Assembly: GCA_018657385.1 (NCBI GenBank)
Contig: JABHXF010000028.1
Span: forward strand, 1,472-65,471
Direction: 5' to 3'
Origin: Candidatus Woesearchaeota archaeon
GTDB lineage: Archaea > Nanobdellota > Nanobdellia > Woesearchaeales > DSVV01
Length of the DNA stretch: 64,000 nucleotides
Shown: piece after piece, positions 1 through 64,000 of the stretch
Layout of the letters: each line of letters begins with the position of its first letter
Numbering within the stretch: the first letter of the stretch is position 1
The notes under the pieces: generated by a model
The model's input: the letters and a program-made list of their open reading frames with translations, nothing else
Database searches by the model: none
Told to the model about the DNA's origin: nothing
Position numbers and translations under genes: made by a program

Positions 1-576
1 TAGATTAGCTAATAAATCTTTAGCTGCAAGAGCAAATGCCAATCCACCTAAACCAAGTCCTGCTAAAATTGAATTAATATTATATCCAAATTTATCAAGA
101 ATCATTAAACCTGCAATTATTACAATAAAAATCCTTACTAATTTTCTAATAATTGGAACTAGATGATCATCAAGGTCACTTTTTGTTCTTGCAGTTAATG
201 GTAAAAGATAATGTTTAATAATATCATCTAAGAATCTAATCATAAGCCAAGCAACACCGATGATAATTAAAACTTGAGTAATATTGCTAAATACTTTCAA
301 TGCACTTTCAGACAAGTTAAGGTAACCATAACCCACATAAAATCCAATAATTGAAATAAACCAAATAAAAGGAGATCCAAATGAACCAACTATTATATCA
401 TCAAACTTAGTTTCTGTTTTCTCTGCAAATTTATGGACTATATTTTTGATAATAAAATGCAAAATTTTACCAATAATAGCGGTTGCTAAAATAATCCCTA
501 AAAAAATTACAAATCTCCATACTTCTCTCCCTAATATTTCTGATGCTAATATATTGTTTAATAATTCCATTACCAT
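1..576 (-). CDS. MscS-family mechanosensitive channel, N-terminal part (C-terminus lies off the window)
   Basis: Reverse-strand reading frame open to the window edge with ATG at 576. It is absent from the ORF track because there is no in-window stop. It has several hydrophobic segments, and the tail ILAGLGLGGLAFALAAKDLLANL resembles the pore-lining TM3 motif of MscS channels. Confidence 0.6.
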   Translation of the reverse strand, partial: MVMELLNNILASEILGREVWRFVIFLGIILATAIIGKILHFIIKNIVHKFAEKTETKFDDIIVGSFGSPFIWFISIIGFYVGYGYLNLSESALKVFSNITQVLIIIGVAWLMIRFLDDIIKHYLLPLTARTKSDLDDHLVPIIRKLVRIFIVIIAGLMILDKFGYNINSILAGLGLGGLAFALAAKDLLANL

Positions 577-709
577 ATATTATTTTAAGTATGAAGTAGT
601 ATAAAAAGCTTGTGGTGTGAAATAAAGTATTAAAAGTAGAAAATTTTGAAAAAGTTTAAATACTTGAATTCATATGAAGTAATTTGTTGTGCATAAAGGG
701 GTGTAATTA

Positions 710-1351
710 ATGTCAAAAAAAGGACTATTTAAATTTACTAATCAATCACTATCTTGTTTTAAAACTAGACCTGAACCTGAATTTATTTCATTTTTAGGAG
801 ACATTAAATTAAGAGGAAAACTCTTGGATATTGGTTGTGGAATTGGATTAGAAGCAGGATATGCTGAGAAACTTGGTTTTGAAGTAATAGGTATTGATAA
901 AAATTATAGTTGTATTAAAAAAGCAAAAGAATTAAACAATAAAGTTAATTATCGACATGTTGATTTTTTTAATTATATCAAAAATATAACTCAAAATGAG
1001 TTTAATGTTATTGTAGATAGTAAATTTAGCAACAAATTAACATTAGGACAACTTAGAAGATATTATAAAAAAATTTCTAAAGTATTAAAATATGGAAGTT
1101 ATATGTATTTACAAATTTTATCTACAGATGATGCTTATTGTAAAGAACATTGTCCATTAAGAAAATGGACTAAGATAGATGATTTATATGTAAGATACTT
1201 CTCAAAAAAAGAGTTACAAAAATTGCTTAGTTTAACTGGATTAAAAATTGAAAGTTTTAAGACAATAAAGCAAAAATATAAATCTAATGACGAGCATAAA
1301 GAAGAAACATATCATATTATTATTGCAAAACAGATTGTTAAAAAGTGGTAA
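710..1351 (+). CDS. Class I SAM-dependent methyltransferase
   Basis: 213-aa ORF. LLDIGCGIGLEA is the glycine-rich SAM-binding motif I, and an acidic residue follows at the end of the next strand (VIGIDKN). Confidence 0.7.
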   Translation: MSKKGLFKFTNQSLSCFKTRPEPEFISFLGDIKLRGKLLDIGCGIGLEAGYAEKLGFEVIGIDKNYSCIKKAKELNNKVNYRHVDFFNYIKNITQNEFNVIVDSKFSNKLTLGQLRRYYKKISKVLKYGSYMYLQILSTDDAYCKEHCPLRKWTKIDDLYVRYFSKKELQKLLSLTGLKIESFKTIKQKYKSNDEHKEETYHIIIAKQIVKKW

Positions 1352-1444
1352 TATTTTCTTTTTAAAAAGATAACAGAAATAACAAAGCTTATATACTAGT
1401 AGTGGGATTAGTATACTAATAAATAACTAAAAGAGGTAATAATT

Positions 1445-1621
1445 ATGTCAAATGAATCTAAAATTACAGTCGGTGGTGCTGAAGCAAATTTTCTAAAAGC
1501 TATGTTAAAAAGTGCAGAAGAAAAATATACTGATCCTTTGCCTAATTCAGCTGCTGAAGACCCTAATGAAATTGAAAAATTAACAAAAGAACTTCAATCC
1601 AAATGGGCAATTAAAAAATAA
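1445..1621 (+). CDS. Small hypothetical protein (58 aa)
   Basis: ATG at 1445 is preceded by AAGAGGTAAT, and the stop TAA is at 1619-1621. It is below the ORF-track length cut-off, and I see no recognisable motif. Confidence 0.3.
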   Translation: MSNESKITVGGAEANFLKAMLKSAEEKYTDPLPNSAAEDPNEIEKLTKELQSKWAIKK

Positions 1622-1639
1622 TCATTTTTTTATTATATT

Positions 1640-1837
1640 TTATTTTAAATGCCATACTTGGGCAAACTTTTCAAAACTTCTATCATATGTTGCTTCTGCT
1701 TCTTCAGGAAAACAGCATGCAGGTAATTGTTTATTCTTAAGATGATATTGTAAACATTCACAACAAATGCCTTTTTTGGGACACCCCTTATATGTGCAGT
1801 TGCATCTTTCTAAGTTATTTTGTTTTTGGCATTCCAT
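1640..1837 (-). CDS. Small cysteine-rich protein (65 aa, 10 Cys)
   Basis: ORF with the pattern CxCx5Cx6CCxC...CC. It resembles small conserved Cys-rich proteins of anaerobes that I recall only vaguely. It lies 59 nt downstream of the radical SAM gene on the same strand. Confidence 0.5.
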   Translation of the reverse strand: MECQKQNNLERCNCTYKGCPKKGICCECLQYHLKNKQLPACCFPEEAEATYDRSFEKFAQVWHLK

Positions 1838-1896
1838 TTTCTAGTTTAATATATTTATTATTCTCATTAATTATAATTCTTAATTATAATTTTTAA

Positions 1897-3579
1897 TCAT
1901 ACTTCTTGATTATATTTACTTAATGCTGCTTTTGCTAGCTCATTATTTTCGTTAACTGATAAGACTGTTTTCCACTCTTTTATTGCTTCTTCAGTTAAGT
2001 TTTTCTTTTCATAAGCTAGTCCTAAAGCATAATGAGCTAATTCATGACCAGGTGCAATTCTAAACACTCTTTTAAAATCTTTAATTGCTTGTTCAACACT
2101 ACCGCCTTCTCTTAAATTAGGATTTTCTAAAAAATTTAAACTATTTGCTTTTTGCCATAATTTGTTAATATAGTCCTCATCAAATTCATCTGTATGTATT
2201 AAGGTAAAACCAAACAAAATTTGATTAAAATCAAGATTTCTATCAATATAATTATTATCCCAACAAGTTTTAAATAATTCAGTCCCTGGTAAAGGTGTTG
2301 TAATACTAAAGCATAACCAGTCTATACCTAATTTTTTTGCGAACTCCAAGGTCATATCCATTTCTGCTTTTGTTTCTCCAGGAGTTCCTAACATAAAGAA
2401 TGCCCTTGTTTTTAATCCTACATCTTTAGCAATATTAATAATATCTTCTGCTTTTTCTAAAGATAATGGTTTCTTAATAACTTTGCTTACAACTCTTTGA
2501 CAGCCGCTTTCAATTGCAAGAGTAATACTTGCACACCCACTTCTTTTAATTCTCTCTAATATATCTCTATCAAGAGCATAAGTTGCAATACCATTAGGTG
2601 TTGTCCATGTCATATCCCAACCTTTATTTTCAATGCCATCTATAATGCCATCTAATATTTTAATAGTTCTTTCTTTATTAAATGTGAAGTTATCGTCTAG
2701 AATAAGAAATTCTTTTACATCATATTTACCAATTAAATATTCTATTTCTCCTAAAACATGTTCAGCAGATCTTGCCCTGTATTTCTGACCCCACATTATT
2801 GGAGCAGAACAATAAATACAACTAGCAGGACATCCTCTGCTTGTTACTAAAGTTGCCCATGGCGTTCTTGTAGCTTCTCCTTGAGGTAAATTAACCTCCC
2901 AATATTTTTGATTAGGAATAAGATGTCTTGCAGGAAATGGAAGTTCATCTAAATTTTCAATAGCTTTTGTTTTAGGAATTATTCTAATCTCATGATTAAT
3001 TCTCAAAGCAATACCATCTAAATCATCAAACTTTAATTCACCATTTAGGAAATTCATTAATTCTAAAAAAGAATAATCTGCTTCCCCTAAAACTGCATAA
3101 TCTAAATTATCATCTGAAAGAACATTTTTAGTATCAAAAGTTGGGTGAACACCACCTGTTACTGTAATGTAATTTGGATCAATTGATTTAATTAGTTTAA
3201 ATAATCTTTTTGCATCCTTATATTTTGTTGTGATAGTACAAGAAACACCAATAACATCTGGCTGGAAATCTTTGATATGTTTTATAATATCTGCATCATC
3301 AAGGCCATACCTATAGATTCCAGGTTCTATCTCTCTTCCAATATGACATTGAGGATCTTCTACAATTGCATCTAAGATTTTAACAATAAAATTATTTTTT
3401 TCAAGAACTGCTGCAATATATGCTAAACCAATTGGTGGTTGAACACCAGGCCTTGCTTTTGCCATGAATTCAATAGGAACTGTTCTTGGTGGCTCAATTA
3501 AGAGAATTCTTTTTACTTCTTTTTTAGTTATACTGTCTCTCATTGTATTCGTTGTATTAATTGTATCCATCGTAATCAT
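1897..3579 (-). CDS. B12-binding-domain radical SAM protein with C-terminal TPR-like repeats
   Basis: 560 aa. The N-terminus has a Rossmann-like cobalamin-binding layout, and CPASCIYC is the CxxxCxxC radical SAM cluster motif. The tail AHYALGLAYEKKNLTEEAIKEWKTVL looks like TPR repeats. Confidence 0.8.
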   Translation of the reverse strand: MITMDTINTTNTMRDSITKKEVKRILLIEPPRTVPIEFMAKARPGVQPPIGLAYIAAVLEKNNFIVKILDAIVEDPQCHIGREIEPGIYRYGLDDADIIKHIKDFQPDVIGVSCTITTKYKDAKRLFKLIKSIDPNYITVTGGVHPTFDTKNVLSDDNLDYAVLGEADYSFLELMNFLNGELKFDDLDGIALRINHEIRIIPKTKAIENLDELPFPARHLIPNQKYWEVNLPQGEATRTPWATLVTSRGCPASCIYCSAPIMWGQKYRARSAEHVLGEIEYLIGKYDVKEFLILDDNFTFNKERTIKILDGIIDGIENKGWDMTWTTPNGIATYALDRDILERIKRSGCASITLAIESGCQRVVSKVIKKPLSLEKAEDIINIAKDVGLKTRAFFMLGTPGETKAEMDMTLEFAKKLGIDWLCFSITTPLPGTELFKTCWDNNYIDRNLDFNQILFGFTLIHTDEFDEDYINKLWQKANSLNFLENPNLREGGSVEQAIKDFKRVFRIAPGHELAHYALGLAYEKKNLTEEAIKEWKTVLSVNENNELAKAALSKYNQEV

Positions 3580-3661
3580 TCAAACCAGGCCATATTTATA
3601 TTTTTTGCATTAAAGTATGTGTTAAATGTAAATAAAAGGGGTAAAAATATAGAAATTAGAT

Positions 3662-3702
3662 GTATATTGTACATATATTTGAGTATATTGTTAGTATATT
3701 GT
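3662..3702. repeat. Three direct copies of GTATATTGT in the divergent promoter region
   Basis: GTATATTGT occurs at 3662-3670, 3683-3691 and 3694-3702, between the radical SAM gene (-) and uS15 (+). Confidence 0.5.
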
Positions 3703-3876
3703 ATGTGTATTACCCAGAACAAATAAGAACATTTATAAAGGAATTACCCATCCTAACCTATATTATCAAGAGATGACATTGTCCAATCAATACAATTTAT
3801 AGATGGGCTTTGTTAAACTGGAGATGAGAAGAATTTCTTATTTCCCAATTATAAAACATAATATGAGGTAATAAAC

Positions 3877-4332
3877 ATGGCAAGAATGCATTCAAGAGAT
3901 AAAGGTAAATCAGGTTCAACTAAGCCAATTAAAGCTACTGTTCCTACATGGGTTAGATACAAAGCAAAAGAAGTTGAATTATTAGTTGCAAAACTTTCAA
4001 AAGAAAAAAATTCAGCATCTGAAGTTGGAATTATACTAAGAGATGTTTATGGTATTCCTTCAGTTAAAACATTAACAAAAAAATCTATAAGTCAAATATT
4101 AAAAGAAAAAGATTTATTATCAGAAATACCTGAAGACTTGATTAATTTGATGAGAAAAAGTCTTGAAGTTAAAAAACATTTAGAGGAAAATCATAAAGAT
4201 CAAGTTGCAAAACGTGGTTTACAATTAACAGATTCAAAAATCAAGAGATTTGTTAAATATTATAAAAGTACAAAAAGACTACCAAAAGATTGGAAGTATG
4301 ATCCAGATAAGATTAGATTACTGATTAGTTAA
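3877..4332 (+). CDS. rps15: 30S ribosomal protein uS15 (archaeal S15P/S13e type)
   Basis: 151 aa. The N-terminus MARMHSRDKGKSGSTKP is typical of archaeal/eukaryotic-type S15, and a GAGGT Shine-Dalgarno sequence lies upstream. Confidence 0.9.
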   Translation: MARMHSRDKGKSGSTKPIKATVPTWVRYKAKEVELLVAKLSKEKNSASEVGIILRDVYGIPSVKTLTKKSISQILKEKDLLSEIPEDLINLMRKSLEVKKHLEENHKDQVAKRGLQLTDSKIKRFVKYYKSTKRLPKDWKYDPDKIRLLIS

Positions 4333-4508
4333 GAATTTTTTATTCTTTTCTTTTTTATTTCTAGTTTATACAAGTATTAATTTCTTTTTATGTTTATGCA
4401 AGGACTATTAGGAGCATTGATAATGTTGGAAAGCAAAACTTATTTAAAGTAGCTAGTTATTAAAAATTTGTTTTTAAAAATAAAATTTGGTCTAAAAGAG
4501 GGGGAAAC

Positions 4509-5918
4509 TTGGAACTTAATTCATATATTAAACAAGGTGTTGAAAGATTTAAGAATATTGATAATAAAGAAGTAATTAGAGTTATAAGTCATCTTGATAC
4601 TGACGGCATATGTAGTGCAGCAATTCTTACAAAAGCAATGATTAGAGAAAGAAAAAAATTTTCTATCACATTTATTAATTATTTATCTGAAGAATTTGTT
4701 AGAGCCTTAGGCAATGAACAACACAAACATATAATATTTCTTGATCTTGGAACTAGTCAAATTAAAAATATCAAAAAATATCTAAAAGAAAAAGAAATAT
4801 ATGTACTAGATCATCATTCTACAAGAATTCGAACAGAAGAGGAAGGAGTATTTCATTTGAATCCATCAATATACGGCACTGACGGCTCAAAAGAAGTTAG
4901 TGGAGCAAGTGTTGTATATTTATTTGCAAAAGAATTAAACAACAAAAATCTTGATCTTGCATATTTAGGAATAGTTGGAGCAATTGGAGATTCTCAAGAA
5001 AATAATGGTTTTTTAGGATTAAACAATGAAGTACTAGATGATGCAATTAAATCAAAAAAGATTAATATAGAAAAAGGAATTAGATTTTTTGGAGCTGAAA
5101 ACAAACCATTGTATAAAGTATTAAAAAATAGTGTTGATATTTATATCCCTGGAGTTACAGGTAGTGATGATAAAGCACTTGAACTTCTTGAATCATTAAA
5201 TATAGAAGCAAAAAAAAAGGGAAGATGGACTAGATTAGAAGACTTAGAAGAAGACCAACTTAAAGCTTTGATAGAAAGTATTGTATTAAAAAGACAATCT
5301 TTATCTCAAAATGAATTGAAAAAAAATGATATTTTCGGCAATAAATATATTCTACTTGGTGCAAATCCAGAAATAAGAGATTTAAGAGAACTATCCACAA
5401 TGATAAATGCATGTGGTAGGTTAGATAAAGCTTCTGTTGGTATGGGATTATTATTAGGAGATAAAAAATGCTTTTTAAGGGCAACATTTACACTTAAAGA
5501 ATACAAAAAAGAGATTCTAAAAGCAATTAAATGGATTGAAAGTAAAAAAAGAACTAAAAAAGTAATTCAGGAAAAAGGATATATGATAATTAATGCTGGA
5601 GAAGAGATTACTCCTAAAATACTCGGAACAATCACTAGTATGTTTACCAGAAATAGAGAAATTGAATATGGCACATATTTAATGGGCTTATCAAGAACAT
5701 TTAATGACAAAATTAAGATTTCTTTTAGAATTGTAGGAAACAGAAGTAAAGTAAGTCTTCAACGATTATTAGAAAGTATTGTTGAAAAATTTGATGGAGA
5801 ATGTGGTGGGCACCATAATGCTGCAGGTGGCTTAATCCATGTAAAACATGAAGAGAAATTTATTGAAACTGTTAAGATGGAGTTAGGGAAGAAAGCAATG
5901 GAAGAAGTTATAGAGTGA
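4509..5918 (+). CDS. DHH/DHHA1 phosphoesterase, archaeal RecJ/GAN (Cdc45-like) family
   Basis: 469 aa with a TTG start after GAGGGGG. Motifs are SHLDTDGICS (DHH motif I), VLDHHS (DHH motif III) and GGHHNAAGG (DHHA1 motif). Confidence 0.75.
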   Translation: MELNSYIKQGVERFKNIDNKEVIRVISHLDTDGICSAAILTKAMIRERKKFSITFINYLSEEFVRALGNEQHKHIIFLDLGTSQIKNIKKYLKEKEIYVLDHHSTRIRTEEEGVFHLNPSIYGTDGSKEVSGASVVYLFAKELNNKNLDLAYLGIVGAIGDSQENNGFLGLNNEVLDDAIKSKKINIEKGIRFFGAENKPLYKVLKNSVDIYIPGVTGSDDKALELLESLNIEAKKKGRWTRLEDLEEDQLKALIESIVLKRQSLSQNELKKNDIFGNKYILLGANPEIRDLRELSTMINACGRLDKASVGMGLLLGDKKCFLRATFTLKEYKKEILKAIKWIESKKRTKKVIQEKGYMIINAGEEITPKILGTITSMFTRNREIEYGTYLMGLSRTFNDKIKISFRIVGNRSKVSLQRLLESIVEKFDGECGGHHNAAGGLIHVKHEEKFIETVKMELGKKAMEEVIE

Positions 5919-6020
5919 TTTTAATAAATTCTTCTAATAATAATTCTTCAAATAATTAATATAATAATAAAGAAAAACAAAGAATAAGAAATAAAAATCC
6001 AAAGTCTTGGAATTTTTAAT

Positions 6021-6042
6021 GTTTCTGATAGGAATCAGAAAC
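6021..6042. terminator. Perfect 9-bp hairpin between convergent genes
   Basis: GTTTCTGAT-AGGA-ATCAGAAAC ends 4 nt from the stop of the 6046-6318 gene and lies downstream of the RecJ-like gene. Confidence 0.4.
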
Positions 6043-6045
6043 AAA

Positions 6046-6318
6046 TCACAAAGCATTCCTGATCTGATCAATATGTTCAACAACTTCTTGGCCTTTTTTT
6101 GTTAAGCTTAATAGTTTTAATCTACCTTGTTTGTTGAAATTAATTAAACCTGCAAGATGCATTTGTTGAAGAATCTTAACTACATGACTATATGTACAAT
6201 CAATCTGTTTAGCTAAAGAGCTAGCATAAACTTCACTCTTTGCATTGTATAATCCAATTAGCATTAAAGCTGGTTTTTCTCTAAAAATAACATTAAATAT
6301 TTCTTTAGTTTTTATCAA
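6046..6318 (-). CDS. Small winged-helix transcription regulator (ArsR/MarR-like)
   Basis: 90 aa. The layout LAKQIDCTYSHVVKILQQMHLAGLINFNKQGRLKLLSLTKKG fits a helix-turn-helix plus wing. Confidence 0.5.
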   Translation of the reverse strand: MIKTKEIFNVIFREKPALMLIGLYNAKSEVYASSLAKQIDCTYSHVVKILQQMHLAGLINFNKQGRLKLLSLTKKGQEVVEHIDQIRNAL

Positions 6319-6607
6319 ATTAACACCCCGAATTTAATTTATTGTTTAATCACTCACTTTTTTTGGTGTTTGAAGATTTTAATAACTCTTAATGATTAAT
6401 AGAGAAAATTCAATCATATTTAAATCTATTGAAAATAGATAATGAAAAATAAAGAATACATCATAGATATAGTTGTTTATAGTAACCAAAATATATTTTT
6501 TAGTATACTGGTTTAATTATATGGATATAGAAAAATGAGCATTATTTTAAGAAAGTTTATTAAGAGTCATTAAATCATGTTTTCATATAGTAAATGGTGC
6601 TTAAATA

Positions 6608-8620
6608 ATGCAATCAAAAGATATTCTTAAACCAAATAATACATTTAAATCAGGTGATTCTATTAAAGGAGATGATCCTATTAAAGCAGATGATTCTCTT
6701 AAATCAGAAGATATTCTATTCCCACATGAAAAAATACGAAATGAACAAAATAAATTGATTAGTGATATAATCAATGCTGTTAAAAATAAGAAAAGTCTTA
6801 TTGCCCATGCCCCAACAGGTTTAGGCAAGACTGCTGCTGCCTTAAGTCCTATATTAAAATATGCCATTGAAAATGATTTAACTGTATTTTTTTTAACATC
6901 TAGACATACTCAACATAAGATTGCAATTGATACTTTAAGAGAAATTAAGGAAAAGCATAATGTTAAATTTAATGTTGCAGATATTATTGGGAAAAAATGG
7001 ATGTGTGGAGTTCCAAATATTTCAGGTTTATTTCCTAATGAGTTTATAGAATATTGTAAAAATATGCGTGAAACAAAAAAGTGTGCTTATTTTATTAACA
7101 CAAGGGGTGGTGATAATACAAGCAGTAAATCAATCAACTCTAATAAAATCACAGTAAAAGCAAAAAAAATAATTGAAGATCTCAAATTAGGTATAAGAGA
7201 TTCTGAGGATATAATTGAATTTTGTTCAAAAGATGAATTATGTCCTTATGAGATTTCAATAGAACTTGCAAGAAACGCTAAAGTAATTATTTCAGATTAT
7301 TATTATGTGTTTAATCCACATGTTAATGAAGTCTTTTTTAAAAAGATTAATGCAGAATTAGAAAAAAGTATAATTATTGTTGATGAAGCTCACAATTTGC
7401 CAGATAGAATTAGAAACTTAGCAACAAACAGACTAACAAGTATGATGTTAAAAAGAGCAATTAAAGAAGCAAAAAAACATGGTTATACTGAAACATTAGG
7501 GAATTTAGTTTATGCTCAAGATGTACTTATTCAGTTATCAAGAAAATTTGAAAAAATGAGTAATAATTCTAGAAGTTATTATAAGGAAACAAAAGTAACA
7601 AAAGAAGAATTTATGGATGCAATTAATAAAGAGAAAAATTATGATGATATATTATCTGATTTAATTTCTATTGCTGAATCAATAAGAGAAACTCAAAAAA
7701 GAAGTTTTATTGGAGGAATTGCGAGATTTTTTGAATATTGGCCAAAAGATGATGAAGGGTTTACAAGAATACTTAAACTTGAAGAAACTAAAGAAGGACA
7801 AATAATTACTTTAAGTTTTACTTGCTTAGACCCATCTATAATTACTAGTCCTGTTATTGAAGAATGTCATTCATGTATTTTTATGTCAGGAACATTAACA
7901 CCAACATTTATGTATAAAGACTTATTAGGTGTAAAAAATGGAATTGAAAAAGAATATAAATCACCATTTCCTCTCAAAAATAGATTAAATCTAATTGTTC
8001 CAAAAACAACAACTAAATTTGAAAAAAGAAGTACACAACAATATGAAAACATAGGGAAAACAACAGCAGATATTGTAAATAAAATTAAAGGTAATGTTTT
8101 TATGTTTTTTCCAAGCTATAAAATGCGTGATAGTGTTTATCTATTTTTTATGAATTTATGTAAAAAAACTATTTTTCTTGAAGATTCAAAAATGAGCAAA
8201 GAACAAAGATTAGAAATGCTAGAAAAATTTAAAATGTATAAAAAAACAGGGGCAGTATTATTAGGTGTTACCTCTGGGAGTTTTGGTGAAGGAATAGATA
8301 TGCCAGGTGATTTATTAAATGGTGTTGTGGTTGTAGGGTTACCATTAGGTGTTCCTGATTTAGAAACAAAAGAATTAATTAATTATTTTGATAAAAAATA
8401 TCAAAAAGGTTGGGATTATGGTTATTTGTACCCAGCATTCCAAAAAACACTACAAAATGCAGGTAGATGCATCAGAAGTGAAACAGATAAAGGAGTTACA
8501 GTATTCTTAGATGAAAGATATGCTTGGTCAAGATATAAAAATTGCTTTCCAGATGATTATGAAATGGTTGTTGTTGAAGAATATGGTGATGTTATTGAAA
8601 AGTTCTTTAAAACCTCATAA
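6608..8620 (+). CDS. xpd: XPD/Rad3-family (DinG-like) 5'-3' DNA helicase
   Basis: 670 aa. AHAPTGLGKT is the Walker A motif and VDEAHNL the DEAH box. Four Cys lie between them, consistent with the Fe-S domain, and the C-terminus carries QNAGRCIRS (motif VI). Confidence 0.8.
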   Translation: MQSKDILKPNNTFKSGDSIKGDDPIKADDSLKSEDILFPHEKIRNEQNKLISDIINAVKNKKSLIAHAPTGLGKTAAALSPILKYAIENDLTVFFLTSRHTQHKIAIDTLREIKEKHNVKFNVADIIGKKWMCGVPNISGLFPNEFIEYCKNMRETKKCAYFINTRGGDNTSSKSINSNKITVKAKKIIEDLKLGIRDSEDIIEFCSKDELCPYEISIELARNAKVIISDYYYVFNPHVNEVFFKKINAELEKSIIIVDEAHNLPDRIRNLATNRLTSMMLKRAIKEAKKHGYTETLGNLVYAQDVLIQLSRKFEKMSNNSRSYYKETKVTKEEFMDAINKEKNYDDILSDLISIAESIRETQKRSFIGGIARFFEYWPKDDEGFTRILKLEETKEGQIITLSFTCLDPSIITSPVIEECHSCIFMSGTLTPTFMYKDLLGVKNGIEKEYKSPFPLKNRLNLIVPKTTTKFEKRSTQQYENIGKTTADIVNKIKGNVFMFFPSYKMRDSVYLFFMNLCKKTIFLEDSKMSKEQRLEMLEKFKMYKKTGAVLLGVTSGSFGEGIDMPGDLLNGVVVVGLPLGVPDLETKELINYFDKKYQKGWDYGYLYPAFQKTLQNAGRCIRSETDKGVTVFLDERYAWSRYKNCFPDDYEMVVVEEYGDVIEKFFKTS

Positions 8621-8669
8621 AAAGATAGTTCCTGATTAATGCACTGCTTCATGAGCTGGAAAATGCATT

Positions 8670-9356
8670 TCAATATAAAGATCCTTGAGAAAAAAGTAAT
8701 TGTCTTCCATGATATGGTTGTTGGGTTTGTGTAGGCATCTTAAACTCAAAACCACGGCTGTTTGCATATCCAATCATTGTTTCAAGGTATTGTTGCAAAG
8801 GTTTTGATTCAGTAATACCAATCCTACCAAGCATATCTTCTAGATCTTTTGACATCCCACCATGACCCATAGTATAATTAAGACCTGCCAATGAATCCTC
8901 AACTAACATTATTAAAGTAGATAACCTTGCTAATGAGCCAATTTTTTTTCCTCCTAAACGTCTTTCTCCATGAATATTAAAAGGAAAAAAATCTTTAAAG
9001 CGCATAGTTTTTTCAACTGGAAAAACATAAAGATCTGATTGCCCAATACTATGTGAACCTAAGTAATAATGAGTAATTACTCTAACCTTATCTGGAACTG
9101 GTTTTGGATCATGGTCTTTAAATTTATTAGCATAAGAACCTGTCCAAGACTCTTCTAATGATCTACTTAATGAGAAATATTCTTGTCTTTCTCTAACTGG
9201 AAGTTTTACTATATCTTTAGGTTTCAGAGAAAGATCTAAACCATGGTCTGGGTTATTTAATATGTCCTCCCTAATTCTTTTGATTTGCATTTTAGAAAGA
9301 GTTACAATTGAATTTAAAAAAGTGACTAAATAGATCTCATCAAAATACCAATACAT
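8670..9356 (-). CDS. Hypothetical protein
   Basis: 228-aa ORF with ordinary composition. The real start may be the internal MQIKRIRED. No motif recognised. Confidence 0.4.
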   Translation of the reverse strand: MYWYFDEIYLVTFLNSIVTLSKMQIKRIREDILNNPDHGLDLSLKPKDIVKLPVRERQEYFSLSRSLEESWTGSYANKFKDHDPKPVPDKVRVITHYYLGSHSIGQSDLYVFPVEKTMRFKDFFPFNIHGERRLGGKKIGSLARLSTLIMLVEDSLAGLNYTMGHGGMSKDLEDMLGRIGITESKPLQQYLETMIGYANSRGFEFKMPTQTQQPYHGRQLLFSQGSLY

Positions 9357-9414
9357 AAACTAGTATACAGAAACGTAACATTTATATAGGACTGAGTATT
9401 AATTTCATATTAAT

Positions 9415-9801
9415 ATGGTATTATTATTTGATAATTATAATCTCCCAGATGATATATTTGAAATAGTTTTTGCAACTAAACAACAAGCAATTGTTGGAAA
9501 ACTTCTTATTAAGAAATTAAAGTTAAATAATGGAATATTTACAAAAAAAGAAATGAGTGAATTTGCCACAACATTACATGATGGTGAAATGATTGCAGAA
9601 ATTGAAGATTCACAGTTCAAAGGTAAAAAAGTTAAACTAAGTTATAACAAAAGACAGTTTTATGATAGAATTTTAACACCAATGAAGTCAATGGGATTAA
9701 TTGATTATGATCTATATAAAAAAATATATAAACTAAGTGATCAATTTAATAAAGTATTGATTAATATTGGTATCTTATGGATGCAAGAGTACAGAAAATA
9801 A
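9415..9801 (+). CDS. Hypothetical protein
   Basis: 128-aa ORF that fills the intergenic space cleanly. No motif recognised. Confidence 0.4.
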   Translation: MVLLFDNYNLPDDIFEIVFATKQQAIVGKLLIKKLKLNNGIFTKKEMSEFATTLHDGEMIAEIEDSQFKGKKVKLSYNKRQFYDRILTPMKSMGLIDYDLYKKIYKLSDQFNKVLINIGILWMQEYRK

Positions 9802-9837
9802 TTATTATCTTAATATTTAAAAAAAAAGAGGTGTAGA

Positions 9838-10761
9838 ATGGTTTTAGAACAAGCATTTAGAGCTAAATGGCTAGAGCAACGACCAATTTCTGCACTATTT
9901 TTAGGATTAGTTTATTCCATCATAGGTATTCTAAGTGCAAAATTAATTTTTCCAGCAAGTAGTGGATTAGCTTCCATTGCATTTGTATCAATCTTATTAA
10001 TTCCCTCTCTTAACAGATTATTAAGTGATGAAGAAAATGTTGAAATTAGAGAGAACAAATTTTCAATAAGAATGTTGTTTAGAGACCATAGAGATATTTT
10101 TGAAATATATTTCTTTATGTTTATTGGAATATTTTTAGCTTATGCAATGTTTGCAATGTTCTTACCAAAATCATTAGTATTGAAAATGTTTGGACCACAA
10201 ATTAATTTAATCAAAGGTCAAGGATTATATCAAGCATTTGTTGGATATGCTTTTTCAACAGAACATTTTGTTGAAATATTATTAAATAATTTATTAGTAT
10301 TTATTGTATGTCTTGTACTTTCTATTGTTTATGGGGCAGGTGCAATATTTTTCCTTGCATGGAATGCAAGTGCATGGGGAGTTATCTTTGCAGTTAATGC
10401 AAGAGTGATAGCAGGAATAGGTAGCCCGCTTGGAGCATTTTTTGGTGTAGAAACAATGGCACCAGTTTGGGCTCATTTAATAACAGAAGCTTTTAGTTAT
10501 TTCTTTGCAGCTGTTGCTGGAGGGGTAGTTAGTAAAGCAGTAATGAGAGAAGATCTATTTAGTGAAAAATTCCACCATATCTTAAGTGATGCAATGATGT
10601 TATTACTAATTGGTTTTGGTATTGTAGCAATTGCTGCTTTTATTGAGGTTTATGTTTATCAATATTCTGTTGTAATTTTATTAGGTATTATGTTATTATT
10701 GATTTTATTAATAGGAGCATTAGAACCAACACATATCTTTGAGAAAGAAGGGATAGAGTGA
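9838..10761 (+). CDS. Polytopic membrane protein (SpoIIM/DUF95-like, tentative)
   Basis: 307 aa with about 6 hydrophobic segments and a GAGGTG Shine-Dalgarno sequence upstream. LLNNLLVFIVC and FLAWNASAWG loosely recall the DUF95 family. Confidence 0.45.
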   Translation: MVLEQAFRAKWLEQRPISALFLGLVYSIIGILSAKLIFPASSGLASIAFVSILLIPSLNRLLSDEENVEIRENKFSIRMLFRDHRDIFEIYFFMFIGIFLAYAMFAMFLPKSLVLKMFGPQINLIKGQGLYQAFVGYAFSTEHFVEILLNNLLVFIVCLVLSIVYGAGAIFFLAWNASAWGVIFAVNARVIAGIGSPLGAFFGVETMAPVWAHLITEAFSYFFAAVAGGVVSKAVMREDLFSEKFHHILSDAMMLLLIGFGIVAIAAFIEVYVYQYSVVILLGIMLLLILLIGALEPTHIFEKEGIE

Positions 10762-10882
10762 ATAAGATTTTAATTTAATTATTCCCTTGTTTAGTTAATC
10801 ACCCTATAGTAACAACAAAACCAAAAGATTTATATATTAGTTCTTTAGATTTAAGTGTATAATCCAATAAATAGGTGTTTCA

Positions 10883-11440
10883 ATGTATACAGAAAAAGAT
10901 GCTTTAAAGCTAATGAAAAAACATGCAAGTGATGATGATGCATATGAAGGTGTTATGATACATACTATGGCTGTGCAAAAGAAAGCACTAGAAGTTGCTG
11001 ATGCTGCTATCAAGAATGGTCATGACATAGATATTGAATTTATTAAAACATCAATTATTTTACATGACATTGGAAGATTCAAATACCCACCAGGATCAAA
11101 AGAGAGTATAAGACATGGTGTTGAAGGTGCTAAAATATTAAAAGAAGAAGGATGGCCTGAAAGCTTTCAAAGAGTATGTGAAAATCATATTGGTGTTGGA
11201 ATATTAAAGAAAGATATTGAAGAGCAAGAATTACCATTACCAGCTAAAGATTATCTTCCTGAAACAAAAGAAGAAAAAATAATAAATTATGCTGATAATC
11301 TTGCTACACACAACAAAATAATGGATGAAAATTTTGTTGTAGAAAGATATAGAAGAGAATTAGGAGAAGAATTTGCAAAAAGAATTGAAAAGTTTCATGA
11401 TGAAATTCATGAAATGATAGTTGGAAGTAAGAAGTTATAG
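10883..11440 (+). CDS. HD-domain phosphohydrolase
   Basis: 185 aa with the H...HD signature (ILHDIGR) and a downstream NHIG, and a GGTG Shine-Dalgarno sequence upstream. Confidence 0.7.
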   Translation: MYTEKDALKLMKKHASDDDAYEGVMIHTMAVQKKALEVADAAIKNGHDIDIEFIKTSIILHDIGRFKYPPGSKESIRHGVEGAKILKEEGWPESFQRVCENHIGVGILKKDIEEQELPLPAKDYLPETKEEKIINYADNLATHNKIMDENFVVERYRRELGEEFAKRIEKFHDEIHEMIVGSKKL

Positions 11441-11535
11441 GTATGAAGTGGGTAAGTAGTATAAAAGTTTTAAATGCACTTACAACTACTAACTTAAAAC
11501 CCACTCAAAACTACTAACCACAAACTTCAAACTTA
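11427..11535. repeat. Long imperfect GT-rich/AC-rich palindrome (family 3, copy 1)
   Basis: The left arm GAAGTGGGTAAGTAGT and the right arm ACTACTAAC...CCCACT...ACTTCAAAC are partly complementary. The right arm shares CTAACC and TTCAAAC units with the other three copies. Confidence 0.5.
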
Positions 11536-11550
11536 TAAAAAGGTGTTTGA

Positions 11551-12186
11551 ATGATTGATATTAATAAGCTAAAAGAAGACCAGATTAAATTAGCAAAAAA
11601 GCTATCACATACTGACCAATTTGATAAAATTAAAAGTATAGCAGGTGTTGATTATATTTACACAGATAAAGACATAATCTGTAGTATAGTTGTTCTTAAT
11701 TATAAAACATTAGAAGTAATTGAAAAAAAATACGCAATTGAAAAACAAAAGTTATCTTATATCCCAGGATTCTTAAGTTATAGAGTTGCATCAGTTACAT
11801 CAAATGCATTTAGTTTGCTTGAAAATAAACCTGATTTAATGATGATAAGTGCAAATGGTATTTTACATCCTAGAAAAATAGGTGCAGCAAGTGTTTTTGG
11901 ATTAACAACTGATATTCCTACAATAGGTGTTGCCAAGAAAAGGTTATGTGGAGAAGAAATAGATGATGCAGTTTATATTGATAAAGAAGTTCTTGGTAAA
12001 AAAATAATTACAAAAGAAAAAGCAAAGCCAGTTTATGTTAGCCCAGGACATAAAATAAGTCTAAAAACAACTATTGAAATTGTTAAAGAGATGTTAAAAG
12101 GCCATAAATTACCTGAACCATTGTATATAGCACATAAATATGGGAATAATATCAAAAATAAGTTAAAAGAAAATAATTCTGAATAA
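11551..12186 (+). CDS. nfi: Endonuclease V
   Basis: 211 aa. IAGVDY carries the catalytic Asp region, and ANGILHPRKIGAASVFGLTTDIPTIGVAKK matches the conserved EndoV core (DGxGxxHPRxxGxAxHxG...GVAK). Confidence 0.85.
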   Translation: MIDINKLKEDQIKLAKKLSHTDQFDKIKSIAGVDYIYTDKDIICSIVVLNYKTLEVIEKKYAIEKQKLSYIPGFLSYRVASVTSNAFSLLENKPDLMMISANGILHPRKIGAASVFGLTTDIPTIGVAKKRLCGEEIDDAVYIDKEVLGKKIITKEKAKPVYVSPGHKISLKTTIEIVKEMLKGHKLPEPLYIAHKYGNNIKNKLKENNSE

Positions 12187-12253
12187 GATTTTAATGTTTT
12201 TAATAGTTTAATTCTTTAATATATGTATAAATAATTTGGTCAGACCAATCTTT

Positions 12254-12340
12254 AAATCCAACAACATGGCCGGGCGAACCGAAGGTGAGTAGGATTTTTG
12301 CTTGCAAAAGTCCGTCCGTGCCATTGATGTTGTTGGATTT
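12254..12340 (+). ncRNA. GC-rich three-way-junction structured element, family 1 copy A (candidate small RNA)
   Basis: Outer stem AAAUCCAACAACAU/AUGUUGUUGGAUUU. P1 is GGCCGGGC/GUCCG-U-GCC, P2 is ACC-GAA-GGU, and the junction is GAGUA. P3 is GGAUUUUUG-CUUG-CAAAAGUCC. Confidence 0.65.
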
Positions 12341-12360
12341 ATTATTAAGAGATTAAAAAG

Positions 12361-12395
12361 AAAAAATTCAGTAGCTACATGTCCTCCGGACCTAG
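12361..12395 (-). terminator. GGACCTAG box (conserved small hairpin plus oligo-T), copy 1
   Basis: The minus strand reads CTAGGTCCGGAGGACATGTAGCTACTGAATTTTTTC. This is the only copy not placed after a co-directional stop codon. Confidence 0.35.
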
Positions 12396-12461
12396 TTTAT
12401 GAAAAGTTAAACAAATTTTCTCATAAAATATATAAAGGAGTTATAATCTTAGTTAGTTAAA

Positions 12462-12737
12462 ATGGCTGACGAACAATATGATGAACAAAGAAATACTTCA
12501 GAAGAAGGAATTTATTCAGATGAAGGCAGAGAAGATATGTTAGAGAATGATGAAATTGATGCGTTTGAAGAAGGTTTTATGAAAGGCGCAGAAATGGATG
12601 GACAAAATGCCAAATGTAGAAAGTGTGGCAGAATGCTTGTGAAAAAAGATGAAATGGTAGAAAAAGAGATTGATGACAAAGTTACATGGTTCTGTAGTGA
12701 AGAATGTGCTGAAAAATATGAAGAAGAGCATAATTGA
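12462..12737 (+). CDS. Small acidic protein with a C-terminal CxxC...CxxxC (TRASH-like) metal-binding motif
   Basis: 91 aa. The N-terminus is rich in D and E, followed by CRKCGRML-x20-FCSEEC. Confidence 0.45.
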   Translation: MADEQYDEQRNTSEEGIYSDEGREDMLENDEIDAFEEGFMKGAEMDGQNAKCRKCGRMLVKKDEMVEKEIDDKVTWFCSEECAEKYEEEHN

Positions 12738-12867
12738 ATAGTTCTTACTATATAAATATTATATTTTAAGATTATATTTTAATAATATATATCAATAAAT
12801 AGTAATATTTTTAAAGCAGATTAAAATTCTATTAAATGATAATAGATTTAACAAAATATAGTGGAGT

Positions 12868-14430
12868 ATGATCAATATGCAAAACAAACAATATAAACTA
12901 ATCAGAGCACAATATGTTCTACCATTCTCAGAAGCAATGAAAAGCAGAGTCATAGAAGATGGGTTTGTTCTTATTGAAAGTGATAAGATTAAAGAAGTTG
13001 GAAAATATTCCCCTGAGGCTGGAAAAGCATTCAAAGAAAGATATGGACATAATCTAGAGATTTATAACCCGACATCTGATCCAGACAATCCTGTTGCTAT
13101 GACTACTGGAGTTGTTATGCCAAGCCCTAAATATGGCCATACACATTTTCATGAGTCCTTACTTACTGGTAAATTTAAAAACATGAATCTTTTGGATTGG
13201 CTTGATGCCTCAATAAATCCACATACCCTATGGATGTACAATATTGATCAAGGTATGAAAACCGGTCAATGGGATACACCTAATGACGAAGCAATTGCTA
13301 AACAACTAGGAAAATCACCTTATGAAATAGTATTCGGCAAAACTCTTCATGATGTTTTGAGATATGGCTCAGGATTTGTAGCAGTACATCATTGTAATTT
13401 TACAAAATATGACTCAGCTGTTGATGCAGTTGTAAACCTACTTGAAAAAGCACATGCTAGAGCTATTGTCTTCCCTGGATCTCAAGATAGGTATTACACA
13501 CCAGATTTTCTTCTTGATACTAACCCAAATGTTGCAGTTGCTAGAATAAGAGCACAAATGGAAAGACATAACAATAAAAAATGGGTTAAAGTTATGCCAG
13601 GTGCAGATCAATTTTTTTCAAATAGTGCTATGCTTTTATCAGCATTGAAAAATGAAGCAAGAAGGTGGGAACGTGAAACTGGACAACCAGTATATTTCCA
13701 TGTTCATAGCTCTGAAAATGCAGGAAGCACAAAACTAGTAAGAGATATGACTGGGCTTTCACCAATAGCCTATGCTCAAGAAGCAGGTATTCTTGATGAA
13801 AGAACTATTGTTGCACACCAAGTTCAAACAACTATTGAGGATATAGCAATGTTAGCTAGGAATGGAGTAAAAGTAATCTCAAACCCTACTGCAAATGGTT
13901 CATTGTTCAGTGGGATTGCACCAATTGCTGCAATGTTAGATGCAGGTATTTTAGTTGCATATTCTACTGACGGTTCTGGAAGCTCAGATCATCAAAATAT
14001 ATTTCAAGTAATGCACGTAGGAGTTAATATGAACAGAGGATCTGAAAGAGAAGGTGCTATGAACATTACAGACCAAAAAGCCTTGGAAATGATACTTACA
14101 GAACCAGCAAGAATATATGGATTAGATAACGCAACTTCTTTAGATCCTGGTAAAGATGCAAGTTTGATAGTATATGATATTAGTTCTGAAGAAAACCCAG
14201 CAATACATCCACATGATGCTAAATCAATAATAGGCAAGATAGTGTTTTGTGATCCTTCAAGTGCACATATTACTGATTCTATGTCATTAGGAGAATGGCT
14301 TGTAAGAGATAAAAGAGTATTAACATTAGACAGAGACTTAATCATGAAAGATGCTGCATTGTTAAACCAAATATATTGGGAAGAAGTCTATCCAAAATTA
14401 GAAGTACATCAAGGTACAGGTAAGAAATAA
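12868..14430 (+). CDS. Amidohydrolase-superfamily metal-dependent hydrolase (deaminase-like)
   Basis: 520 aa. GHTHFHES is the HxH metal motif; HVHSSE and STDGSGSSD are the later His and Asp motifs. The start could instead be the ATG at 12877. Confidence 0.75.
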   Translation: MINMQNKQYKLIRAQYVLPFSEAMKSRVIEDGFVLIESDKIKEVGKYSPEAGKAFKERYGHNLEIYNPTSDPDNPVAMTTGVVMPSPKYGHTHFHESLLTGKFKNMNLLDWLDASINPHTLWMYNIDQGMKTGQWDTPNDEAIAKQLGKSPYEIVFGKTLHDVLRYGSGFVAVHHCNFTKYDSAVDAVVNLLEKAHARAIVFPGSQDRYYTPDFLLDTNPNVAVARIRAQMERHNNKKWVKVMPGADQFFSNSAMLLSALKNEARRWERETGQPVYFHVHSSENAGSTKLVRDMTGLSPIAYAQEAGILDERTIVAHQVQTTIEDIAMLARNGVKVISNPTANGSLFSGIAPIAAMLDAGILVAYSTDGSGSSDHQNIFQVMHVGVNMNRGSEREGAMNITDQKALEMILTEPARIYGLDNATSLDPGKDASLIVYDISSEENPAIHPHDAKSIIGKIVFCDPSSAHITDSMSLGEWLVRDKRVLTLDRDLIMKDAALLNQIYWEEVYPKLEVHQGTGKK

Positions 14431-14461
14431 TAAGAACTGAAAAAAATAAGGAGATATAATT

Positions 14462-15559
14462 TTATTTAATTCTATTTTTTACTTTTTTTACAATTCCTTT
14501 GTCTGCATCAACTTCTATTAAATCTCCATCTTTGAAAAGTTTAGTAGCTTTTTCTGTACCTACTATACAAGGTTTTTTTAATTCTCTAGATACTAAAGCT
14601 GCATGACATAACATGCCACCCACATCAGTTACAATTCCAGCTGCCCGTTTCATAAGCGGCAAAAATTCAGGTCTTGTCATTCCTGTTATTAAGATTTCTC
14701 CTTCATTAAACTCAGAAACATTATGTGGATCAGGGATAATTCTTGCAATTCCTTTTATTTTGCCAGGAAAAGCTGATATACCTTTAAGAATACCCTGCTT
14801 TTCCTCATCTGAATTTTGTGTTACTTCATGTATTGCTTCTTCTACTTCATTAACCTCTTCTCCAAGTATTATATTTAACTTTTCATCTTCAAATAATAAA
14901 ACAGAAGCATTAAAACGATTATTTAGAATATTTTTTTCAGGAAGTTTTGTTGTTTTAAGATAAGTTTCTAATTCTTGTTGAGTCAAACATGTAAGAATGT
15001 CTTCATCAAAGTTTTCTTTTTTAGCAATTGCCTTAGCAAGCCTTCTAAAAAACATCTCTGATCTGCTATAAACTGGTTCTGAATAAAATCTTGCATCTTT
15101 GAAGTAATTAATTAAGTTGTCTAATACATCACTACCCATATAATCAACTGCTTTCTTCATAAAATTGTGATAAGCAAGATGTTTTTCAAAAAAAACTAGA
15201 AAATCATTGTATTCATTCCATGTTGGTATTTTGCCATCTAACTCCTGCATTTTCATCATAATTTCTGTAGTATTATTTTTAAGTTTTTTAAGAATATCAA
15301 TTGCAAATTCAGGATTTTGTTCTGCTTTTTTTGCTAGAGTTTTCCCAAAATGATCTAATTCATCTTTCTTTAGAAGAAATGTAACTGTACCTTTTCTATG
15401 GATAAATAAAGATGTCTTAAATCCAATCCCTAAAAACTTGTTTAGTATATAATTATATTGTGGTGCCCAAAATGAACAAGAGATAAATGTATATGAACCT
15501 GCCCAACGCTTTATCCACTTTTGGCTTTTAATGTTTTGAATTAATTGTTTATCAGTCAT
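14462..15559 (-). CDS. Protein with a C-terminal PEP-utilising-enzyme mobile (swivel) domain and an unassigned N-terminal domain
   Basis: 365 aa. The C-terminus ILITGMTRPEFLPLMKRAAGIVTDVGGMLCHAALVSRELKKPCIVG matches the phosphohistidine swivel domain. I see no ATP-grasp or PEP-binding TIM-barrel motifs. Confidence 0.7.
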   Translation of the reverse strand: MTDKQLIQNIKSQKWIKRWAGSYTFISCSFWAPQYNYILNKFLGIGFKTSLFIHRKGTVTFLLKKDELDHFGKTLAKKAEQNPEFAIDILKKLKNNTTEIMMKMQELDGKIPTWNEYNDFLVFFEKHLAYHNFMKKAVDYMGSDVLDNLINYFKDARFYSEPVYSRSEMFFRRLAKAIAKKENFDEDILTCLTQQELETYLKTTKLPEKNILNNRFNASVLLFEDEKLNIILGEEVNEVEEAIHEVTQNSDEEKQGILKGISAFPGKIKGIARIIPDPHNVSEFNEGEILITGMTRPEFLPLMKRAAGIVTDVGGMLCHAALVSRELKKPCIVGTEKATKLFKDGDLIEVDADKGIVKKVKNRIK

Positions 15560-15676
15560 AAAAATTACCTCTAAAAATCATATATATTTCCCCAACTCAT
15601 GATAACAACTATGTTAATAAATATGTTAATATAAAATAAAATAAAAAAGGATAAATAAAAAGTTATTGGTTTTATG

Positions 15677-16450
15677 TTATCCATTCCTAACCATCGATGT
15701 ATATGGTACAGTTCTTAAATCAGTTGTATATGCAGTTATTCCTGCTGCCCTAACTTCTTCAGGAGTTGCAAGATTTGTACGTTCAACATATACTGTTGCT
15801 GTTTGAAACATCAAACTAGGAATTAAACGATGTACTAAATGTTCGTCTCCTGTTGCATACATTGCCCTTCTTGAATCAAACAATCCTGTAAAACCTTTTA
15901 ATTGGTCTTCAGTATGTGAAACTAATTGACCACCTTTTTTGGAAATATCTTCCATTGCAGTATCATAAGGAGCAGGTTTAGATTTACTTCCAAAATAAAC
16001 TTCACCCATAACCCTACCAATTTCAGGTGCCATATCATTTAATGCTTTTTTAATCCAAAAGGATTTACCAGTTGTAATAATACATAATCCTTGATCGGCT
16101 ACAGCAATGTTATCCATTGCACCAAGAGCATCATCATAAAGTGCACCTTGAAAATCAACTTCTGCTTTATCTCTCCCATATGCATGCCATAGTGGGTCTT
16201 CAACATTACCAACAAATTTACCTTTTTCTTTACCTGTTGCCCAATCTTTCCCATCTAAAACAGCTTGATAATTCTTAATGTTCTCAATAACCTTTGCTTT
16301 TAGATCCTCAGTTGTAGCTCTGTCATGCATTAAAGCTTGATAAGCTTCAATAACTCTCGGACCCAAAACAAGTTGATTAACTAATGTACCCCATAAATCA
16401 AATCCATGTACTGGTGTTATTCCATCTTTCACTATAATTTCAATTGTCAT
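15677..16450 (-). CDS. HAD-like hydrolase (tentative)
   Basis: 257 aa. HGFDLWGTLV resembles HAD motif I (DxDGTL) with the second Asp replaced by Trp. Confidence 0.45.
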   Translation of the reverse strand: MTIEIIVKDGITPVHGFDLWGTLVNQLVLGPRVIEAYQALMHDRATTEDLKAKVIENIKNYQAVLDGKDWATGKEKGKFVGNVEDPLWHAYGRDKAEVDFQGALYDDALGAMDNIAVADQGLCIITTGKSFWIKKALNDMAPEIGRVMGEVYFGSKSKPAPYDTAMEDISKKGGQLVSHTEDQLKGFTGLFDSRRAMYATGDEHLVHRLIPSLMFQTATVYVERTNLATPEEVRAAGITAYTTDLRTVPYTSMVRNG

Positions 16451-16484
16451 TTTATTTCCCCCATTATTTCTTTATTTTCTTTAT

Positions 16485-16589
16485 TCACATAATTACTATA
16501 ACTATAGTTATTGCAATAATCATAAACCAACTAAAACTCATTTCTGCTCCTGTTTCTCTTTTGTAAATCATACTTGCTTTTCCTTCCAT
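16485..16589 (-). CDS. Membrane micropeptide (34 aa), paralog of 52979-53089
   Basis: Sequence MEGKASMIYKRETGAEMSFSWFMIIAITIVIVIM, with GGAGG 9 nt upstream. It shares its MEGxAS start, C-terminal TM segment and a conserved promoter block with the second copy. Confidence 0.4.
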   Translation of the reverse strand: MEGKASMIYKRETGAEMSFSWFMIIAITIVIVIM

Positions 16590-16701
16590 TTTAAATTCCT
16601 CCGGAATTTACAATGCACCAAAAATCCAAGATTTTTGAGTACATTTTTTCACCCCTTTTGTGATCATCTTTTTTCAAAATCTTAAACCCATACAATGTTT
16701 G

Positions 16702-16723
16702 TTTGTGTTACTACTCCTAAGTT
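16702..16723 (-). promoter_or_regulatory. Conserved promoter/5' block of the micropeptide gene (copy 1)
   Basis: The minus strand reads AACTTAGGAGTAGTAACACAAA. It is nearly identical to 52932-52957 on the plus strand and sits just downstream of a TTTAAATAC box. Confidence 0.45.
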
Positions 16724-16730
16724 ACCCAAT

Positions 16731-16765
16731 GTATTTAAACCTTTTCTCCCCCTTGAGGGGTTGAA
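16731..16765. promoter_or_regulatory. Shared TrmB-promoter block with a CCCC-N4-GGGG dyad (copy 1)
   Basis: GTATTTAAACCTTTTCTCCCCCTTGAGGGGTTGAA lies between divergent TATA-like boxes. It is the counterpart of 48054-48088. Confidence 0.5.
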
Positions 16766-16806
16766 TTAGAAAGATTTATATATGAAATATACCCAGTAGA
16801 TAAGAC

Positions 16807-17628
16807 ATGGAAGAAAAAGAACAAGACATATTAGAAACACTAAAATCAATTGGCTTAACAGAGGGTGAATCTAAAACATACCTGGCTTTGCTCTCCATAG
16901 GTACATCCACTGTGGGCCCAATTGTTGAAAAAGCAAGTGTAAGTTCTTCAAAAGTCTACATAATCCTTGATAAATTAATTCATAAAGGTCTTGTAGGTAT
17001 AGTTATTAAGAATGGAAAGAAAAACTATACTGCTGCACAACCTGAAAAAATAATAGATTATCTAAACGAAGAACAACAAAAAGTTGAAAGAAACAAGATG
17101 CTTGCTAAAAAGATCTTACCAGAACTTAGATTAAAGAAAGGATCTGTTAGTAAATTACCTATTGTTGAATTAACTAAAGGAAGAAAAGGCACAGAGATGT
17201 TTTATGATGAGGTGTATGCAAATCTAAAAGAAGGAGATGAATATATTGCAACATCTGGAACAAGAATTTCTTTCAAATTGCAAAATTATTGGTTTAAACA
17301 AAGTGAAATTTTGGCAAAAATGAAAATACCTCAATTTTTAGCTTATGAATATGATGTTTGGCATAAAAAAGATCCAAGTGCACACAAAAGAAAGAAAAGA
17401 AAAAATTATTTCCCTAAAATTCTTGATAAAAAATATAAAGATTTACCAACAATAATCACAATTGGAAATTATTCTGTTGTAAGTGATCTAGATGATGGTG
17501 GAGAACTATTTACTTTGCTTATTAGAAATAAAAACTTAACAAATGCTTTGAAAAGGCTATTAGTTGTAGTCAGAGATTCAGGCAATGTTCCAGAAGGATT
17601 TGAAGAAAAATTTAAAAAAAATAGTTAA
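16807..17628 (+). CDS. TrmB-family transcription regulator (paralog 1)
   Basis: 273 aa. The N-terminus LKSIGLTEGESKTYLALLSIGTSTVGPIVEKASVSSSKVYIILDKLIHKGLV is the TrmB winged-helix domain. Confidence 0.75.
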   Translation: MEEKEQDILETLKSIGLTEGESKTYLALLSIGTSTVGPIVEKASVSSSKVYIILDKLIHKGLVGIVIKNGKKNYTAAQPEKIIDYLNEEQQKVERNKMLAKKILPELRLKKGSVSKLPIVELTKGRKGTEMFYDEVYANLKEGDEYIATSGTRISFKLQNYWFKQSEILAKMKIPQFLAYEYDVWHKKDPSAHKRKKRKNYFPKILDKKYKDLPTIITIGNYSVVSDLDDGGELFTLLIRNKNLTNALKRLLVVVRDSGNVPEGFEEKFKKNS

Positions 17629-17660
17629 GAAATAGTAAAATTAACAAGAACTTAGAAAAA

Positions 17661-19772
17661 CTAATCAACACCTCTATTAAAATGTCCAGTTGTATATTTT
17701 CTTCTAATCTTTTTATCATCAAACTGACCTTTTAAAATATCTTTATAGATACCTATAAACTTTTCATCATCTTTTTTTAGATCAAGGAAGAAATATTTAA
17801 TACCAGCATCTAACAAATAATTTGTTTTGTTGAATAACCCTAATGGAATATTATTAAGAATATAAGTATAACCCCTTCTCCTAATTATCTTAAAGTGTCT
17901 ACCTTCTTCATCAACTATATCAGGAGCATTTATTTTCTCTTTTGTCGTCATCAAAATTATATCACCATGTACAAAAGATATGAAATTTTTGTTTTTGAAT
18001 TTTTTTAACTCAAAAAGGCTTAATTCTGGAGAAATGATAGGAAGAATTTTAACATTTGGTATAAGTTGTTGATAATAGTCAAGGTCAATATCATTGAAAC
18101 AATTGAATGAATAATCTAAATGAATCTTTTTTTGTTTTAATTCCTTATAATTCTCAAGCAAATAAGATAAAAGTCCTCGATTAGAAATAAGTAAGCCATC
18201 AGGATTTATTTTCTTTATTTTATCAAGGATAAATGGAAGTTCTGAATCATTAATAATACGTGGTGTTGAAACAAAGAAAAGCGAATTTTTCAAAACATTT
18301 TTAACAGTTTCACAGGCTTCATTATAAATACATAAATAAATAATATCAGCATGTTCATTATCCATTTCAATTGCAGATTTTTTACTATGAACCTTAACAA
18401 ATAGCTTAGGTGGATCTTTATTTTCTATAGATTCTAAATCCATTTTAATATCAGGAAGATCAGAAAGATTGGGAAGATTAAGGTTACCTAAATCATGTGA
18501 TATAATCTCTTCTCCTAAATCAACAACCAAATCAACAGAAGAGGTTTTGTATATTGATGAGCCTTCTTTTGTTTTCTTTAAATTAATCTCAACAAGATCA
18601 TCTTTCTTAGCAAAAGATGTCTTATTCCCATTAACTTTTATATATCCAATAGTATTTCCATGAACAATACTATCTTTTCCCTTCTCTTCAACCCATATAC
18701 TAACTCCATCTCCAATTCTTAGATCCTTTCTTAGTTTAATTTTACCATCTTTGATTATTCCAAGAAACAATCCCCTATTCATAGGCATTTTTGAGTCAAC
18801 AATAGAATCATTAAATGCAAAACCTGTTGTAAATTCCCTGTTAAAAGCTATCATAAGGTCATCCATATCCCTTTCATTAATTTTAAAAATAGGTTTAGTA
18901 TTTGATTTAGGATTTAATTTAGGATCTGATTTAGTATTTGATTTTATTTTTGTATTAGTTAAAACTAAGTCATAAGCAAGATTCAAGTATTTCTTATATA
19001 TTTTTGCTACAGTTGCAACATATAATGGAGACCTTAATCTACCTTCAACTTTTAATGATGAAACACCTGTTGATATTAGCTCTGGTAATTTAGATAGAAG
19101 ACATAAATCCTTAGTGCTTAAAATATATTTATTATTATACTTTTGTCTACAAGGTTGAGCACACCTTCCCCTATTTCCACTTCTTCCGCCTGCAATTGAT
19201 GAAAACAAACACTGGCCACTATAACATAAACACAAAGCACCATGAACAAATACCTCTGTATCATGTTCCTTAGATATATTTGTTATTTCTTCTATACTTA
19301 ATTCTCTTGGAAGAACAACTCTATCAACTTCTTTTGGTACTGCATATGAATTTGTTGAGGTTGCTTGAGTAGAAATATGTATACTAAGTTTTGGAAAATG
19401 CTTTTTTATATGAGGGATAAAACAAACATCTTGTATAATAATTGCATCCACACCAGCTACGTTACATATAGCTACAAGATGAAAATAATCATCAATTTCT
19501 TTGTTCTTAATTAAAGTATTAAGTGTAACATAAACTTTAACACTATGTTTATGACAATAATCAACTATAAAATATATATTTTTTTCATTAAAATTATCTG
19601 CAGATATTCTAGCATTAAACTTATCTAAACCTAAATAAACAGCATCTGCACCATTATTAACAGCAGCTCTTAAACACTCCATATTACCAGCAGGTAAAAG
19701 TAATTCTGGTTTTTTAATCTGATTTTGCCCCATATATCTAGAGATATAAGTGTAGTTTATATTATTTTGCAT
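17661..19772 (-). CDS. Peptidase U32 family protein
   Basis: 703 aa. ELLLPAGNMECLRAAVNNGADAVYLG together with HGALCLCYSGQCLFSS...RSGNRGRCAQPCR is the U32 signature. Confidence 0.8.
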   Translation of the reverse strand: MQNNINYTYISRYMGQNQIKKPELLLPAGNMECLRAAVNNGADAVYLGLDKFNARISADNFNEKNIYFIVDYCHKHSVKVYVTLNTLIKNKEIDDYFHLVAICNVAGVDAIIIQDVCFIPHIKKHFPKLSIHISTQATSTNSYAVPKEVDRVVLPRELSIEEITNISKEHDTEVFVHGALCLCYSGQCLFSSIAGGRSGNRGRCAQPCRQKYNNKYILSTKDLCLLSKLPELISTGVSSLKVEGRLRSPLYVATVAKIYKKYLNLAYDLVLTNTKIKSNTKSDPKLNPKSNTKPIFKINERDMDDLMIAFNREFTTGFAFNDSIVDSKMPMNRGLFLGIIKDGKIKLRKDLRIGDGVSIWVEEKGKDSIVHGNTIGYIKVNGNKTSFAKKDDLVEINLKKTKEGSSIYKTSSVDLVVDLGEEIISHDLGNLNLPNLSDLPDIKMDLESIENKDPPKLFVKVHSKKSAIEMDNEHADIIYLCIYNEACETVKNVLKNSLFFVSTPRIINDSELPFILDKIKKINPDGLLISNRGLLSYLLENYKELKQKKIHLDYSFNCFNDIDLDYYQQLIPNVKILPIISPELSLFELKKFKNKNFISFVHGDIILMTTKEKINAPDIVDEEGRHFKIIRRRGYTYILNNIPLGLFNKTNYLLDAGIKYFFLDLKKDDEKFIGIYKDILKGQFDDKKIRRKYTTGHFNRGVD

Positions 19773-19858
19773 ATGTCAAGAACTACCAGTCAATAAACTA
19801 GCGGAATTCTGACATGTTATAAGAAATTTCTTGTTCTAAATATTCTTGATGAATATAT

Positions 19859-20716
19859 TTATTCAGAATGCCTTAATACTTTATAGAAACTATCAAATAA
19901 ATCATCATCTGATGTTATTTGGCAAAATCCTGCACCTAATTTAACACACACATCATGAATTTTAGAAGAATGATCATTTAATTTTTGTACATATTTCTGT
20001 CTTAAACGTCTGCTCATAAATGTTTTTAATATTTGGTTTGTTTCTGAATCAAATAATTTAACATCACCATACATTTTCATTTCTTTCTCTTCTCTATCTA
20101 AAACTTGTACAACCTTAACTTCATGTTTACCTAATCTCATTAATCCATTTTTTATTTCCTCTTCATCAAATAAAAAATCACTAATTACTAAAACCAAACA
20201 TCTTCCTTTTAATTGCTTTTTATAACGCATCATGGCTTCTTCAAAATTAGAAACACCTTTTACTTTAATATTATTAAGCCTATCAACAAGAGATGCAAGC
20301 TGAGACATACCTCTTCTGGGTTTAACAGCATCTAATTCATTTGCAAAAGTTGAAAATTCAAATTTATCATTTTCCTTTAAAGCCATGTATGCAAAACCTA
20401 AACCAATCATTGAACCATATTCATATTTTGTTTTGTGTTTACCAAAATCCATACTTGAACTTTTATCTATTATAATATGCACGGACAAAGTTCTATCTTC
20501 TTCATACTGCCTAGTGTACAATTTATTGGTTCTAGCAAATACTTTCCAATCTAATAGTCTAATGTCATCACCTGGAACATAATACCTGTAATCCTTTATT
20601 TGAAGGCCTCTACCCATTGCAATTGAACGCCTTGCACCTTTATAATTAGAAGTAACTCTTTTCCTAACTATTAAACTAAATCTCTTTAATTGTTCTAAAA
20701 AAGCTGTGTCTATCAT
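19859..20716 (-). CDS. DUF58 protein (vWA-like partner of MoxR)
   Basis: 285 aa with the DUF58 motif YVPGDDIRLLDWKVFARTNKLYTRQYEEDR. It lies directly downstream of MoxR. Confidence 0.8.
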   Translation of the reverse strand: MIDTAFLEQLKRFSLIVRKRVTSNYKGARRSIAMGRGLQIKDYRYYVPGDDIRLLDWKVFARTNKLYTRQYEEDRTLSVHIIIDKSSSMDFGKHKTKYEYGSMIGLGFAYMALKENDKFEFSTFANELDAVKPRRGMSQLASLVDRLNNIKVKGVSNFEEAMMRYKKQLKGRCLVLVISDFLFDEEEIKNGLMRLGKHEVKVVQVLDREEKEMKMYGDVKLFDSETNQILKTFMSRRLRQKYVQKLNDHSSKIHDVCVKLGAGFCQITSDDDLFDSFYKVLRHSE

Positions 20717-20723
20717 TTTTTAT

Positions 20724-20816
20724 GGGGGTTTAAAATCTGAGGTTAAAAGTCTGAAGAAAAAACAATGAGGCCTGTGGTTTTTTACCTCTTACTTCAAACT
20801 TTTTACTTCAAACTTT
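20724..20816. repeat. Long imperfect GT-rich/AC-rich palindrome (family 3, copy 2)
   Basis: TCTGAGGTTAAAAGTCTGAAG ... CTTACTTCAAACTTTTTACTTCAAAC lies between MoxR and DUF58. Confidence 0.45.
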
Positions 20817-21762
20817 ATTTCAAATGTGCCTTTAGGATTTCCTTAATAACATCATCTGTAGATAACCCTTGTCTTTCTGCTTCGAAATTTAAGATTAATC
20901 TGTGCCTTAATACAGGATAAGCCATCTTTTCAATATCTTTTACACTTACATGACTTCTTCCATTCATTATTGCATAAGCTTTTGAAGCTAAGATTAAACC
21001 AATTGAAGCTCTTGGAGAAGCACCATACTCAAGATGTTTTTTCTCTGTTCTTGTTGCTGCTACAATCTTAACAACTGAAGCAGCTAAATCATCAGCAATT
21101 GGAACTTGTTTAGTAAGTTTTTGTAGTGCTAAAAAACTTGTCTTTCCTAAGATCTTTTTAATATTTTCTTCTTTAGCTACTTTTGTATATCTCCTAACAA
21201 TTTCTACTTCATCATCATAAGGAGGATAATCAACCCTAATTTTCAACAAAAATCTGTCTGTTTGTGCTTCTGGTAAAGGATAAGTTCCTTCTTGCTCAAT
21301 TGGGTTTTGTGTTGCTAATACAAAAAATGGCCTGTCTAATTTATGAGTCTTACTACCAACTGTAACTTGTTTCTCCTGCATCGCCTCTAACAAAGCAGAT
21401 TGTGTCTTTGGTGTAGCTCTGTTAATCTCGTCTGCTAATACAATATTTGAGAAAATTGGTCCTTCTTGGAACTTAAAGAATCTTTTTCCACCAACTTCTT
21501 GAATTATTTCAGTACCTGTAATATCTGATGGCATTAAGTCAGGAGTGGACTGGATTCTTGAGAATTTCATATCCATTACATGAGATAATGTATTAATTGT
21601 AAGAGTTTTACCTAATCCAGGATAACTTTCAAGTAAAGCATTATTATCACATAACATTGCCACCATAATTTGCTCAATTACTTCTCTTTGTCCAACAACA
21701 ACTTTATTCATCTGTTTAAAAACAGCATCAAAGGTTCCTTTTAATTTTTCAATGTCAATCAT
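20815..21762 (-). CDS. moxR: MoxR-family AAA+ ATPase
   Basis: 315 aa. ESYPGLGKT is the Walker A motif, and LADEINRATPKTQSALLEAMQE is Walker B plus the AAA_3 signature. Confidence 0.9.
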   Translation of the reverse strand: MIDIEKLKGTFDAVFKQMNKVVVGQREVIEQIMVAMLCDNNALLESYPGLGKTLTINTLSHVMDMKFSRIQSTPDLMPSDITGTEIIQEVGGKRFFKFQEGPIFSNIVLADEINRATPKTQSALLEAMQEKQVTVGSKTHKLDRPFFVLATQNPIEQEGTYPLPEAQTDRFLLKIRVDYPPYDDEVEIVRRYTKVAKEENIKKILGKTSFLALQKLTKQVPIADDLAASVVKIVAATRTEKKHLEYGASPRASIGLILASKAYAIMNGRSHVSVKDIEKMAYPVLRHRLILNFEAERQGLSTDDVIKEILKAHLK

Positions 21763-21804
21763 TTTGATTACCTCGTTTTTTTGAATTTTTTAATTATCAT
21801 TTTG

Positions 21805-21885
21805 AAATCAATCAATTTTATATGTTTAAATCAATCAATTCAGTCTCTTTAAATCAATTAATCTTTTGTCTCAAATTAATCAATT
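21805..21885. promoter_or_regulatory. Four 13-bp direct repeats (AAATCAATCAATT-like) spaced 22-23 bp apart
   Basis: Copies start at 21805, 21828, 21851 and 21873. They fill the intergenic region upstream of moxR, and the last overlaps the preceding stop codon. Confidence 0.6.
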
Positions 21886-22613
21886 CCGTATTTCCTTATC
21901 TCTCCAAAGTATTTCCTTATATATATTCTTTTCTTTTTAGGAAGCAATTCCTCAAAGCTTTTATCAGATTGTTCAAATATATCCTCTGGAAGATATAAAT
22001 CCCTCATACCATTATCCCTTCTCGTTGATAAAGCCATCTCATTAATCAATACATCATCATTTAAATCCTCAATATCAACATCTGCTTCTAACAAACTATT
22101 TGGAACAAGCCCTTCTAAAACATTCTTATCATTTCCAAAAGATAAAGTAGATAATCCAGATTTAAGATCATAAATAAGCATATCATTTGATGTAGCAAAT
22201 AAGACAAGCCCAGAAGCTACAATAATAGCTAATAATATATATGTGATTTTTTTAATATCAATAAAACTGGAAATAGGAACATCTCTTAATGATTTTAATA
22301 CACCCATATGAAGTTTTGATACAACATAATTTACAACATTTTCATAGTCAGCAGCTGTTCTTAGTCTTTCCATTAAAACGGGATTTTTCTTCTCAATCTC
22401 TATTAAATTCTTTGAATTAACTGATTTATGTAGAGCAACTGCAAAGAAAATCATTGCAATTGTAATTGATATACCCCAATAATAAAAGTTAAACATACTT
22501 AAAACAAAGAATGAGATTAAAAAAACGAGTAATGCCATTAGAAAATTCATGAATAAAACTACCTTATTCTGTGTTTCCCTTACTTCTTTTATTGCTGATT
22601 TGAATTCATGCAT
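21876..22613 (-). CDS. Membrane protein of the MoxR/vWA operon (hypothetical)
   Basis: 245 aa with three hydrophobic segments. No motif recognised. Confidence 0.45.
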   Translation of the reverse strand: MHEFKSAIKEVRETQNKVVLFMNFLMALLVFLISFFVLSMFNFYYWGISITIAMIFFAVALHKSVNSKNLIEIEKKNPVLMERLRTAADYENVVNYVVSKLHMGVLKSLRDVPISSFIDIKKITYILLAIIVASGLVLFATSNDMLIYDLKSGLSTLSFGNDKNVLEGLVPNSLLEADVDIEDLNDDVLINEMALSTRRDNGMRDLYLPEDIFEQSDKSFEELLPKKKRIYIRKYFGEIRKYGID

Positions 22614-22712
22614 TTTTTTTTACCTTCTTTACCTTTAAACATATTTTATTCTTAAACATATTTTTCTTTGTTTTTTACTTTTTAATATCACTTTCTTCTT
22701 GTAATACAACAA

Positions 22713-22775
<63 letters not shown>

Positions 22776-22788
22776 AATCTACAAAAGA

Positions 22789-23322
22789 TTAATCCACAAT
22801 ATTTTTTACACATTCAATATCATCATTATCTGCACAGTTTTGAATATCATCTAAATCATCTTCAATATTTTGAACTTTCTTATTTAGTTTTTCAATATTA
22901 TTTTCAGCAGCACTTAAAGCAGCTAATTTTTGATTTAAGTCATTTGTTGTATCTTTAAGCTCTGTTAATGTTGCAGTTAAATCATCTTTTGTTTCCTTTA
23001 ATACTTTTTGAGTTTCTGTAAGCTCACCTTCTGTTTGTTCATAAATCTGATTATACTCTTCTCTTGCTTTTTTTTCAATACTCAATGTTTCATTAAGATT
23101 TTCACTAATATTAACTTTATCATTTTCACATACTTTTAAATTAAAGGCTGTTTGTGTTAAATTATGAAATGTATCTTTATAAACACCATCTAATTGATTA
23201 TAATCTACATTAACATCACCCATTGCATATGTAAAATACAATGTTAATAAAACAGTTGCAGCAATAATTACACCTATTAAAAACAACAAATTAAAGTTTA
23301 TATCTTGTTTCATGAATGACAT
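22789..23322 (-). CDS. N-terminally anchored coiled-coil protein
   Basis: 177 aa with one N-terminal TM segment, followed by heptad-like E/K/L/T-rich sequence (TLTELKDTTNDLNQKLAALSAAENNIEKLNKK). Confidence 0.5.
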   Translation of the reverse strand: MSFMKQDINFNLLFLIGVIIAATVLLTLYFTYAMGDVNVDYNQLDGVYKDTFHNLTQTAFNLKVCENDKVNISENLNETLSIEKKAREEYNQIYEQTEGELTETQKVLKETKDDLTATLTELKDTTNDLNQKLAALSAAENNIEKLNKKVQNIEDDLDDIQNCADNDDIECVKNIVD

Positions 23323-23362
23323 TTTTTCACCTTTTATTATAATTTTAAATTATTATTATAAT

Positions 23363-25678
23363 CTATCCTCTACTTTTTATTTTTTCCTTAATTCTTCTAA
23401 TTAGTATTTCAATTAAAAATAGTACCATGGCAGCAATAGTAAGATACCAATCAACATACTTTTTGTTTAATAACTCAACTTTTGCTTTGTCTTTTGCTTT
23501 TTCAACCATACCATCTATATCTTTAATTGAAAAGATATTTCCTCCTGTTTCTAATACAAGTAATTCAACGGCATTATTATTATAACCAATATATTTGTAT
23601 TCGGGATCATAATTAACACCAAATTCTTTACCTTTAATTTTACCAAAACCAATTTCTTTAGGAATGACCATACATTCATAATGGTCTTCGACACTATAAA
23701 AATTACATTCTGAGTTTCCTGGAGCTGTACTACCTTTATATTCAACTTTTGTTTCATGATTAACAATTGCATTTGTTACTCTTACATATGACTCACGCTT
23801 CCTATTAGGATCACCAACACCCCAATCCATTAAACGATAAACTAAGAAAATGTTTTGAGGAGTGTACATTTCTTGAGACCACTCTGTACCATCATCTGTA
23901 GAGATAACTCCAACTTTATTATAATTATTAACTGAAACTATTGGTGTACCTGTCCCTGTTGTAACTAAAACATCAGCTGCTGCAGTTGGTACAACTGAAT
24001 TATATCTAAATAAACCACCAGATAAACTTAATCCCTGTGTTATCCAATGATTTGCATTTGAAATAATTAAATTTTTCTCAAATAAATTTTCAACATCTTG
24101 TGGATTTTTTACAAACATACCTCTACCATAAGAACTAATTGATTGTCTTGATTTTTTCAATGCTGTGTCGTCAAATTGTTTATTAACTAAGTTATAACTA
24201 TGAATCCTAGTTCCTTTATTTCTCATTGACTTCATTGACTCAATTGATTTTTTAAAAGTTGCATCAAAAATTGCACCATCAGTAATTACAATAACATTAT
24301 TATTTCCTTGCTTTCCTTTTAATATTTCATCTGCTTTTCTTAAACCTAAGTGTAGTGATGCTGGACGATACCATTTAACACCATCTATTTCACTAACATC
24401 ATCGTGATTCAACATATCTTTTGCTAACTCATCTTTATCTTTAATTAATTTCCAATCTGAAACAACTTCACCAACATGTGCAAAACTTACAATTGCAACA
24501 TTAATTTTTTCTTTTCTATACAAAAGACTATTTAAAATATCATTAGCTATAAGCTCTTCCCTAGTCATTTTTTCACTTATATATCCTGAGCCATCAACTA
24601 ATATAACAAAGTTAAAATCAACACCTACTGCTTCCATATGGCCACGTTTAACAGGCAATAATAAATCAATATTTGAACTTGTTAAAAAAGATTTTTCTCC
24701 ACCAACAACAATCATACCATTACCTTCATCTGTAAATGTTTCTAAAACCTGGCTTTGTTGATCTGTGATTGAATCCATCTTATCATTAATTACAACAGAA
24801 TAAAAATTAGATAAATCATTAGGAACAGCAGAGGTTTTTGAAACTTCATACCTTGCATTTAGTATATTGTCAATATATGAAGTACTGTCAGAAACATACA
24901 ATACTTTTGGTTTTTTAACAATTTCAACAACATGATAATATTTATTATTAATTGCATATTGATCAGTGGAAGTAATTTCAGCAATTATTCTAAATTGACC
25001 TAGCTGATCAAATCTATGCTTAATTTCAATTTGTTCTTCGTCTGTCTCTTTATCAAAAACTACTTTTCCAGCTACAACTATTTTTACATTAACAGGAACT
25101 TTTGCATTTATAATATTTACATTAAAGACAAATTCAGTATTGATAATTGATGTATATGGGCCATTTATTGAAATACTTGCATCTTGGAAATTTTCTTCAA
25201 GTTTAACAGCGTTAATTGTTGTATTGAATTTTTTCGCAAATGTAACAACATCTCTAAAGTCCATACTTTTAGGATCATTATTACCATCGGTGATTATTAA
25301 TATATTTTTTTTATGTAATTCTCTAAATATTTCGTCACCTAACATCGAAGTTGTTCCTGCTGCCATCATCCTCATGTTTGTAGGTACTTTTGCTTGCAGT
25401 TTATCTCTAAGTCCCTCATGATCTAACTCATATAGGGCCATAGAAGATGAATTATCATATAATAAATTAATTTCAGGATTTCCATCTGTTGTTTCTTTTT
25501 TGATTACATAAGGAGAAGCTAAAGCAAATACTAACAATCCAAGAATTAATAATCTAGATAAAAATAACCATACCCTATATTTCCATACCCCTCTTTTTTC
25601 TTCTTTTTCATATTTTACAAAATTAATAATTAATAGAGTGAATAAAAGTATTACCATAGGAATATACAATAATAACAT
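23363..25678 (-). CDS. Large membrane-anchored vWA-domain protein (BatB-like)
   Basis: 771 aa with N- and C-terminal TM segments. It has two DxSxS-type MIDAS motifs (LYDNSSSM and LVDGSGYIS). Confidence 0.7.
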   Translation of the reverse strand: MLLLYIPMVILLFTLLIINFVKYEKEEKRGVWKYRVWLFLSRLLILGLLVFALASPYVIKKETTDGNPEINLLYDNSSSMALYELDHEGLRDKLQAKVPTNMRMMAAGTTSMLGDEIFRELHKKNILIITDGNNDPKSMDFRDVVTFAKKFNTTINAVKLEENFQDASISINGPYTSIINTEFVFNVNIINAKVPVNVKIVVAGKVVFDKETDEEQIEIKHRFDQLGQFRIIAEITSTDQYAINNKYYHVVEIVKKPKVLYVSDSTSYIDNILNARYEVSKTSAVPNDLSNFYSVVINDKMDSITDQQSQVLETFTDEGNGMIVVGGEKSFLTSSNIDLLLPVKRGHMEAVGVDFNFVILVDGSGYISEKMTREELIANDILNSLLYRKEKINVAIVSFAHVGEVVSDWKLIKDKDELAKDMLNHDDVSEIDGVKWYRPASLHLGLRKADEILKGKQGNNNVIVITDGAIFDATFKKSIESMKSMRNKGTRIHSYNLVNKQFDDTALKKSRQSISSYGRGMFVKNPQDVENLFEKNLIISNANHWITQGLSLSGGLFRYNSVVPTAAADVLVTTGTGTPIVSVNNYNKVGVISTDDGTEWSQEMYTPQNIFLVYRLMDWGVGDPNRKRESYVRVTNAIVNHETKVEYKGSTAPGNSECNFYSVEDHYECMVIPKEIGFGKIKGKEFGVNYDPEYKYIGYNNNAVELLVLETGGNIFSIKDIDGMVEKAKDKAKVELLNKKYVDWYLTIAAMVLFLIEILIRRIKEKIKSRG

Positions 25679-25737
25679 TTCAGGTGTATCTAATTTAATT
25701 ATTCCAAAAGATCTGAATGAGCTTAGAAGAGGGATAA

Positions 25738-27606
25738 TTATAAATCACCTCTTACTTTTATGTATAATAATTCAATGAACAAAATAATTAAGGATAAATA
25801 AATAAGATAAGTGATAATTGATTTTTTTATATTTGCAACGCCTAATTCCTCTTCATAACCATTTACTTTTTCTTCATTTGTCACATAATTAATATTAGAC
25901 TCTTTTTTATCAAATAAGTTAACAAAAACGTTTCTACCTCTAACTGAATATTTTCCTACTTGTTGAAATTGAATAGAAGATTCTTTTAATTTTTTATTAT
26001 TAGGTGTAATAATTTGAACATCATTATCAAAAACTAATTTATCACCTACTCTGTAATTTATATTATTAACATTCTCTGCCCCCATCATATAATCAATTAG
26101 TTGCTGCCAAAATAAAGGATAAGAGATATCAAACTTAAATTTACTTTGTGTATCAAAGATACCATAATAAGTGATTTTTCCATTACCATAATCTGAAATA
26201 GCAATAACAGTTGAATTATCTTGTGCATTTGCCAATACAGTTGTTCCTTTTTTAGGGGATGCTTTATAGTAATTATTAGTTTTAGAAAAACTCAAATCAT
26301 TAGTTATTTCATTAATTGTTTGTAAATTAAATACATCTGTTGGATTATTTGCTAAACTACCAAGATTAACAGGAATTAGTTTTTTTAGCTTTACTTTGTT
26401 TAATGTAGGTGAACCAGCAATTATAAAACTTGCACCCTTATCTTTAACTAATTTTCCGATTTTATCAATTGCTCCACTAGGTAATTTATCTGCATCAACA
26501 CTACCTAAAATAATTAAATCATGATCAATTCGTGGCATTTTAGGTGGCTCAGCAGTTTCAATATCCATATCTACATCCCATGTTAATCCATATGCACTTA
26601 ATGCTGGTAAAATATAACTTTGTTTTTCATTTGTTATTAATAATGCTTTAATTTTCTTCTTAATTGGAGTATATATATGTGCTTCATTATCTATACTTAA
26701 ATCATCTTTAATTAATAATTTAACTTTATTATCCCCTTCCTTATTTTCAAATACAATTTTTTCATCCATATTTGGTAAAATTGCAATATTTTTTTTAACA
26801 CCATTTATTTCAACATCAAATTGTTGACCAACATCATTATAATTATGAATAGTTATTTTTGTTTCTTTTTCTGATATGTCAGCATCCACAATACCAATAT
26901 TATTTTTTTTAGCTTCTGCTAAAATAACAAATTCAACATGAACTCCTTTTGCTTCTAAAGTTTTCTTAGCTATTATTGGTTCAATACTATCTGTATTAAC
27001 CATATCACTAATTACTACAACTCTCCCTTTTTCTCCTGATAATAAATCACCTGCAGCTAATATTGAGTTGCCAATACTAGATAAACTATTGGTTGGCTTG
27101 ACTGAATCTAAAAGATTTGTTGCTTCTTCTTCTTTTCCCGACTGAAGTAATATCAACGGCTCATTATCAACAATTACAATACTTGTTCTATCGCTGATAT
27201 AACCTCTTGCTTTACTTAATGCTTTATCAAACATTGTTGAACCTGCAAGAGAAGTTTCTGCTGTACCCATACTTGCACTTGTATCTAAAACAATAACAGT
27301 ATGCTCTTTACTAATATCTTTATCTGTGAAAAAGAATGGCTGAGTTGCAGATACTGCTAAAGTAGCAATAAGTAAAAAATGGAAAATAAGTAGGAAATCT
27401 CTTAATAATTTTTGGAAAAATGATTCTTTCTTTGACTTGCCTTTGTCTTTTGTTAGAAAAATTAGAGAAGGAATTGTTTTTTGTATTGGTTTAGGTCTTA
27501 TTAGATAGATTAATATTAAGATTAATAATCCTATTAATGCATATAGACCAAGTGGATTATCAATATAACTATAAATCGTTGTCTTTAAACCTAATAATGA
27601 TATCAT
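25738..27606 (-). CDS. Membrane-anchored vWA-domain protein (BatA-like)
   Basis: 622 aa. The N-terminus has a double TM segment with a LIYLIRPKP-type motif, and the MIDAS motif is VIVLDTSASM. It ends in a C-terminal TM segment. Confidence 0.75.
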   Translation of the reverse strand: MISLLGLKTTIYSYIDNPLGLYALIGLLILILIYLIRPKPIQKTIPSLIFLTKDKGKSKKESFFQKLLRDFLLIFHFLLIATLAVSATQPFFFTDKDISKEHTVIVLDTSASMGTAETSLAGSTMFDKALSKARGYISDRTSIVIVDNEPLILLQSGKEEEATNLLDSVKPTNSLSSIGNSILAAGDLLSGEKGRVVVISDMVNTDSIEPIIAKKTLEAKGVHVEFVILAEAKKNNIGIVDADISEKETKITIHNYNDVGQQFDVEINGVKKNIAILPNMDEKIVFENKEGDNKVKLLIKDDLSIDNEAHIYTPIKKKIKALLITNEKQSYILPALSAYGLTWDVDMDIETAEPPKMPRIDHDLIILGSVDADKLPSGAIDKIGKLVKDKGASFIIAGSPTLNKVKLKKLIPVNLGSLANNPTDVFNLQTINEITNDLSFSKTNNYYKASPKKGTTVLANAQDNSTVIAISDYGNGKITYYGIFDTQSKFKFDISYPLFWQQLIDYMMGAENVNNINYRVGDKLVFDNDVQIITPNNKKLKESSIQFQQVGKYSVRGRNVFVNLFDKKESNINYVTNEEKVNGYEEELGVANIKKSIITYLIYLSLIILFIELLYIKVRGDL

Positions 27607-27686
27607 CTCTTTTCCTCTTTTTTCTTATATACCATAGTATATAAGTAGTTTAGTATAGCATTTTAGATACTAGGGTAAATATAAAG

Positions 27687-27753
27687 GTTTTGGTTTTGCG
27701 AAGTAAAAACAAAGCTTGCTAAGGCCATGATTTAGGATTGTTTTGATTTTGGG
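27687..27753 (-). promoter_or_regulatory. 65-nt promoter-upstream conserved block (family 2, copy 1)
   Basis: The minus strand reads CCCAAAATCAAAACAATCCTAAATCATGGCCTTAGCAAGCTTTGTTTTTACTTCGCAAAACCAAAAC and is followed directly by a TTTATATTT box. Confidence 0.55.
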
Positions 27754-27824
27754 AGGTTATATTTATTTAAAATCTGATAATATACCTGGATGAAAAAATA
27801 ATAACAATGGTCAGGCGAACATTT

Positions 27825-27901
27825 AAATCCAACAACATGGCCGGGCGAGGCGAAGCCGAGTAGGACTTTAGTCCGTCCGTGCCGTGGTTGTTGTTGGATT
27901 T
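27825..27901 (+). ncRNA. Family 1 structured element, copy B
   Basis: It has the same outer stem and P1 as copy A. P2 is GGC-GAA-GCC, a compensated version of ACC-GAA-GGU, and P3 is shortened to GGACU-UU-AGUCC. Confidence 0.65.
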
Positions 27902-27943
27902 ATTGTTAATATACTAAGTGTTAATATACTAAGAAAAAAAAGA

Positions 27944-27974
27944 AAATCACGGGAAACACGTCCTCCGGACCTAG
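27944..27974 (-). terminator. GGACCTAG box, copy 2
   Basis: The minus strand reads CTAGGTCCGGAGGACGTGTTTCCCGTGATTTTCTTTTTTTT, starting 17 nt after the stop of the 27991-28728 gene. Confidence 0.45.
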
Positions 27975-27990
27975 TAAAACAAAAAAGAAA

Positions 27991-28728
27991 TTATGCCTTT
28001 GGTTTTTGGGCTAATACACACATTAAACCATTTAACAAAAAGCTAGAAACAACATTTAAACCTAACAAAATAGTCATGTCTGTACCTACAAAAATTAATG
28101 TGTAATTTAGCATTAATACATACGCCACAACAGTAATAGCCACTGATAAGAAAGGCATCATTCTTAATAATAATGATATTGGTTTTGATGAAATTACGAA
28201 AAAAGTAACAACCAAACTAAAATAAGCAGGCATCATAGTCATTATTATCTTAACTAAACTATGATCAGTACTCATACCCATGAAAAGAACAAATACTGAT
28301 AATACAAATATTGAAAATAATAATACTAGGCCAGAAGGGAATACAGTGGTAATTGGATGATCATAATCTACTACTTTTCCTTCTTTGATTAATTTTATTG
28401 CTTTATCTATCATGTCTTTGTGATGACCTGATCTAAGTAAAGCACTTTTAATTGCACTTGTAGAATATCCATTTTTTAACTGCTTTTGCATGTAATCCAC
28501 TAACATGTTTTGAATATAGAAATACATTTCCTCAGTCATATCTTTCTTTGTTGAAATTTGTTTGTGTTCTGGTTTTAGATTACCTAGATTACTAACAACA
28601 TGATCAACTAATTGTTTTTTATAACCATATTTAAAAAGAGCAGTTTTAATATCTTCAAGATCATAACCCTGTTCAACCTCAAACTTAACATAACTTGTTA
28701 AGTGCTTAATTAGATATTCTTCTTGCAT
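27991..28728 (-). CDS. Membrane protein with duplicated N-terminal soluble module (hypothetical)
   Basis: 245 aa. Two similar about 60-aa segments (GYDLEDIKTALFKYGY and GYSTSAIKSALLRSGH) are followed by about four TM segments. Confidence 0.5.
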   Translation of the reverse strand: MQEEYLIKHLTSYVKFEVEQGYDLEDIKTALFKYGYKKQLVDHVVSNLGNLKPEHKQISTKKDMTEEMYFYIQNMLVDYMQKQLKNGYSTSAIKSALLRSGHHKDMIDKAIKLIKEGKVVDYDHPITTVFPSGLVLLFSIFVLSVFVLFMGMSTDHSLVKIIMTMMPAYFSLVVTFFVISSKPISLLLRMMPFLSVAITVVAYVLMLNYTLIFVGTDMTILLGLNVVSSFLLNGLMCVLAQKPKA

Positions 28729-28760
28729 TTTATTGTTCTGGTGTATTTATGTTTATATAT

Positions 28761-28825
28761 GTTTTGGATTTACAAAGTAAATACAAAGCTTGCTAAATCT
28801 TTGATTTAGCATTGTTTTGGATTTT
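28761..28825 (-). promoter_or_regulatory. Family 2 block, copy 2
   Basis: The minus strand reads AAAATCCAAAACAATGCTAAATCAAAGATTTAGCAAGCTTTGTATTTACTTTGTAAATCCAAAAC, followed by ATATATAAAC and the ATG at 28728. Confidence 0.55.
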
Positions 28826-28902
28826 AGTTAAAAAATACAATCCTTACTTAGTCTAGAATTTAATATTGTTTTTAAAATATATAAGAAAAAAATAAGAAAA
28901 AA

Positions 28903-29370
28903 TTAAGTTACTGTGAAAGTAAATGTTTGTTCTGTTTCACTAATCTTCAATATACATGGATATGTTCCTCTATCACTAGTTTTTGGTACTTTAACAACAA
29001 TCATATATTGACCTACTTCAGTGATAGGAATACTTGTTCCAGCTGCAGTAGTTTTTAATTCTAATTCTCCACCATCAATATTAGGTGAACATGTTATTTC
29101 TGGAAGTATCTCTCCTGTAAGATCTTCATTTTCATCATTATAAAATGCAATTGGTAATTTAACTTGTTTTCCACGACCAATTTCAATTTCACTCTCAATA
29201 CAAATTGGTGCATCAGATTTTGGTGGATTAATATCACAAGCTTGTGGCAATTCAGGTATATCAAATCTTAGTTGATTAATAATATACATACCAACACCTA
29301 ACATTGCAAACGCTAAAATTACAATAATAATCATATTTATAGAAAGTTCAAATGCTTTTTTGTTTTTCAT
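28903..29370 (-). CDS. Secreted or pilin-like protein with a class III (type IV pilin-like) signal peptide
   Basis: 155 aa. MKNKKAFELSINMIIIVILAFAMLGVG is a short basic leader followed by a hydrophobic helix, as in archaeal pilins. Confidence 0.45.
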   Translation of the reverse strand: MKNKKAFELSINMIIIVILAFAMLGVGMYIINQLRFDIPELPQACDINPPKSDAPICIESEIEIGRGKQVKLPIAFYNDENEDLTGEILPEITCSPNIDGGELELKTTAAGTSIPITEVGQYMIVVKVPKTSDRGTYPCILKISETEQTFTFTVT

Positions 29371-29487
29371 TATATCACCTTGATTATTTAACTTTATATT
29401 ATAATTCTAAAGTAGATATATAAAGTTTTCGGCAAATTTTGATTTTAATCAATAATATTTATAAACTTAAAATGAATACTTAATAAA

Positions 29488-29910
29488 ATGACAGATACAA
29501 AAACCATGCCTGATAAAGAATTCAAAGAACTATCTAACTATTGTAAGGAAAAGTTTGGTGTTACAATAGATAAGAAAATATTCTTTAAGTATTTTAAAAA
29601 TAAAAAAGATTTTGGAATGTGTTTATCTTATTTAAGATCTGATACAAACTCTAATTTTCTAAATAATACAAAGAGTATCTGTCCAAAATGTGGTAATATT
29701 CTTTTACGTACAAACTTATTTGTTATAGATGGAGCTATGGCAAAAGAAGGATCTGATGATTCAATTGGTGGTAATGATTACCTTTGTTTAAAATGTGGTG
29801 TAGCATGTAAAATTATTGAAAAACCTAAAGATAAAAAAAAATTACATAATTGCAAACCAAGACTTGTATTCATAGATAAACCTAAATTTGGAACAATGTA
29901 CGTTGATTAA
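29488..29910 (+). CDS. Zinc-ribbon protein (hypothetical)
   Basis: 140 aa with the pairs CPKCG and CLKCG. Confidence 0.4.
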   Translation: MTDTKTMPDKEFKELSNYCKEKFGVTIDKKIFFKYFKNKKDFGMCLSYLRSDTNSNFLNNTKSICPKCGNILLRTNLFVIDGAMAKEGSDDSIGGNDYLCLKCGVACKIIEKPKDKKKLHNCKPRLVFIDKPKFGTMYVD

Positions 29911-29928
29911 ATTAATTAAATGTTAGAA

Positions 29929-31251
29929 CTATCTTAGAACTAATTGACCATAAACACCATCATATCCAGGTATTACTTTTAGTTTACCTTCTCTGTTCTT
30001 GAGAATAGCGTCTGTAATTTTATCATTTGTTCTCTTCAATAATTCTTTTTTGGAAAGATTCAACAACACATTGTATTCATTTGTATCTTTGATGATTCTA
30101 TAATATTCTTCATTTACTGTTTTTGTTGCAACTGCTCTACCTAAAACTGCTGAAAGGATTTCTGATAATGGTATTAATGTTTTAAAATCTTTGACATTAT
30201 CTTGCTTATTTGGATTTGGTTTGTAATTTTCAGGTCTTTCTTTGTCTGCTAATTGTTCTACCCTATACAAAACACCAATTGTTAAAGGCTTCCCACATTT
30301 AGGACAGATACCTTTATGTTTTAATGTTTCATTTGGTTCCATTGAAATATTACAATTTCTATGTCCATCAACATGATATTTACCATAACCAGGATCAACT
30401 TCAACAGTTCCATGTAATCCTTCTCTTGTTCTGATAGCTTTAAGAATGTCTTTATATGTTAATTTTGCAATTGCTTCGTTATAATCTGAAATTGCGTTTT
30501 TATCATTTGAATTAATATCTATATTTTTCATATGTTTAAAATCAAATAAAGTTGCTTCTCTACCCAAACGCCAAGGCCAATAACTATGTGAATCAGAAAA
30601 GGATAAAAGAGAGATTTTGTCTAGCTCTTTAATTCGCCAATTCATTTGTGGATCAGAAGACAAACCAGTTTCAATTGCATGAATTGATTTTGTTTTTTCT
30701 TGAAATGCATCTTTTAATGAATCAAAACCTGAACTAGAACCAAACATACCAAAATGTGGTGTCCAAATGTGAGCTGGAATTATCTCAATATCTTTGCTAA
30801 TAGAATGTAACATTTCAACAAATTCAGGACATGGAATTTTAAAAATAGGACGTCCATCATAATCAATTCGTCCTCTTTTTTTGAGTTCATCTGTAATTTG
30901 ATCAACAACTTCAAAGTTTGGAGCAAGAAGAACATTATGAACTTTTCTTCCTTTGCCTAAGTCAGTGTACATTAATGATAATTCATTTGAAAGGATGAAA
31001 GGAAAAGGATTGTGTGCTTTTGACTGATCAATTGTTGAATCTATTTTTGGTTTTGTTTTTAATATTCCTGTTCCATCTTCTGTTAATTCACTCTTTAATT
31101 CTTTAATCCATTCTGGATGTGCAAAGTCAGATGTTCCCAAAAGATTAACACCTTTAATTCCAGCATATTTCTCTAATGTTTTTATAGACAAATCTTTAGA
31201 ACAAGCTCTGCTGTATCTAGAATGTAAGTGTAAGTCTGATATTAATTGCAT
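29929..31251 (-). CDS. Endonuclease Q-like PHP-domain nuclease
   Basis: 440 aa. DLHLHSRYSRACS is the PHP His motif, and the internal zinc ribbon is CPKCGKPLTIGV. Length and layout match archaeal EndoQ as I recall it. Confidence 0.65.
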   Translation of the reverse strand: MQLISDLHLHSRYSRACSKDLSIKTLEKYAGIKGVNLLGTSDFAHPEWIKELKSELTEDGTGILKTKPKIDSTIDQSKAHNPFPFILSNELSLMYTDLGKGRKVHNVLLAPNFEVVDQITDELKKRGRIDYDGRPIFKIPCPEFVEMLHSISKDIEIIPAHIWTPHFGMFGSSSGFDSLKDAFQEKTKSIHAIETGLSSDPQMNWRIKELDKISLLSFSDSHSYWPWRLGREATLFDFKHMKNIDINSNDKNAISDYNEAIAKLTYKDILKAIRTREGLHGTVEVDPGYGKYHVDGHRNCNISMEPNETLKHKGICPKCGKPLTIGVLYRVEQLADKERPENYKPNPNKQDNVKDFKTLIPLSEILSAVLGRAVATKTVNEEYYRIIKDTNEYNVLLNLSKKELLKRTNDKITDAILKNREGKLKVIPGYDGVYGQLVLR

Positions 31252-31395
31252 TTAAGTTGAGAAGATGAGATAATATTAAAAGTTTGTTAATTTTATAGGG
31301 TGGTGGGTGGGGGCTCCTAGGGGGATGGTTAATCTTTTCTCACTAATATTTATAAAATTAAATTACATTAAAACAAAATTAGTTTAAAATAAAAT

Positions 31396-31430
31396 AAAAA
31401 ATTCATGAGCTATATGTCCTTCGGACCTAG
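31396..31430 (-). terminator. GGACCTAG box, copy 3 (no adjacent family 1 core)
   Basis: The minus strand reads CTAGGTCCGAAGGACATATAGCTCATGAATTTTTTATTTTATTTT, starting 36 nt after the PEP carboxylase stop. Confidence 0.45.
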
Positions 31431-31466
31431 TGTAGAAAAACTAATAGAAAAAAGAAAAAAATAGAT

Positions 31467-32999
31467 TTATCCAATAAATCCCCTAATAGAAGCTGCCCTT
31501 GTTATTAATTCAGTAAATGATTCTGTGTCTTGTATACTTGATTTCTTTAGTTCCTTCATTATAGCAGTGGTTAGTTGTTTATGTTCTTCATTTATTTCTA
31601 ATTTTGATGATCCTGATAAATCCATTATTCCAATTTTTTCAAGTGCTGAATTAACACCTTCTTTAATCTTTAATGGCAAAAATTCTAAATTATCTTTATT
31701 AAAATACCTCATTGCATTTTCTAAGTCATAATCAAGATTAGCATAACATGTTGATTTTAAATAGTCAATATCTTTTGAATCTAAAGCATTTAATCCTAAA
31801 ATCTCAGGAGGCAGACCTATGGAGTAGAGGGCGCAACAAAATTTGATTGCTCTTGGCAATTGAATGTTATCATTTGCTCTACTATAACCAAATAAACCAA
31901 TATGTAATTTTCTTTTTCTTCTTAGAGGAACAAAATTAGAAATATTATTAATCATTTCTGCCAATAATCTAATTTGTTTCTTATATTCCATTGAAACTTT
32001 TTCTATAATCTTTAGAATTTTTTCTTCCTCTAAAAAATGTGGCTTTTTTTGTTTAGTATTATTGATTATTTCAATTGCTTTTTTTGTTTTTTCTAGTGGT
32101 TGATCATACTTAAAAGAAGATTGTAAAGTATAAGTTTGAACTGAAGGATAACCCCTCATAATTTGTTCAGCAGTATCTGGTTTAAAATTACCTCGAAATG
32201 GAGAACTGCCGCAACCAAAGATAGGAAAAATATCAACAGATGTTTTTTCTTGTAATTTATGAAGTTTTACTAATGCTAATTTGTTTAATAAGATTGCAGA
32301 TAATGAACTATAATTAAGAGCTGGATCACTTCTTGCCAACCAAACTCTTTGATGATCTTTAATTTTTTGTATTTTTATATACTCTTCAGCAATTTGATCT
32401 ACTTTTAGCATGCTGTTTAAATCCTCAACTAATGGTGTTACTCTTATTGATTTTGGATTAAAGTTGCCAAGCCATTTCCCAATATTTATATCATTGTTTA
32501 ACAAACTTATATCTTGAACACCTGCTACATGTTTTTCATAATATTTTGCAACCCTAGCAATATCTAAAGCAGAACTAGTCATTGGAACATATACTTCACT
32601 TATAGGAGGGATATTAATTTTACTAGTTTTAGAACTAGCTTTGTAAAATTTAAACGCTGTATCACAATATCTTGGGATTGTATTCAAAACCTCAATTACA
32701 ATCTTTGCTTCTATTTTCTCAATATTGGGATTTGGAATTCTAAAAGATAATATCTTGTCCTTTCCTAAAATATTTCCCATAAAATAATCAGGATACTTGG
32801 TAAAAAGTTTTTTTATTATAAAGTTATCTGCTTCCTTACCTTCATAATCAAATAATTGTTCCTGACAATTTAAAGTTGAAAAAACATAATAAGCTTCATC
32901 AATTTCATCTTCTCCATTTAAAACTGAATTATCTGAGAAAATAGGAGAATGCACATTATCAGGATGTTGTGTTGACATAGTTCTAGGTATAAATGACAT
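31467..32999 (-). CDS. ppcA: Archaeal-type phosphoenolpyruvate carboxylase
   Basis: 510 aa. The N-terminus IPRTMSTQHPDN is the hallmark of the short archaeal PEPC family. Confidence 0.8.
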   Translation of the reverse strand: MSFIPRTMSTQHPDNVHSPIFSDNSVLNGEDEIDEAYYVFSTLNCQEQLFDYEGKEADNFIIKKLFTKYPDYFMGNILGKDKILSFRIPNPNIEKIEAKIVIEVLNTIPRYCDTAFKFYKASSKTSKINIPPISEVYVPMTSSALDIARVAKYYEKHVAGVQDISLLNNDINIGKWLGNFNPKSIRVTPLVEDLNSMLKVDQIAEEYIKIQKIKDHQRVWLARSDPALNYSSLSAILLNKLALVKLHKLQEKTSVDIFPIFGCGSSPFRGNFKPDTAEQIMRGYPSVQTYTLQSSFKYDQPLEKTKKAIEIINNTKQKKPHFLEEEKILKIIEKVSMEYKKQIRLLAEMINNISNFVPLRRKRKLHIGLFGYSRANDNIQLPRAIKFCCALYSIGLPPEILGLNALDSKDIDYLKSTCYANLDYDLENAMRYFNKDNLEFLPLKIKEGVNSALEKIGIMDLSGSSKLEINEEHKQLTTAIMKELKKSSIQDTESFTELITRAASIRGFIG

Positions 33000-33209
33000 C
33001 TTAACATTGAAAAGTATAAGGATTATATAAATATAGTTAAAATTTAGTTAAAACTAAATTAAAAAAAGAATTGAAAAATACAAAATATATCATTACTCTC
33101 GAATAGAGATTTTATTTTTTTATTTTTATAATTAGAAAAGTATATAAAGAAGTTTGAATTCCTAAATTTGTTCAAAAAGAGTGTTTGAAAAAAAACTTGA
33201 GGTGGTACA

Positions 33210-33440
33210 TTGAACAAATGCTTATGTGGTGATGTCCCAAAAAAAGGTGACCATTACTGTAGAAATTGTGGGCAAAAACAAGAACAACTACTAGATTCAT
33301 TTTTATGTGAATGCGGAGCAGATGTTTTTGAAACAGATGGTTTCTGTCATGCATGTGGTGTTAAATTTGATGGTATTGAAGAAGAAGAAGAATTTCTAAA
33401 TAGTACATTAAGTTGTAACACATGTGGTAATGGATTATAA
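33210..33440 (+). CDS. Double zinc-ribbon protein
   Basis: 76 aa containing CxC...CRNCG, CECG...CHACG and CNTCG, with a non-ATG start in the track. Confidence 0.4.
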   Translation: MNKCLCGDVPKKGDHYCRNCGQKQEQLLDSFLCECGADVFETDGFCHACGVKFDGIEEEEEFLNSTLSCNTCGNGL

Positions 33441-33471
33441 TTTCTTTTTATTATTTTACTTTCTTTTTTTA

Positions 33472-33556
33472 CTAGGTTCGGAGTACTTTCAAACTTGTTT
33501 GGAAGCTCAATAATCTCGATGAAGTAGGGATTATTTTTGCGTATTTCCCGTGACTT
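33472..33556 (+). terminator. GGACCTAG box, copy 4 (degenerate and split by an about 50-nt insertion)
   Basis: The plus strand reads CTAGGTTCGGAGTAC ... TTTCCCGTGACTTTAATTTTT, starting 31 nt after the 76-aa ORF stop. Confidence 0.35.
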
Positions 33557-33590
33557 TAATTTTTCATTAGTTTTATTACGTTAATAGAAA

Positions 33591-33678
33591 AAATAACAAC
33601 AACAAAGGCATGGACGGACATTTTTCTACGAAAAATATCCTATTCGGCTTCGCCCCATCCGGCCATTGTTGTTATTTT
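33591..33678 (-). ncRNA. Family 1 structured element, copy C
   Basis: The minus strand reads AAAAUAACAACAAU-GGCCGGAU-G-GGCGAAGCC-GAAUA-GGAUAUUUUUC-GUA-GAAAAAUGUCC-GUCCAUGCC-UUUGUUGUUGUUAUUUU. Confidence 0.6.
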
Positions 33679-33748
33679 TTCATTTGCCTTGTAATTGGAT
33701 TTAATTTAAAACATAAACTTAATAATAACTAAAGATTAACATATTAAT

Positions 33749-34408
33749 ATGCCAACAAAACAAAAAATAACCCAATTTATGAAAATTCTTGGAAAAGAGT
33801 ATAAAACATTTACAAAACCAATAGTAACTGAGATGAGTGAAAAAGGTCATGACCCTTTTAAAGTTCTGATAAGCACTGTGTTAAGTCTAAGAACTAAAGA
33901 TGAAACAACTGCAAAAGCGAGCTATAGATTATTTAAAATTGCAGATACCCCTAAAAAGATTCTTAAATTAAGTGTTTCTAAGATTGAGAAGTTAATATAC
34001 CCAGTTGGGTTTTATAAGACAAAAGCTATAAGAATTAAAGAGATTTGTAAAGTACTTATTGATAAATATAATAATATAGTACCTGATGAAATAAATGAAT
34101 TATTAAAATTAAAAGGTGTTGGTAGAAAAACAGCTAATTTAGTTGTTTCATTAGGGTATGGAAAGCCAGGCTTATGCATTGATACGCATTGCCATAGAAT
34201 CCCAAATAGATGGGGCTGGATAAAAACAAAGACACCACTAGAAACAGAAATGGAGCTAAGGGAGATTTTGCCAGTGAAACATTGGAAAGAGTTCAATGAT
34301 TATTTAGTAGCATATGGACAAAACATATGCAGACCTGTTTCTCCAAGATGTTATATATGTAAATTAAAGAAATATTGTAAATATAAGAATAAAACAATAA
34401 AAAAATAA
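33749..34408 (+). CDS. nth: Endonuclease III
   Basis: 219 aa. LKGVGRKTANLV is the HhH-GPD motif, and the C-terminal Fe-S cluster loop is CRPVSPRCYICKLKKYC. Confidence 0.9.
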   Translation: MPTKQKITQFMKILGKEYKTFTKPIVTEMSEKGHDPFKVLISTVLSLRTKDETTAKASYRLFKIADTPKKILKLSVSKIEKLIYPVGFYKTKAIRIKEICKVLIDKYNNIVPDEINELLKLKGVGRKTANLVVSLGYGKPGLCIDTHCHRIPNRWGWIKTKTPLETEMELREILPVKHWKEFNDYLVAYGQNICRPVSPRCYICKLKKYCKYKNKTIKK

Positions 34409-34426
34409 TTAAAAGAAAAGAAAAAA

Positions 34427-35359
34427 TTACTTTTTCTTAAACTTTGAAGCAAATTTCTTAACAAGACCTTGTTTTTTTGCTGGCTTTGGTTTCTCTGCTG
34501 GCTTTACTGCTTTTGTTGTTGTTTTCTTTTTTGTTTTTGCAGGTTTAGTTTTAGTTGTTTCTGTTTTAACTGCTGGCTTTGATATAACTTTAACTACTGG
34601 CTTTGTTATTGGTCTTGCTTCTTGTTTTGGTATAACCTTAACTTCTGGCTTTGCATTTACATTAGGTACTGCTTTTTTCCCATCTGATAAATTTATCTTA
34701 GGTAATACTTGAGCAGAAGGACCTGTTTGTTGTACATTACTTGTTGCTCTTAACATACCAGGTGTTGTAGGTTTGTAATTTTGTTTTTGATGTTTAAAAT
34801 CTTTTTTCTGAAAATTACCTTTTTTATTATTGTTATGGTTATTATTTTGATTATAACCACCTTTATAACCAATTAAATATTTTGCTGGATTTTTTTCAAG
34901 ATCATGGAAATCATCTGCTGTTTCTTTAAGATGTTTTGAAGCAGTTTTTCCAAATGCAATAACTTCCCCTCTGCATCCATGGCTTTGTAGGTATTGTAAT
35001 AAATCTTTAAAGTCTCCATCTCCAGAAACTAATACAACTACGTCAACTTTTGGACTTAATCTAACAGCATCCATTGCTATCCCAATATCCCAGTCTCCCT
35101 TTTTAGCTCCACCAAGAAAGATTTGTATATCTTTTGCTTTAACTTCAATACCTATTTTGTTCAGAGCATCATGAAAATTAACTTCTTCCTTTATATCAGT
35201 CTTAATAACATATGCGATTGCTCTAGTCAACTTCCTATTTGAAACAGCTTGACTTAATATATTAGAAAAATTAACTTTCTTATGATATAGCTGTTTCGCA
35301 CTATAATACATGTTTTGTACATCAAATAGTACTAATATTCTTTGTTCTTTATGTTTCAT
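34427..35359 (-). CDS. NYN/LabA-like (PIN-like) domain protein with a long K/P/T-rich basic tail
   Basis: 310 aa with an N-terminal NYN fold signature (VLFDVQN ... VVLVSGDGDF). The C-terminal approximately 130 aa are low-complexity and Lys-rich. Confidence 0.7.
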   Translation of the reverse strand: MKHKEQRILVLFDVQNMYYSAKQLYHKKVNFSNILSQAVSNRKLTRAIAYVIKTDIKEEVNFHDALNKIGIEVKAKDIQIFLGGAKKGDWDIGIAMDAVRLSPKVDVVVLVSGDGDFKDLLQYLQSHGCRGEVIAFGKTASKHLKETADDFHDLEKNPAKYLIGYKGGYNQNNNHNNNKKGNFQKKDFKHQKQNYKPTTPGMLRATSNVQQTGPSAQVLPKINLSDGKKAVPNVNAKPEVKVIPKQEARPITKPVVKVISKPAVKTETTKTKPAKTKKKTTTKAVKPAEKPKPAKKQGLVKKFASKFKKK

Positions 35360-35478
35360 ACTTTAAACCCCACTTTCTTCATATCTTCTTTATATTTTAT
35401 TTATATTTTATTTATATCTTCTTCATATAACTTATAGATATATATCTAATGTTAATAGTTTGAGTGGTGGTATTAAAA

Positions 35479-35645
35479 GGTTGTGTTTTGAAGGCTTGGA
35501 TGGTTTGAAGCTTGTAAGGCTTGGAAAGCTTGTAAGGCTTGTAAGGCATTTTGAGTTTTTTACTAGTGGGCCCACTAGCAAATAAACAATTTGCCCTACA
35601 AACCTTACTAACCCTACAAGCCTTACTAACCTTACAAGCCTTTCT
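35479..35645. repeat. Long GT-rich/AC-rich palindrome (family 3, copy 3) with a perfect central palindrome
   Basis: The left arm carries GCTTGTAAGGCTT repeats and the right arm AAGCCTTAC repeats. The centre is CTAGTGGGCCCACTAG, a perfect 16-mer palindrome. Confidence 0.6.
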
Positions 35646-35694
35646 TTTTCCACCAAAAACTATTTATACAACTTCTCACAGGAATAATATTGCA

Positions 35695-36375
35695 ATGGAC
35701 ACTATGGATTGTATTTATACGAGAAGATCTATTCGTAAGTATAAAGATATCCCTATAGAATGGGAATTAGTTGGTAGAGTTGTAGAAGCTGGTAGTCTTG
35801 CACCTACAGCAGGAAACATACAAGATTTTAGATTTATTGTTGTGCAAGATGAAACAAAAAGAAAACAATTAGCAGAAGCATGTTTACAACAATATTGGAT
35901 GGAATCTGCTCCAACAATTATTGTTGCATGTGCTGAGATAAAAAGAGCAAAATTATTCTATGGAGTAAGAGGAGAAAGATTATATACTATACAAAATGTA
36001 GCTACTGCAATGGAAAATATGTTATTAGCTGCACATAATTTTGGATTAGGTGCATGTTGGGTTGGAGCATTTGATGAAAACATGGTAAAAAGAATATGTG
36101 GTATTCCTGATTATGCTAGAGCACATGCAATCATGACCTTAGGACATCCAGATGAACAACCTCCAAAACCACAACAATATAAATTAGAAAATTTATTCTA
36201 CTTTGAAAAATATAATAATAGAATTAAAGATATCCATGTTGTTTTAGGAGAATATAGTCCAACAATTGCAAGACATGTAAAAGAAACAAAAGAAAGTTTA
36301 GATAAATCAACAGGGAAATTATTAGGTCATGTTGGAAAAGCAATTAGTAAATTAACTGGAAAAAAGAATAAGTAA
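35695..36375 (+). CDS. Nitroreductase-family flavoprotein
   Basis: I chose the start MDTMDCIYTRRSIRKY, and RRSIRKY is the typical nitroreductase N-terminus. The track ORF from 35551 only extends through the palindromic repeat. Confidence 0.8.
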   Translation: MDTMDCIYTRRSIRKYKDIPIEWELVGRVVEAGSLAPTAGNIQDFRFIVVQDETKRKQLAEACLQQYWMESAPTIIVACAEIKRAKLFYGVRGERLYTIQNVATAMENMLLAAHNFGLGACWVGAFDENMVKRICGIPDYARAHAIMTLGHPDEQPPKPQQYKLENLFYFEKYNNRIKDIHVVLGEYSPTIARHVKETKESLDKSTGKLLGHVGKAISKLTGKKNK

Positions 36376-36553
36376 AAATTAAATTATTAATTATTTCTCG
36401 TATACAAAACTATTATCCTAAAATATGAATTCATTAAACAAAACTCCTTATTTTTATCCAAGTATAGTAATCTATATACTACAACATATATATCCCAGTC
36501 TAGAAGTCTTTATATATTAGTTCAAAGCATAAAAAGAAATATAATTGAGTTTT

Positions 36554-36613
36554 TTGGCGAAAACTCACATCAAATTTTGGCGTACTAAATTTTGGCGAAT
36601 TTACTTGTTGGCG
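36554..36613. promoter_or_regulatory. Four TTGGCG motifs upstream of ftsZ
   Basis: TTGGCG occurs at 36554, 36577, 36592 and 36608, three times within ATTTTGGCG. The array lies about 150-210 nt upstream of the ftsZ ATG. Confidence 0.4.
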
Positions 36614-36765
36614 CAAGCAACTTATTCTAAAGAGAGTAATGTATACACTCGTATTTAAAGTTAATGGTAGTGCAAACTATATACCAAAGAATATAGATAC
36701 ACCACACACCACGACACTAAGAGTGCATTGCTAAATTAAAAATAAAAAAGGGGAGGGGTTCAAAA

Positions 36766-37845
36766 ATGGACTTTATCGTAAAAAACGCAATGGAAAACCA
36801 GAGTGCCTATACTGGACAATTTGAAGTAGGACAAGCTAACATCAAAGTTATTGGCTGCGGAGGCGCAGGAAATAATATGGTAAATTGGCTGTACAAAAAA
36901 GGAATTAAGGGTGCAGAAATTATTGCATGTAATACAGACAAACAACATCTAGATGTTACTGAAGCTGATAAAAAATTCTTAATTGGTAAAGAAGTTACTA
37001 AAGGTTTAGGATGTGGAGGATTTCCACAAAAAGGAGCTGAATCAGCTCAAGAATCCATAAACGAGATTAAAGAAACTATCAAAGGTTCAGATATGATCTT
37101 TGTTTGCGCAGGAATGGGTGGTGGAACTGGAACAGGCTCTGCACCAATAGTAGCTGCTGCAGCAAGAGATACAGGATCAATTGTTATTGGTACAGTAACA
37201 ATGCCATTTAAAATTGAAAGAGCTAGAGTAGACAAAGCAGAATTTGGATTAGCAAAATTAAGAGAAGTTTCTGACACAGTTATTGTAATTGACAATAATA
37301 GATTAGTACAAATCGCAGGAAACTTACCTATTCAACAAGCTTTTGCAGTTGCTAATGAATTAATCGCAACAATGATCAAAGGTATTGTTGAAACAATTGC
37401 AGTTCCAAGTTTAGTTAACTTAGACTTTGCAGACGTTAAAACAATCATGACAAACGGCGGTGTAGCAGCAATTGGTGTCGGTGCATCTGATACAAACAAC
37501 AGAGTTGATGAAGCAGTTAATGGTGCTTTAAGTAATCCATTATTAGACATCAATTATGAAGGTGCAACAGGAGCATTAATCCATGTACATGGTGGACCAG
37601 ACCTAACATTAGAAGAAATCAATAAGGTTGGAGAGCTAGTTACAGATAGTATGGATGACGACGCAAACTGCATCTGGGGTGCAAGAGTTAGTGATGAAAT
37701 GAAAGGCAGATTAACTGTTATGACAATCATCACAGGTGTTAAATCTCCCTGGATTTTAGGAAAAGAAGCTCATAGAAATAACAAAGAGTATGAAAGTGAA
37801 ATGCAAGAGTTAAATGATGAGCTAGGCATCGAAGTTATCAGGTAG
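36766..37845 (+). CDS. ftsZ: Cell division GTPase FtsZ
   Basis: 359 aa with GCGGAGNN, the tubulin signature GMGGGTGTGSAP and NLDFADV. A GGGGAGGGG Shine-Dalgarno sequence lies upstream. Confidence 0.95.
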   Translation: MDFIVKNAMENQSAYTGQFEVGQANIKVIGCGGAGNNMVNWLYKKGIKGAEIIACNTDKQHLDVTEADKKFLIGKEVTKGLGCGGFPQKGAESAQESINEIKETIKGSDMIFVCAGMGGGTGTGSAPIVAAAARDTGSIVIGTVTMPFKIERARVDKAEFGLAKLREVSDTVIVIDNNRLVQIAGNLPIQQAFAVANELIATMIKGIVETIAVPSLVNLDFADVKTIMTNGGVAAIGVGASDTNNRVDEAVNGALSNPLLDINYEGATGALIHVHGGPDLTLEEINKVGELVTDSMDDDANCIWGARVSDEMKGRLTVMTIITGVKSPWILGKEAHRNNKEYESEMQELNDELGIEVIR

Positions 37846-37969
37846 ATTACCTGATTTTTTTATTTTATTTTTTTATTAAATATTTTATCATAATTACTCA
37901 TAATCATTAGGTAAAAACAATTCATGCTCATACCCTTTTTAGGGTCTTTGTGTGGTGTAAGAAGTTCTT

Positions 37970-38013
37970 GCCTTCAGGTTTTTGTCACCCCCGACACTCC
38001 AACGCCTGAAGGC
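37970..38013 (+). other. GC-rich hairpin island (candidate small RNA or terminator)
   Basis: GCCTTCAGG-N26-CCTGAAGGC forms a 9-bp stem, preceded by a small ACCC-TTTTTA-GGGT hairpin at 37932-37945. It lies 125 nt downstream of ftsZ. Confidence 0.3.
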
Positions 38014-38075
38014 ACTTTTATTCTGTAGATTTTAGAGTATAAATATTTATATACATCATATTATTTCCTTTCTTT

Positions 38076-38561
38076 ATGAATGTAGAAACTACAAAAACAC
38101 AACTATATTTAGTAAGAACACAAGTAGATGCTACTTTTCTTGATAGAGAGTATAGAATAAAACATCCTTCTGAGACAAGAGAACAACAAGTAGATTTAGT
38201 TAGGAAAATTAGTAGAAGATTAAATGAAGAAGGATATGAGAGCTTTGCACCCCCTTTCTTAGGATTATTAGAAGATGGAAGATATGTAATCCCTGTTAAT
38301 TTTCAACTATGTGCTTATGGTGTTATTAAAGATGGTGTTTCTAAAAATCATTTTAGTGGCCATGAAAGACAACTTGTTGAGTTTATTGATGGGCTTGTCC
38401 AAGGAATAATTCCTGATGCACCCATTTGGTGCAGAAAAATAGGGGCAATTGTTGAATATTCTGATAAACCATTGTTAGAAACACACGTTACAAATGAAGA
38501 AAAATGTATCATTGCTGAACTTTCTAAAAGGTATGAAATAGTCAATATAACTCTAAATTAA
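38076..38561 (+). CDS. Hypothetical protein
   Basis: 161-aa ORF. No motif recognised. Confidence 0.4.
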   Translation: MNVETTKTQLYLVRTQVDATFLDREYRIKHPSETREQQVDLVRKISRRLNEEGYESFAPPFLGLLEDGRYVIPVNFQLCAYGVIKDGVSKNHFSGHERQLVEFIDGLVQGIIPDAPIWCRKIGAIVEYSDKPLLETHVTNEEKCIIAELSKRYEIVNITLN

Positions 38562-38598
38562 GTTAAACTTTATAAATAAAACATCATTATTTCTATAT

Positions 38599-39417
38599 AT
38601 GCTATACTTAATTGGATTAGGATTAGGAAATGAAAAAGATATTACAATTAATGGTCTAGAAGCTGTTAAAGAATGTGATGTTGTGTATTTAGAAAACTAT
38701 ACTTCTAGATTGCAATGTGATGTTAGTAAATTAGAGAAGTTGTATGGGAAAAAGATTATTCTTGCAGAAAGATGTGATATTGAGGGAGAAGAAAGCAAAG
38801 GTAAAAATCCAATCCTAGAAAATGCAAAAGCAAAGATAAAAGATGAAAAAACAGGAAAAGAAAGAACAAAAAAAGTTGCTTTATTAGTTATTGGTGATCC
38901 AATGGGAGCTACAACCCACACAGACATGTTGTTGAGATGTAAAAGATTAGAAATTGAATTTAAAGTTATACATAATGTTTCTATACTAAATGCAGTTGGA
39001 ATTGTTGGGTTAGAATTGTATAAGTATGGGAAAACAACTTCTATTCCATTTCCAGAACCTAATTTCCAACCAGAAACAGCTTATGATGTCTATAAACTAA
39101 ATAAAAGAAATGATATGCATACATTATGTCTTCTTGATTTAAGACCAAGTGAAGAAAGATTTATGACAGTGAATGATGGAATTAAAATAATATTAGACAT
39201 TGGTAAGAAAAGAGTCAAAGACAAAATAGAAAAGAAAGCATTATTCCGAGAAGATACTTTCTGCATTGGATGTGCAAGAATTGGTAGTGATAATTTTATT
39301 AAAGCTGGAAAAGCTAAAGATTTATTAGATGTTGATTTTGGTAAACCACCACATTGCTTAATTATTCCTGGAAAACTACACTTTGTAGAGGAAGATGCAA
39401 TGAAGTTGTGGGAATAA
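38599..39417 (+). CDS. dph5: Diphthine synthase
   Basis: 272 aa with a tetrapyrrole-methylase fold. It starts MLYLIGLGLG and contains LVIGDPMGATTH. This family is restricted to archaea and eukaryotes. Confidence 0.85.
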   Translation: MLYLIGLGLGNEKDITINGLEAVKECDVVYLENYTSRLQCDVSKLEKLYGKKIILAERCDIEGEESKGKNPILENAKAKIKDEKTGKERTKKVALLVIGDPMGATTHTDMLLRCKRLEIEFKVIHNVSILNAVGIVGLELYKYGKTTSIPFPEPNFQPETAYDVYKLNKRNDMHTLCLLDLRPSEERFMTVNDGIKIILDIGKKRVKDKIEKKALFREDTFCIGCARIGSDNFIKAGKAKDLLDVDFGKPPHCLIIPGKLHFVEEDAMKLWE

Positions 39418-39491
39418 ATAAAAAATAATTTTTTCTTCATTAAAATATAGACAACATTAAGTAGTATTGATATTAGAATTATTTAATTAAA

Positions 39492-40034
39492 TTAAACATT
39501 GGCTCTATTTCTTAACCCCCTTATTAAAAAGAATACTACAATTATAATTATTACTGCTGCTAACCAACCTGCTTCTGTTAATGCACCTATAACATCAAAG
39601 AATTGTGGTGGAGAAGGACACATTTGCATATAATAACCAGACTTTGCAGCAACAAAACTATAAGCAATAAATGCAATTGAGAATACTGCTGCAATCCCCA
39701 TCCATAACTTTGATAATTGTGATCTTAGCCCAACAAAGACAAGAATAATCATGAAAGTAAATGCAGCCATGATCATTAATCCAAACTGAGGCATTACATT
39801 GTTAATTATAATAACAAGATCATAACATGGAGGATATGTTCCTGTAAGATGAGGAACAATAACAAGTAAAGATAAAATAAAAGAGACTGCAATTGCTTGA
39901 TTTTTTTTGAATACCTGTGTTGTATTTAAAGCTGCATACAAGATTACAAATAATAAGAAAAAAGGTAAGATTACATCAATACCTGCAATTTCTCTAGGAT
40001 AAGCTAAATAATAAATAACAGTGTCCCATGACAT
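39492..40034 (-). CDS. Polytopic membrane protein (hypothetical)
   Basis: 180 aa with about 5 hydrophobic segments. Confidence 0.45.
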   Translation of the reverse strand: MSWDTVIYYLAYPREIAGIDVILPFFLLFVILYAALNTTQVFKKNQAIAVSFILSLLVIVPHLTGTYPPCYDLVIIINNVMPQFGLMIMAAFTFMIILVFVGLRSQLSKLWMGIAAVFSIAFIAYSFVAAKSGYYMQMCPSPPQFFDVIGALTEAGWLAAVIIIIVVFFLIRGLRNRANV

Positions 40035-40136
40035 AATGTGAATTATTAGGATTATTGTTTATATATGTTGTTGTTTTAAGATTTATTATGAAAGTAGGGA
40101 TAATATATATAAATACTAAGCTACTTTTCTCTATCT

Positions 40137-41135
40137 ATGATAGTCTTAGGGATTGAATCAACTGCACATACATTTGGAATTGGTATTGTAAATGATTCTA
40201 GAAAAGGAGAAAAGAAAGTATTAGCTAATGTTAAAGATACTTTCACAACTAAAAAAGGTGGTATAATCCCTGCAAAAGCAGCTGACCACCATGTTGATGT
40301 ATGTGATATTGTATTAAAAGATGCTTTGGCTATTGCTAAACTTAAATTAGAAGATGTTAATGTTATTGCATATTCTCAATCACCAGGAATTGGACATTGT
40401 TTAAAAATAGGAGCAATGTTTGCGAGAAGTTTGTCTGCTAAATACAATAAACCTTTAGTTGGAGTGAATCATTGTATTGCTCATTTGGAAATAGGAAGAC
40501 TTGTTACTTCTGCTAAGGATCCTGTTTTATTATATTTGTCAGGAGCAAACACACAAGTAATTGCATATGAAGGAAAAAAATATAGAATATTTGGAGAAAC
40601 TTTAGACATGGGTATTGGTAATTTCCTTGATAGTTTTGCAAGAGATTTAGGTTTAGGTTTTCCAGGTGGACCTGTTGTTGAAATATTTGCTAAAAAAGGA
40701 AAATATGTTGAACTTCCTTATTCTGTGAAAGGTATGGATATGAACTTTGGTGGAATGCTTACTAATCTTAAACAAAAAATTAAATCTGGAAAGTATAAGA
40801 AAGAAGATTTATGTTATTCTATTCAAGAAACTGCTTTTGCAATGATGGTTGAAGTTGCAGAAAGAGCTCTTGCACACTGTGATAAAAAAGAATTATTATT
40901 AGGTGGCGGAGTCGCATGTAATAAACGATTACAAGAGATGTGTAATAAGATGTGTAAAGCTCGAGGAGCAAAAATGTTTGTACCAGCTAATGAATTCCTT
41001 GTAGATAATGCAGCAATGATAGCTTGGCTTGGTTTATTACAGTTTAAAGCTGGTGATAAGTTGAAGATAGAAAAAGCAGATATTAAACCTTATCTAAGAA
41101 CAGATGAAATTGAAGTTAAATGGCGAAAAGATTAA
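40137..41135 (+). CDS. kae1: tRNA N6-adenosine threonylcarbamoyltransferase Kae1
   Basis: 332 aa. It starts MIVLGIESTAHTFGIGIV, and GVNHCIAHLE carries the metal-binding His pair. It has the ASKHA fold. Confidence 0.9.
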   Translation: MIVLGIESTAHTFGIGIVNDSRKGEKKVLANVKDTFTTKKGGIIPAKAADHHVDVCDIVLKDALAIAKLKLEDVNVIAYSQSPGIGHCLKIGAMFARSLSAKYNKPLVGVNHCIAHLEIGRLVTSAKDPVLLYLSGANTQVIAYEGKKYRIFGETLDMGIGNFLDSFARDLGLGFPGGPVVEIFAKKGKYVELPYSVKGMDMNFGGMLTNLKQKIKSGKYKKEDLCYSIQETAFAMMVEVAERALAHCDKKELLLGGGVACNKRLQEMCNKMCKARGAKMFVPANEFLVDNAAMIAWLGLLQFKAGDKLKIEKADIKPYLRTDEIEVKWRKD

Positions 41136-41149
41136 TTCTTTGTTTTTTA

Positions 41150-41181
41150 CTAGGTCCTGAGGACATGTTTCCCGTGATTTT
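41150..41181 (+). terminator. GGACCTAG box, copy 5
   Basis: The plus strand reads CTAGGTCCTGAGGACATGTTTCCCGTGATTTT, starting 14 nt after the kae1 stop and followed by AATTTTT. Confidence 0.45.
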
Positions 41182-41214
41182 AATTTTTCATTAGTTTTAT
41201 TACGTTAATAGAAA

Positions 41215-41299
41215 AAATAACAACAACCATGGCACAGACGGACTTTTCTTTCAGAAAAATCCTACTCGCCTAACGGCTCGCCTGGCCAAGTTGTTATTT
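41215..41299 (-). ncRNA. Family 1 structured element, copy D
   Basis: The minus strand has P1 GGCCAGGC/GUCUG-U-GCC, in which the G-C pair of copy A is replaced by A-U. P2 is GCC-GUUA-GGC, the junction is GAGUA, and P3 is GGAUUUUUC-UGAAA-GAAAAGUCC. Confidence 0.65.
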
Positions 41300-41322
41300 T
41301 CTCATCCAGTAATGTTATGAGA

Positions 41323-41355
41323 TTTAAAGATTCGCTTGGCCAAATTGTTGGATTT
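41323..41355 (-). repeat. Truncated 5' half-copy of family 1 (D')
   Basis: The minus strand reads AAATCCAACAATTTGGCCAAGCGAATCTTTAAA, which is an outer-stem 5' arm plus a P1 5' arm only. A 6-bp hairpin (TCTCAT...ATGAGA) and then copy D follow. Confidence 0.5.
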
Positions 41356-41391
41356 AAAAAGACATTATATAAATTAGAATAAAAAGAAAAG

Positions 41392-43344
41392 CTACATCTT
41401 TAAAATCTTCTTCAATATTTTTTCTTTGCCTTTCCAGTCTAATACTTCCTTAAGAACTTCTGATAATTTAGTTACTGGAATAATTCTTATTTTATTTAAT
41501 TTATCTGAAGATAATACAATGTCTCGTAAATTAGATTTTGGAACAATTACATTTTCAATACCTGCATCAACTGCTGCTTCTACCTTTGCAGATAACCCAC
41601 CAATAGGCAATACATCTCCTCTAACAGACAAAGAACCAGTCATTGCATAGTTTTGTTTAACTGGAATTCCTTTTAATGCTGAGATTACAGAGGTTGCAAC
41701 TGCTATACTAGCAGAGTCTCCTTCAACACCTTCATAAGTTTGTAAAAACTGAACATAAAGATCATATTTTTCTCTAATATCATCTCCAAAATATTTTTTA
41801 ATAATTGCAGTAACATTCTTGACAGCTTCTTTTGCTATTTCTCCTAGCTTACCTGTTGCAACTATCTCTCTTTCTTTACCACCAGGAGTTACTTCTGATT
41901 CAATTGGTAAAATAATTCCTGAAAACGCACCTTCACCACCAATTACAGCTAAACCATTAACTCTTCCAACATATTTCCCTGTTACTCTTATTACTTCATA
42001 TTCTTTTTTTCTCTCAATATATTTATCAGCTAATTGTTGTTCAAGAGTTCTTGCAATCATTTTTGCATCTTTAATATGTTGTTTAGTTACAAGCTTTGCA
42101 CCTTTTTCTAAAGCAAGGTCACCAGATGCTCTTACTAGACCTCCAAGTTCCCTTAATCTTAAAGTTAAATGATCTTTTCTGTTTGCTCTTTTTCTTGCTT
42201 CTTCAATAATCTCTAAAATTGCTTCTTTGTTAAAATGAGGTATTTTACCATCTTTTATTACTTCTTGTGCTATGAATCTTGCTATTGTAAAACGATTTTC
42301 TTTTGTATCTTCCATAGTATCTTTCATATAAACTTCATAACCATATCCACGAATTCTTGAACGTAATGCAGGATGCATTTTCTTAACTGTTTCTAAATTT
42401 CCTGCAGCAATTAAAACAAATTTACATGGAACAGGTTCTGTTCTAACCATTGCTCCTGCAGATCTTTCAGACTGACCAGTAATAGAATATTTACCTTCTT
42501 GTAATGCAGTTAATAATTCCTGTTGTGTATGTGGTTGTAATGTTGCAATTTCATCTACAAACAAAACACCAAGATGAGCTTTATGAATCATTCCTGCAAC
42601 TACTCTTTCATTTGAAGGTGTCCCTAAACCACCAGATTGGAAAGGATCGTGAAGTACATCTCCTAATAATGCACCTGCGTGAGCACCTGTTGCATCAAAA
42701 AATGGTACTTTACTTTTGTTAAAATTGTCAACAACTAATTTTGGTTTGTTTCCATTTCTAGATCCACCCATCTTTTTTCCAAAATTAAGAAACATTACAA
42801 ATGCAACTAAGAAAAACATACCACCAATAAAAAATGCAGTAAACATAATTGCAGCAGCTGTTGCTCCTAACTTTTCTTCATAAACTTTTAATATCCACCA
42901 TGGTGCTAACATTGCCAAGATTGCTAAGAAAAACATTAAGAAGTTTTGATTCTTAAACATCTTGCTGCCTTCCATTTTTGATCGTACCACTTCTTCTCTT
43001 CCTCTTCCTGCAGGAACTGTTCTAATCATTGGCTTGTTTTCATCATTTGGATTAGGATAAGAAATAATATCAACTAATTTTTCTTTAGGAAGAAGCTCAG
43101 CTAATGCTAAACCTAACATAGACTTACCTGTTCCAGGTTCACCTATTAGAAAAACATGTCTTCTTTGAGAAGCTGCCTTCCTCATTACTTCTACAGCATC
43201 ATCTTGACCAATAACTTGATCAAGAATTTTTTTAGGAACTTTTATCTCTTTAGTACTAGAAATATCTAGATTAAGATTTGGTAAAACTTTTTTTTCTGAT
43301 TGTTCTTTTTTTAATAGTTTTTTCCTAACCTTTGATTTAACCAT
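41392..43344 (-). CDS. lonB: Archaeal membrane-bound Lon protease (LonB)
   Basis: 650 aa. GEPGTGKS is the Walker A motif, two TM helices are inserted in the AAA+ module, and EGDSASIA carries the proteolytic Ser. Confidence 0.9.
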
Positions 43345-43521
43345 GTGATTATTTAATTATTTACCTATTTATATAACTTTTGGAACAGGCATATTTTTAT
43401 TATTGAGGTATAGTGATTTTTACTAATTTACTAAAACTTAAACAAAAGATTTATATATGAAATTAATATGCAGATTATATATTAGAATACTTAATAATTA
43501 TAGTTTCAGGAGGAATGAAAA

Positions 43522-43920
43522 ATGGTGAAGAGAATATTAGAAAAATTCAAAAGGTCTTTTGGCACAGATGAGCCAGATATCGATGAAGTAGAAGATGAAT
43601 ATGTAGAATTAGATGTTTTAGGTGGCGGAGAAGAGAAAAAAAATAAAGTTATTGTTAGACCTTTCGTAATTGATGACTTTTCTGATATTAAACCAGTATT
43701 AGATTGTTTAAGAATAGGAACTACAATTTGCTTAGTTAATATCAAACCACTAAAAAATAAAGATTTAGTTGAGCTAAAAAGAGCAATTAACAAGCTGAAA
43801 AAGACATGTGATGCAATTGAAGGTGACATTGCTGGCTTTGGTGATGACTATCTTGTTGTAACTCCAAGCTTTGCCTCTATTCATAGATCAAAAGATATGA
43901 ATGTTGTAAGAGAAGAATAA
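43522..43920 (+). CDS. sepF: SepF-like cell division protein
   Basis: 132 aa. The layout VIVRPFVIDDFSDIKPVLDCLRIGTTICLVNIKPL ... GDIAGFGDDYLVVTP matches SepF/DUF552. Confidence 0.7.
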   Translation: MVKRILEKFKRSFGTDEPDIDEVEDEYVELDVLGGGEEKKNKVIVRPFVIDDFSDIKPVLDCLRIGTTICLVNIKPLKNKDLVELKRAINKLKKTCDAIEGDIAGFGDDYLVVTPSFASIHRSKDMNVVREE

Positions 43921-44012
43921 GTTTTTTATTTTAGTTTTTCTTTCTAATTTTTTTATTTATTATGTTGTTACACATCAAAAAATATTTAAACCCCTAATAG
44001 TTTGCTTAGATT

Positions 44013-44570
44013 ATGGCTGAAAAGAAAACAATTAAATCTGGAAATGATCAAATAGATGTTTTAGAAAATCAAAAATGTCCTATGTGTATGAAAAATACAC
44101 TAACTTTATTAGAAAGTGAGAAGGATATACCTTATTTTGGTAGAGTTTTCTTGTTTTCTATGGATTGTTCAAATAAGGCATGTAATTATCATAAAGCAGA
44201 CCTTGAAGCAGCTGAAAGACAAGAGCCATGCAAATATACATTTGATGTTAAAACTGAAGATGATCTTAAAGTAAGAGTTGTAAAAAGTGGAGAAGCTCTT
44301 GTTAAAATTCCTAGAATTATGTCAATTGAACCAGGATCTGCATCTAATGGTTATGTAACAAATGTTGAAGGTATTCTTAATAGAGTTAAAATGATGCTTG
44401 AGAAAACAAGAGATGACGCTGATGATAAATCAGATCGTAAGAAAGCAAAAAACATGTTAAAAAAAGTACAAGATGCATTATGGGGAAGAGGCGAAATCAA
44501 GATTATTCTTGAGGATAAGTCTGGCAATAGTGCAATTATTTCTGAGAAAGCAGTTAAGAGTAAGCTTTAG
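44013..44570 (+). CDS. ZPR1-type zinc finger protein
   Basis: 185 aa. CPMCMKNTL ... IPYFGRVFLFSMDCSNKACNY is the ZPR1 zinc-finger module. Confidence 0.65.
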   Translation: MAEKKTIKSGNDQIDVLENQKCPMCMKNTLTLLESEKDIPYFGRVFLFSMDCSNKACNYHKADLEAAERQEPCKYTFDVKTEDDLKVRVVKSGEALVKIPRIMSIEPGSASNGYVTNVEGILNRVKMMLEKTRDDADDKSDRKKAKNMLKKVQDALWGRGEIKIILEDKSGNSAIISEKAVKSKL

Positions 44571-44592
44571 TATTTAATGTTCTCTGTATACA

Positions 44593-44656
44593 ACCAAAAA
44601 CATACCTTAATCCAAGATTAAGCTAGCTTTTGTATTTTCTTCAAAAATCCAAAAAC
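44593..44656 (+). promoter_or_regulatory. Family 2 block, copy 3
   Basis: AACCAAAAACATACCTTAATCCAAGATTAAGCTAGCTTTTGTATTTTCTTCAAAAATCCAAAAAC is followed by TTTATAAC and the signal peptidase ATG 35 nt later. Confidence 0.55.
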
Positions 44657-44690
44657 TTTATAACTAATACCTCAGAATCAACAATCTTAG

Positions 44691-45320
44691 ATGAAATTAA
44701 CAAAAGAAGACGTGAAAAGGGCTCTCAGAAAGACTTGGCATTTTATATGGGAAGAAGATAGTATATGGAGCTGGATTGTTAATATTGTCTTAGCTTTTGT
44801 GTTAATTAAATTCATTGTTTATCCAGGGTTAGGGTTTGCATTTGGTACATCTTATCCAATTGTAGCTGTTGTTTCAGGAAGTATGGAACATGATGGCAGC
44901 TTTGATAATTGGTGGGAAAGTGAAGCAAGATGTGAACAAGAATGTACACAAGAACAATGGTATGCACAATATGAAATTAATAAGGAGAATTTCAAAGATT
45001 TTAAATTAAAAAATGGATTTAACAAAGGTGATATTATATTTTTAAGAGGAGCAAAAAAAGCAGATGTTGGAGATGTGCTGGTGTTTATGTCACCTTATAA
45101 AAAAGAACCAATAATTCATAGAATTGTTGATATTGAAACTAGTGACAATGGAAAGGTTTACCAAACAAAAGGTGACCATAACGTCGCTGCTGGAAAGCAT
45201 GATAAAGATATTCAAGAAAAACAAGTTTTAGGAAAGTCTATGTTTAAAATCCCGTATCTTGGATGGATCAAGATTGGATTTGTTGAACTATTAGGCTTTT
45301 TTGGAATATATGTAAGTTAA
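44691..45320 (+). CDS. Signal peptidase I (archaeal Sec11/S26B type)
   Basis: 209 aa with an N-terminal TM segment. VSGSMEH carries the catalytic Ser box, and GDHN is the later conserved box. Confidence 0.8.
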   Translation: MKLTKEDVKRALRKTWHFIWEEDSIWSWIVNIVLAFVLIKFIVYPGLGFAFGTSYPIVAVVSGSMEHDGSFDNWWESEARCEQECTQEQWYAQYEINKENFKDFKLKNGFNKGDIIFLRGAKKADVGDVLVFMSPYKKEPIIHRIVDIETSDNGKVYQTKGDHNVAAGKHDKDIQEKQVLGKSMFKIPYLGWIKIGFVELLGFFGIYVS

Positions 45321-45321
45321 T

Positions 45322-45408
45322 AAGGTCTGGAAGGTTAGGAGTTTGGAAGGTCTGGAAGGTTTTTTACCTTCCTAACCCTCTAAACATTCCTAACCTTTCA
45401 AACCTTCA
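45322..45408. repeat. Long GT-rich/AC-rich palindrome (family 3, copy 4)
   Basis: GGTCTGGAAGGTTAGGAGTTTGGAAGGTCTGGAAGGT-TTTT-ACCTTCCTAACCCTCTAAACATTCCTAACCTTTCAAACC folds by hand into about 35 pairs with a few mismatches. Confidence 0.6.
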
Positions 45409-45424
45409 TGAAAGGTGATAAAGA

Positions 45425-45739
45425 ATGTTTTGCCCAAAATGTGGATCAATACTGATACCAAAAAATGATGGAAATAAAAAGATTTTGCATTGTAAATGCG
45501 GCTATACTAATTCAGAAGACATAAAAGACATGAAATTTACTGAAGTAGTTAAGAAAAAAAAAGAAATTGAAGTAGTGGATAAAGAAATAGAAACTAATCC
45601 ATTAACAGAAGCAGAGTGTCCTAAATGTCACAATAAAAAAGCAAGATATTGGACACAACAAACTAGAGCTGGAGACGAACCAGAAACTAAGTTCTATAAA
45701 TGTGAAAAATGTAAGCATGTTTGGCGTGATTATAGTTAA
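45425..45739 (+). CDS. tfs: Transcription factor S (TFS / RpoM-like)
   Basis: 104 aa. The N-terminal zinc ribbon is CPKCGS...CKCG. The C-terminal ribbon CPKC...QTRAGDEPETKFYKCEKCKHVWR carries the acidic DE loop. Confidence 0.9.
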   Translation: MFCPKCGSILIPKNDGNKKILHCKCGYTNSEDIKDMKFTEVVKKKKEIEVVDKEIETNPLTEAECPKCHNKKARYWTQQTRAGDEPETKFYKCEKCKHVWRDYS

Positions 45740-45803
45740 TTTTCTTTCTTTTTTATATTCCAAATAGTAAATTATATAAACCAGTATAGTTATTAGTATA
45801 CTT

Positions 45804-46361
45804 ATGTGGAAAAAGGTTTTAGAAACTAAAGATATAATGGCTTATGAGAAAAAACTAAATGAATTAGATGTAAGAATAGAAGCTAGACAAATAAATGATG
45901 AATGGAAAGTTTATGTGAAATATTTTAATTCTAAAATTAACTTTACAGATGAATATGATTGTGAAAATCTAGAGAAGACAAAAGAATTAATCTTTTGTTT
46001 GAAAAATACTGAACTTAAGTCTGTAAAAGAGATTATACAATTGAAACTTCAACAAAATAAAGAAGTAAAAATCAATTTAAAGAGAACAAATCGTGATTAT
46101 AATAGTGAATCATGGATATTTGGTATTAATGATGAAAGTCCTGATAATAAAGTTATAGTCAGAGAAACAGACTTTATTGAGGTAGAAGTTATCTTAGGTG
46201 AAATGTATAAAGTATATGAAGAACGAATTCTTGAAAAGTTAGTAGAGATGTTAGGGTTGAGTAACCAAGACGTTAAAACTAAAATAACTGTATATTATTG
46301 TAAGAAGAAAGTTAAATATTATCTAGAAGAAGGTTATATGGAAGAAGTACAGAAGTGTTAA
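45804..46361 (+). CDS. Hypothetical protein
   Basis: 185-aa ORF. No motif recognised. Confidence 0.4.
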   Translation: MWKKVLETKDIMAYEKKLNELDVRIEARQINDEWKVYVKYFNSKINFTDEYDCENLEKTKELIFCLKNTELKSVKEIIQLKLQQNKEVKINLKRTNRDYNSESWIFGINDESPDNKVIVRETDFIEVEVILGEMYKVYEERILEKLVEMLGLSNQDVKTKITVYYCKKKVKYYLEEGYMEEVQKC

Positions 46362-46420
46362 TTATTTATTCTATTAGTAATTTGATGAGAGACTATAATC
46401 TACTTTTTATTTGAAAAATA

Positions 46421-46515
46421 CAACAACAACATAGGCAAGAGACGGACATTTAAAAAATGTCCTAGGGGGCACCCCGAATGGGGCAACCCCCACCCCCTCT
46501 CTGCCTTTGTTGTTG
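46421..46515 (-). ncRNA. Family 1 structured element, copy E (long-P2 subtype)
   Basis: The minus strand has P1 GGCAGAGA/UCUCU-U-GCC. P2 is GGGGG-U-GGGGGUUG-CCCC-AUUC-GGGG-UG-CCCCC, then CUA, and P3 is GGACAUUU-UUU-AAAUGUCC. Confidence 0.6.
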
Positions 46516-46524
46516 CATTTTTAT

Positions 46525-46627
46525 AAAACACCACCATTGACGCAGACCGACCGAGGGTTGGCTCCTTCGGAGTGGTCGGTAGGATTTTCATAGAAAATCC
46601 GTCTGCTGTCAGTAGTGGTGGTGTTTT
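46525..46627 (+). ncRNA. Family 1 structured element, copy F (long-P2 subtype)
   Basis: The outer stem is AAAACACCACCA/UAGUGGUGGUGUUUU and P1 is GACGCAGAC/GUCUGC-U-GUC. P2 is CGACC-GAGGGUUGG-CUCC-UUC-GGAG-U-GGUCG, then GUA, and P3 is GGAUUUUC-AUA-GAAAAUCC. Confidence 0.65.
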
Positions 46628-46704
46628 ATAAAGATAAAATAGAAAAAATTAACCAAAACAACAGAAAGATATTTAAATAAACCACTACTTTTAATGAGCT
46701 AGAC

Positions 46705-46817
46705 AGCCCCGTAGTGTAGTGGCCCATCATCCTGGATTTTGGAAGGCGGAAAAGTGGATTTTTCTGTGTTTCCCCTGGGAATGTCCTGGGACCTCGGTTC
46801 AAATCCGGGCGGGGCTA
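46705..46817 (+). tRNA. tRNA-Gln(UUG) with a 40-nt intron at the canonical 37/38 position (46743-46782)
   Basis: The acceptor stem is AGCCCCG/CGGGGCU with an A1-U72 pair, as I recall for archaeal tRNA-Gln. The T arm is CUCGG-UUCAAAU-CCGGG and the anticodon loop is UUUUGGA. A 3-4-3 bulge-helix-bulge can be drawn, and CCA is not encoded. Confidence 0.8.
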
Positions 46818-46862
46818 TTCTTCTTTATTATTTCTTTAGAATTTAATCAGAAAAATAACCAG

Positions 46863-48005
46863 TTATTTAAATAAATACTTCTGCTCTAACTCTTCTAATT
46901 GTTTTAAAACAACCTCTCTTCTTTCAGAATCAAATATTATTGCAGATGTATCTTGACAACCTTCACAAGAATCGCAAATAGTGTTGCATGAGAGAAAATT
47001 ATAATCAGATGCAATGCTAACTCCCATAAGTTCAGGCAATATTCTTCTATATTCTCTAATACCTGCTCTTGAACTGCTTACTTCATCTGTATCTATATTA
47101 AATACTTCTTCATTAGACATTGAATCTATATAAAAAGTTGAAAAGTTAGATGTTAAGTCTAATATGTTTCCATCATATGAACCACTCAAATAAGAACCTA
47201 TAACTTTTTCAATCCATGGAGTAGAATGAGATCTATCTACTAATTTTACAGAATCAACTCCTATTGATTCATATGCATCAAGATCTTCAGGTCTTATTAT
47301 AGGAAGTTGAAGAAATTCTTCTGGGTTTTCCATAAGATGTTTCATACAATAAAATGTAAAAGGTCTACAATGTAATGATGGTGCGTCTATCGAAGCATAT
47401 GATTTTATTATTGCATGTCCTCTTGCTTGTATGCAATTTGACATGCATCCTAGATTTGCAATTACTCTTATTTCAGTATCTGTTTTTTTTGCTTCTTCAA
47501 CCATTTTTTCAAGTAATGGAATATTCCTATAAGTTGAACCTCCAGAAACTATTGTTTTAACATTTTCAAGTTTAATCCATTGTTTTAATCTTTTCAAAGA
47601 ATCAACATTAGTATAAAAAGAAGCCACTACCTCAGTGCTTGGACAATATCTTTCAGCTAATCTTGCAAGTCCATAAGTTGCAACAGTTATTTTTTTTATT
47701 CCAGACTCTTCTATCCATTCAAGTTCTTCTATTATCTTTGGTCTGTCTTTCAAAAAATCAAATCTTGGAATAATATCATTGATTGACCACTCATATTCAA
47801 TTCCTAATTTTCTAAATCCAAATATTCTCTGCATAGCTTCTGGTCTAACATAATCCCATAGATTGGTTCTTCCAGAACCTAAATAAGTATTCTTTGTAAG
47901 TTTTCCATATACCTCTACTATTTGATGAGGTGATTCTTTTTCTTTTAATCTTTTTACTGCATCTAATAATTTAGGATCATTATTATCTGGGATTATTAAT
48001 TTCAT
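46863..48005 (-). CDS. Cys-rich hypothetical protein, possibly a U32-like TIM-barrel (uncertain)
   Basis: 380 aa with a central Cys group (GCMSNC...HC...YC) and a C-terminal CNTICDSCEGC. It is divergent from TrmB paralog 2 across the shared dyad block. Confidence 0.35.
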   Translation of the reverse strand: MKLIIPDNNDPKLLDAVKRLKEKESPHQIVEVYGKLTKNTYLGSGRTNLWDYVRPEAMQRIFGFRKLGIEYEWSINDIIPRFDFLKDRPKIIEELEWIEESGIKKITVATYGLARLAERYCPSTEVVASFYTNVDSLKRLKQWIKLENVKTIVSGGSTYRNIPLLEKMVEEAKKTDTEIRVIANLGCMSNCIQARGHAIIKSYASIDAPSLHCRPFTFYCMKHLMENPEEFLQLPIIRPEDLDAYESIGVDSVKLVDRSHSTPWIEKVIGSYLSGSYDGNILDLTSNFSTFYIDSMSNEEVFNIDTDEVSSSRAGIREYRRILPELMGVSIASDYNFLSCNTICDSCEGCQDTSAIIFDSERREVVLKQLEELEQKYLFK

Positions 48006-48053
48006 TTTAATTACCTTTGAAACATCACCCCAAAATAGTTGTTACACCTAATG

Positions 48054-48088
48054 ATATTTAAACCCTTTTGCCCCCTTAAGGGGTAAAA
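48054..48088. promoter_or_regulatory. Shared TrmB-promoter block with a perfect CCCCTTAAGGGG palindrome (copy 2)
   Basis: ATATTTAAACCCTTTTGCCCCCTTAAGGGGTAAAA sits between a minus-strand TTTAAATA box and the plus-strand TTTATATA box of the TrmB gene. Confidence 0.55.
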
Positions 48089-48120
48089 TTTATATATTGG
48101 TTATGTTTATTCTACATTAT

Positions 48121-48876
48121 ATGAAAAACATACAAGTTATACTTAGAGAAATAGGTTTGTCAGAAGGAGAACAGCAAGTTTATTTGTCATTGCTAAAACT
48201 TGGAGAGAGCACTAGCGGACCAATTGCTCAAAATTCAGGTATTTCTGCATCTAAAGTTTATCAAGTTCTAAATCGTTTAATTGGGAAAGGTTTAGTTAGT
48301 GAATTTGATAGAGGGGGGGTAAAACATTTCTCACCCATGAATCCTAGCACTCTTCTTGATTATCTAAATGAGAAAGAAAGTAGAATAAATAAATTGCAAG
48401 CAGAAATTCATAATCTATTACCAAATTTAACACAGTTGTATAATGATAAGGCTCAAGAGACTCAAGTAGAGCTTATGAGGGGAAGGCAAAGTTTATGGAA
48501 TGCCTGGAGAGCAATGTTAAGTGAATTAAAGAAAGGAGATGAATATAGAATAATTGGAGCGACATATGGAGAAAGTGGAAATGAAGAAGAGACAAGTTTC
48601 TTTACAGAATTTCATAAAAAAAGAGTTAAGAAAGGAGTAAAAGCAAGAATGCTTTTTCAACAATCTGTTAAACCCATTCCTATGACTGCAAAAACAGCCA
48701 AAATCAAATATTTGCCTTTGAGCTTTCAAAATCCTCTACAAATTAATTTATATAAAGATGTTTCTAATATTGTTATTTGGGGACCAGAACCAATGATATT
48801 TAAAATAAGGAGCAAACAAGTTACTGAAGGATTTAATCAATATTTCGAAGCCCTTTGGAAAGAATCAGAAAAATAA
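48121..48876 (+). CDS. TrmB-family transcription regulator (paralog 2)
   Basis: I chose the start MKNIQVILREIGLSEGEQQVYLSLL by alignment with the other two paralogs and its spacing from the TATA box. The track ORF starts at 48097 with TTG. Confidence 0.7.
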   Translation: MKNIQVILREIGLSEGEQQVYLSLLKLGESTSGPIAQNSGISASKVYQVLNRLIGKGLVSEFDRGGVKHFSPMNPSTLLDYLNEKESRINKLQAEIHNLLPNLTQLYNDKAQETQVELMRGRQSLWNAWRAMLSELKKGDEYRIIGATYGESGNEEETSFFTEFHKKRVKKGVKARMLFQQSVKPIPMTAKTAKIKYLPLSFQNPLQINLYKDVSNIVIWGPEPMIFKIRSKQVTEGFNQYFEALWKESEK

Positions 48877-48981
48877 AATTTATTTTAATTGCTATTCTTT
48901 ATCACAACTAGATAATAAAAAACTTCTATTTTAACATTTAGCTTCAGAAGATTTAAATAAACTTCCATATTACCTTGTCAT

Positions 48982-49545
48982 ATGGAAATCAAAAATGCAG
49001 TTTCTAAAACAATAGATCTTATATCAGTTGTTGGTAATTCTTATTTAGTATATGATATATTCAGACATAATGTTGTTAATGAACTTGTTGATGATGTATT
49101 ATCAGCAAATCACACATATATGGCATGTTTTAGGGGAATGACATTTATTGCTATACCAGGAATGAGACTTATTCTGCCTAAAGAAGGATATGATCTACCC
49201 CAGGTTGGATTAAATGCATGTGGTGCAAGTTTGGGTGCTTTTATTTCTTCAGCATCTATAGGTTTAGCAATGCAAGACCCATCATATAGAAATATAGGAG
49301 TTGCAGTTGCAGATACTGCCTTAACAATATGGGGTGCTTATCAAACATTTGATTCTGGAAAAGGATTAAGAAGAGAAATAAAAGATAAAGAACAAAAAGA
49401 TTTAGATAAAGATGACACAACTGCTAAATATTCTTCATTAACAGACAGACTTAAAGATTTAGGAAGTAAAGCAATTGGATTTGCAAAGAATAAAACAACA
49501 GAATACATGCCAGCTATTCAAAGAACTGCAAGTGCATTTTATTAA
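48982..49545 (+). CDS. Hypothetical protein (Gly/Ala-rich hydrophobic core)
   Basis: 187-aa ORF. No motif recognised. Confidence 0.4.
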   Translation: MEIKNAVSKTIDLISVVGNSYLVYDIFRHNVVNELVDDVLSANHTYMACFRGMTFIAIPGMRLILPKEGYDLPQVGLNACGASLGAFISSASIGLAMQDPSYRNIGVAVADTALTIWGAYQTFDSGKGLRREIKDKEQKDLDKDDTTAKYSSLTDRLKDLGSKAIGFAKNKTTEYMPAIQRTASAFY

Positions 49546-49558
49546 TATTTCTTAAATA

Positions 49559-49666
49559 AAAATCCATTCATTGCGCACATGTGAGTCGACTGAAAGGAGA
49601 CGAATAGGATTTTTTTGAACGTAGTGAAAAAAAGTCCGTATGTGCTGCCATGAATGAATGGATTTT
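49559..49666 (+). ncRNA. Family 1 structured element, copy G
   Basis: The outer stem is AAAAUCCAUUCAUU/AAUGAAUGGAUUUU and P1 is GCGCACAU/AUGUGC-U-GC. P2 is GUCGACU-GAAA-GGAGAC, the junction is GAAUA, and P3 is GGAUUUUUUU...AAAAAAAGUCC. Confidence 0.6.
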
Positions 49667-49689
49667 CAATTACATTATAAGAAAAAATA

Positions 49690-49722
49690 AAAATCCAATA
49701 GCTACATGTCCTTCGGACCTAG
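49690..49722 (-). terminator. GGACCTAG box, copy 6
   Basis: The minus strand reads CTAGGTCCGAAGGACATGTAGCTATTGGATTTTTATTTTTT, starting 36 nt after the stop of the 49759-50088 gene. Confidence 0.45.
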
Positions 49723-49758
49723 ACATTGTTGTAAACAAAAAAAAGAATTAAAATAAAG

Positions 49759-50088
49759 TTATTTCTCAGCTTTCACTGGAATAGGTTCTTCTGTTTTTGT
49801 TGTCATTATTGCATCTGTTTTAGAACTATGCACAACATATAACCATGCTAAATAAATTACAACTGTAATTGTAACACCTAACATCAAATCTGAGAATAAA
49901 TTAGGACTAATCATGAATAATTCTTTATTCCAAGCATGATCAATTATTCCAAAAATAGCTCCACCAGCCCATAATAAATTTAACCATTTGTGTTTTTGAC
50001 TAGCTTTCCATTCTGGCTTTTTCTTTCTCATAAAATAATGAACACATGCTGCAATTGCAGGTATAGTAACACATCCCATAATAAACAC
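49759..50088 (-). CDS. Small membrane protein (hypothetical)
   Basis: 109 aa with three hydrophobic segments. Confidence 0.45.
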   Translation of the reverse strand: MFIMGCVTIPAIAACVHYFMRKKKPEWKASQKHKWLNLLWAGGAIFGIIDHAWNKELFMISPNLFSDLMLGVTITVVIYLAWLYVVHSSKTDAIMTTKTEEPIPVKAEK

Positions 50089-50288
50089 CTCATTTTAATT
50101 TATTTAACAATTAAGAAGATGTAAGTATAAATAGATTGTGGTTAAATATAAACCACACTAAATAAAACAAATAGTGTACAAATCACTTAAAAGTAGTCAA
50201 TTCTGTTAATTTTATCAAAACATTTATATATAAACTATAGTCACTATAGTACAAAGGACAAAAATCAAGTTATTTTAAGGTGAAATAG

Positions 50289-51833
50289 ATGGTAGAATTA
50301 AGTGAAAAATCAACCACATTATGGGTAAAACAGCAAACAAAGGCACTATTAGGTAAAGTAGGTAATAAAGGAGAAACCTACGATGAAATTATTAATAGAT
50401 TGATCCAGAAAGAAACATCTGTATTTGGTCTTGATTTGAAAGGGAGAAAATTGTATAGGCAAGGTGTAGATGCAAGACCTTATTTTGTTATCCCATACAC
50501 AGATGCATTAAAAGCATTTGGAAGAAGAAGTTCTATTGCATTTTTCTATGGAAGGAAAAATTATAGTTATTGGGATGAAAATGTTGTTACAGACTTAGCT
50601 AGAGAAATGTTAATTAAACAAACCCACGATAAAGATGTTATTATTAACATGATTAAAAAATGGCAAGGAATTGTAAACAAACAAATTAAGTTTGAAGCTG
50701 AAATCAAAGACCTTGACAATAAAACAAACCAAGAAATTGTACATCTAACACACAAATTAGTTAAAATTGCACATGAAACATGGGAACTTAGTATTAGTAT
50801 TGAAATATTTGACCCAAAAAGCGAAGAATTAATTGAAGAGTTCTTAACAAGGTATGATAATTCTAATTTAAGCATTAAAGAATTTAAAATATTATGTGGG
50901 GCAAAAGAATCAACTAATATTCAGAAAGAAATGATTAGCTTGTATAATATTGCATTGAAAAAAAATTATGATAAACTAGACGAGCATGCCAATAACTTCT
51001 ATTGGATTAGTAATACATGGTCAGATGCAAAAAGATTAAGTAAAAGTTTTTTCTTAGCTAAAATTAACAGATTAGAACAAGAAAAAATTAATTTTAAATT
51101 AGAATTAGAAAAAATTAAGGAATACCAAAAGCAAACATCAGAACAGGAAAAAGAAATCCTAAAAAAACATCCAAACTTATCAGAAGAAATTAAAAGAATT
51201 ATTGAATTTTTCAGATTAATGGCAGAATGGAGAGAAGACAGGAAAAAATACGCATTAATAACTAACCATTATTTCAAATTATTACTAGAGGAAACATCTA
51301 AACGAACTGGAGTAAGAAAAGAATTATTATATTTTATATTGCCAGAAGAAGTTCAAATCCCATTACCAAGAGAATTATTTGATTCATTACATGAAAGAGC
51401 TGAATTTTGTATGTTATATGTGGATGAAAAAGATTCACCTACAATAGTTTCTGATGATAGAACAAGAAAGTATGTTGAAGAAATAAAAGAAGGATTAAAA
51501 GGAAGTGGTGAACGATTATATGGGAATGTTGCAAACCCTGGAAAAGTTGAAGGTGTTGCAAAAGTTATATTTACTGAAACAGAAATGGATAAAATGAAGA
51601 AAAATGATATTTTAGTTGCACCTTGTACAAGACCTGAATATTTACCAGCAATGAAAAAAGCTAAAGCAATTATTACAGATGAGGGTGGAGTAACAAGTCA
51701 TGCAGCAATTGTTTCTAGAGAATTAGGTGTTCCTTGTATTGTTGGGTTACAAAATGCAACAGATGTAATCAAAGATGGCGATATAATAGAAGTTAATGCA
51801 AATCATGGCATTGTTAGTGTGAAAAAAAGCTAG
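50289..51833 (+). CDS. Protein with a C-terminal PEP-utilising-enzyme mobile (swivel) domain, paralog of 14462-15559
   Basis: 514 aa. The C-terminus ILVAPCTRPEYLPAMKKAKAIITDEGGVTSHAAIVSRELGVPCIVG carries the GGxTSHAAIVxRE phosphohistidine motif. The N-terminal approximately 400 aa are unassigned. Confidence 0.7.
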   Translation: MVELSEKSTTLWVKQQTKALLGKVGNKGETYDEIINRLIQKETSVFGLDLKGRKLYRQGVDARPYFVIPYTDALKAFGRRSSIAFFYGRKNYSYWDENVVTDLAREMLIKQTHDKDVIINMIKKWQGIVNKQIKFEAEIKDLDNKTNQEIVHLTHKLVKIAHETWELSISIEIFDPKSEELIEEFLTRYDNSNLSIKEFKILCGAKESTNIQKEMISLYNIALKKNYDKLDEHANNFYWISNTWSDAKRLSKSFFLAKINRLEQEKINFKLELEKIKEYQKQTSEQEKEILKKHPNLSEEIKRIIEFFRLMAEWREDRKKYALITNHYFKLLLEETSKRTGVRKELLYFILPEEVQIPLPRELFDSLHERAEFCMLYVDEKDSPTIVSDDRTRKYVEEIKEGLKGSGERLYGNVANPGKVEGVAKVIFTETEMDKMKKNDILVAPCTRPEYLPAMKKAKAIITDEGGVTSHAAIVSRELGVPCIVGLQNATDVIKDGDIIEVNANHGIVSVKKS

Positions 51834-51918
51834 ATTGAGATATGATTGATTATAAGATAAGCATTTTCAATTCCTAAAAGTAACAAATTATTTATAGTTG
51901 TATATTAATAAGAAGAAT

Positions 51919-52056
51919 ATGGTAAGTGACACATCATTAGCAATGAGATATGACACATATATAAGACATAATAAACATAAAGAAACTTTTTTAAATATGT
52001 GGACTGTAGGGATTATATTATTAGGGATATTGCTATTATTGAGATTGTTAGGATGA
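51919..52056 (+). CDS. Possible membrane micropeptide (45 aa)
   Basis: Sequence MVSDTSLAMRYDTYIRHNKHKETFLNMWTVGIILLGILLLLRLLG, with a single C-terminal TM segment. There is no clear Shine-Dalgarno sequence. Confidence 0.25.
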   Translation: MVSDTSLAMRYDTYIRHNKHKETFLNMWTVGIILLGILLLLRLLG

Positions 52057-52098
52057 AAAACTGAAGACTTTGTAAAGTTAAAACAATATAATTAATAT

Positions 52099-52848
52099 TT
52101 ACTTAGTCATATCCCAGAAATAATCAAAGTATTGCTTCATTGAATCTGCAACTTGTTGATTTATTATTTCTACTGCCATTGCAATTGGTGATTGAAGAAA
52201 GATTACTATTGTGTCTTTGTAAATTAAAAACATTGCTGGAGTTGTTAAATCAACTGGCATTCTTCTTGCATTAACTCCTTTGTAAGAAGTTCTGTTTTTG
52301 ATAATATTATTTTTTGTATCCTTATTGAATAATAATTTACATTTAATACCTGTTTTTATTCTTTTTACATGATCTCTTTGCCAATAAAGATGTTGTTCTT
52401 CTGGTTGAGATGCAGGAATTCCTAAGTAATAGTAGAATTCTCCTTTCTTTAATTTTTGATAAGTATGTTCATGTGCTGTTCTAAGACCTTTGAAGCCTGT
52501 GTAAATGTTAGCTTCACTCTTTGGCTGCATTTTTTGATGTAATAGTAATTGTGGAAGCATTTCTTCTACTTTTTTCTTATTTTCTTTTAACAGTATTTCC
52601 CTGTTTTCAATAAATTCTAATATTTTTCCAGGTGAAGAAGCTTGAAAATACTTTGTTTTATCTTTTGTTATGTATGAAACTAATCCTTTTTGCATGAGTT
52701 TTTCAAGAATTTGATATATAATAGATCTGGCTATTCTAGATTTTTCTATAATTGGACCTGTTGTTGATGATCCAAGTTCTAATAACGCTAGATAAACCTT
52801 AATTTCTCCATCTGTAAGTCCTGCTTCTTTTAGGTGTGATATGTCCAT
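52099..52848 (-). CDS. TrmB-family transcription regulator (paralog 3)
   Basis: 249 aa. LKEAGLTDGEIKVYLALLELGSSTTGPIIEKSRIARSIIYQILEKLMQKGLV is the TrmB winged-helix domain. Confidence 0.75.
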   Translation of the reverse strand: MDISHLKEAGLTDGEIKVYLALLELGSSTTGPIIEKSRIARSIIYQILEKLMQKGLVSYITKDKTKYFQASSPGKILEFIENREILLKENKKKVEEMLPQLLLHQKMQPKSEANIYTGFKGLRTAHEHTYQKLKKGEFYYYLGIPASQPEEQHLYWQRDHVKRIKTGIKCKLLFNKDTKNNIIKNRTSYKGVNARRMPVDLTTPAMFLIYKDTIVIFLQSPIAMAVEIINQQVADSMKQYFDYFWDMTK

Positions 52849-52931
52849 GTTTCTTTATTTAGATGTTTTCTTATATAAAACTTGTTATTGTTGTACCAGT
52901 AGTGGTGGGCAAATATTTATATAACTAAGAA

Positions 52932-52957
52932 AACTTAGGAGTAGTAACTAACACAAA
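52932..52957 (+). promoter_or_regulatory. Conserved promoter/5' block of the micropeptide gene (copy 2)
   Basis: AACTTAGGAGTAGTAACTAACACAAA lies about 10 nt after an ATTTATATAA box. It is the counterpart of 16702-16723. Confidence 0.45.
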
Positions 52958-52978
52958 TAGAAAATAGTGGAGGGTAAA

Positions 52979-53089
52979 ATGGAAGGAAATGCAAGCATAG
53001 ATTACAACAAAAAAATGGATTATGGATTGAGCATTCCAACAGCAACTACCATTTTAATTGTAATTTTGCTAATATTAAAAATAATGTAG
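52979..53089 (+). CDS. Membrane micropeptide (36 aa), paralog of 16485-16589
   Basis: Sequence MEGNASIDYNKKMDYGLSIPTATTILIVILLILKIM, with a GGAGGG Shine-Dalgarno sequence upstream. The stop TAG overlaps the next ORF. Confidence 0.4.
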   Translation: MEGNASIDYNKKMDYGLSIPTATTILIVILLILKIM

Positions 53090-53097
53090 TGATAAAA

Positions 53098-53751
53098 ATG
53101 AAAAAAGCAATAACATTAGTAGCATTACTTACATTATTATCACCATATGCAAATGCAGAAGAAAAAAGTGAAGATAATAAAGTAGAAACATCTGGTTGGT
53201 TCCAAACATTGATTGGATATAACATTACAAGTAATAATCCTGCAATTAGATTTCAAAGTGGTTATAATATAGAAGATTTTGGCTTTTATGGAGAAGTTAA
53301 TCTATTACCAGAAGGAGAAGACACTGCAGAGATTGATGGCGTCTATACAGAACTAAGAGGTTGGTATGATGTTATTGAAAATTTAGGATTAATTTTAGAA
53401 TTTCAGGGAGGAAGTGGAATAGATGATTTGTTAAGAGGTGGATTTATGTTATATGGTGGAGTTGGAGATTTATCTGGACATTTAAGATTGATGCCAGTAA
53501 GTTCAACTGGAAAAGCAGAACAAATTGGAGCATATGCAATGCTAAAACTTCCAGTTGGTTTTTCAATAGATTTATTCGCAGAATACAACTTTGATTATGA
53601 AGGAGAAACAAATAACTTATACACAGAAGTTGGTGTCTATTGGAACATTGCAGGTGGATTACATATTGGAAGCCATACAAGAATGTTCTTTGACTTCATG
53701 GAAAACATGCAAGATTTACAAGAGTTAGGTGTGTTAAAGTATGAGTTTTAG
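53098..53751 (+). CDS. Secreted beta-strand-rich protein with outer-membrane-barrel-like features
   Basis: The signal peptide is MKKAITLVALLTLLSPYANA. About 12 alternating-hydrophobic strands follow, and the sequence ends in the aromatic KYEF. The track ORF starts at a GTG at 53089. Confidence 0.55.
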   Translation: MKKAITLVALLTLLSPYANAEEKSEDNKVETSGWFQTLIGYNITSNNPAIRFQSGYNIEDFGFYGEVNLLPEGEDTAEIDGVYTELRGWYDVIENLGLILEFQGGSGIDDLLRGGFMLYGGVGDLSGHLRLMPVSSTGKAEQIGAYAMLKLPVGFSIDLFAEYNFDYEGETNNLYTEVGVYWNIAGGLHIGSHTRMFFDFMENMQDLQELGVLKYEF

Positions 53752-53809
53752 ATTTTTTATTTTTTCATTACAAAACATTTATATAAACCCAAACTAATAC
53801 AATATTAAC

Positions 53810-54016
53810 ATGTGCTTAGCAATACCAGGTAAAATAATAGAGATTAAAGAAGATAAGGTTATAGTAGAGTATCCTGGAGAAAATAGAGAAGTTCTTAATG
53901 CAGGATTTGATTTAAAGCAAGGAGAATATGTGTTTGTTCAGGCAGGTATTGTTATTCAAAAGATTCCAGAAGATGAAGCAGTTGAAAGTTTGAAAGCTTG
54001 GGCAGAAGTTAGTTAA
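53810..54016 (+). CDS. hypC: Hydrogenase assembly chaperone HypC/HupF
   Basis: 68 aa. MCLAIPGKIIEI carries the invariant N-terminal Cys2 motif. Confidence 0.85.
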   Translation: MCLAIPGKIIEIKEDKVIVEYPGENREVLNAGFDLKQGEYVFVQAGIVIQKIPEDEAVESLKAWAEVS

Positions 54017-54509
54017 CTTTCTCAATTATGTATGCGTAATGTATTATTACTATATCATTTGGTTCAATAGAAAGGTTGTAAATGTTTATGCATCTTCTTT
54101 CAATTTCCTTACCATTAATTTTATACTTGACAAACATAATTCTTTTCCCTGCAATAGTTTCAATCTTATCAATAATTGCTGTATGTATTTTGCATAAATC
54201 TCTAACAGTAGGTGGGAATTTATTAAAAAAGGCTTTTTCAGATTCAATAAGCATGTTATGCTCATCTTCTGAGAAATATCTTTTGATAACTTCAATATCC
54301 CAACAATCTTTATTCATTCTTTCTGCTAACTCTTTAAGATTAACAAATGCAACCTTATATGTATCCTCTAATACTTCTCTAGAAGGTGTAATATCATTCT
54401 CAACTGCATATTTTAAGTCATCAAATCTTTGTTGTCTTATTCTTTTATCCATTAAAATAACTTCAGTACATGGCCATGCATATTTAAAGAAATATTGTTC
54501 AGATATCAT
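54009..54509 (-). CDS. Hypothetical protein
   Basis: 166 aa. I prefer it over the overlapping plus-strand 157-aa ORF because of its K/E/D-rich soluble composition. Its 3' end overlaps hypC by 8 nt. Confidence 0.4.
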   Translation of the reverse strand: MISEQYFFKYAWPCTEVILMDKRIRQQRFDDLKYAVENDITPSREVLEDTYKVAFVNLKELAERMNKDCWDIEVIKRYFSEDEHNMLIESEKAFFNKFPPTVRDLCKIHTAIIDKIETIAGKRIMFVKYKINGKEIERRCINIYNLSIEPNDIVIIHYAYIIEKVN

Positions 54510-54571
54510 TTTGTTGTTTTTGTTTTATTCTATAAAAATCATAATAATAAATTGATTTCACACTTTTAGAA

Positions 54572-54680
54572 AAATTACCAACAATAATGGTGGCAGACGG
54601 CCATTTTCTTTCAGAAAATGTCCTATGGTCCACCCCGGAAGGGACAACCCCCAGATCATCTGCACCATTGTTGGTGATTT
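54572..54680 (-). ncRNA. Family 1 structured element, copy H (long-P2 subtype)
   Basis: The minus strand has P1 GGUGCAGA/UCUGC-C-ACC. P2 is GAUCU-GGGGGUUG-UCCC-UUCC-GGGG-U-GGACC, then AUA, and P3 is GGACAUUUUC-UGAAA-GAAAAUGGCC. Confidence 0.6.
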
Positions 54681-54704
54681 TTCTCACCATATTTATTAAA
54701 AATA

Positions 54705-55631
54705 TTATTTATGTGAATTTGGAACCGGTACAAAGTATTTAACCAAATTTTTAATATATACAATACCTACTGCCATTACAACCCCTGCAATAACTAATAA
54801 CATCCCAAATCCTTGATAGATTGTAACAGATGAATTCAAAAAAATAATACTTAACAAAGTAGTAATTGGACTTCCTAATAACAATATAGATGTTGCAACA
54901 CTTGCCTTAAGTCTTTGTAATGCATAATACCAGCTTGCAACATAAAGGAATAGGAATGCAGATGTTAATAAGATCCAAGTTAGTTGTGGTAAAGTTGTTG
55001 AAAAAGCTGTTTCCATTCTTCCTGTAATTATCCAAAATAATAATATAAACCCAAAACCAAATGCCATTCTTCCAAATGCAACAATTCTTGATGATAATTC
55101 TTTTAATACATGCTTAGATATAATATTTTCAGTTGCCCATAGTAATGTTGCAATTAATATGAATAAATTTCCTTTAGTCAATACTGCAGATGCAAATGAT
55201 GATGAAATATTTAACAACAAAGCATTTCCTATTAACAACAATCCAGCACCAGCAATAAAATATTTATTTACTTTTTCTCTCAAAAAGATAATTGCACCTA
55301 TTGTTACAAATATAAACATTGTTTTATGAATAAATGCACCAGATGCAGCAGATGTTATTGATAAACCTTTGAAAAATAATAAAAATGGAATTGAACCACC
55401 AAACAAACCAATAGCACTTAATTTTAACCATTGTTTTTTAGTAAGTTTAGTTAATTCTCTAAACTCTCCAATAAAGAATATCATTGATAATAAGAATAAA
55501 GCAACAACAACTGCTTTTAATCCTGTAAATACAAATGGATCAAATCCTTTTAACCCAAACTTATTAATAAAAATAGAAAATCCACTAACTAAAGCTGTGA
55601 AAAATGCAAACATTAACCCTTTTTTATTCAT
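54705..55631 (-). CDS. EamA/DMT-family transporter
   Basis: 308 aa with about 10 TM segments arranged as two similar halves. Confidence 0.65.
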   Translation of the reverse strand: MNKKGLMFAFFTALVSGFSIFINKFGLKGFDPFVFTGLKAVVVALFLLSMIFFIGEFRELTKLTKKQWLKLSAIGLFGGSIPFLLFFKGLSITSAASGAFIHKTMFIFVTIGAIIFLREKVNKYFIAGAGLLLIGNALLLNISSSFASAVLTKGNLFILIATLLWATENIISKHVLKELSSRIVAFGRMAFGFGFILLFWIITGRMETAFSTTLPQLTWILLTSAFLFLYVASWYYALQRLKASVATSILLLGSPITTLLSIIFLNSSVTIYQGFGMLLVIAGVVMAVGIVYIKNLVKYFVPVPNSHK

Positions 55632-55790
55632 AATAACAACCTCTTTTATCCATATTAATTAAATCTTATATAACCTAGTAATTACACTTTATCTATAGAT
55701 AGATTAAAAGCACAATTTATATATATAGATTTCGATTATATAACAAACGCACTAAATTGTTCAAAATTGATTTATGCGTTTGATATATCA

Positions 55791-55826
55791 GCAAGCAATA
55801 TGTATATTAGAAGATTTATTGCTTGC
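55791..55826 (-). terminator. Perfect 10-bp hairpin immediately after the vapC stop
   Basis: GCAAGCAATA-N16-TATTGCTTGC ends 2 nt from the vapC stop codon. Confidence 0.45.
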
Positions 55827-55827
55827 G

Positions 55828-56214
55828 TTACATAGCCTTGATTCTTAGATTTTCAACATTCTTATAATGCTTAATATTTCTTGTAATTAAAGTCATGTTG
55901 TTTGTTAATGCAATACTTGCAATAGAAATATCAAAATCATCTATAATTTTACCTTTTCTTATTAGCTTTGATTTGATTATCCCAAAAGCAACAGATGAAT
56001 CTTGATCAAGATCTAATACTTTTACATTAAAAAGAAAATTAGATATTCCATTAGTATGCCTTGTTGGATTTCCAGAATTATATGCACCAAAATACAACTC
56101 ACATAAAGAAACTGTTGACACATTCAGACCAGACATATTATTTAGTTGAGAAACTATTTCATCATTACTCCTCAAATATTCAATAATAACATCTGTATCT
56201 AAAATATATCTCAT
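55828..56214 (-). CDS. vapC: PIN-domain toxin VapC
   Basis: 128 aa. It starts MRYILDTDVIIEY with the first acidic residue, and the later conserved acidic positions are present. It overlaps the upstream antitoxin gene by 4 nt. Confidence 0.8.
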   Translation of the reverse strand: MRYILDTDVIIEYLRSNDEIVSQLNNMSGLNVSTVSLCELYFGAYNSGNPTRHTNGISNFLFNVKVLDLDQDSSVAFGIIKSKLIRKGKIIDDFDISIASIALTNNMTLITRNIKHYKNVENLRIKAM

Positions 56215-56489
56215 AATTTAACCTCTGGTCTAGTACCTTTACTTTTTCTTGACTTATAAATCTCTTTAATTAATTTATCACAATCAATATCACTCCAACT
56301 ACCTGCTGCTTTCATCATCATTTTTTTCCTTTCAGCACTACTTAAAGATGATTTTACAGCATAATTAATTGCATTTGTTATTTTCACTTTGTTTAAACCT
56401 TCTAGCACTTTATTTTTTTCCAGCATTTTTTGCAATTTTATAATATCCTTATATGTATCTTCTGATACCTTTATTGATTTTAATTTCAT
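56211..56489 (-). CDS. vapB: VapB-like antitoxin
   Basis: I chose the start MKLKSIKVSEDTYKDIIKLQ at 56489, which is preceded by AAGGTGGT. It is a small protein coupled to vapC by an ATGA overlap. The track ORF extends to 56540. Confidence 0.55.
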   Translation of the reverse strand: MKLKSIKVSEDTYKDIIKLQKMLEKNKVLEGLNKVKITNAINYAVKSSLSSAERKKMMMKAAGSWSDIDCDKLIKEIYKSRKSKGTRPEVKL

Positions 56490-56746
56490 ATTACCACCTT
56501 TAGTGGTATAAAAGTGGTAATGATTTATATTTTTTTCCACAAATTGAATATGTATAACTCCTTAATATGTTTAATTGAATGATTTTTGGAAGATTTCCGA
56601 GAATGAAAAATTAAGAATAGCTGATTTCGAAAATAGTATTTAAAGTAAGAAAATCTAGCGGAAGATTTACATCTTTTTTGACAGATTTCCGTAGAAAAGG
56701 CTCTCAATTGAAAAGAATTATATATGAATCTAACTTTTTTAATATT

Positions 56747-57154
56747 ATGACAAAGATATACTGCTTTGGTAATAAGGATTTAGAAGAAGATAATATAGCA
56801 TTAAAACTAGCAGATGAATTTAATAATGATACTGAATTAACATTAAAAGGATTTGAGTTTGAGAAAGCAACTAATCCTGATTTCTTTCTTAATGAAAATT
56901 TTGAAAACAAAGAAATTGTAATAATTGATGCAGTCAAAGGCATAGACAATATTAAGATTATTAATAATCTAGATGATCTCAAAGAAACAAAAACAACTAC
57001 AATGCATGATTTTGATTTGGGTAATACCTTGAAATTATTAAAAAAATTAGATAAAGTAAAAGAAGTTACAATAATAGGAATACCTTATGGAAAAGAATTG
57101 AAGAAGTTTGATAAGGAAAGTATTAAGATGATATTACAATCTTTGGGTAATTAG
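56747..57154 (+). CDS. Hydrogenase maturation endopeptidase (HycI/HybD-like)
   Basis: I chose the start MTKIYCFGNKDLEEDNIALKLADEF, which fits the GN..xxDDxxG-type motif, and there is a later MHDF His. The track ORF starts at 56678. Confidence 0.65.
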   Translation: MTKIYCFGNKDLEEDNIALKLADEFNNDTELTLKGFEFEKATNPDFFLNENFENKEIVIIDAVKGIDNIKIINNLDDLKETKTTTMHDFDLGNTLKLLKKLDKVKEVTIIGIPYGKELKKFDKESIKMILQSLGN

Positions 57155-57200
57155 ATTGGTTTTGATTAGTAAATAAATAAGAATAAATTTTTAAAAAATT

Positions 57201-57233
57201 AAAATTCCTGAGAAACACGTCCTCCGGACCTAG
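57201..57233 (-). terminator. GGACCTAG box, copy 7 (no adjacent family 1 core)
   Basis: The minus strand reads CTAGGTCCGGAGGACGTGTTTCTCAGGAATTTTAATTTTTT, starting 51 nt after the hydA stop. Confidence 0.45.
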
Positions 57234-57284
57234 TTAAAAAAAACAAAACATAATAAAACAGAATTAAAAATAAATAATCAACTT

Positions 57285-58574
57285 CTAACTTCTTTCAATA
57301 TCCCATTCTAAGAAATGAGAACTACAACTAAAACAAGGATCATATGCTCTAATCAACATTTCAACCTGTCTTTTCAATACTGATTCTGGCTTATTTAATA
57401 AACTAGGAATCATTAATTTGAGATCTTCTTCCATCTGTTTTAGATTCTGAGCAGTTGGTGTTATTATATTAGAATGTCTACAAAATCCATCTTTACTAAT
57501 AGTATAATCATGAAGCAATAAACCTCTAGGGGCTTCTGTTATTGCAACTCCCCTACCTGCTTTTACTTTATAATCAACAACATCTTCTTGTTTTGGTTTT
57601 AGTGTTTCTAAAATCTCAATAATCCTATCAAAGCTATGTAAAACTTCTACTGCTTGTGCAATATTATTATGATATGGATTTTCAAAATCAATCTTGTTTA
57701 GATATTTGCTAGCATCTTTTGATAAGCTATTTCCATTAACTTGTAATCTTGCTAAAGCACCATTAAAAAATGGTTTTCCCTTATACAATACAACTTTTGC
57801 TGTGGAACCTTTTTTTACATGTTCATCAAATATAGTATTATAATCTTTTTCTTGGAAACATATACCACCAACACAATTAATCTTTCCCTTATGGAAAGAA
57901 TGTGTTTTATTAGTTAATCCAAAAGCTTGTGTTTCTCTTTTGAAGTTAGGGTATTTTAATTTTGCAAATAAATCAACACTTGCTTTTGCAAGTTTTTTTG
58001 CTTTCTTAAACTTAATTAATAGATCTTTTAATCTCTCTTTTTCAGGAATCTTTGAAAAGCCACCAACAACAGCTGTAATTGGGTGGATTTCACGACCACC
58101 AACAACTGTAACAAGTTCATTACCTAATTTTTTTAAGTTTAGGCCCATCAAAACCTTGTCTTTATGTTTTGAAGCCATTGCAATTGCACTTTCATAACCA
58201 AAATAATCTGGCATAGCTAATAAACAAAGATGCATAACATGATTTTGAATAGTAGTCCCATATAATAATAAATCTCTTAAAACATCAGTTTGTTTACTTA
58301 CTTTAACACCAAATGCATCTTCTGTTGCCATTAATGAAGTAATAGCATGAGAAGGACTGCATGTCCCACATATTCTAGAAGTTAAAGGACTTAATTCAGT
58401 ATATTTTCTACACATAATAAGACTTTCAAAAAATCTTGCACTTTCATAAACATCAAGTTTAACTCTTTTTAATTTGTTTTTTTCTATTTTAATACTAAGC
58501 TTTGCATGGCCTTCTATCTTAGTTATGTGATTAAGTTTGATTGTTTTATTTCCTTTTGTTTTTATAAGAGCCAT
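57285..58574 (-). CDS. hydA: [NiFe] hydrogenase large subunit, group 3b (sulfhydrogenase alpha)
   Basis: 429 aa. The N-terminal motif is RICGTCSPSH (RxCGxC), and the C-terminal Ni-binding motif is DPCFSCSSH (DPCxxCxxH). Confidence 0.9.
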   Translation of the reverse strand: MALIKTKGNKTIKLNHITKIEGHAKLSIKIEKNKLKRVKLDVYESARFFESLIMCRKYTELSPLTSRICGTCSPSHAITSLMATEDAFGVKVSKQTDVLRDLLLYGTTIQNHVMHLCLLAMPDYFGYESAIAMASKHKDKVLMGLNLKKLGNELVTVVGGREIHPITAVVGGFSKIPEKERLKDLLIKFKKAKKLAKASVDLFAKLKYPNFKRETQAFGLTNKTHSFHKGKINCVGGICFQEKDYNTIFDEHVKKGSTAKVVLYKGKPFFNGALARLQVNGNSLSKDASKYLNKIDFENPYHNNIAQAVEVLHSFDRIIEILETLKPKQEDVVDYKVKAGRGVAITEAPRGLLLHDYTISKDGFCRHSNIITPTAQNLKQMEEDLKLMIPSLLNKPESVLKRQVEMLIRAYDPCFSCSSHFLEWDIERS

Positions 58575-58575
58575 T

Positions 58576-59445
58576 TTATTTTTTCCTTCTTTTTTTAGAT
58601 TTTTTTGATTTTGTAGTAGATTTTGCAGATTTTTTTGTTGTCTTTGTTGTTTTTCCTAATTTTCTTTGTCTAATATCACATGTTTGACCAACAACCTTAG
58701 CAAAAATCTTAGATGTTCCTGCATATCCTCTGAAAAATCTTTTGATATCTTCATTACTAAATCCCATTTTTTCATAAAGTTTAACTATCCTATCAATATT
58801 TGCATCTTCTATTGGTCCTCTACAACCTTTACAAGGAATTCCACAATTTGTACAAACAGAATCACAACCACCATTTGTTATAGGACCCATACAAGCTTTG
58901 CCTTGCTGTAATAAACAGGGATTTTTATTTTCTCTGCATTCTTTACAAACTGGATAATCAGGTTGTCTTGGTGTTTTCCCTACCATTAATTCCTTCATCA
59001 CATGCAAAAATTCATATTTATTTGGTGGACAACCATGCATAAAATAATCAACTTTAACATAATTAGCAATTCCATCTGCTCTAATTGATTTTATTACTTT
59101 TGTACTTTTATAGACTGGAACTTCTATTTCTTCTTCTGTGTAAAAGTCTTTAATTGATGGAACACCACCATAACTTGCACAAGTACCAAGAGCAACAACA
59201 TATTTAGTTTTTTTCCTAATCTTTCTTACTTCAATTGCTTCTTTTTTAGTTGTGATTGCACCCTCAACAAAAGCAACATCAAAATCACCTTCATCATTTT
59301 CTGCTTTAGCCATTGGAAAATGAGCAATATTTGCTTTTGTGAATAAATCTAATAGTTCGTCTTCTAAATCAAGTATCTCAAACTGGCAACCAGCACAACT
59401 TGTAAAGGAAAAGATTCCTATTTTGAGTTTTTTGTTTTTTACCAT
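58576..59445 (-). CDS. hydD: [NiFe] hydrogenase small subunit (delta) with a Lys-rich C-terminal tail
   Basis: 289 aa. It has the proximal-cluster Cys pattern (SCAGCQ ... GTCASYGG) and further Cys clusters. It ends with TKKSAKSTTKSKKSKKRRKK. Confidence 0.85.
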   Translation of the reverse strand: MVKNKKLKIGIFSFTSCAGCQFEILDLEDELLDLFTKANIAHFPMAKAENDEGDFDVAFVEGAITTKKEAIEVRKIRKKTKYVVALGTCASYGGVPSIKDFYTEEEIEVPVYKSTKVIKSIRADGIANYVKVDYFMHGCPPNKYEFLHVMKELMVGKTPRQPDYPVCKECRENKNPCLLQQGKACMGPITNGGCDSVCTNCGIPCKGCRGPIEDANIDRIVKLYEKMGFSNEDIKRFFRGYAGTSKIFAKVVGQTCDIRQRKLGKTTKTTKKSAKSTTKSKKSKKRRKK

Positions 59446-59453
59446 GTTATTTT

Positions 59454-60239
59454 TTAATCAGTCATATTCTTTGCAATATCATAACTAAATACAGGACCAT
59501 TCTTACATACATATTTACCACCAACTTCACAATGTCCGCATTTACCTATTCCACAACTCATTAATCTCTCAAATGATATATATATATTTTCTTCTTTTAT
59601 TCCTTTTGTTAATAAAGATTTAACAGCAAACTTAATCATAATTGGAGGTCCGCAAACAATAGCTATAGTATTACTCTTAATATCTGCTTTTTCTATAAGT
59701 TTAGTGATTACACCTGTATTACACTTAAGTTCTTTACTTTTGCAATCTAAAGTAAAATCAAAATCAAATAACTTCCCCCATTTTTTAAAATTTCTTTTGA
59801 AAAGTATTGCTTTATCATGTCTAAACCCAAAGAAAAGCTTGACATTATCGAATTTATTAAGATTTTGTTCAATATAATCAACAGCACCAATCAAAGGTGC
59901 AACACCAGTTCCACCACCCACCAAAATAATATCTTTATTATGAAACTTTTTCATTGGATAACCTTTTCCATATGGACCTCGAATCCAAAGATAATCTCCT
60001 ATCTTTTTCTTATGAATTGCATTTGTTACATTACCTACATTTCTTATACATAAATCAACAAATTTATTTGAATGAGATGAAAATGAAATTGGAGCTTCAC
60101 CAATACCAAGAACAGAAACATTAACAAACTGACCAGGATCATGATCTATTTTAAAACTCACCCTAAATGTTTTAGTGTCATCTGTTTCATTCATAATTTT
60201 AATGATTTTTACTTTTTTAGGTAGGTATGGGTTATTCAT
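59454..60239 (-). CDS. hydG: Sulfhydrogenase gamma subunit (FAD/NAD(P)-binding oxidoreductase with a [2Fe-2S] motif)
   Basis: 261 aa. GGGTGVAP is the nucleotide-binding loop, and the C-terminal cluster motif is CGIGKCGHCEVG. Confidence 0.85.
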   Translation of the reverse strand: MNNPYLPKKVKIIKIMNETDDTKTFRVSFKIDHDPGQFVNVSVLGIGEAPISFSSHSNKFVDLCIRNVGNVTNAIHKKKIGDYLWIRGPYGKGYPMKKFHNKDIILVGGGTGVAPLIGAVDYIEQNLNKFDNVKLFFGFRHDKAILFKRNFKKWGKLFDFDFTLDCKSKELKCNTGVITKLIEKADIKSNTIAIVCGPPIMIKFAVKSLLTKGIKEENIYISFERLMSCGIGKCGHCEVGGKYVCKNGPVFSYDIAKNMTD

Positions 60240-61261
60240 TTTAATTCTCCGTAATATTCAAAAATATTAATTCCAACTGGACATGCAGTATTACATCTTC
60301 CACAACCAACACATCTTGGATAACCATATTTTTCTTTGAAATATATAAACTTACAATGTATACGTTGTTTTCCTCTTGCTCCTCTGTCTTTTCTAAATAC
60401 AAAACCACCTGCAACTTTTGAAAAATTAAGCAACTGACAGCTTGCCCAGTCTCTATGTTTATTGCCTGATTTAAGATCAATATCTAAATGACCATCAATT
60501 GTAAAACACATACAAGTTGGACATACAACAGTACAAGCAGAACAACTTAAGCAATCTTCCCCATATCTCTTCCATGTTTTTTTATTATCTGTTTTAACAT
60601 CTTTTGGTTTGTAAATCTTATGTCTAGGTGGTTCATACGCTACTTTAGTAAGTTGGAATAATTTATTTTCATTCTTAATCATATCAAATAATTCCTCACC
60701 TTTTCTTGAATTGATATTAATAATATAATCTCCTTCATGAGAAATTAGTTTTAAGTCATAACAATCAATTAAATCAATATCAACACATTTACAATTATTT
60801 GATGCAATACATGGTGTTTCTATAAGAATTGAATTATCTCTTTTTTCTTTGTAATATGGATCTTGTGGTTCATCTAACATAATTAAATCATTTCTATGTA
60901 CACCATTAACATCACATCTGTTCATAAAAAATACTCTTTTTTTAGGTTTTGATTTTACTTCTACAATTTTATTTTTCTTAAATTTAAGAAGTGTTTCATT
61001 TGGAGGCAAAAAAAAGTCTTTAGGAGAGTAAAGAGTCATATTAAAGACAAGTTTATCTGCTTCTCCTTTTTTTATAGTTTGAAATTGAGGAATATTACTA
61101 AAACATTTAATTGTTTTATTAGATGACTTATTAGTATCATTAGAACTAGGATAAATTTCATTATAGTTTGAAGTATTATTAACAGGAGCAATAACTTCAT
61201 ATTTAGATATAAGTAACTCTACAAAACTATTAAAATCACCCTTTTTCAGCAAATATGCCAT
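60236..61261 (-). CDS. hydB: Sulfhydrogenase beta subunit (4Fe-4S ferredoxin-domain protein)
   Basis: 341 aa containing CLSCSACTVVCPTC and CVGCGRCNTACP. It overlaps hydG by 4 nt, giving the order hydB-G-D-A. Confidence 0.85.
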   Translation of the reverse strand: MAYLLKKGDFNSFVELLISKYEVIAPVNNTSNYNEIYPSSNDTNKSSNKTIKCFSNIPQFQTIKKGEADKLVFNMTLYSPKDFFLPPNETLLKFKKNKIVEVKSKPKKRVFFMNRCDVNGVHRNDLIMLDEPQDPYYKEKRDNSILIETPCIASNNCKCVDIDLIDCYDLKLISHEGDYIININSRKGEELFDMIKNENKLFQLTKVAYEPPRHKIYKPKDVKTDNKKTWKRYGEDCLSCSACTVVCPTCMCFTIDGHLDIDLKSGNKHRDWASCQLLNFSKVAGGFVFRKDRGARGKQRIHCKFIYFKEKYGYPRCVGCGRCNTACPVGINIFEYYGELK

Positions 61262-61363
61262 TATAGAGAATTATTGATATATTTATATATAAAGTTAATG
61301 GTAATAAGGCAGAATTATTATTTAGATAATAGTTTTGTTTAGATATAAAGTTTTTGAATTTAA

Positions 61364-63538
61364 TCAGCTAATCAATAATAAGATATCTTCACCATACTTA
61401 CTTATCTTTGCCATGCCTAAGCCATGGATAGAATTAAGTTCTCCAATTGATGCAGGCATCTTATCAACAATATCAAATATAGTTCTATCAGTAAGGATTC
61501 TATAGGCAGGAATTTTATACTTTCTACTAAGCTCAAGACGCCATTCTTTCAGACTTGCAATTGCTTCAGCATCTTTGTTGTTGCTTTTTGTCTTTTGAAT
61601 TTTATATAAATTAGGATAGTTAGTATTATTTGAAGAAGATGTAGAAACATTAGTTAATTTCTTCTTTAAATTTAATTTATCCTTGTTAAACATTACAGTC
61701 ATCTCAGGAGTAATAAAATAACTTGGTTTAGAACCTGAATAAGTTATTCTTAAACTTTTTTTAGCTCGGCTCATTCCAACATAGAATAATCTTCTCTCCT
61801 CTTCCTCTTTATCATATTCATTTACTTTGATCATTTCAACAACAGGATGTTCAGTTCCTTTACATGGAAAGTTTTGAGAGGTTGCACCTATTAAAAATAC
61901 AAGTTCTGCTTCCATCCCCTTAATCCCATGAATTGTTGCTAATGTGATTTCATCTTGTTTTGCTATTATATTCATAGAAGCTTTCATTTCATCACTTCTC
62001 CTAATATGTTTAATATTTCTTGCCTTCATCAAATTAGAAAGATCATTTAATAATCGATTTGTCCTAGCTAAAACAAAGATTTCATTAAGTGGAAGTTTAG
62101 AGGCTTGGATTTCATTTATTAAATAATCAAACTCTTCCATCTCAGAACTAAAATTAAGTAATTTCAAATCTGCCTTATCATCATTAACAGTATCAAGATC
62201 AGGAAGCTGCATCTTTTTAATTGATTCATTTATTAGCTTAACAATTGGTTTACTTGAACGATAATTTTTTGTTAATGTAATAATCTCACAATCAGGATAT
62301 TTTTCTTCAAATCCCAATATGTAAGATACATCAGAACCTCTCCATCCAAAAATAGATTGACGAGGATCACCAACAATAAACATATTCTTTGCATCAAGAA
62401 TATCTAAAAGCTTAATTTGGGTTGAGTTAACATCTTGATATTCATCTACTAAAATATAATCATAATTAGGTATTTTATCCTTATGATTTTCAAATAACCA
62501 AATTGAATCCATTAATTGGTCTGCAAAATCCCTAAGACCATGTTTTTTCATGTATGCATCAATATAAGTGCACACACCAAACATAAGATTAGCTGCTGTA
62601 ATATGTTTATTATCAATCTCAGAAAATAATTCTTTGTCTATTGAATTATTTTTAAATTTGAAATAATCACGAATAAAAAAACAATCATTAGCAAAAACAT
62701 TTGCAAGTTGTTCCATTGTTTTACTTCGCATTTGTTGAGGTGAAAAATAAGTTGATATTGCCCTATTCATACTAGTATTTAATTTTTCTAATGCATTATT
62801 TATAATCCTTACTTTATCACGATAACTAAGAACTCGTACTTCTTTATCATACACTAATTGACTATTTCTTCTAAGAATTTTCTCACAGAATGAGTTAAAA
62901 GTTTCTATGTTTACATCTTCTAATCCATTACTATGAACTCTGGAAACCATTTCTTGTCTTGCTTTTCTAGTAAAAGTAATTGCTAATATCTTTTTAGGAT
63001 CAACTGAACAATACTTTACAAGAAATTCAATTCTTTTTGTAAGCACAGTAGTTTTTCCAGAACCAGCTCCTGCAATACAAAGCATATGACTATTTTTTGA
63101 GATAATTGCTTTTTTTTGTAGATCATTATAATCAGAAAGAAATGAACCAAAAGCATCAAAAGTTTTTTTATCTTCTTCAGTTATTTCTGTTTTTGCATGA
63201 TTGTAATTAAAGCCTAACTTTTTTTTATAAAATTGTGGATTTAATATTTCTGCTCTACCTTTTTCTGATATTTCCAAAACTTTTAAGAACTTATTCCATG
63301 GAACAGATACTAGAGTAATAAGACTATTTAGTGTTAATGAATCAATTAGTTGAATAATTTCATCTTCACTATATGCAAGGCTCCCAAAACTGCTTAATTT
63401 ATCTAATCTATTTTTTTGAATTGACTTATTACTTGCCTTACCTGATAAAAAATCAGCTAGAAGCTTTTTACCTACACCAAATGGTATTTCATTAAGTGCT
63501 TTAAGAATATTGATGTAATCTAGCTCTTTTTTTTCCAT
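61364..63538 (-). CDS. UvrD/Rep-family SF1 helicase with an N-terminal winged-helix (RQC-like) module and a C-terminal HRDC domain
   Basis: 724 aa. AGAGSGKT is the Walker A motif and VDEYQD is motif II. The C-terminal EWRLELSRKYKIPAYRILTDRTIFDIVDKMPASIGELNSIHGLGMAKISKYGEDIL looks like an HRDC domain. Confidence 0.8.
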   Translation of the reverse strand: MEKKELDYINILKALNEIPFGVGKKLLADFLSGKASNKSIQKNRLDKLSSFGSLAYSEDEIIQLIDSLTLNSLITLVSVPWNKFLKVLEISEKGRAEILNPQFYKKKLGFNYNHAKTEITEEDKKTFDAFGSFLSDYNDLQKKAIISKNSHMLCIAGAGSGKTTVLTKRIEFLVKYCSVDPKKILAITFTRKARQEMVSRVHSNGLEDVNIETFNSFCEKILRRNSQLVYDKEVRVLSYRDKVRIINNALEKLNTSMNRAISTYFSPQQMRSKTMEQLANVFANDCFFIRDYFKFKNNSIDKELFSEIDNKHITAANLMFGVCTYIDAYMKKHGLRDFADQLMDSIWLFENHKDKIPNYDYILVDEYQDVNSTQIKLLDILDAKNMFIVGDPRQSIFGWRGSDVSYILGFEEKYPDCEIITLTKNYRSSKPIVKLINESIKKMQLPDLDTVNDDKADLKLLNFSSEMEEFDYLINEIQASKLPLNEIFVLARTNRLLNDLSNLMKARNIKHIRRSDEMKASMNIIAKQDEITLATIHGIKGMEAELVFLIGATSQNFPCKGTEHPVVEMIKVNEYDKEEEERRLFYVGMSRAKKSLRITYSGSKPSYFITPEMTVMFNKDKLNLKKKLTNVSTSSSNNTNYPNLYKIQKTKSNNKDAEAIASLKEWRLELSRKYKIPAYRILTDRTIFDIVDKMPASIGELNSIHGLGMAKISKYGEDILLLIS

Positions 63539-63676
63539 GATTGTGTGAAAATAGAGATTATTTATGTATTTTTGTGTTTTTATGAGTATATGTGAATGTT
63601 ATTATCCATTAATGTCAAAGCCAGGAACATGAAAATTTTATTAAAATATATAAAGACCAGATGGAATTCTTATATT

Positions 63677-64000
63677 ATGATAACTTGTGATAAATGTAAA
63701 GGTCAATGCTGTAAAACATTAGCTGTACAACTAGAAACACCAACAACATATGATGATTATGAGGATATATATTGGTATCTCTATCACAAACCAGCTATTA
63801 TTTATGTAGATGTAGAAGATAGATGGTGGATTGAGTTTCCAACTAAATGTAGTAAACTAGATAAAAATGGAAAATGTACAGAATATGAAACAAGACCACC
63901 TGTTTGTAGAAAAGCTAAGGTTCAAGATTGTGAAGTAAATAAAGAAGAAATTAAGATCATGTTTAAAGATGAAAAAGAATATAAAGAATATTTTGATGAA
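63677..64000 (+). CDS. YkgJ-like CxxCxxCC zinc/iron-chelating domain protein (3' end off-window)
   Basis: The frame is open from the ATG at 63677 to the window end. It contains CDKCKGQCC at the N-terminus and later CSKLDKNGKCTEYETRPPVCR. Confidence 0.5.
   Translation, partial: MITCDKCKGQCCKTLAVQLETPTTYDDYEDIYWYLYHKPAIIYVDVEDRWWIEFPTKCSKLDKNGKCTEYETRPPVCRKAKVQDCEVNKEEIKIMFKDEKEYKEYFDE

Follow-up and report, generated by a model that had tools for sequence, protein, structure and literature searches.

The window analysed here, a stretch of 64,000 nucleotides (64 kb) from a Woesearchaeota (DPANN) archaeon, contains eight copies (A-H) of one structured element, located with two covariance models, and two of these, E and F, lie head to head on opposite strands upstream of an intron-containing tRNA-Gln gene. 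Each unit, 80-115 nt long, folds on one defined strand as a three-way junction of the helices P1, P2 and P3, and the E/F locus comprises the following features.

46420-46516, minus strand: copy E, a complete three-way-junction element whose P1 is of the AACAAC type and whose P2 is long
46444-46462, minus strand: P3 hairpin of E, GGACAUUU-UUU-AAAUGUCC (from the fold and the family-wide P3 pair counts)
46465-46497, minus strand: P2 of E, with basal helix GGGGG/CCCCC, loop U-GGGGGUUG and hairpin CCCC-AUUC-GGGG (from reading, alignment and pair counts)
46517-46524, between the two 5' ends: E/F spacer ATTTTTAT (direct reading)
46525-46627, plus strand: copy F, a complete element whose P1 is the variant CACCAC/GUGGUG and whose P2 is long
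46547-46579, plus strand: P2 of F, with basal helix CCGACC/GGUCGG, loop GA-GGGUUG-G and hairpin CUCC-UUC-GGAG
46582-46600, plus strand: P3 hairpin of F, GGAUUUUC-AUA-GAAAAUCC (from the fold)
46705-46817, plus strand: tRNA-Gln(UUG), a neighbour outside the element (Rfam tRNA model, 40 bits, E = 1e-6)

Both covariance models recover E (46415-46521; 75.5 and 64.6 bits) and F (46523-46629; 62.9 and 47.4 bits), and the folds of the two are highly stable relative to shuffled sequence, with z-scores between -6.0 and -7.7 (-6.9 for E, -6.4 to -7.7 for F) and none of 200 shuffles equally stable. E and F are two diverged, genuine members of one large intergenic repeat family, a copy with an AACAAC P1 joined to one with a variant P1, and both carry the GGGUUG module in P2 (46484-46489, minus strand, in E; 46555-46560, plus strand, in F). 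Their back-to-back placement, described in an earlier note, was confirmed: the 5' ends face each other across the 9 nt CATTTTTAT (46516-46524), a gap of 8 nt once the first G-C pair of E is counted in. The palindromic box that the same note saw between them is present as a perfect 10-nt palindrome, TTTTATAAAA (46519-46528), which does extend into F, but the 11-mer originally quoted is not quite palindromic. In E, the junction strand UA leads into the P3 hairpin, after which come G and then the 3' strand of P1. The 63-aa open reading frame at 46400-46591 (minus strand) exists as a reading frame and is, as had been proposed, a spurious overlap with E and F; its product is recorded as a gene nowhere in the public collection searched.

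Across the family, P1 is a long rod with an A-run on one flank and a U-run on the other, built in order from an outer (AAC)n/(GUU)n helix, an internal loop that is small and asymmetric, a GGC/GCC segment with a bulged U, and an inner helix of 4-5 bp. P2, whose tip is interchangeable, follows P1 directly without a linker, and an A/U-rich P3 is bracketed by the near-invariant UA-GGA...UCC-G, the junction strands of the family fold being 0 nt, UA and G. The outer P1 is 99% paired, with changes on both sides in 7 of 10 pairs, and an anchored parse of family copies, the source of the pair counts for inner P1, the P2 closing pair, P3 and G.U and A.C, shows that inner P1, P2 and P3 likewise covary; the P2 closing pair is C-G in 54 copies, U-A in 28 and mismatched in one. 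G.U pairs number 106 across the family helices and A.C pairs only 6, which fixes the identity of the folded strand. Conservation across genomes of 36-62% GC extends to the unpaired UAGGA and CC-G-UC, to the tandem GA pairs and to the GGGUUG module, and such conservation of unpaired bases indicates a specific ligand rather than a plain hairpin.

Four tips are found on P2, namely a GAA triloop, a GA-bracketed mini-hairpin, the GGGUUG module, and a CCCAYAC/GUGUGGG hairpin, and since the site thus accepts at least four alternatives, the earlier wording of the long P2 as a module added to the basic fold is fair. The arrangement reported for E, F and H, a basal helix, a GGGUUG loop and a 4-bp hairpin, was read in all three, with the additions that the basal helix of F, given as CGACC/GGUCG, lengthens to CCGACC/GGUCGG and that its hairpin loop has 3 nt (UUC), not 4; in H, the basal helix is GAUCU/GGACC, with one A.C mismatch, and the hairpin UCCC/GGGG. 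A regular expression for the G-rich loop and C-run/G-run hairpin, run over 2.0 Mb, matched 13 distinct sites, every one inside the P2 of a family member, and one of them comes from a distant Woesearchaeon of 62% GC (L033). GGGUUG is kept in 12 of the 13 matches (the exception, L147, has GGGUGG), so that the loop is conserved in further copies as the earlier note anticipated; two more copies missed by the expression have GGGGACG and GGGGUCG in its place. The GAGGGUUGGCUCCUUCGGAGU module of F is also present in L088 and L151, with a one-base variant, GAGGGUGGG, in L147. Covariation within P2, likewise claimed from the window copies, extends to all six basal-helix pairs, each changed on both sides, and 89% of cells are paired in the true register against 30-53% when the 3' partners are slid. 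The long-P2 subtype is genuine and recurrent.

Head-to-head pairs of unlike copies occur at six independent loci (the window, L145, L177, L115/L088, L084 and L134), five of which combine an AACAAC-type with a variant P1, both P1s being AACAAC-like in L134. The L088 and L115 dimers are orthologous, the pair thus being kept between species, and one P1 has switched from CACCAC/GUGGUG to CAUCAU/AUGAUG. Dimer spacers mostly measure 0-9 nt, and 22 nt at most, and their sequence in L177 (CTGCAAGAA), L145, L115, L088, L084 and L134 differs from that between E and F. The other copies in the window are listed below.

12253-12341, plus strand: copy A, short P2, with a 5' half-arm before it and motif2 after it (covariance model and reading)
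27824-27902, plus strand: copy B, short P2 (covariance model)
33588-33680, minus strand: copy C, short P2 (covariance model)
41212-41302, minus strand: copy D, short P2, in the spacer bounded by the 3' ends of lonB and kae1
49559-49666, plus strand: copy G, divergent, with P1 CCAUUCAUU/AAUGAAUGG (34 and 43 bits with the two covariance models)
54570-54682, minus strand: copy H, the third long-P2 member, not part of a pair; a same-strand gene ends 22 nt upstream of it

Copy B is 96% identical to an element at an unrelated locus (L096:1322-1400), and copy D is missing in the closest sequenced relative (L004), where the same spacer measures 57 nt as against 257 nt. More generally, copies of 95-97% identity occur where the flanking sequence is unrelated, two such copies sharing a contig, and the likeness between near-identical copies ends exactly at the base of P1; the boundaries of four such pairs show no direct repeats and hence no target-site duplication. 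Half-arms of the 5' side stand directly before full copies and 3' arms in tandem behind them, nested insertions are visible in L130, L087 and L183, and a copy in L108 is lacking in L178. Some copies are found at the same site in several species, which speaks of long retention, and L004 and L014 each have one about 47 nt upstream of kae1, at what looks like a retained functional locus.

The related metagenome contigs (563 kb) yielded 102 family matches, and a further search about 27 more. The 103 non-redundant copies are intergenic without exception, and both orientations occur with respect to each neighbour: the upstream gene is co-oriented for 54 copies and divergent for 42, and 25 of 96 lie antisense to the genes on both sides. 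Housekeeping genes (lonB, kae1, ftsZ, ppc, ribC/ribH) flank scattered copies. The family is found in a subset of Woesearchaeota, where its spread is patchy (a copy in 3 of 80 species within the ~20 kb examined around lonB) and its copy number varies widely. Searches of phage and plasmid collections revealed no similarity to it, and two pattern matches in viral contigs were rejected as not being family members. Neither was there a recurrent ORF family in 600 kb of element-bearing loci, nor, in a weak test with an approximate query, an IS200/RAYT-like Y1 transposase in 2 Mb of genome fragments searched by tblastn and motif scan. Rfam 15 held no match to the elements at the gathering score, at E <= 10 (46000-47200) or at E <= 0.1 (whole window), and a full-text literature search returned no paper tying DPANN archaea to REP- or MITE-type repeats. 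The family behaves like a dispersed copy-and-paste repeat, and the hairpin unit itself is what is copied.

This behaviour has bacterial counterparts in REP sequences, which have a conserved GTAG on the 5' side, and in BIMEs, which contain Y/Z pairs. Like REPs, REPINs and BIMEs, the family is high-copy, exclusively extragenic and in either orientation, with singlet arms, higher-order clusters, no target-site duplication, and a mixture of presence/absence differences and retained sites, while its inverted pairs of unlike copies recall the Y/Z pairs. Bacterial REPINs are hairpins of ~89 bp with a variable but folded spacer and A/T-run flanks (PMC3337134), and the family unit is similarly a hairpin of ~90 nt with inverted arms, an A-run 5' and a T-run 3', and an interior that is variable yet always folded. 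It differs from REP/RAYT systems, described in bacteria, in being archaeal (DPANN), and from REPINs in that, instead of a free spacer, it has inside it a conserved three-way junction whose unpaired bases are near-invariant and whose P2 modules are interchangeable. Its motifs are common to genomes of 36-62% GC, whereas REPs are usually species-specific, and its arms lack GTAG, roughly two thirds of copies having GUAG at the junction and roughly a third AUAG. With MITEs and PATEs, non-autonomous derivatives of insertion sequences that include IS200/IS605 derivatives in haloarchaea, it shares a short, non-coding, palindromic, multi-copy and intergenic character and recent near-identical copies at unrelated sites. 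Unlike them, it leaves no target-site duplication, its outermost stem varies and covaries instead of forming a conserved terminal inverted repeat, and the element-bearing loci yielded no insertion sequence that could be its parent.

The reading that we favour, with confidence and doubt in roughly equal measure, is that E and F belong to a family of REPIN/BIME-like structured repeats that probably act in RNA at transcript ends. Transcription would enter from the flanks and the folded sense strand would be active in RNA, its very stable, U-tailed structure ending or insulating transcripts and shielding their 3' ends. A 5'-to-5' dimer would then place a sense copy at the end of transcripts coming from either side, and the E/F dimer would separate the upstream gene, encoding 185 aa, from tRNA-Gln. 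Simple read-through termination does not account for selection on one strand when orientation is random, a quarter or so of the copies being antisense to both neighbours. Spread may be due to an enzyme whose substrate is the folded single strand and whose action creates no target-site duplication, with half-arms, tandem arms and nested copies piling up around the copied unit. Against the favoured reading weigh the negative searches for a mobilising enzyme, the conserved unpaired bases, the long retention of some copies, the shared site upstream of kae1 and the TATA-like words on the sense side.

The main alternative, possible but rather doubtful, is that the copies are genes for a multi-copy small structured RNA, a stable sense transcript of ~100 nt trimmed to the base of P1, which would work in trans as a protein-bound particle with the P2 tips, GGGUUG included, as partner-specific contacts. 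Selection on one strand (the excess of G.U over A.C) whatever the orientation of neighbouring genes, junction and loop nucleotides near-invariant across the range of GC contents, a U-run after each copy, orthologous copies kept across species with compensatory changes, and the same kae1-upstream site in L004 and L014 all accord with it. So do TATA-like words at -32 to -21, that is, 21-32 nt upstream, which number 19 on the sense side and 3 on the antisense control, and individual boxes at 22-26 nt: TTTAAAT begins exactly 26 nt before D, L086 and L142, TAAAATC takes its place in L090:3584, and in L014 a TATA-like box starts 22 nt ahead of the stem of either copy. This sense-side enrichment would fit independent transcription for a minority of copies, but a TATA-like word stands at a suitable distance in only ~15-20% of them, and a position-by-position profile of 93 copies contains no phased promoter box. 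The dimers weigh further against small-RNA genes, as the 0-9 nt between facing 5' ends exclude a canonical archaeal promoter for a transcript starting at its own P1 and make separate divergent RNA genes unlikely. Recent duplicates, moreover, have only the hairpin in common and no flanking promoter, the patchy presence near lonB and widely variable copy number sit poorly with such genes, half-arms and nested copies are typical of repeat DNA, and nothing resembling a variable, single-stranded guide segment is apparent.

Archaeal C/D box sRNA genes are numerous, often promoterless, placed in any orientation, and duplicated and shuffled, and the family resembles them in presenting dozens to hundreds of intergenic structured loci per genome in any orientation. 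However, the eight window copies have no C (RUGAUGA), D (CUGA) or C'/D' boxes and no guide-length segments, nor the pseudouridylation pocket and ACA box of H/ACA RNAs, and the tandem G.A pairs of P2 sit in a regular helix that has no K-turn bulge of 3 nt. Several specific identities were also rejected: a self-cleaving hammerhead, whose core strands CUGANGA, GAA and UH are not matched by junction strands of 0 nt, UA and G; other three-way ribozymes, 5S rRNA and a bulge-helix-bulge splicing motif in P1, on reading; and a short peptide, AUGGCC...UAG (copies A-C), because the frame is lost in D and L014. We entertain, tentatively, the thought that the elements might form a new DPANN class of abundant small RNAs whose invariant junction would bind a conserved partner or be catalytic, whose P2 tips would specify different partners or switch between two folds, and whose genes would spread as bare hairpins.

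The same one-strand specificity could arise in DNA, and attC sites offer a structural parallel: their outer and inner paired boxes stand on either side of an asymmetric spacer that stays unpaired, the inner box carries an extrahelical base, and the tip is branched and variable. Folded single-stranded DNA recombination sites, like integron attC or IS200/IS605-type ends, at which a recombinase would read the P1 halves, the unpaired spacer and the bulged base on one DNA strand, nevertheless constitute an improbable explanation. The family does have an attC-like architecture: its imperfect hairpin is of similar length (80-115 nt), contains two paired boxes around a central spacer that is unpaired, has an extrahelical base and a tip that varies and sometimes branches, and has one functional strand; it also lacks target-site duplications. 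Yet the elements do not match the attC consensus RYYYAAC...GTTRRRY, GUUGUUG not fitting its second box and the variant arms reading CACCAC, CAUCAU and CAUUCAU, and the AAC/GUU core is not universal (F, G, L115, L177), as it is replaced by CAC/GUG, CAU/AUG or others in copies such as F and G. Copies stand in both orientations beside housekeeping genes rather than in one-directional cassette arrays next to an integrase, no integrase figures among recurrent ORF families, and in the sampled element-bearing loci no ORF family resembling a recombinase or transposase recurs; neighbours of opposite orientation such as E and F also run counter to dependence on one replication strand.

The remaining association to be weighed is that with tRNA-Gln, whose 40 bits exceed the gathering score of 29 in the Rfam tRNA model, whose anticodon is UUG by reading, and which carries a 43-nt insertion (intron) following the anticodon loop. 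The earlier note correctly placed an intron-containing tRNA downstream of F, but the gap is 77 nt, not 78, and a TTTAAATA box belonging to the gene itself begins 33 nt upstream of it, between F and the tRNA. ARAGORN reports no tRNA in the whole 64-kb window, missing the intron-containing tRNA-Gln, and in 60 element-bearing loci it reports only three, the nearest 142 nt from a copy, intron-containing genes again being missed; these low numbers indicate no tRNA association of the family. The neighbouring U32-like protein has its closest homologues at only ~62% identity, and a synteny comparison found both the tRNA and the E/F pair missing from their loci, so that conservation of the pair can be checked only in identical strains (L186). 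A cis element particular to tRNA-Gln (a promoter, processing signal or regulator) might be suggested by F lying upstream on the same strand and by the TATA-like palindrome between E and F, but this reading is very improbable and largely refuted by the tRNA's own box, by no tRNA being detected beside the other seven window copies or the equivalent dimers, by the unconserved dimer spacers, and by relatives that have the U32-like gene without the tRNA/E/F arrangement. The palindrome and the proximity of the tRNA, to which the earlier note had drawn attention, are incidental, equivalent pairs having unrelated spacers of 0-22 nt and no adjoining tRNA.

Whichever reading holds, the family is new to Rfam and provides unusually clean evidence for a conserved single-strand fold combined with modular variation. 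The elements break metagenome assemblies and create spurious ORFs, of which the 63-aa frame over E and F is an example, and the covariance model can be used for masking them and for tracking lineages. DPANN genomes are very small, and a repeat that fills maybe ~1% of one is therefore unexpected. If the elements form an RNA family, it would rank with the most abundant non-coding RNAs that these organisms have and give a handle on their RNA biology. If they are instead REPIN-like repeats, as we favour, they would carry over into Archaea a bacterial kind of genome parasite, or of domesticated repeat, and predict a mobilising enzyme, and would represent the first archaeal system of its sort, as novel as the RNA-class reading.

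The two element copies beside the tRNA-Gln gene, E and F, were confirmed by sequence reading as the earlier note had described them in position, orientation and facing 5′ ends, and a covariance model places both copies as well:

46516 down to 46420, minus strand: copy E
46525-46627, plus strand: copy F
46705-46817: tRNA, 77 nt downstream of F (Rfam tRNA model, 40 bits)
46400-46591: 63-aa ORF, present in the sequence, without a gene call in public assemblies

On reading the sequence, the facing 5′ ends are separated by CATTTTTAT, and a perfect palindrome, TTTTATAAAA, at 46519-46528 extends into F; both copies fold far more stably than shuffled sequence (z −6 to −7.7). The tRNA carries the anticodon UUG (tRNA-Gln); in the Rfam model its anticodon loop is followed by a 43-nt insertion, and its own TTTAAATA box begins 33 nt upstream of the gene. 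This intron-containing tRNA-Gln(UUG) was missed by ARAGORN and by whole-window Rfam scans and was detected solely by a short-range E-value Rfam scan; tRNA counts for genomes of such archaea are likely to be underestimates.

The host (~29% GC), assigned to the Woesearchaeota (DPANN) by LonB and other proteins of the window, has exactly eight copies of the element in this stretch according to a covariance model built from seven of them, the six besides E and F being:

12253-12341, plus strand: copy A
27824-27902, plus strand: copy B
33588-33680, minus strand: copy C
41212-41302, minus strand: copy D
49559-49666, plus strand: copy G
54570-54682, minus strand: copy H

A metagenome scan with a pattern leaving the P2 arm unconstrained matched at least 102 stretches, and the covariance model counted at least 102 copies in 563 kb of the matched contigs and ~27 further copies in the remaining related loci (compared loci and contigs bear L numbers below). 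Of 80 Woesearchaeota species examined in the lonB region, a copy is present in only three, L004, L014 and L033; two of these genomes are GC-rich, and the elements there have ~62% GC. L004 (13057-13214) and L014 (17322-17447) hold a copy at a shared site, ~47-51 nt before the kae1 start, where L007 (kae1 start at 8780) has a hairpin reduced to P1, ~50 nt upstream; the element is divergent from kae1 in all three Woesearchaeota, whose GC contents differ widely. The window lacks a copy upstream of kae1 and has copy D downstream of it instead. The family is old, patchy and expanded in some lineages. With no matching family in Rfam at any threshold, and no paper on REP- or MITE-type repeats in DPANN archaea turned up by a full-text literature search, it appears to be undescribed.

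Each element folds into a three-way junction of a long basal rod (P1), an arm with a variable tip (P2) and an A/U-rich hairpin (P3), with the short-type consensus AAAAUAACAAC-AU-GGC-C[R]G[R] / Y-GA-RNC-GAA-GNY-GA-R / UA / GGA-(A/U-rich hairpin)-UCC / G / UC[Y]G-U-GCC-NNNG-UUGUUGUUAUUUU. The outer part of P1 is 99% paired, with both-side changes in 7 of 10 pairs, and the second pair of inner P1 is A-U in 47 copies and G-C in 36. The P2 closing pair is C-G in 54 copies, U-A in 28 and mismatched in one, so that the last 5′-strand nucleotide is the partner of the one preceding UAGGA; covariation is also seen in the P2 interior and in P3. Over 1329 pair cells there are 106 G.U and 6 A.C, and A.C never occurs at two positions that alternate G.U with A-U or C-G. 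This excess indicates that the strand on which the earlier note had drawn its fold is the one under selection.

E, F and H had been proposed to define a subtype whose long P2 combines a basal helix, a GGGUUG loop and a 4-bp hairpin. A regular expression for this module has 13 distinct matches in 2.0 Mb, all 13 within the P2 of family members (E, F, H, L033, L088, L115, L145(+), L147, L150, L151, L155, L159 and L177(+)), and when 14 modules are aligned without gaps, each of the six basal-helix pairs is altered on both sides; together these results uphold the subtype, its covariation and its conserved loop. In the same alignment 89% of module cells are paired, against 30-53% in slid controls, none of 500 shuffles matches the observed pairing score, and the unpaired cells are mostly tandem G.A pairs carried over from the short type. 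GGGUGG replaces GGGUUG in L147, the variants of L145(-) and L177(-) are GGGGGACG and GGGGUCG, and a nested insertion breaks up the L183 module. The hairpin is CCCC/GGGG in six copies, UCCC/GGGG in three and CUCC/GGAG in four, all four of the last having a 5′ GAGGG run and a UUC loop. P2 accepts different modules; the other tips are a GAA triloop, a GA-bracketed mini-hairpin and a CCCAYAC/GUGUGGGGUU hairpin common to L134 and L014. The succession of G-run, C-run and G-run in the module permits two mutually exclusive hairpins (E 46465-46497(-), F 46547-46579(+), H ~54625-54660(-)), of which ViennaRNA predicts the alternative one for F; the 5′ run is GAGGG exactly where the hairpin is CUCC/GGAG, and no more than these two states are seen. 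As a weak lead, the module could act as a switch between conformations or form a triplex.

Head-to-head pairs like E/F recur, with the following distances between 5′ ends:

window E/F: 8-9 nt, P2 both long
L145: 6 nt, P2 both long
L177: 9 nt (CTGCAAGAA), P2 both long
L115: 3 nt, P2 long and short
L088: 0 nt, P2 long and short
L084: 22 nt, P2 both short
L134: 13 nt, P2 both long, with other tips

All except L134, where both P1s are AACAAC-like, join one AACAAC-type P1 to one variant P1 (CACCAC, CAUCAU, CAUUCAU or CAAACCAA). The L088 and L115 pairs are orthologous, with a conserved junction and flanks 81-83% identical, and between them the P1 of one partner went from CACCAC/GUGGUG to CAUCAU/AUGAUG. 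The dimer is thus a conserved arrangement, and neither the spacer sequence, which differs among pairs, nor the tRNA neighbour, which is not kept at equivalent pairs, is conserved, so that the tRNA-Gln neighbourhood and the TATA-like spacer palindrome fail as meaningful context. The idea of E and F as separate divergent genes likewise finds no support, since with 0-9 nt between 5′ ends neither partner can have a canonical promoter from which transcription would begin at its P1; the E/F palindrome would put the start ~25 nt inside each element.

The copies behave as a repeat. Among the matches listed, each of the 103 non-redundant copies lies between genes, with no bias in orientation (upstream gene co-oriented for 54 and divergent for 42; downstream gene co-oriented for 50 and convergent for 46). 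Fourteen copy pairs are at least 93% identical despite unrelated flanks, one of them on a single contig, 11 kb apart; similarity of near-identical copies begins and ends precisely at the P1 base, and no direct repeats were found at their boundaries. Truncated 5′ arms (e.g. AAAUCCAACAACAUGGCYRG; 12230-12252, 27800-27823, 41303-41349 on the minus strand, and L090:547-675) lie directly upstream of full copies A, B, D, L090 (three in tandem), L086, L092, L120, L141, L142, L153 and L163, the full copy usually being of the other P1 subtype. Seven tandem 57-nt units, each bearing the element 3′ arm (UGCCAUGAAUGUUGUUGUUUUUU), occupy L117:3386-3742 downstream of a copy, a similar fourfold 26-nt array follows L120:601, and nested insertions occur in L130, L087 and L183. 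Copy D and its companion motif are missing from the same lonB/kae1 spacer of L004 (57 nt vs 257 nt), as is the L108 copy from L178; other sites, such as those on either side of ribC, are retained across three or four species with flanks ~80-87% identical.

The companion, motif2, is a second repeat family, absent from Rfam, with a small covarying hairpin, GUCC-UYC-GGAC (elsewhere GGC-UUC-GCC or GCC-UGCC-GGC), conserved flanks (..WUCAVURGMWAC-AYR.. and CUAGU) and A-runs on both sides:

12356-12415, plus strand: motif2
27935-27994, plus strand: motif2
31391-31450, plus strand: motif2
49683-49742, plus strand: motif2
57194-57253, plus strand: motif2
41139-41188, minus strand: motif2
~33544-33575, minus strand: motif2 remnant

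Copies A, B, D and G each have it 20-50 nt downstream on their own strand, but in other lineages it precedes the element; its reverse complement, followed by a T-run, stands terminator-like just past the 3′ ends of convergent genes. Elsewhere in the window, an (ACTT)n microsatellite of ~20 units (22705-22784) separates the minus-strand ORFs 21876-22613 and 22789-23322, and an inverted block of GCTTGTAAGG-like units (35510-35639; arms 35514-35560 and 35580-35626, 74-81% complementary) overlaps the start of ORF 35551-36375, its best Rfam match being weak and at chance level (MIR844, E = 0.04). Two more GC-rich islands within AT-rich spacers, 37954-38029 and 31282-31346, do not belong to the element family; one, a hairpin (GCCUUCAGG ... 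CCUGAAGGC), comes directly after ftsZ, and the other, a G-rich stretch (GGGUGGUGGGUGGGGGCUCCUAGGGGG), adjoins a motif2 copy.

REPINs are hairpins of ~89 bp whose interior varies but still folds, bordered by A/T runs (PMC3337134). Like bacterial REP/REPIN/BIME sequences, the family is confined to extragenic DNA, is copied as hairpin units with neither flanks nor target duplications, and shows single arms, mosaics and inverted pairs of unlike members; unlike them, it has an archaeal host, an interior built as a conserved three-way junction whose unpaired bases hardly vary, a modular P2, and motifs kept across very different GC contents. Given these shared properties and clear differences, we file it as REPIN/BIME-like, most likely working as those repeats do and not a member of their group. 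No transposase was found in the element-bearing loci sampled (genome fragments, ~2 Mb; approximate Y1 query).

A pure read-through model of function is disfavoured by selection on one strand despite random orientation, and by TATA-like words 21-32 nt upstream of a minority of copies (19 on the sense side vs 3 in the antisense control). In D, L086 and L142 exactly 26 nt separate the start of the half-arm's TTTAAAT box from the full copy, and TAAAATC stands at the same distance before the copy at L090:3584, the right spacing for an archaeal promoter; over all copies, no phased promoter was found. A small RNA gene family, its RNAs matured by trimming to P1, is a serious rival, if an unlikely one, and an attC-like DNA recombination site is weaker still and rather improbable. 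A tRNA-Gln-specific role is all but ruled out. For the preferred REPIN/BIME-like repeat, a probable function at transcript ends is inferred from the extremely stable fold, which closes with a U-run; with the dimer, transcripts coming from either side would each have a sense copy at their end.

Follow-up and report, generated by a model that had tools for sequence, protein, structure and literature searches.

The 64,000-nucleotide window analysed here, from the genome of a tiny marine DPANN archaeon (Woesearchaeota; 1.5 Mb, 90.4% complete, 0.5% contamination), encodes a protein, predicted to be exported, that is probably a native, single-chain, 12-stranded transmembrane-type beta-barrel, made under the control of a TrmB-like regulator and serving as an accessory, self-inserting channel or anchor. 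In textbooks, porin-type transmembrane beta-barrels mark bacterial outer membranes, mitochondria and plastids, and to our knowledge archaea are not known to make porin-type outer-membrane barrels. The initial annotation had pointed to an outer-membrane-barrel-like secreted protein in an archaeal context; our analysis confirmed the observation and partly supported its interpretation.

The barrel ORF occupies positions 53098-53751 on the forward strand and comprises 654 nt, that is, 217 codons and a stop; the ORF itself was confirmed, while the length of 218 residues given in the initial annotation had counted in the stop codon. Translation starts at ATG 53098, a start kept by the orthologues (MKKAITL or MRKAITL), and an alternative GTG at 53089 has one base in common with the TAG stop of an upstream 36-aa ORF, which is the stop/GTG overlap described earlier. 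As had been proposed, the product opens with a Sec-type signal peptide, MKKAITLVALLTLLSPYANA (53098..53157, +), which reads as an n-region MKK, an 11-residue hydrophobic core and A-N-A ahead of the predicted cut; it is conserved in orthologues, three of which keep the ANA/EEK cleavage context. An N-terminal hydrophobic leader was found in 45/45 family members, and a lipobox-like Cys in nine of the 45. In the mature protein (53158..53751, +, stop included), a short acidic linker (EEKSEDNK...) would lead into the predicted 12-stranded barrel. Its terminal Phe, singled out previously, proved to be shared across the family, being present in 27 of 45 members, within the pattern G-hydrophobic-K-Y-x-F. 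Counted from the C-terminal end, the family consensus has G at position 6, hydrophobic residues at positions 5 and 7, and Y at position 3, matching the classical outer-membrane beta-signal pattern (G-x-x-aromatic/hydrophobic-x-aromatic, with terminal Phe); the window protein ends in GVLKYEF. Directly 3' of the stop codon lies a T-rich tract, TTTTTTATTTTTT (53752..53772, +), which is the probable archaeal terminator of the barrel gene, an assignment based on the use of oligo-T terminators in archaea; a scan for bacterial-type terminators revealed no hairpin 3' of the gene. Downstream of the tract follow the next TATA box and then hypC.

The upstream ORF, MEGNASIDYNKKMDYGLSIPTATTILIVILLILKIM (52979..53089, +), is preceded by GGAGGG and is one of five paralogous MEG[KN]AS... 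micropeptides in the host genome, each of which comes first among the ORFs that diverge from a TrmB-like paralogue, with different and unrelated genes downstream. The orthologous barrel locus L002 has no such leader ORF; this absence, together with the paralogues that precede unrelated genes, ruled out the micropeptide as a conserved component of the barrel module.

Structure prediction, the check proposed in the initial annotation, returned a barrel. With a shallow family alignment of 12 homologous sequences, AF2 predicted 12 strands with a pLDDT of 82.9 and a pTM of 0.76, all five models reaching at least 76, and with three sequences the same number of strands was already predicted at a pLDDT of 60. 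The strands span residues 29-42, 47-58, 61-71, 79-93, 96-105 and 108-122 (strands 1-6) and residues 125-135, 140-151, 155-166, 173-185, 188-199 and 204-216 (strands 7-12), joined by predicted loops of 2-7 residues that are short on both sides. A Foldseek search of the PDB with this model yielded 71 matches at E < 1e-3; the best 50 of the 71 were all membrane beta-barrels, the top ones being 12-stranded bacterial outer-membrane barrels, and lipocalin, avidin, GFP or LolA-like folds were not among these 50. Matches in the viral library were phage outer-membrane barrels. The outer-membrane-barrel reading is thus supported at the level of the predicted fold, the listed structural neighbours being bacterial or phage outer-membrane barrels. 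The predictions assigned the whole mature chain to one complete 12-strand barrel and revealed no soluble domain. Known pore-forming toxins build barrels from many subunits; a beta-pore-forming toxin, in which soluble monomers each supply one or two hairpins of a shared oligomeric barrel, is contradicted by the single-chain 12-strand prediction.

The roughly 12 alternating segments noticed earlier correspond to these strands, and their alternation is pronounced. The period-2 hydrophobic/polar pattern within strands reached z = 5.3, a value attained by 0/2000 shuffles, and the protein ranked third among 1010 ORFs of the genome in strand alternation. Charged residues occupy 4/75 positions on the outward strand face, which is mostly L, F, I and V, versus 23/75 on the inward face, and the dyad pattern is present in 12/12 strands and family-wide. 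In the model, a hydrophobic face opposed to a polar and charged one is what would be expected of a barrel that sits in lipid and encloses a water-filled lumen, and the sparsely charged, L/F/I/V-dominated exterior disfavours the soluble beta-sandwich mimic that had been offered as an explanation. The conserved residues of the predicted lumen face are of mixed acidic and basic character (R51, E/Q53, E85, R87, E101, R113, Q142, Y175, E177 and R195); alternatively, the conserved Arg and Glu could be tied up in a closed salt-bridge network of the kind known from non-conducting small barrels, leaving no open channel.

Among known structures, the predicted barrel was matched best by KdgM and NanC (PF06178; PDB 4fqe, 4pr7, 2wjq and 8xua), with KdgM 4pr7 at E 4e-6, TM 0.69 and rmsd 4.0 A, and NanC 2wjq at TM 0.59/0.61. 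Like these proteins, the predicted barrel is a single chain of 12 strands with a mature length of roughly 190-215 aa and short turns, has a signal peptide and ends in an aromatic residue. In sequence they are unrelated, as PF06178 gave no match at E <= 1 to the protein, none in 20 family members and none in the six-frame translated genome. The predicted lumen also appears to differ, with mixed Arg/Glu as well as Gln and Tyr in the archaeal barrel versus basic tracks in KdgM and NanC, which are specific for acidic sugars, and, unlike theirs, its host is an archaeon without Omp85, its loops are short on both sides, and an archaeal TrmB-like regulator lies alongside. The same predicted fold is found in Tsx (1tlw; TMq 0.64, rmsd 4.6) and in the copper channel PcoB (7pge; TM 0.59/0.64), neither of which showed detectable sequence similarity to the barrel; Tsx is the larger protein, with 251 aa and long loops. 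The nucleoside channel of Tsx is lined by aromatic and Arg/Glu residues, and the Y, R and E conserved on the lumen face of the predicted barrel appear to resemble this lining, a likeness that we regard as only a lead.

The barrel gene belongs to a small, fast-evolving family. Its closest homologues are 78% and 58% identical, and the 58% orthologue lies on a 38-kb contig of another assembly in the same LonB...PEP-utiliser/TrmB/barrel/hydrogenase order. A phmmer search of 1.84 billion representatives gave only about 20 matches, with about 18 proteins of ~210 aa that all start with a signal peptide and in most cases have a terminal F; all readable genomic contexts of these matches were archaeal (RNA_pol_N, PAC2, LonB and TrmB nearby), and a bacterial homologue was not detectable by sequence in that search. 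A word-indexed profile search recovered five family members, while close-alignment profile scans added no further barrel loci among genome contigs and viral contigs, and the already known orthologue alone among metagenome contigs. The family occurs in 20/301 genomes of the Woesearchaeales order and 16/401 of the phylum sample (4-7%), always as one copy per genome, and two members belong to another order within the same class. The gene was not found in the same-genus genome G001 or in 27/27 other same-family genomes searched; at the G001 locus, which is diverged and rearranged relative to the barrel locus, the PEP-utiliser orthologues are only 28-36% identical. The search against outer-membrane protein families suggested at the outset gave no significant match: neither the window protein nor 20 family members matched an outer-membrane barrel family in Pfam significantly, NCBIfam returned nothing relevant, and single members produced sub-threshold Pfam matches alone (Phage_OMP 0.002, PorP_SprF 0.02, OMP_b-brl 0.057, DUF5020 0.067 and Autotransporter 0.073). 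Profiles of the family built from three and from 20 sequences retrieved nothing from the PDB sequences at E <= 10, and the Gcw_chp/TorF-type putative porins (PF09694) had no match in the genome at E <= 1 and none in the 20 members.

Several lines of evidence establish that the gene is native to the archaeon, and neither chimeric nor recently bacterial. It lies mid-contig in a 67-kb archaeal contig, among neighbours that include LonB, whose relatives are Candidatus Woesearchaeota, together with SepF, TrmB and a group-3 NiFe hydrogenase, in keeping with the archaeal lineage markers reported before. Its GC content of 32%, against 29% for the genome, bears out the AT-richness shared with its surroundings, and across family loci GC ranges over 30-61%, tracking each host genome. 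Independent JGI, ENA and NCBI assemblies show the same synteny of barrel and regulator, and the contig is therefore not chimeric, which settles the chimera check called for in the initial annotation. The archaeal TATA promoter and the family distribution point the same way.

The regulator gene (52099..52848, -) is divergent from the barrel gene and encodes a 249-aa winged-helix protein of the TrmB type (PF01978, residues 6-68, E 1.7e-15; 57 bits versus a cut-off of 25.6). In comparison with TrmB and TrmBL2 of Thermococcales (3qph, 5box), it has the same winged-helix domain and a TrmBL2-like length (about 250-265 aa), and TrmBL2 (5box) is its nearest solved relative, albeit with a weak full-length match (E 1e-3). 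It differs from the Thermococcales TrmB in that the C-terminal sugar-binding domain was not detected in Pfam at E <= 1, and in that the family is expanded in Woesearchaeal genomes, with 13 TrmB-like paralogues in the host and 6-13 per genome, each with its own operator. A divergent full-length TrmB-like orthologue (29-88% identity) adjoins the barrel gene in 16/29 family loci, where 13 paralogues among roughly 1500 genes would give an expected chance adjacency of ~2%. A tandem Lrp/AsnC-type regulator adjoins the barrel gene in three of the 29 loci and an HTH_3 protein in one; an adjacent regulator was not seen in the remaining 9/29, mostly the weakest matches or contig ends.

The intergenic region carries two divergent TATA boxes of the form TTTATATA, as read from the sequence, one probably serving the regulator gene (52872..52879, -) and the other, archaeal in type, the micropeptide/barrel unit (52916..52923, +). 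The former lies ~25 nt from the ATG, and the regulator transcript is therefore probably leaderless; this box is kept in the orthologous intergenic region at L002 and in other family loci. Between the two boxes sits a near-palindrome, TACCA-GTAG-TGGTG (52894..52907), a putative operator that is identical at L002, and in most family loci a TTTATATA-type box is located 3' of the operator. TACCA-N4-5-TGGTA dyads occur in the same place at each of the seven loci with a regulator that is 57% or more identical to the window regulator, while a second regulator subgroup combines the dyad AACTCTC-N6-8-GAGAGTT with a different recognition helix, so that the inter-TATA palindrome changes together with the regulator subgroup and its recognition helix. 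Classical TrmB sits divergently at its own transport operon with a palindromic operator, and the window regulator is arranged likewise. Most likely, the TrmB-like protein directly controls the barrel promoter via this palindrome. Mean identity is 25% among barrels versus 40% among regulators, and in the closest regulator group 20-24% versus 57-68%; the divergence of the two is weakly correlated (Spearman 0.15, p 0.11), and our claim of co-evolution is therefore limited to adjacency and operator co-variation.

Woesearchaeota are assumed to be single-membraned, and Omp85/BamA (PF01103) was not found in the 90.4% complete host genome by a search that was positive in seven diderm control genomes; for these two reasons the barrel has no known home or insertion route. 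The genome as a whole holds one or two barrel candidates. A second exported beta-rich protein in the same genome ends in ...GFRANF and is unrelated to the barrel family; the 263-aa beta-rich protein on contig C27 was rejected as a family member, having no homology by HMM or hhalign.

We propose that the Sec system exports the barrel protein and that, once the signal peptide has been removed, the mature chain would fold into a 12-stranded transmembrane-type barrel close in size and shape to KdgM, NanC and Tsx. The lipid-facing belt of this barrel would be hydrophobic, and conserved Arg, Glu, Gln and Tyr would line its lumen. The gene would be transcribed from its archaeal TATA promoter, with the TrmB-like regulator binding TACCA-N4-TGGTG and thereby controlling that promoter, so that the barrel would be made solely under a particular inducing signal. 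The gene occurs once per genome, is patchily distributed, evolves fast and has a regulator of its own, and Omp85/BamA was not found in the genome; we therefore read the product as an accessory protein at the cell surface, either a small channel or a membrane anchor, that would insert itself. It may sit outside the energised cytoplasmic membrane, either in the membrane of a partner cell at a contact site or in an unrecognised outer layer. The broader proposition, that Woesearchaeales and their relatives natively make TrmB-controlled, BAM-independent, self-inserting barrels of the porin type in a lipid layer beyond the cytoplasmic membrane (an unseen outer membrane, or a partner-cell membrane in which they would form a metabolite conduit), is put forward tentatively, with a modest chance of being correct.

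Where such a barrel would act is the main point on which the alternatives differ. The archaeon may have an unrecognised outer lipid layer of its own, diderm-like as in Ignicoccus or Altiarchaeum, with the barrel as its diffusion channel. The signal peptide, the 12 predicted amphipathic strands and the beta-signal-like C-terminus would fit this proposal, as would the additional exported beta-rich protein. PopA-type barrels are oligomeric, lipid-trapping porins, and Ihomp1 of Ignicoccus is an alpha-helical outer-membrane pore. A few double-membrane archaea are described in the literature, among them Altiarchaeales and Ignicoccus, whereas Woesearchaeota are not so documented. Hints in print of pores in an archaeal outer layer amounted, in the portions of the literature covered, to Ihomp1 and a possible porin-like relative of the PopA superfamily in Altiarchaeales, touched on in one mention (PMC12228718). 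A paper describing such a barrel and TrmB module was not found in the literature. Against an outer layer, a core envelope part should be widespread, yet the family is confined to 4-7% of genomes and missing from G001 and the 27 same-family genomes; moreover, barrel candidates are few, Omp85 was not found, and a dedicated repressor, as the regulator would be, implies conditional rather than constitutive use. We therefore consider this explanation unlikely. Doubtful, though less so, is a role as a symbiosis factor that self-inserts into a partner membrane at contact and forms a channel for small metabolites (e.g. nucleosides or sugars, like Tsx or KdgM). The initial annotation had likewise named an episymbiont pore or host-interaction protein among its explanations. 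The patchy accessory distribution and the fast evolution of the barrels relative to their regulators are typical of surface or host-facing proteins, expression appears to be tightly regulated, self-insertion would need no machinery of its own, the barrel is minimal with its 2-7-residue loops, and DPANN are commonly episymbiotic. However, this lineage has no known host, conserved secretion, adhesion or targeting genes were not found adjoining barrel loci, and a 1.5 Mb genome with a hydrogenase is not extremely reduced. Nor do we know of any single-chain outer-membrane-type barrel that is delivered externally into the membrane of another cell, which also counts against this role.

The remaining alternatives concern the pore itself and the origin of the gene. 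An exported barrel that forms no pore, acting instead as a carrier of lipids or hydrophobic compounds, an S-layer anchor, or a closed receptor or adhesin barrel, would account for the lack of a known membrane to span; its mixed acidic and basic lumen residues could pair into a closed polar network comparable to those of small barrels that do not conduct, and the lipobox-like Cys in nine of 45 members suggests lipid anchoring in some lineages. We nevertheless hold it to be rather improbable, as the strands face outward with a hydrophobicity close to that of true membrane barrels, the best 50 of 71 Foldseek matches were membrane barrels only, and 12 strands without a plug would enclose a space too wide to be filled by a hydrophobic core. 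The fold and C-terminal motif are otherwise bacterial hallmarks, and some members have sub-threshold matches to bacterial outer-membrane Pfam families; both would be in line with bacterial DNA in a mis-binned or chimeric contig, or with a very recent Gram-negative transfer. This explanation is effectively refuted by the mid-contig position in an archaeal contig of matching GC, by a bin contamination of 0.5%, by the same gene order in independent assemblies, by readable contexts that are all archaeal, and by the archaeal TATA promoter, the conserved operator and the lack of a bacterial homologue in the phmmer and PDB sequence searches. Bacterial acquisition as a recent event, one of the explanations in the initial annotation, is therefore not supported; here, too, it matters that GC tracks the hosts and that promoter and regulator are archaeal.

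A native, regulated and conserved archaeal family with a predicted barrel fold forces one of three conclusions, namely that these cells have an unseen envelope layer, that they place pores into other cells, or that the fold is put to a non-membrane use, and each of them is testable with one small, easily expressed protein. If the self-inserting reading of the barrel is true, outer-membrane-type barrels would not be limited to bacteria and organelles, and the protein would give direct molecular access to cell-cell interaction in DPANN. The pairing of the TrmB-like regulator with TACCA-N4-TGGTG could in turn reveal the inducing signal, and with it the physiological role of the barrel in organisms that have not yet been grown.

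The barrel gene (53098-53751, +) is a genuine open reading frame (ORF), and its product is 217 aa long, the 218 aa of the initial annotation having included the stop codon. Translation starts at ATG 53098, a start common to the orthologues (MKKAITL or MRKAITL). The proposed Sec-type signal peptide can be read from the sequence as MKK, a hydrophobic core of 11 residues and A-N-A followed by EEK, and the protein ends with the terminal Phe that had been described (...GVLKYEF). The GC content is 32% in the gene and 29% in both the genome and the contig, in line with the earlier remark that its composition matches the neighbourhood. A lipobox-like motif ([LVI][AST][GAS]C) ends the signal peptide in 9 of 45 family members (P0015, P0024, P0025, P0027, L009, L015, L019, L020 and L106), so some of these barrels may be lipid-anchored.

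From three sequences, AlphaFold2 (AF2) built a weak model, at pLDDT 60, in which 12 strands were already present. With 12 homologues, a shallow alignment that makes all structural claims here predictions, the model improved to pLDDT 82.9 and pTM 0.76 (five of five models at least 76), and the roughly 12 strand-like segments noted earlier became 12 predicted strands, each 10-15 residues long, with connecting loops of 2-7 residues. Foldseek returned 71 matches in the PDB at E < 1e-3, the best 50 of which were all transmembrane beta-barrels, the top ones 12-stranded. Matches included KdgM (4pr7; E 4e-6, TM 0.69, rmsd 4.0 Å), PcoB (7pge; TM 0.59/0.64), NanC (2wjq; TM 0.59/0.61), Tsx (1tlw; TMq 0.64), intimin/invasin beta-domains and FapF, and those in a viral structure library were phage-encoded outer-membrane barrels. 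Independently of AF2, each strand has one hydrophobic face, chiefly L, F, I and V and charged at 4 of 75 positions, and one polar face, charged at 23 of 75, a pattern also present in the family averages. The period-2 amplitude of the strands gave z = 5.3 against shuffles, and the protein ranks third among 1010 genome ORFs by such alternation. The predicted lumen face holds the near-invariant R51, E/Q53, E85, R87, E101, R113, Q142, Y175, E177 and R195. The family C-terminus reads G-hydrophobic-K-Y-x-F, the terminal F being present in 27 of 45 members; this is the bacterial beta-signal pattern. Structure prediction and fold matching thus favour the 12-stranded barrel reading; together with the two-faced strands and the C-terminal pattern, these barrel-only matches among the best 50 make a soluble beta-sandwich mimic, raised earlier as an explanation, or a small soluble barrel unlikely.

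The archaeal context described in the initial annotation is borne out by the window's archaeal LonB, TrmB regulator, HypC and group-3 NiFe hydrogenase, and the nearest named relatives of its LonB are Candidatus Woesearchaeota MAGs. The source bin comprises 1.54 Mb with 90.4% completeness and 0.5% contamination. An orthologue with 58% identity (P0003) has the same surroundings on a 38-kb contig from JGI and on further, independent contigs from ENA and JGI, with the shared gene order LonB, SepF, ZPR1, TFIIS, ..., PEP-utiliser, TrmB, barrel and hydrogenase. Since this arrangement recurs on independent contigs, chimerism and mis-binning are excluded. Bacterial acquisition, whether as contamination or as a recent transfer, is effectively ruled out and deserves hardly any credence. 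In the sister species (L002/L003, 2583-5543; 38-kb JGI contig), two radical-SAM/BATS genes, one fused to a HupF/HypC domain, stand between the barrel and hydrogenase genes; in the window that spot is occupied by just a stand-alone hypC (53810-54016). Numerous MAGs bearing the title 'uncultured Methanosarcinales archaeon (binchicken...)' encode a LonB 70-75% identical to that of the window, as close as the LonB of named Woesearchaeota, and their public taxonomic labels look wrong.

Neither Pfam nor NCBIfam recognises the barrel protein. A phmmer search of 1.84 billion representatives gave 20 matches at E < 1e-3; about 18 are ~210 aa long with a signal peptide and mostly F-terminated. One family member is annotated as from a 'Nanoarchaeota archaeon' MAG, and archaeal genes (RNA_pol_N, PAC2, TrmB etc.) surround every member with a readable contig. 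The family profile detected a single copy in each of 20 of 301 sampled genomes of the same order; a phylum-wide sample yielded 16 positives among 401 genomes (14 from the same order, two from another order of the same class). The family is absent from the same-genus genome G001 and from all 27 other same-family genomes searched. Locus GC (30-61%) tracks that of the respective host genome. From this distribution and the host-like GC, the family is native, accessory and patchily distributed.

A full-length orthologous TrmB-like regulator (~250 aa; 52099-52848, -, in the window) divergently adjoins the barrel gene in 16 of 29 family loci, usually across a spacer of 60-140 bp; at three other loci the place is taken by a tandem Lrp/AsnC-type regulator, and at one by an HTH_3 protein. 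The source genome has 13 TrmB-like paralogues among ~1500 genes, so adjacency by chance would be expected at about 2%. A putative operator (52894-52907, TACCAGTAGTGGTG), identical in the orthologous locus L002, is located between the two divergent archaeal TATA boxes. The window and six loci with regulators 57-88% identical to its own share the palindrome TACCA-N4-5-TGGTA; AACTCTC-N6-8-GAGAGTT takes its place in a second regulator subgroup, and the recognition-helix sequence differs between the subgroups in step with the palindrome. Such co-variation makes a good comparative case for direct control, by the neighbouring regulator, of both the barrel promoter and that of the regulator itself; we infer repression and an inducing ligand. 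The regulator weakly resembles TrmBL2 (E 1e-3) and has no sugar-binding domain recognisable by Pfam. Barrels evolve much faster than regulators, with mean identities over all pairs of 25% and 40%, and of 20-24% and 57-68% between the window and its closest regulator group.

A perfect or near-perfect palindrome, different for every TrmB-like subgroup, separates the divergent TATA boxes (for example TACCA..TGGTA, AACTCTC..GAGAGTT, TGTCG..CGACA, GGTGGTA..TACCACC and GTGTCTAATATTAGACAC). Besides the window site at 52894-52907, intergenic palindromes lie at ~42590, ~11260 and ~20400 on contigs C27, C55 and C59 of the source genome, and in relatives at L006, L010, L011, L015, L021, L105 and L106. 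Expanded to 6-13 copies per genome, the TrmB-like family would seem to be the principal family of specific regulators in these archaea.

The barrel gene directly follows a 36-aa ORF (52979-53089, +) with a strong GGAGGG ribosome-binding site; the reported stop/GTG overlap is present, GTG 53089 sharing one base with its TAG. It is one of five MEG[KN]AS(M)... peptides of 32-37 aa in the source genome, with 16487-16589(-) in the window, C27:42694(+), C55:11178(-) and C59:20324(-), all with a GGAGG-like site in front and a hydrophobic tail at the end. All five stand first in units that run divergently from a TrmB-like paralogue, and the stop codon frequently abuts or overlaps the next start codon. 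The genes that follow are unrelated (the barrel; a HAD hydrolase; an HD protein; a carbamoyltransferase; a 128-aa protein plus a 263-aa beta-rich one). A search for the exact start pattern gave one instance in the same-genus genome and no instance in 39 other relatives. The initial annotation's placement of barrel after micropeptide stands as an ORF arrangement but not as part of a conserved module, the peptide being missing at L002. On these comparisons, the micropeptide is a feature of TrmB-controlled promoters in this genus and not of the barrel module; such peptides may act as leaders or as regulatory peptides in operons under TrmB control.

The 263-aa protein (C27:43163-43954; L109:2264-3055), encoded downstream of a MEGKAS micropeptide and the 128-aa ORF, looks exported, its N-terminus having a hydrophobic segment and its C-terminus reading ...SLSVGFRANF. 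Pfam gives no match for it, and it was rejected as a relative of the 217-aa family, to which it is not homologous. Of 61 relatives, 7 have a homologue (that of G001 being 77% identical), and a tandem Lrp/AsnC regulator convergent with its gene is 34% identical to those flanking the barrel in L008, L012 and L016.

By architecture, the nearest known proteins to the barrel are KdgM/NanC, Tsx and PcoB, but family membership fails by sequence. Neither KdgM (PF06178), Gcw_chp (PF09694) nor any other outer-membrane barrel model gave a significant match, the hits being scattered and sub-threshold, and the family profile matched nothing among PDB sequences. The protein falls outside every described porin family. 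The BAM context is likewise missing: Omp85/BamA is absent from the 90.4% complete genome, and a control search finds it in seven diderm genomes. The genome holds at most one additional barrel-like candidate, and the organism does not resemble a diderm. We found no description of porin-like barrels from Woesearchaeota or DPANN in the literature, the only hint being a single mention of a possible relative of PopA in double-membraned Altiarchaeales (PMC12228718).

The reading we consider probable is that the Sec system exports a native Woesearchaeal protein, whose single chain would form a transmembrane-type barrel of 12 strands around a charged lumen, and that the TrmB-like neighbour would make its expression conditional. 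As to its location, an unrecognised outer layer of the archaeon's own is doubtful, the family being patchily distributed and other outer-membrane proteins missing, and a non-pore role seems equally improbable. Ranked ahead of both, though still tentative, is insertion into another cell's membrane at a contact site, which would suit a barrel that is accessory, fast-evolving, regulated and BAM-independent. The predicted barrel is at least built like a small porin, and perhaps works like one.
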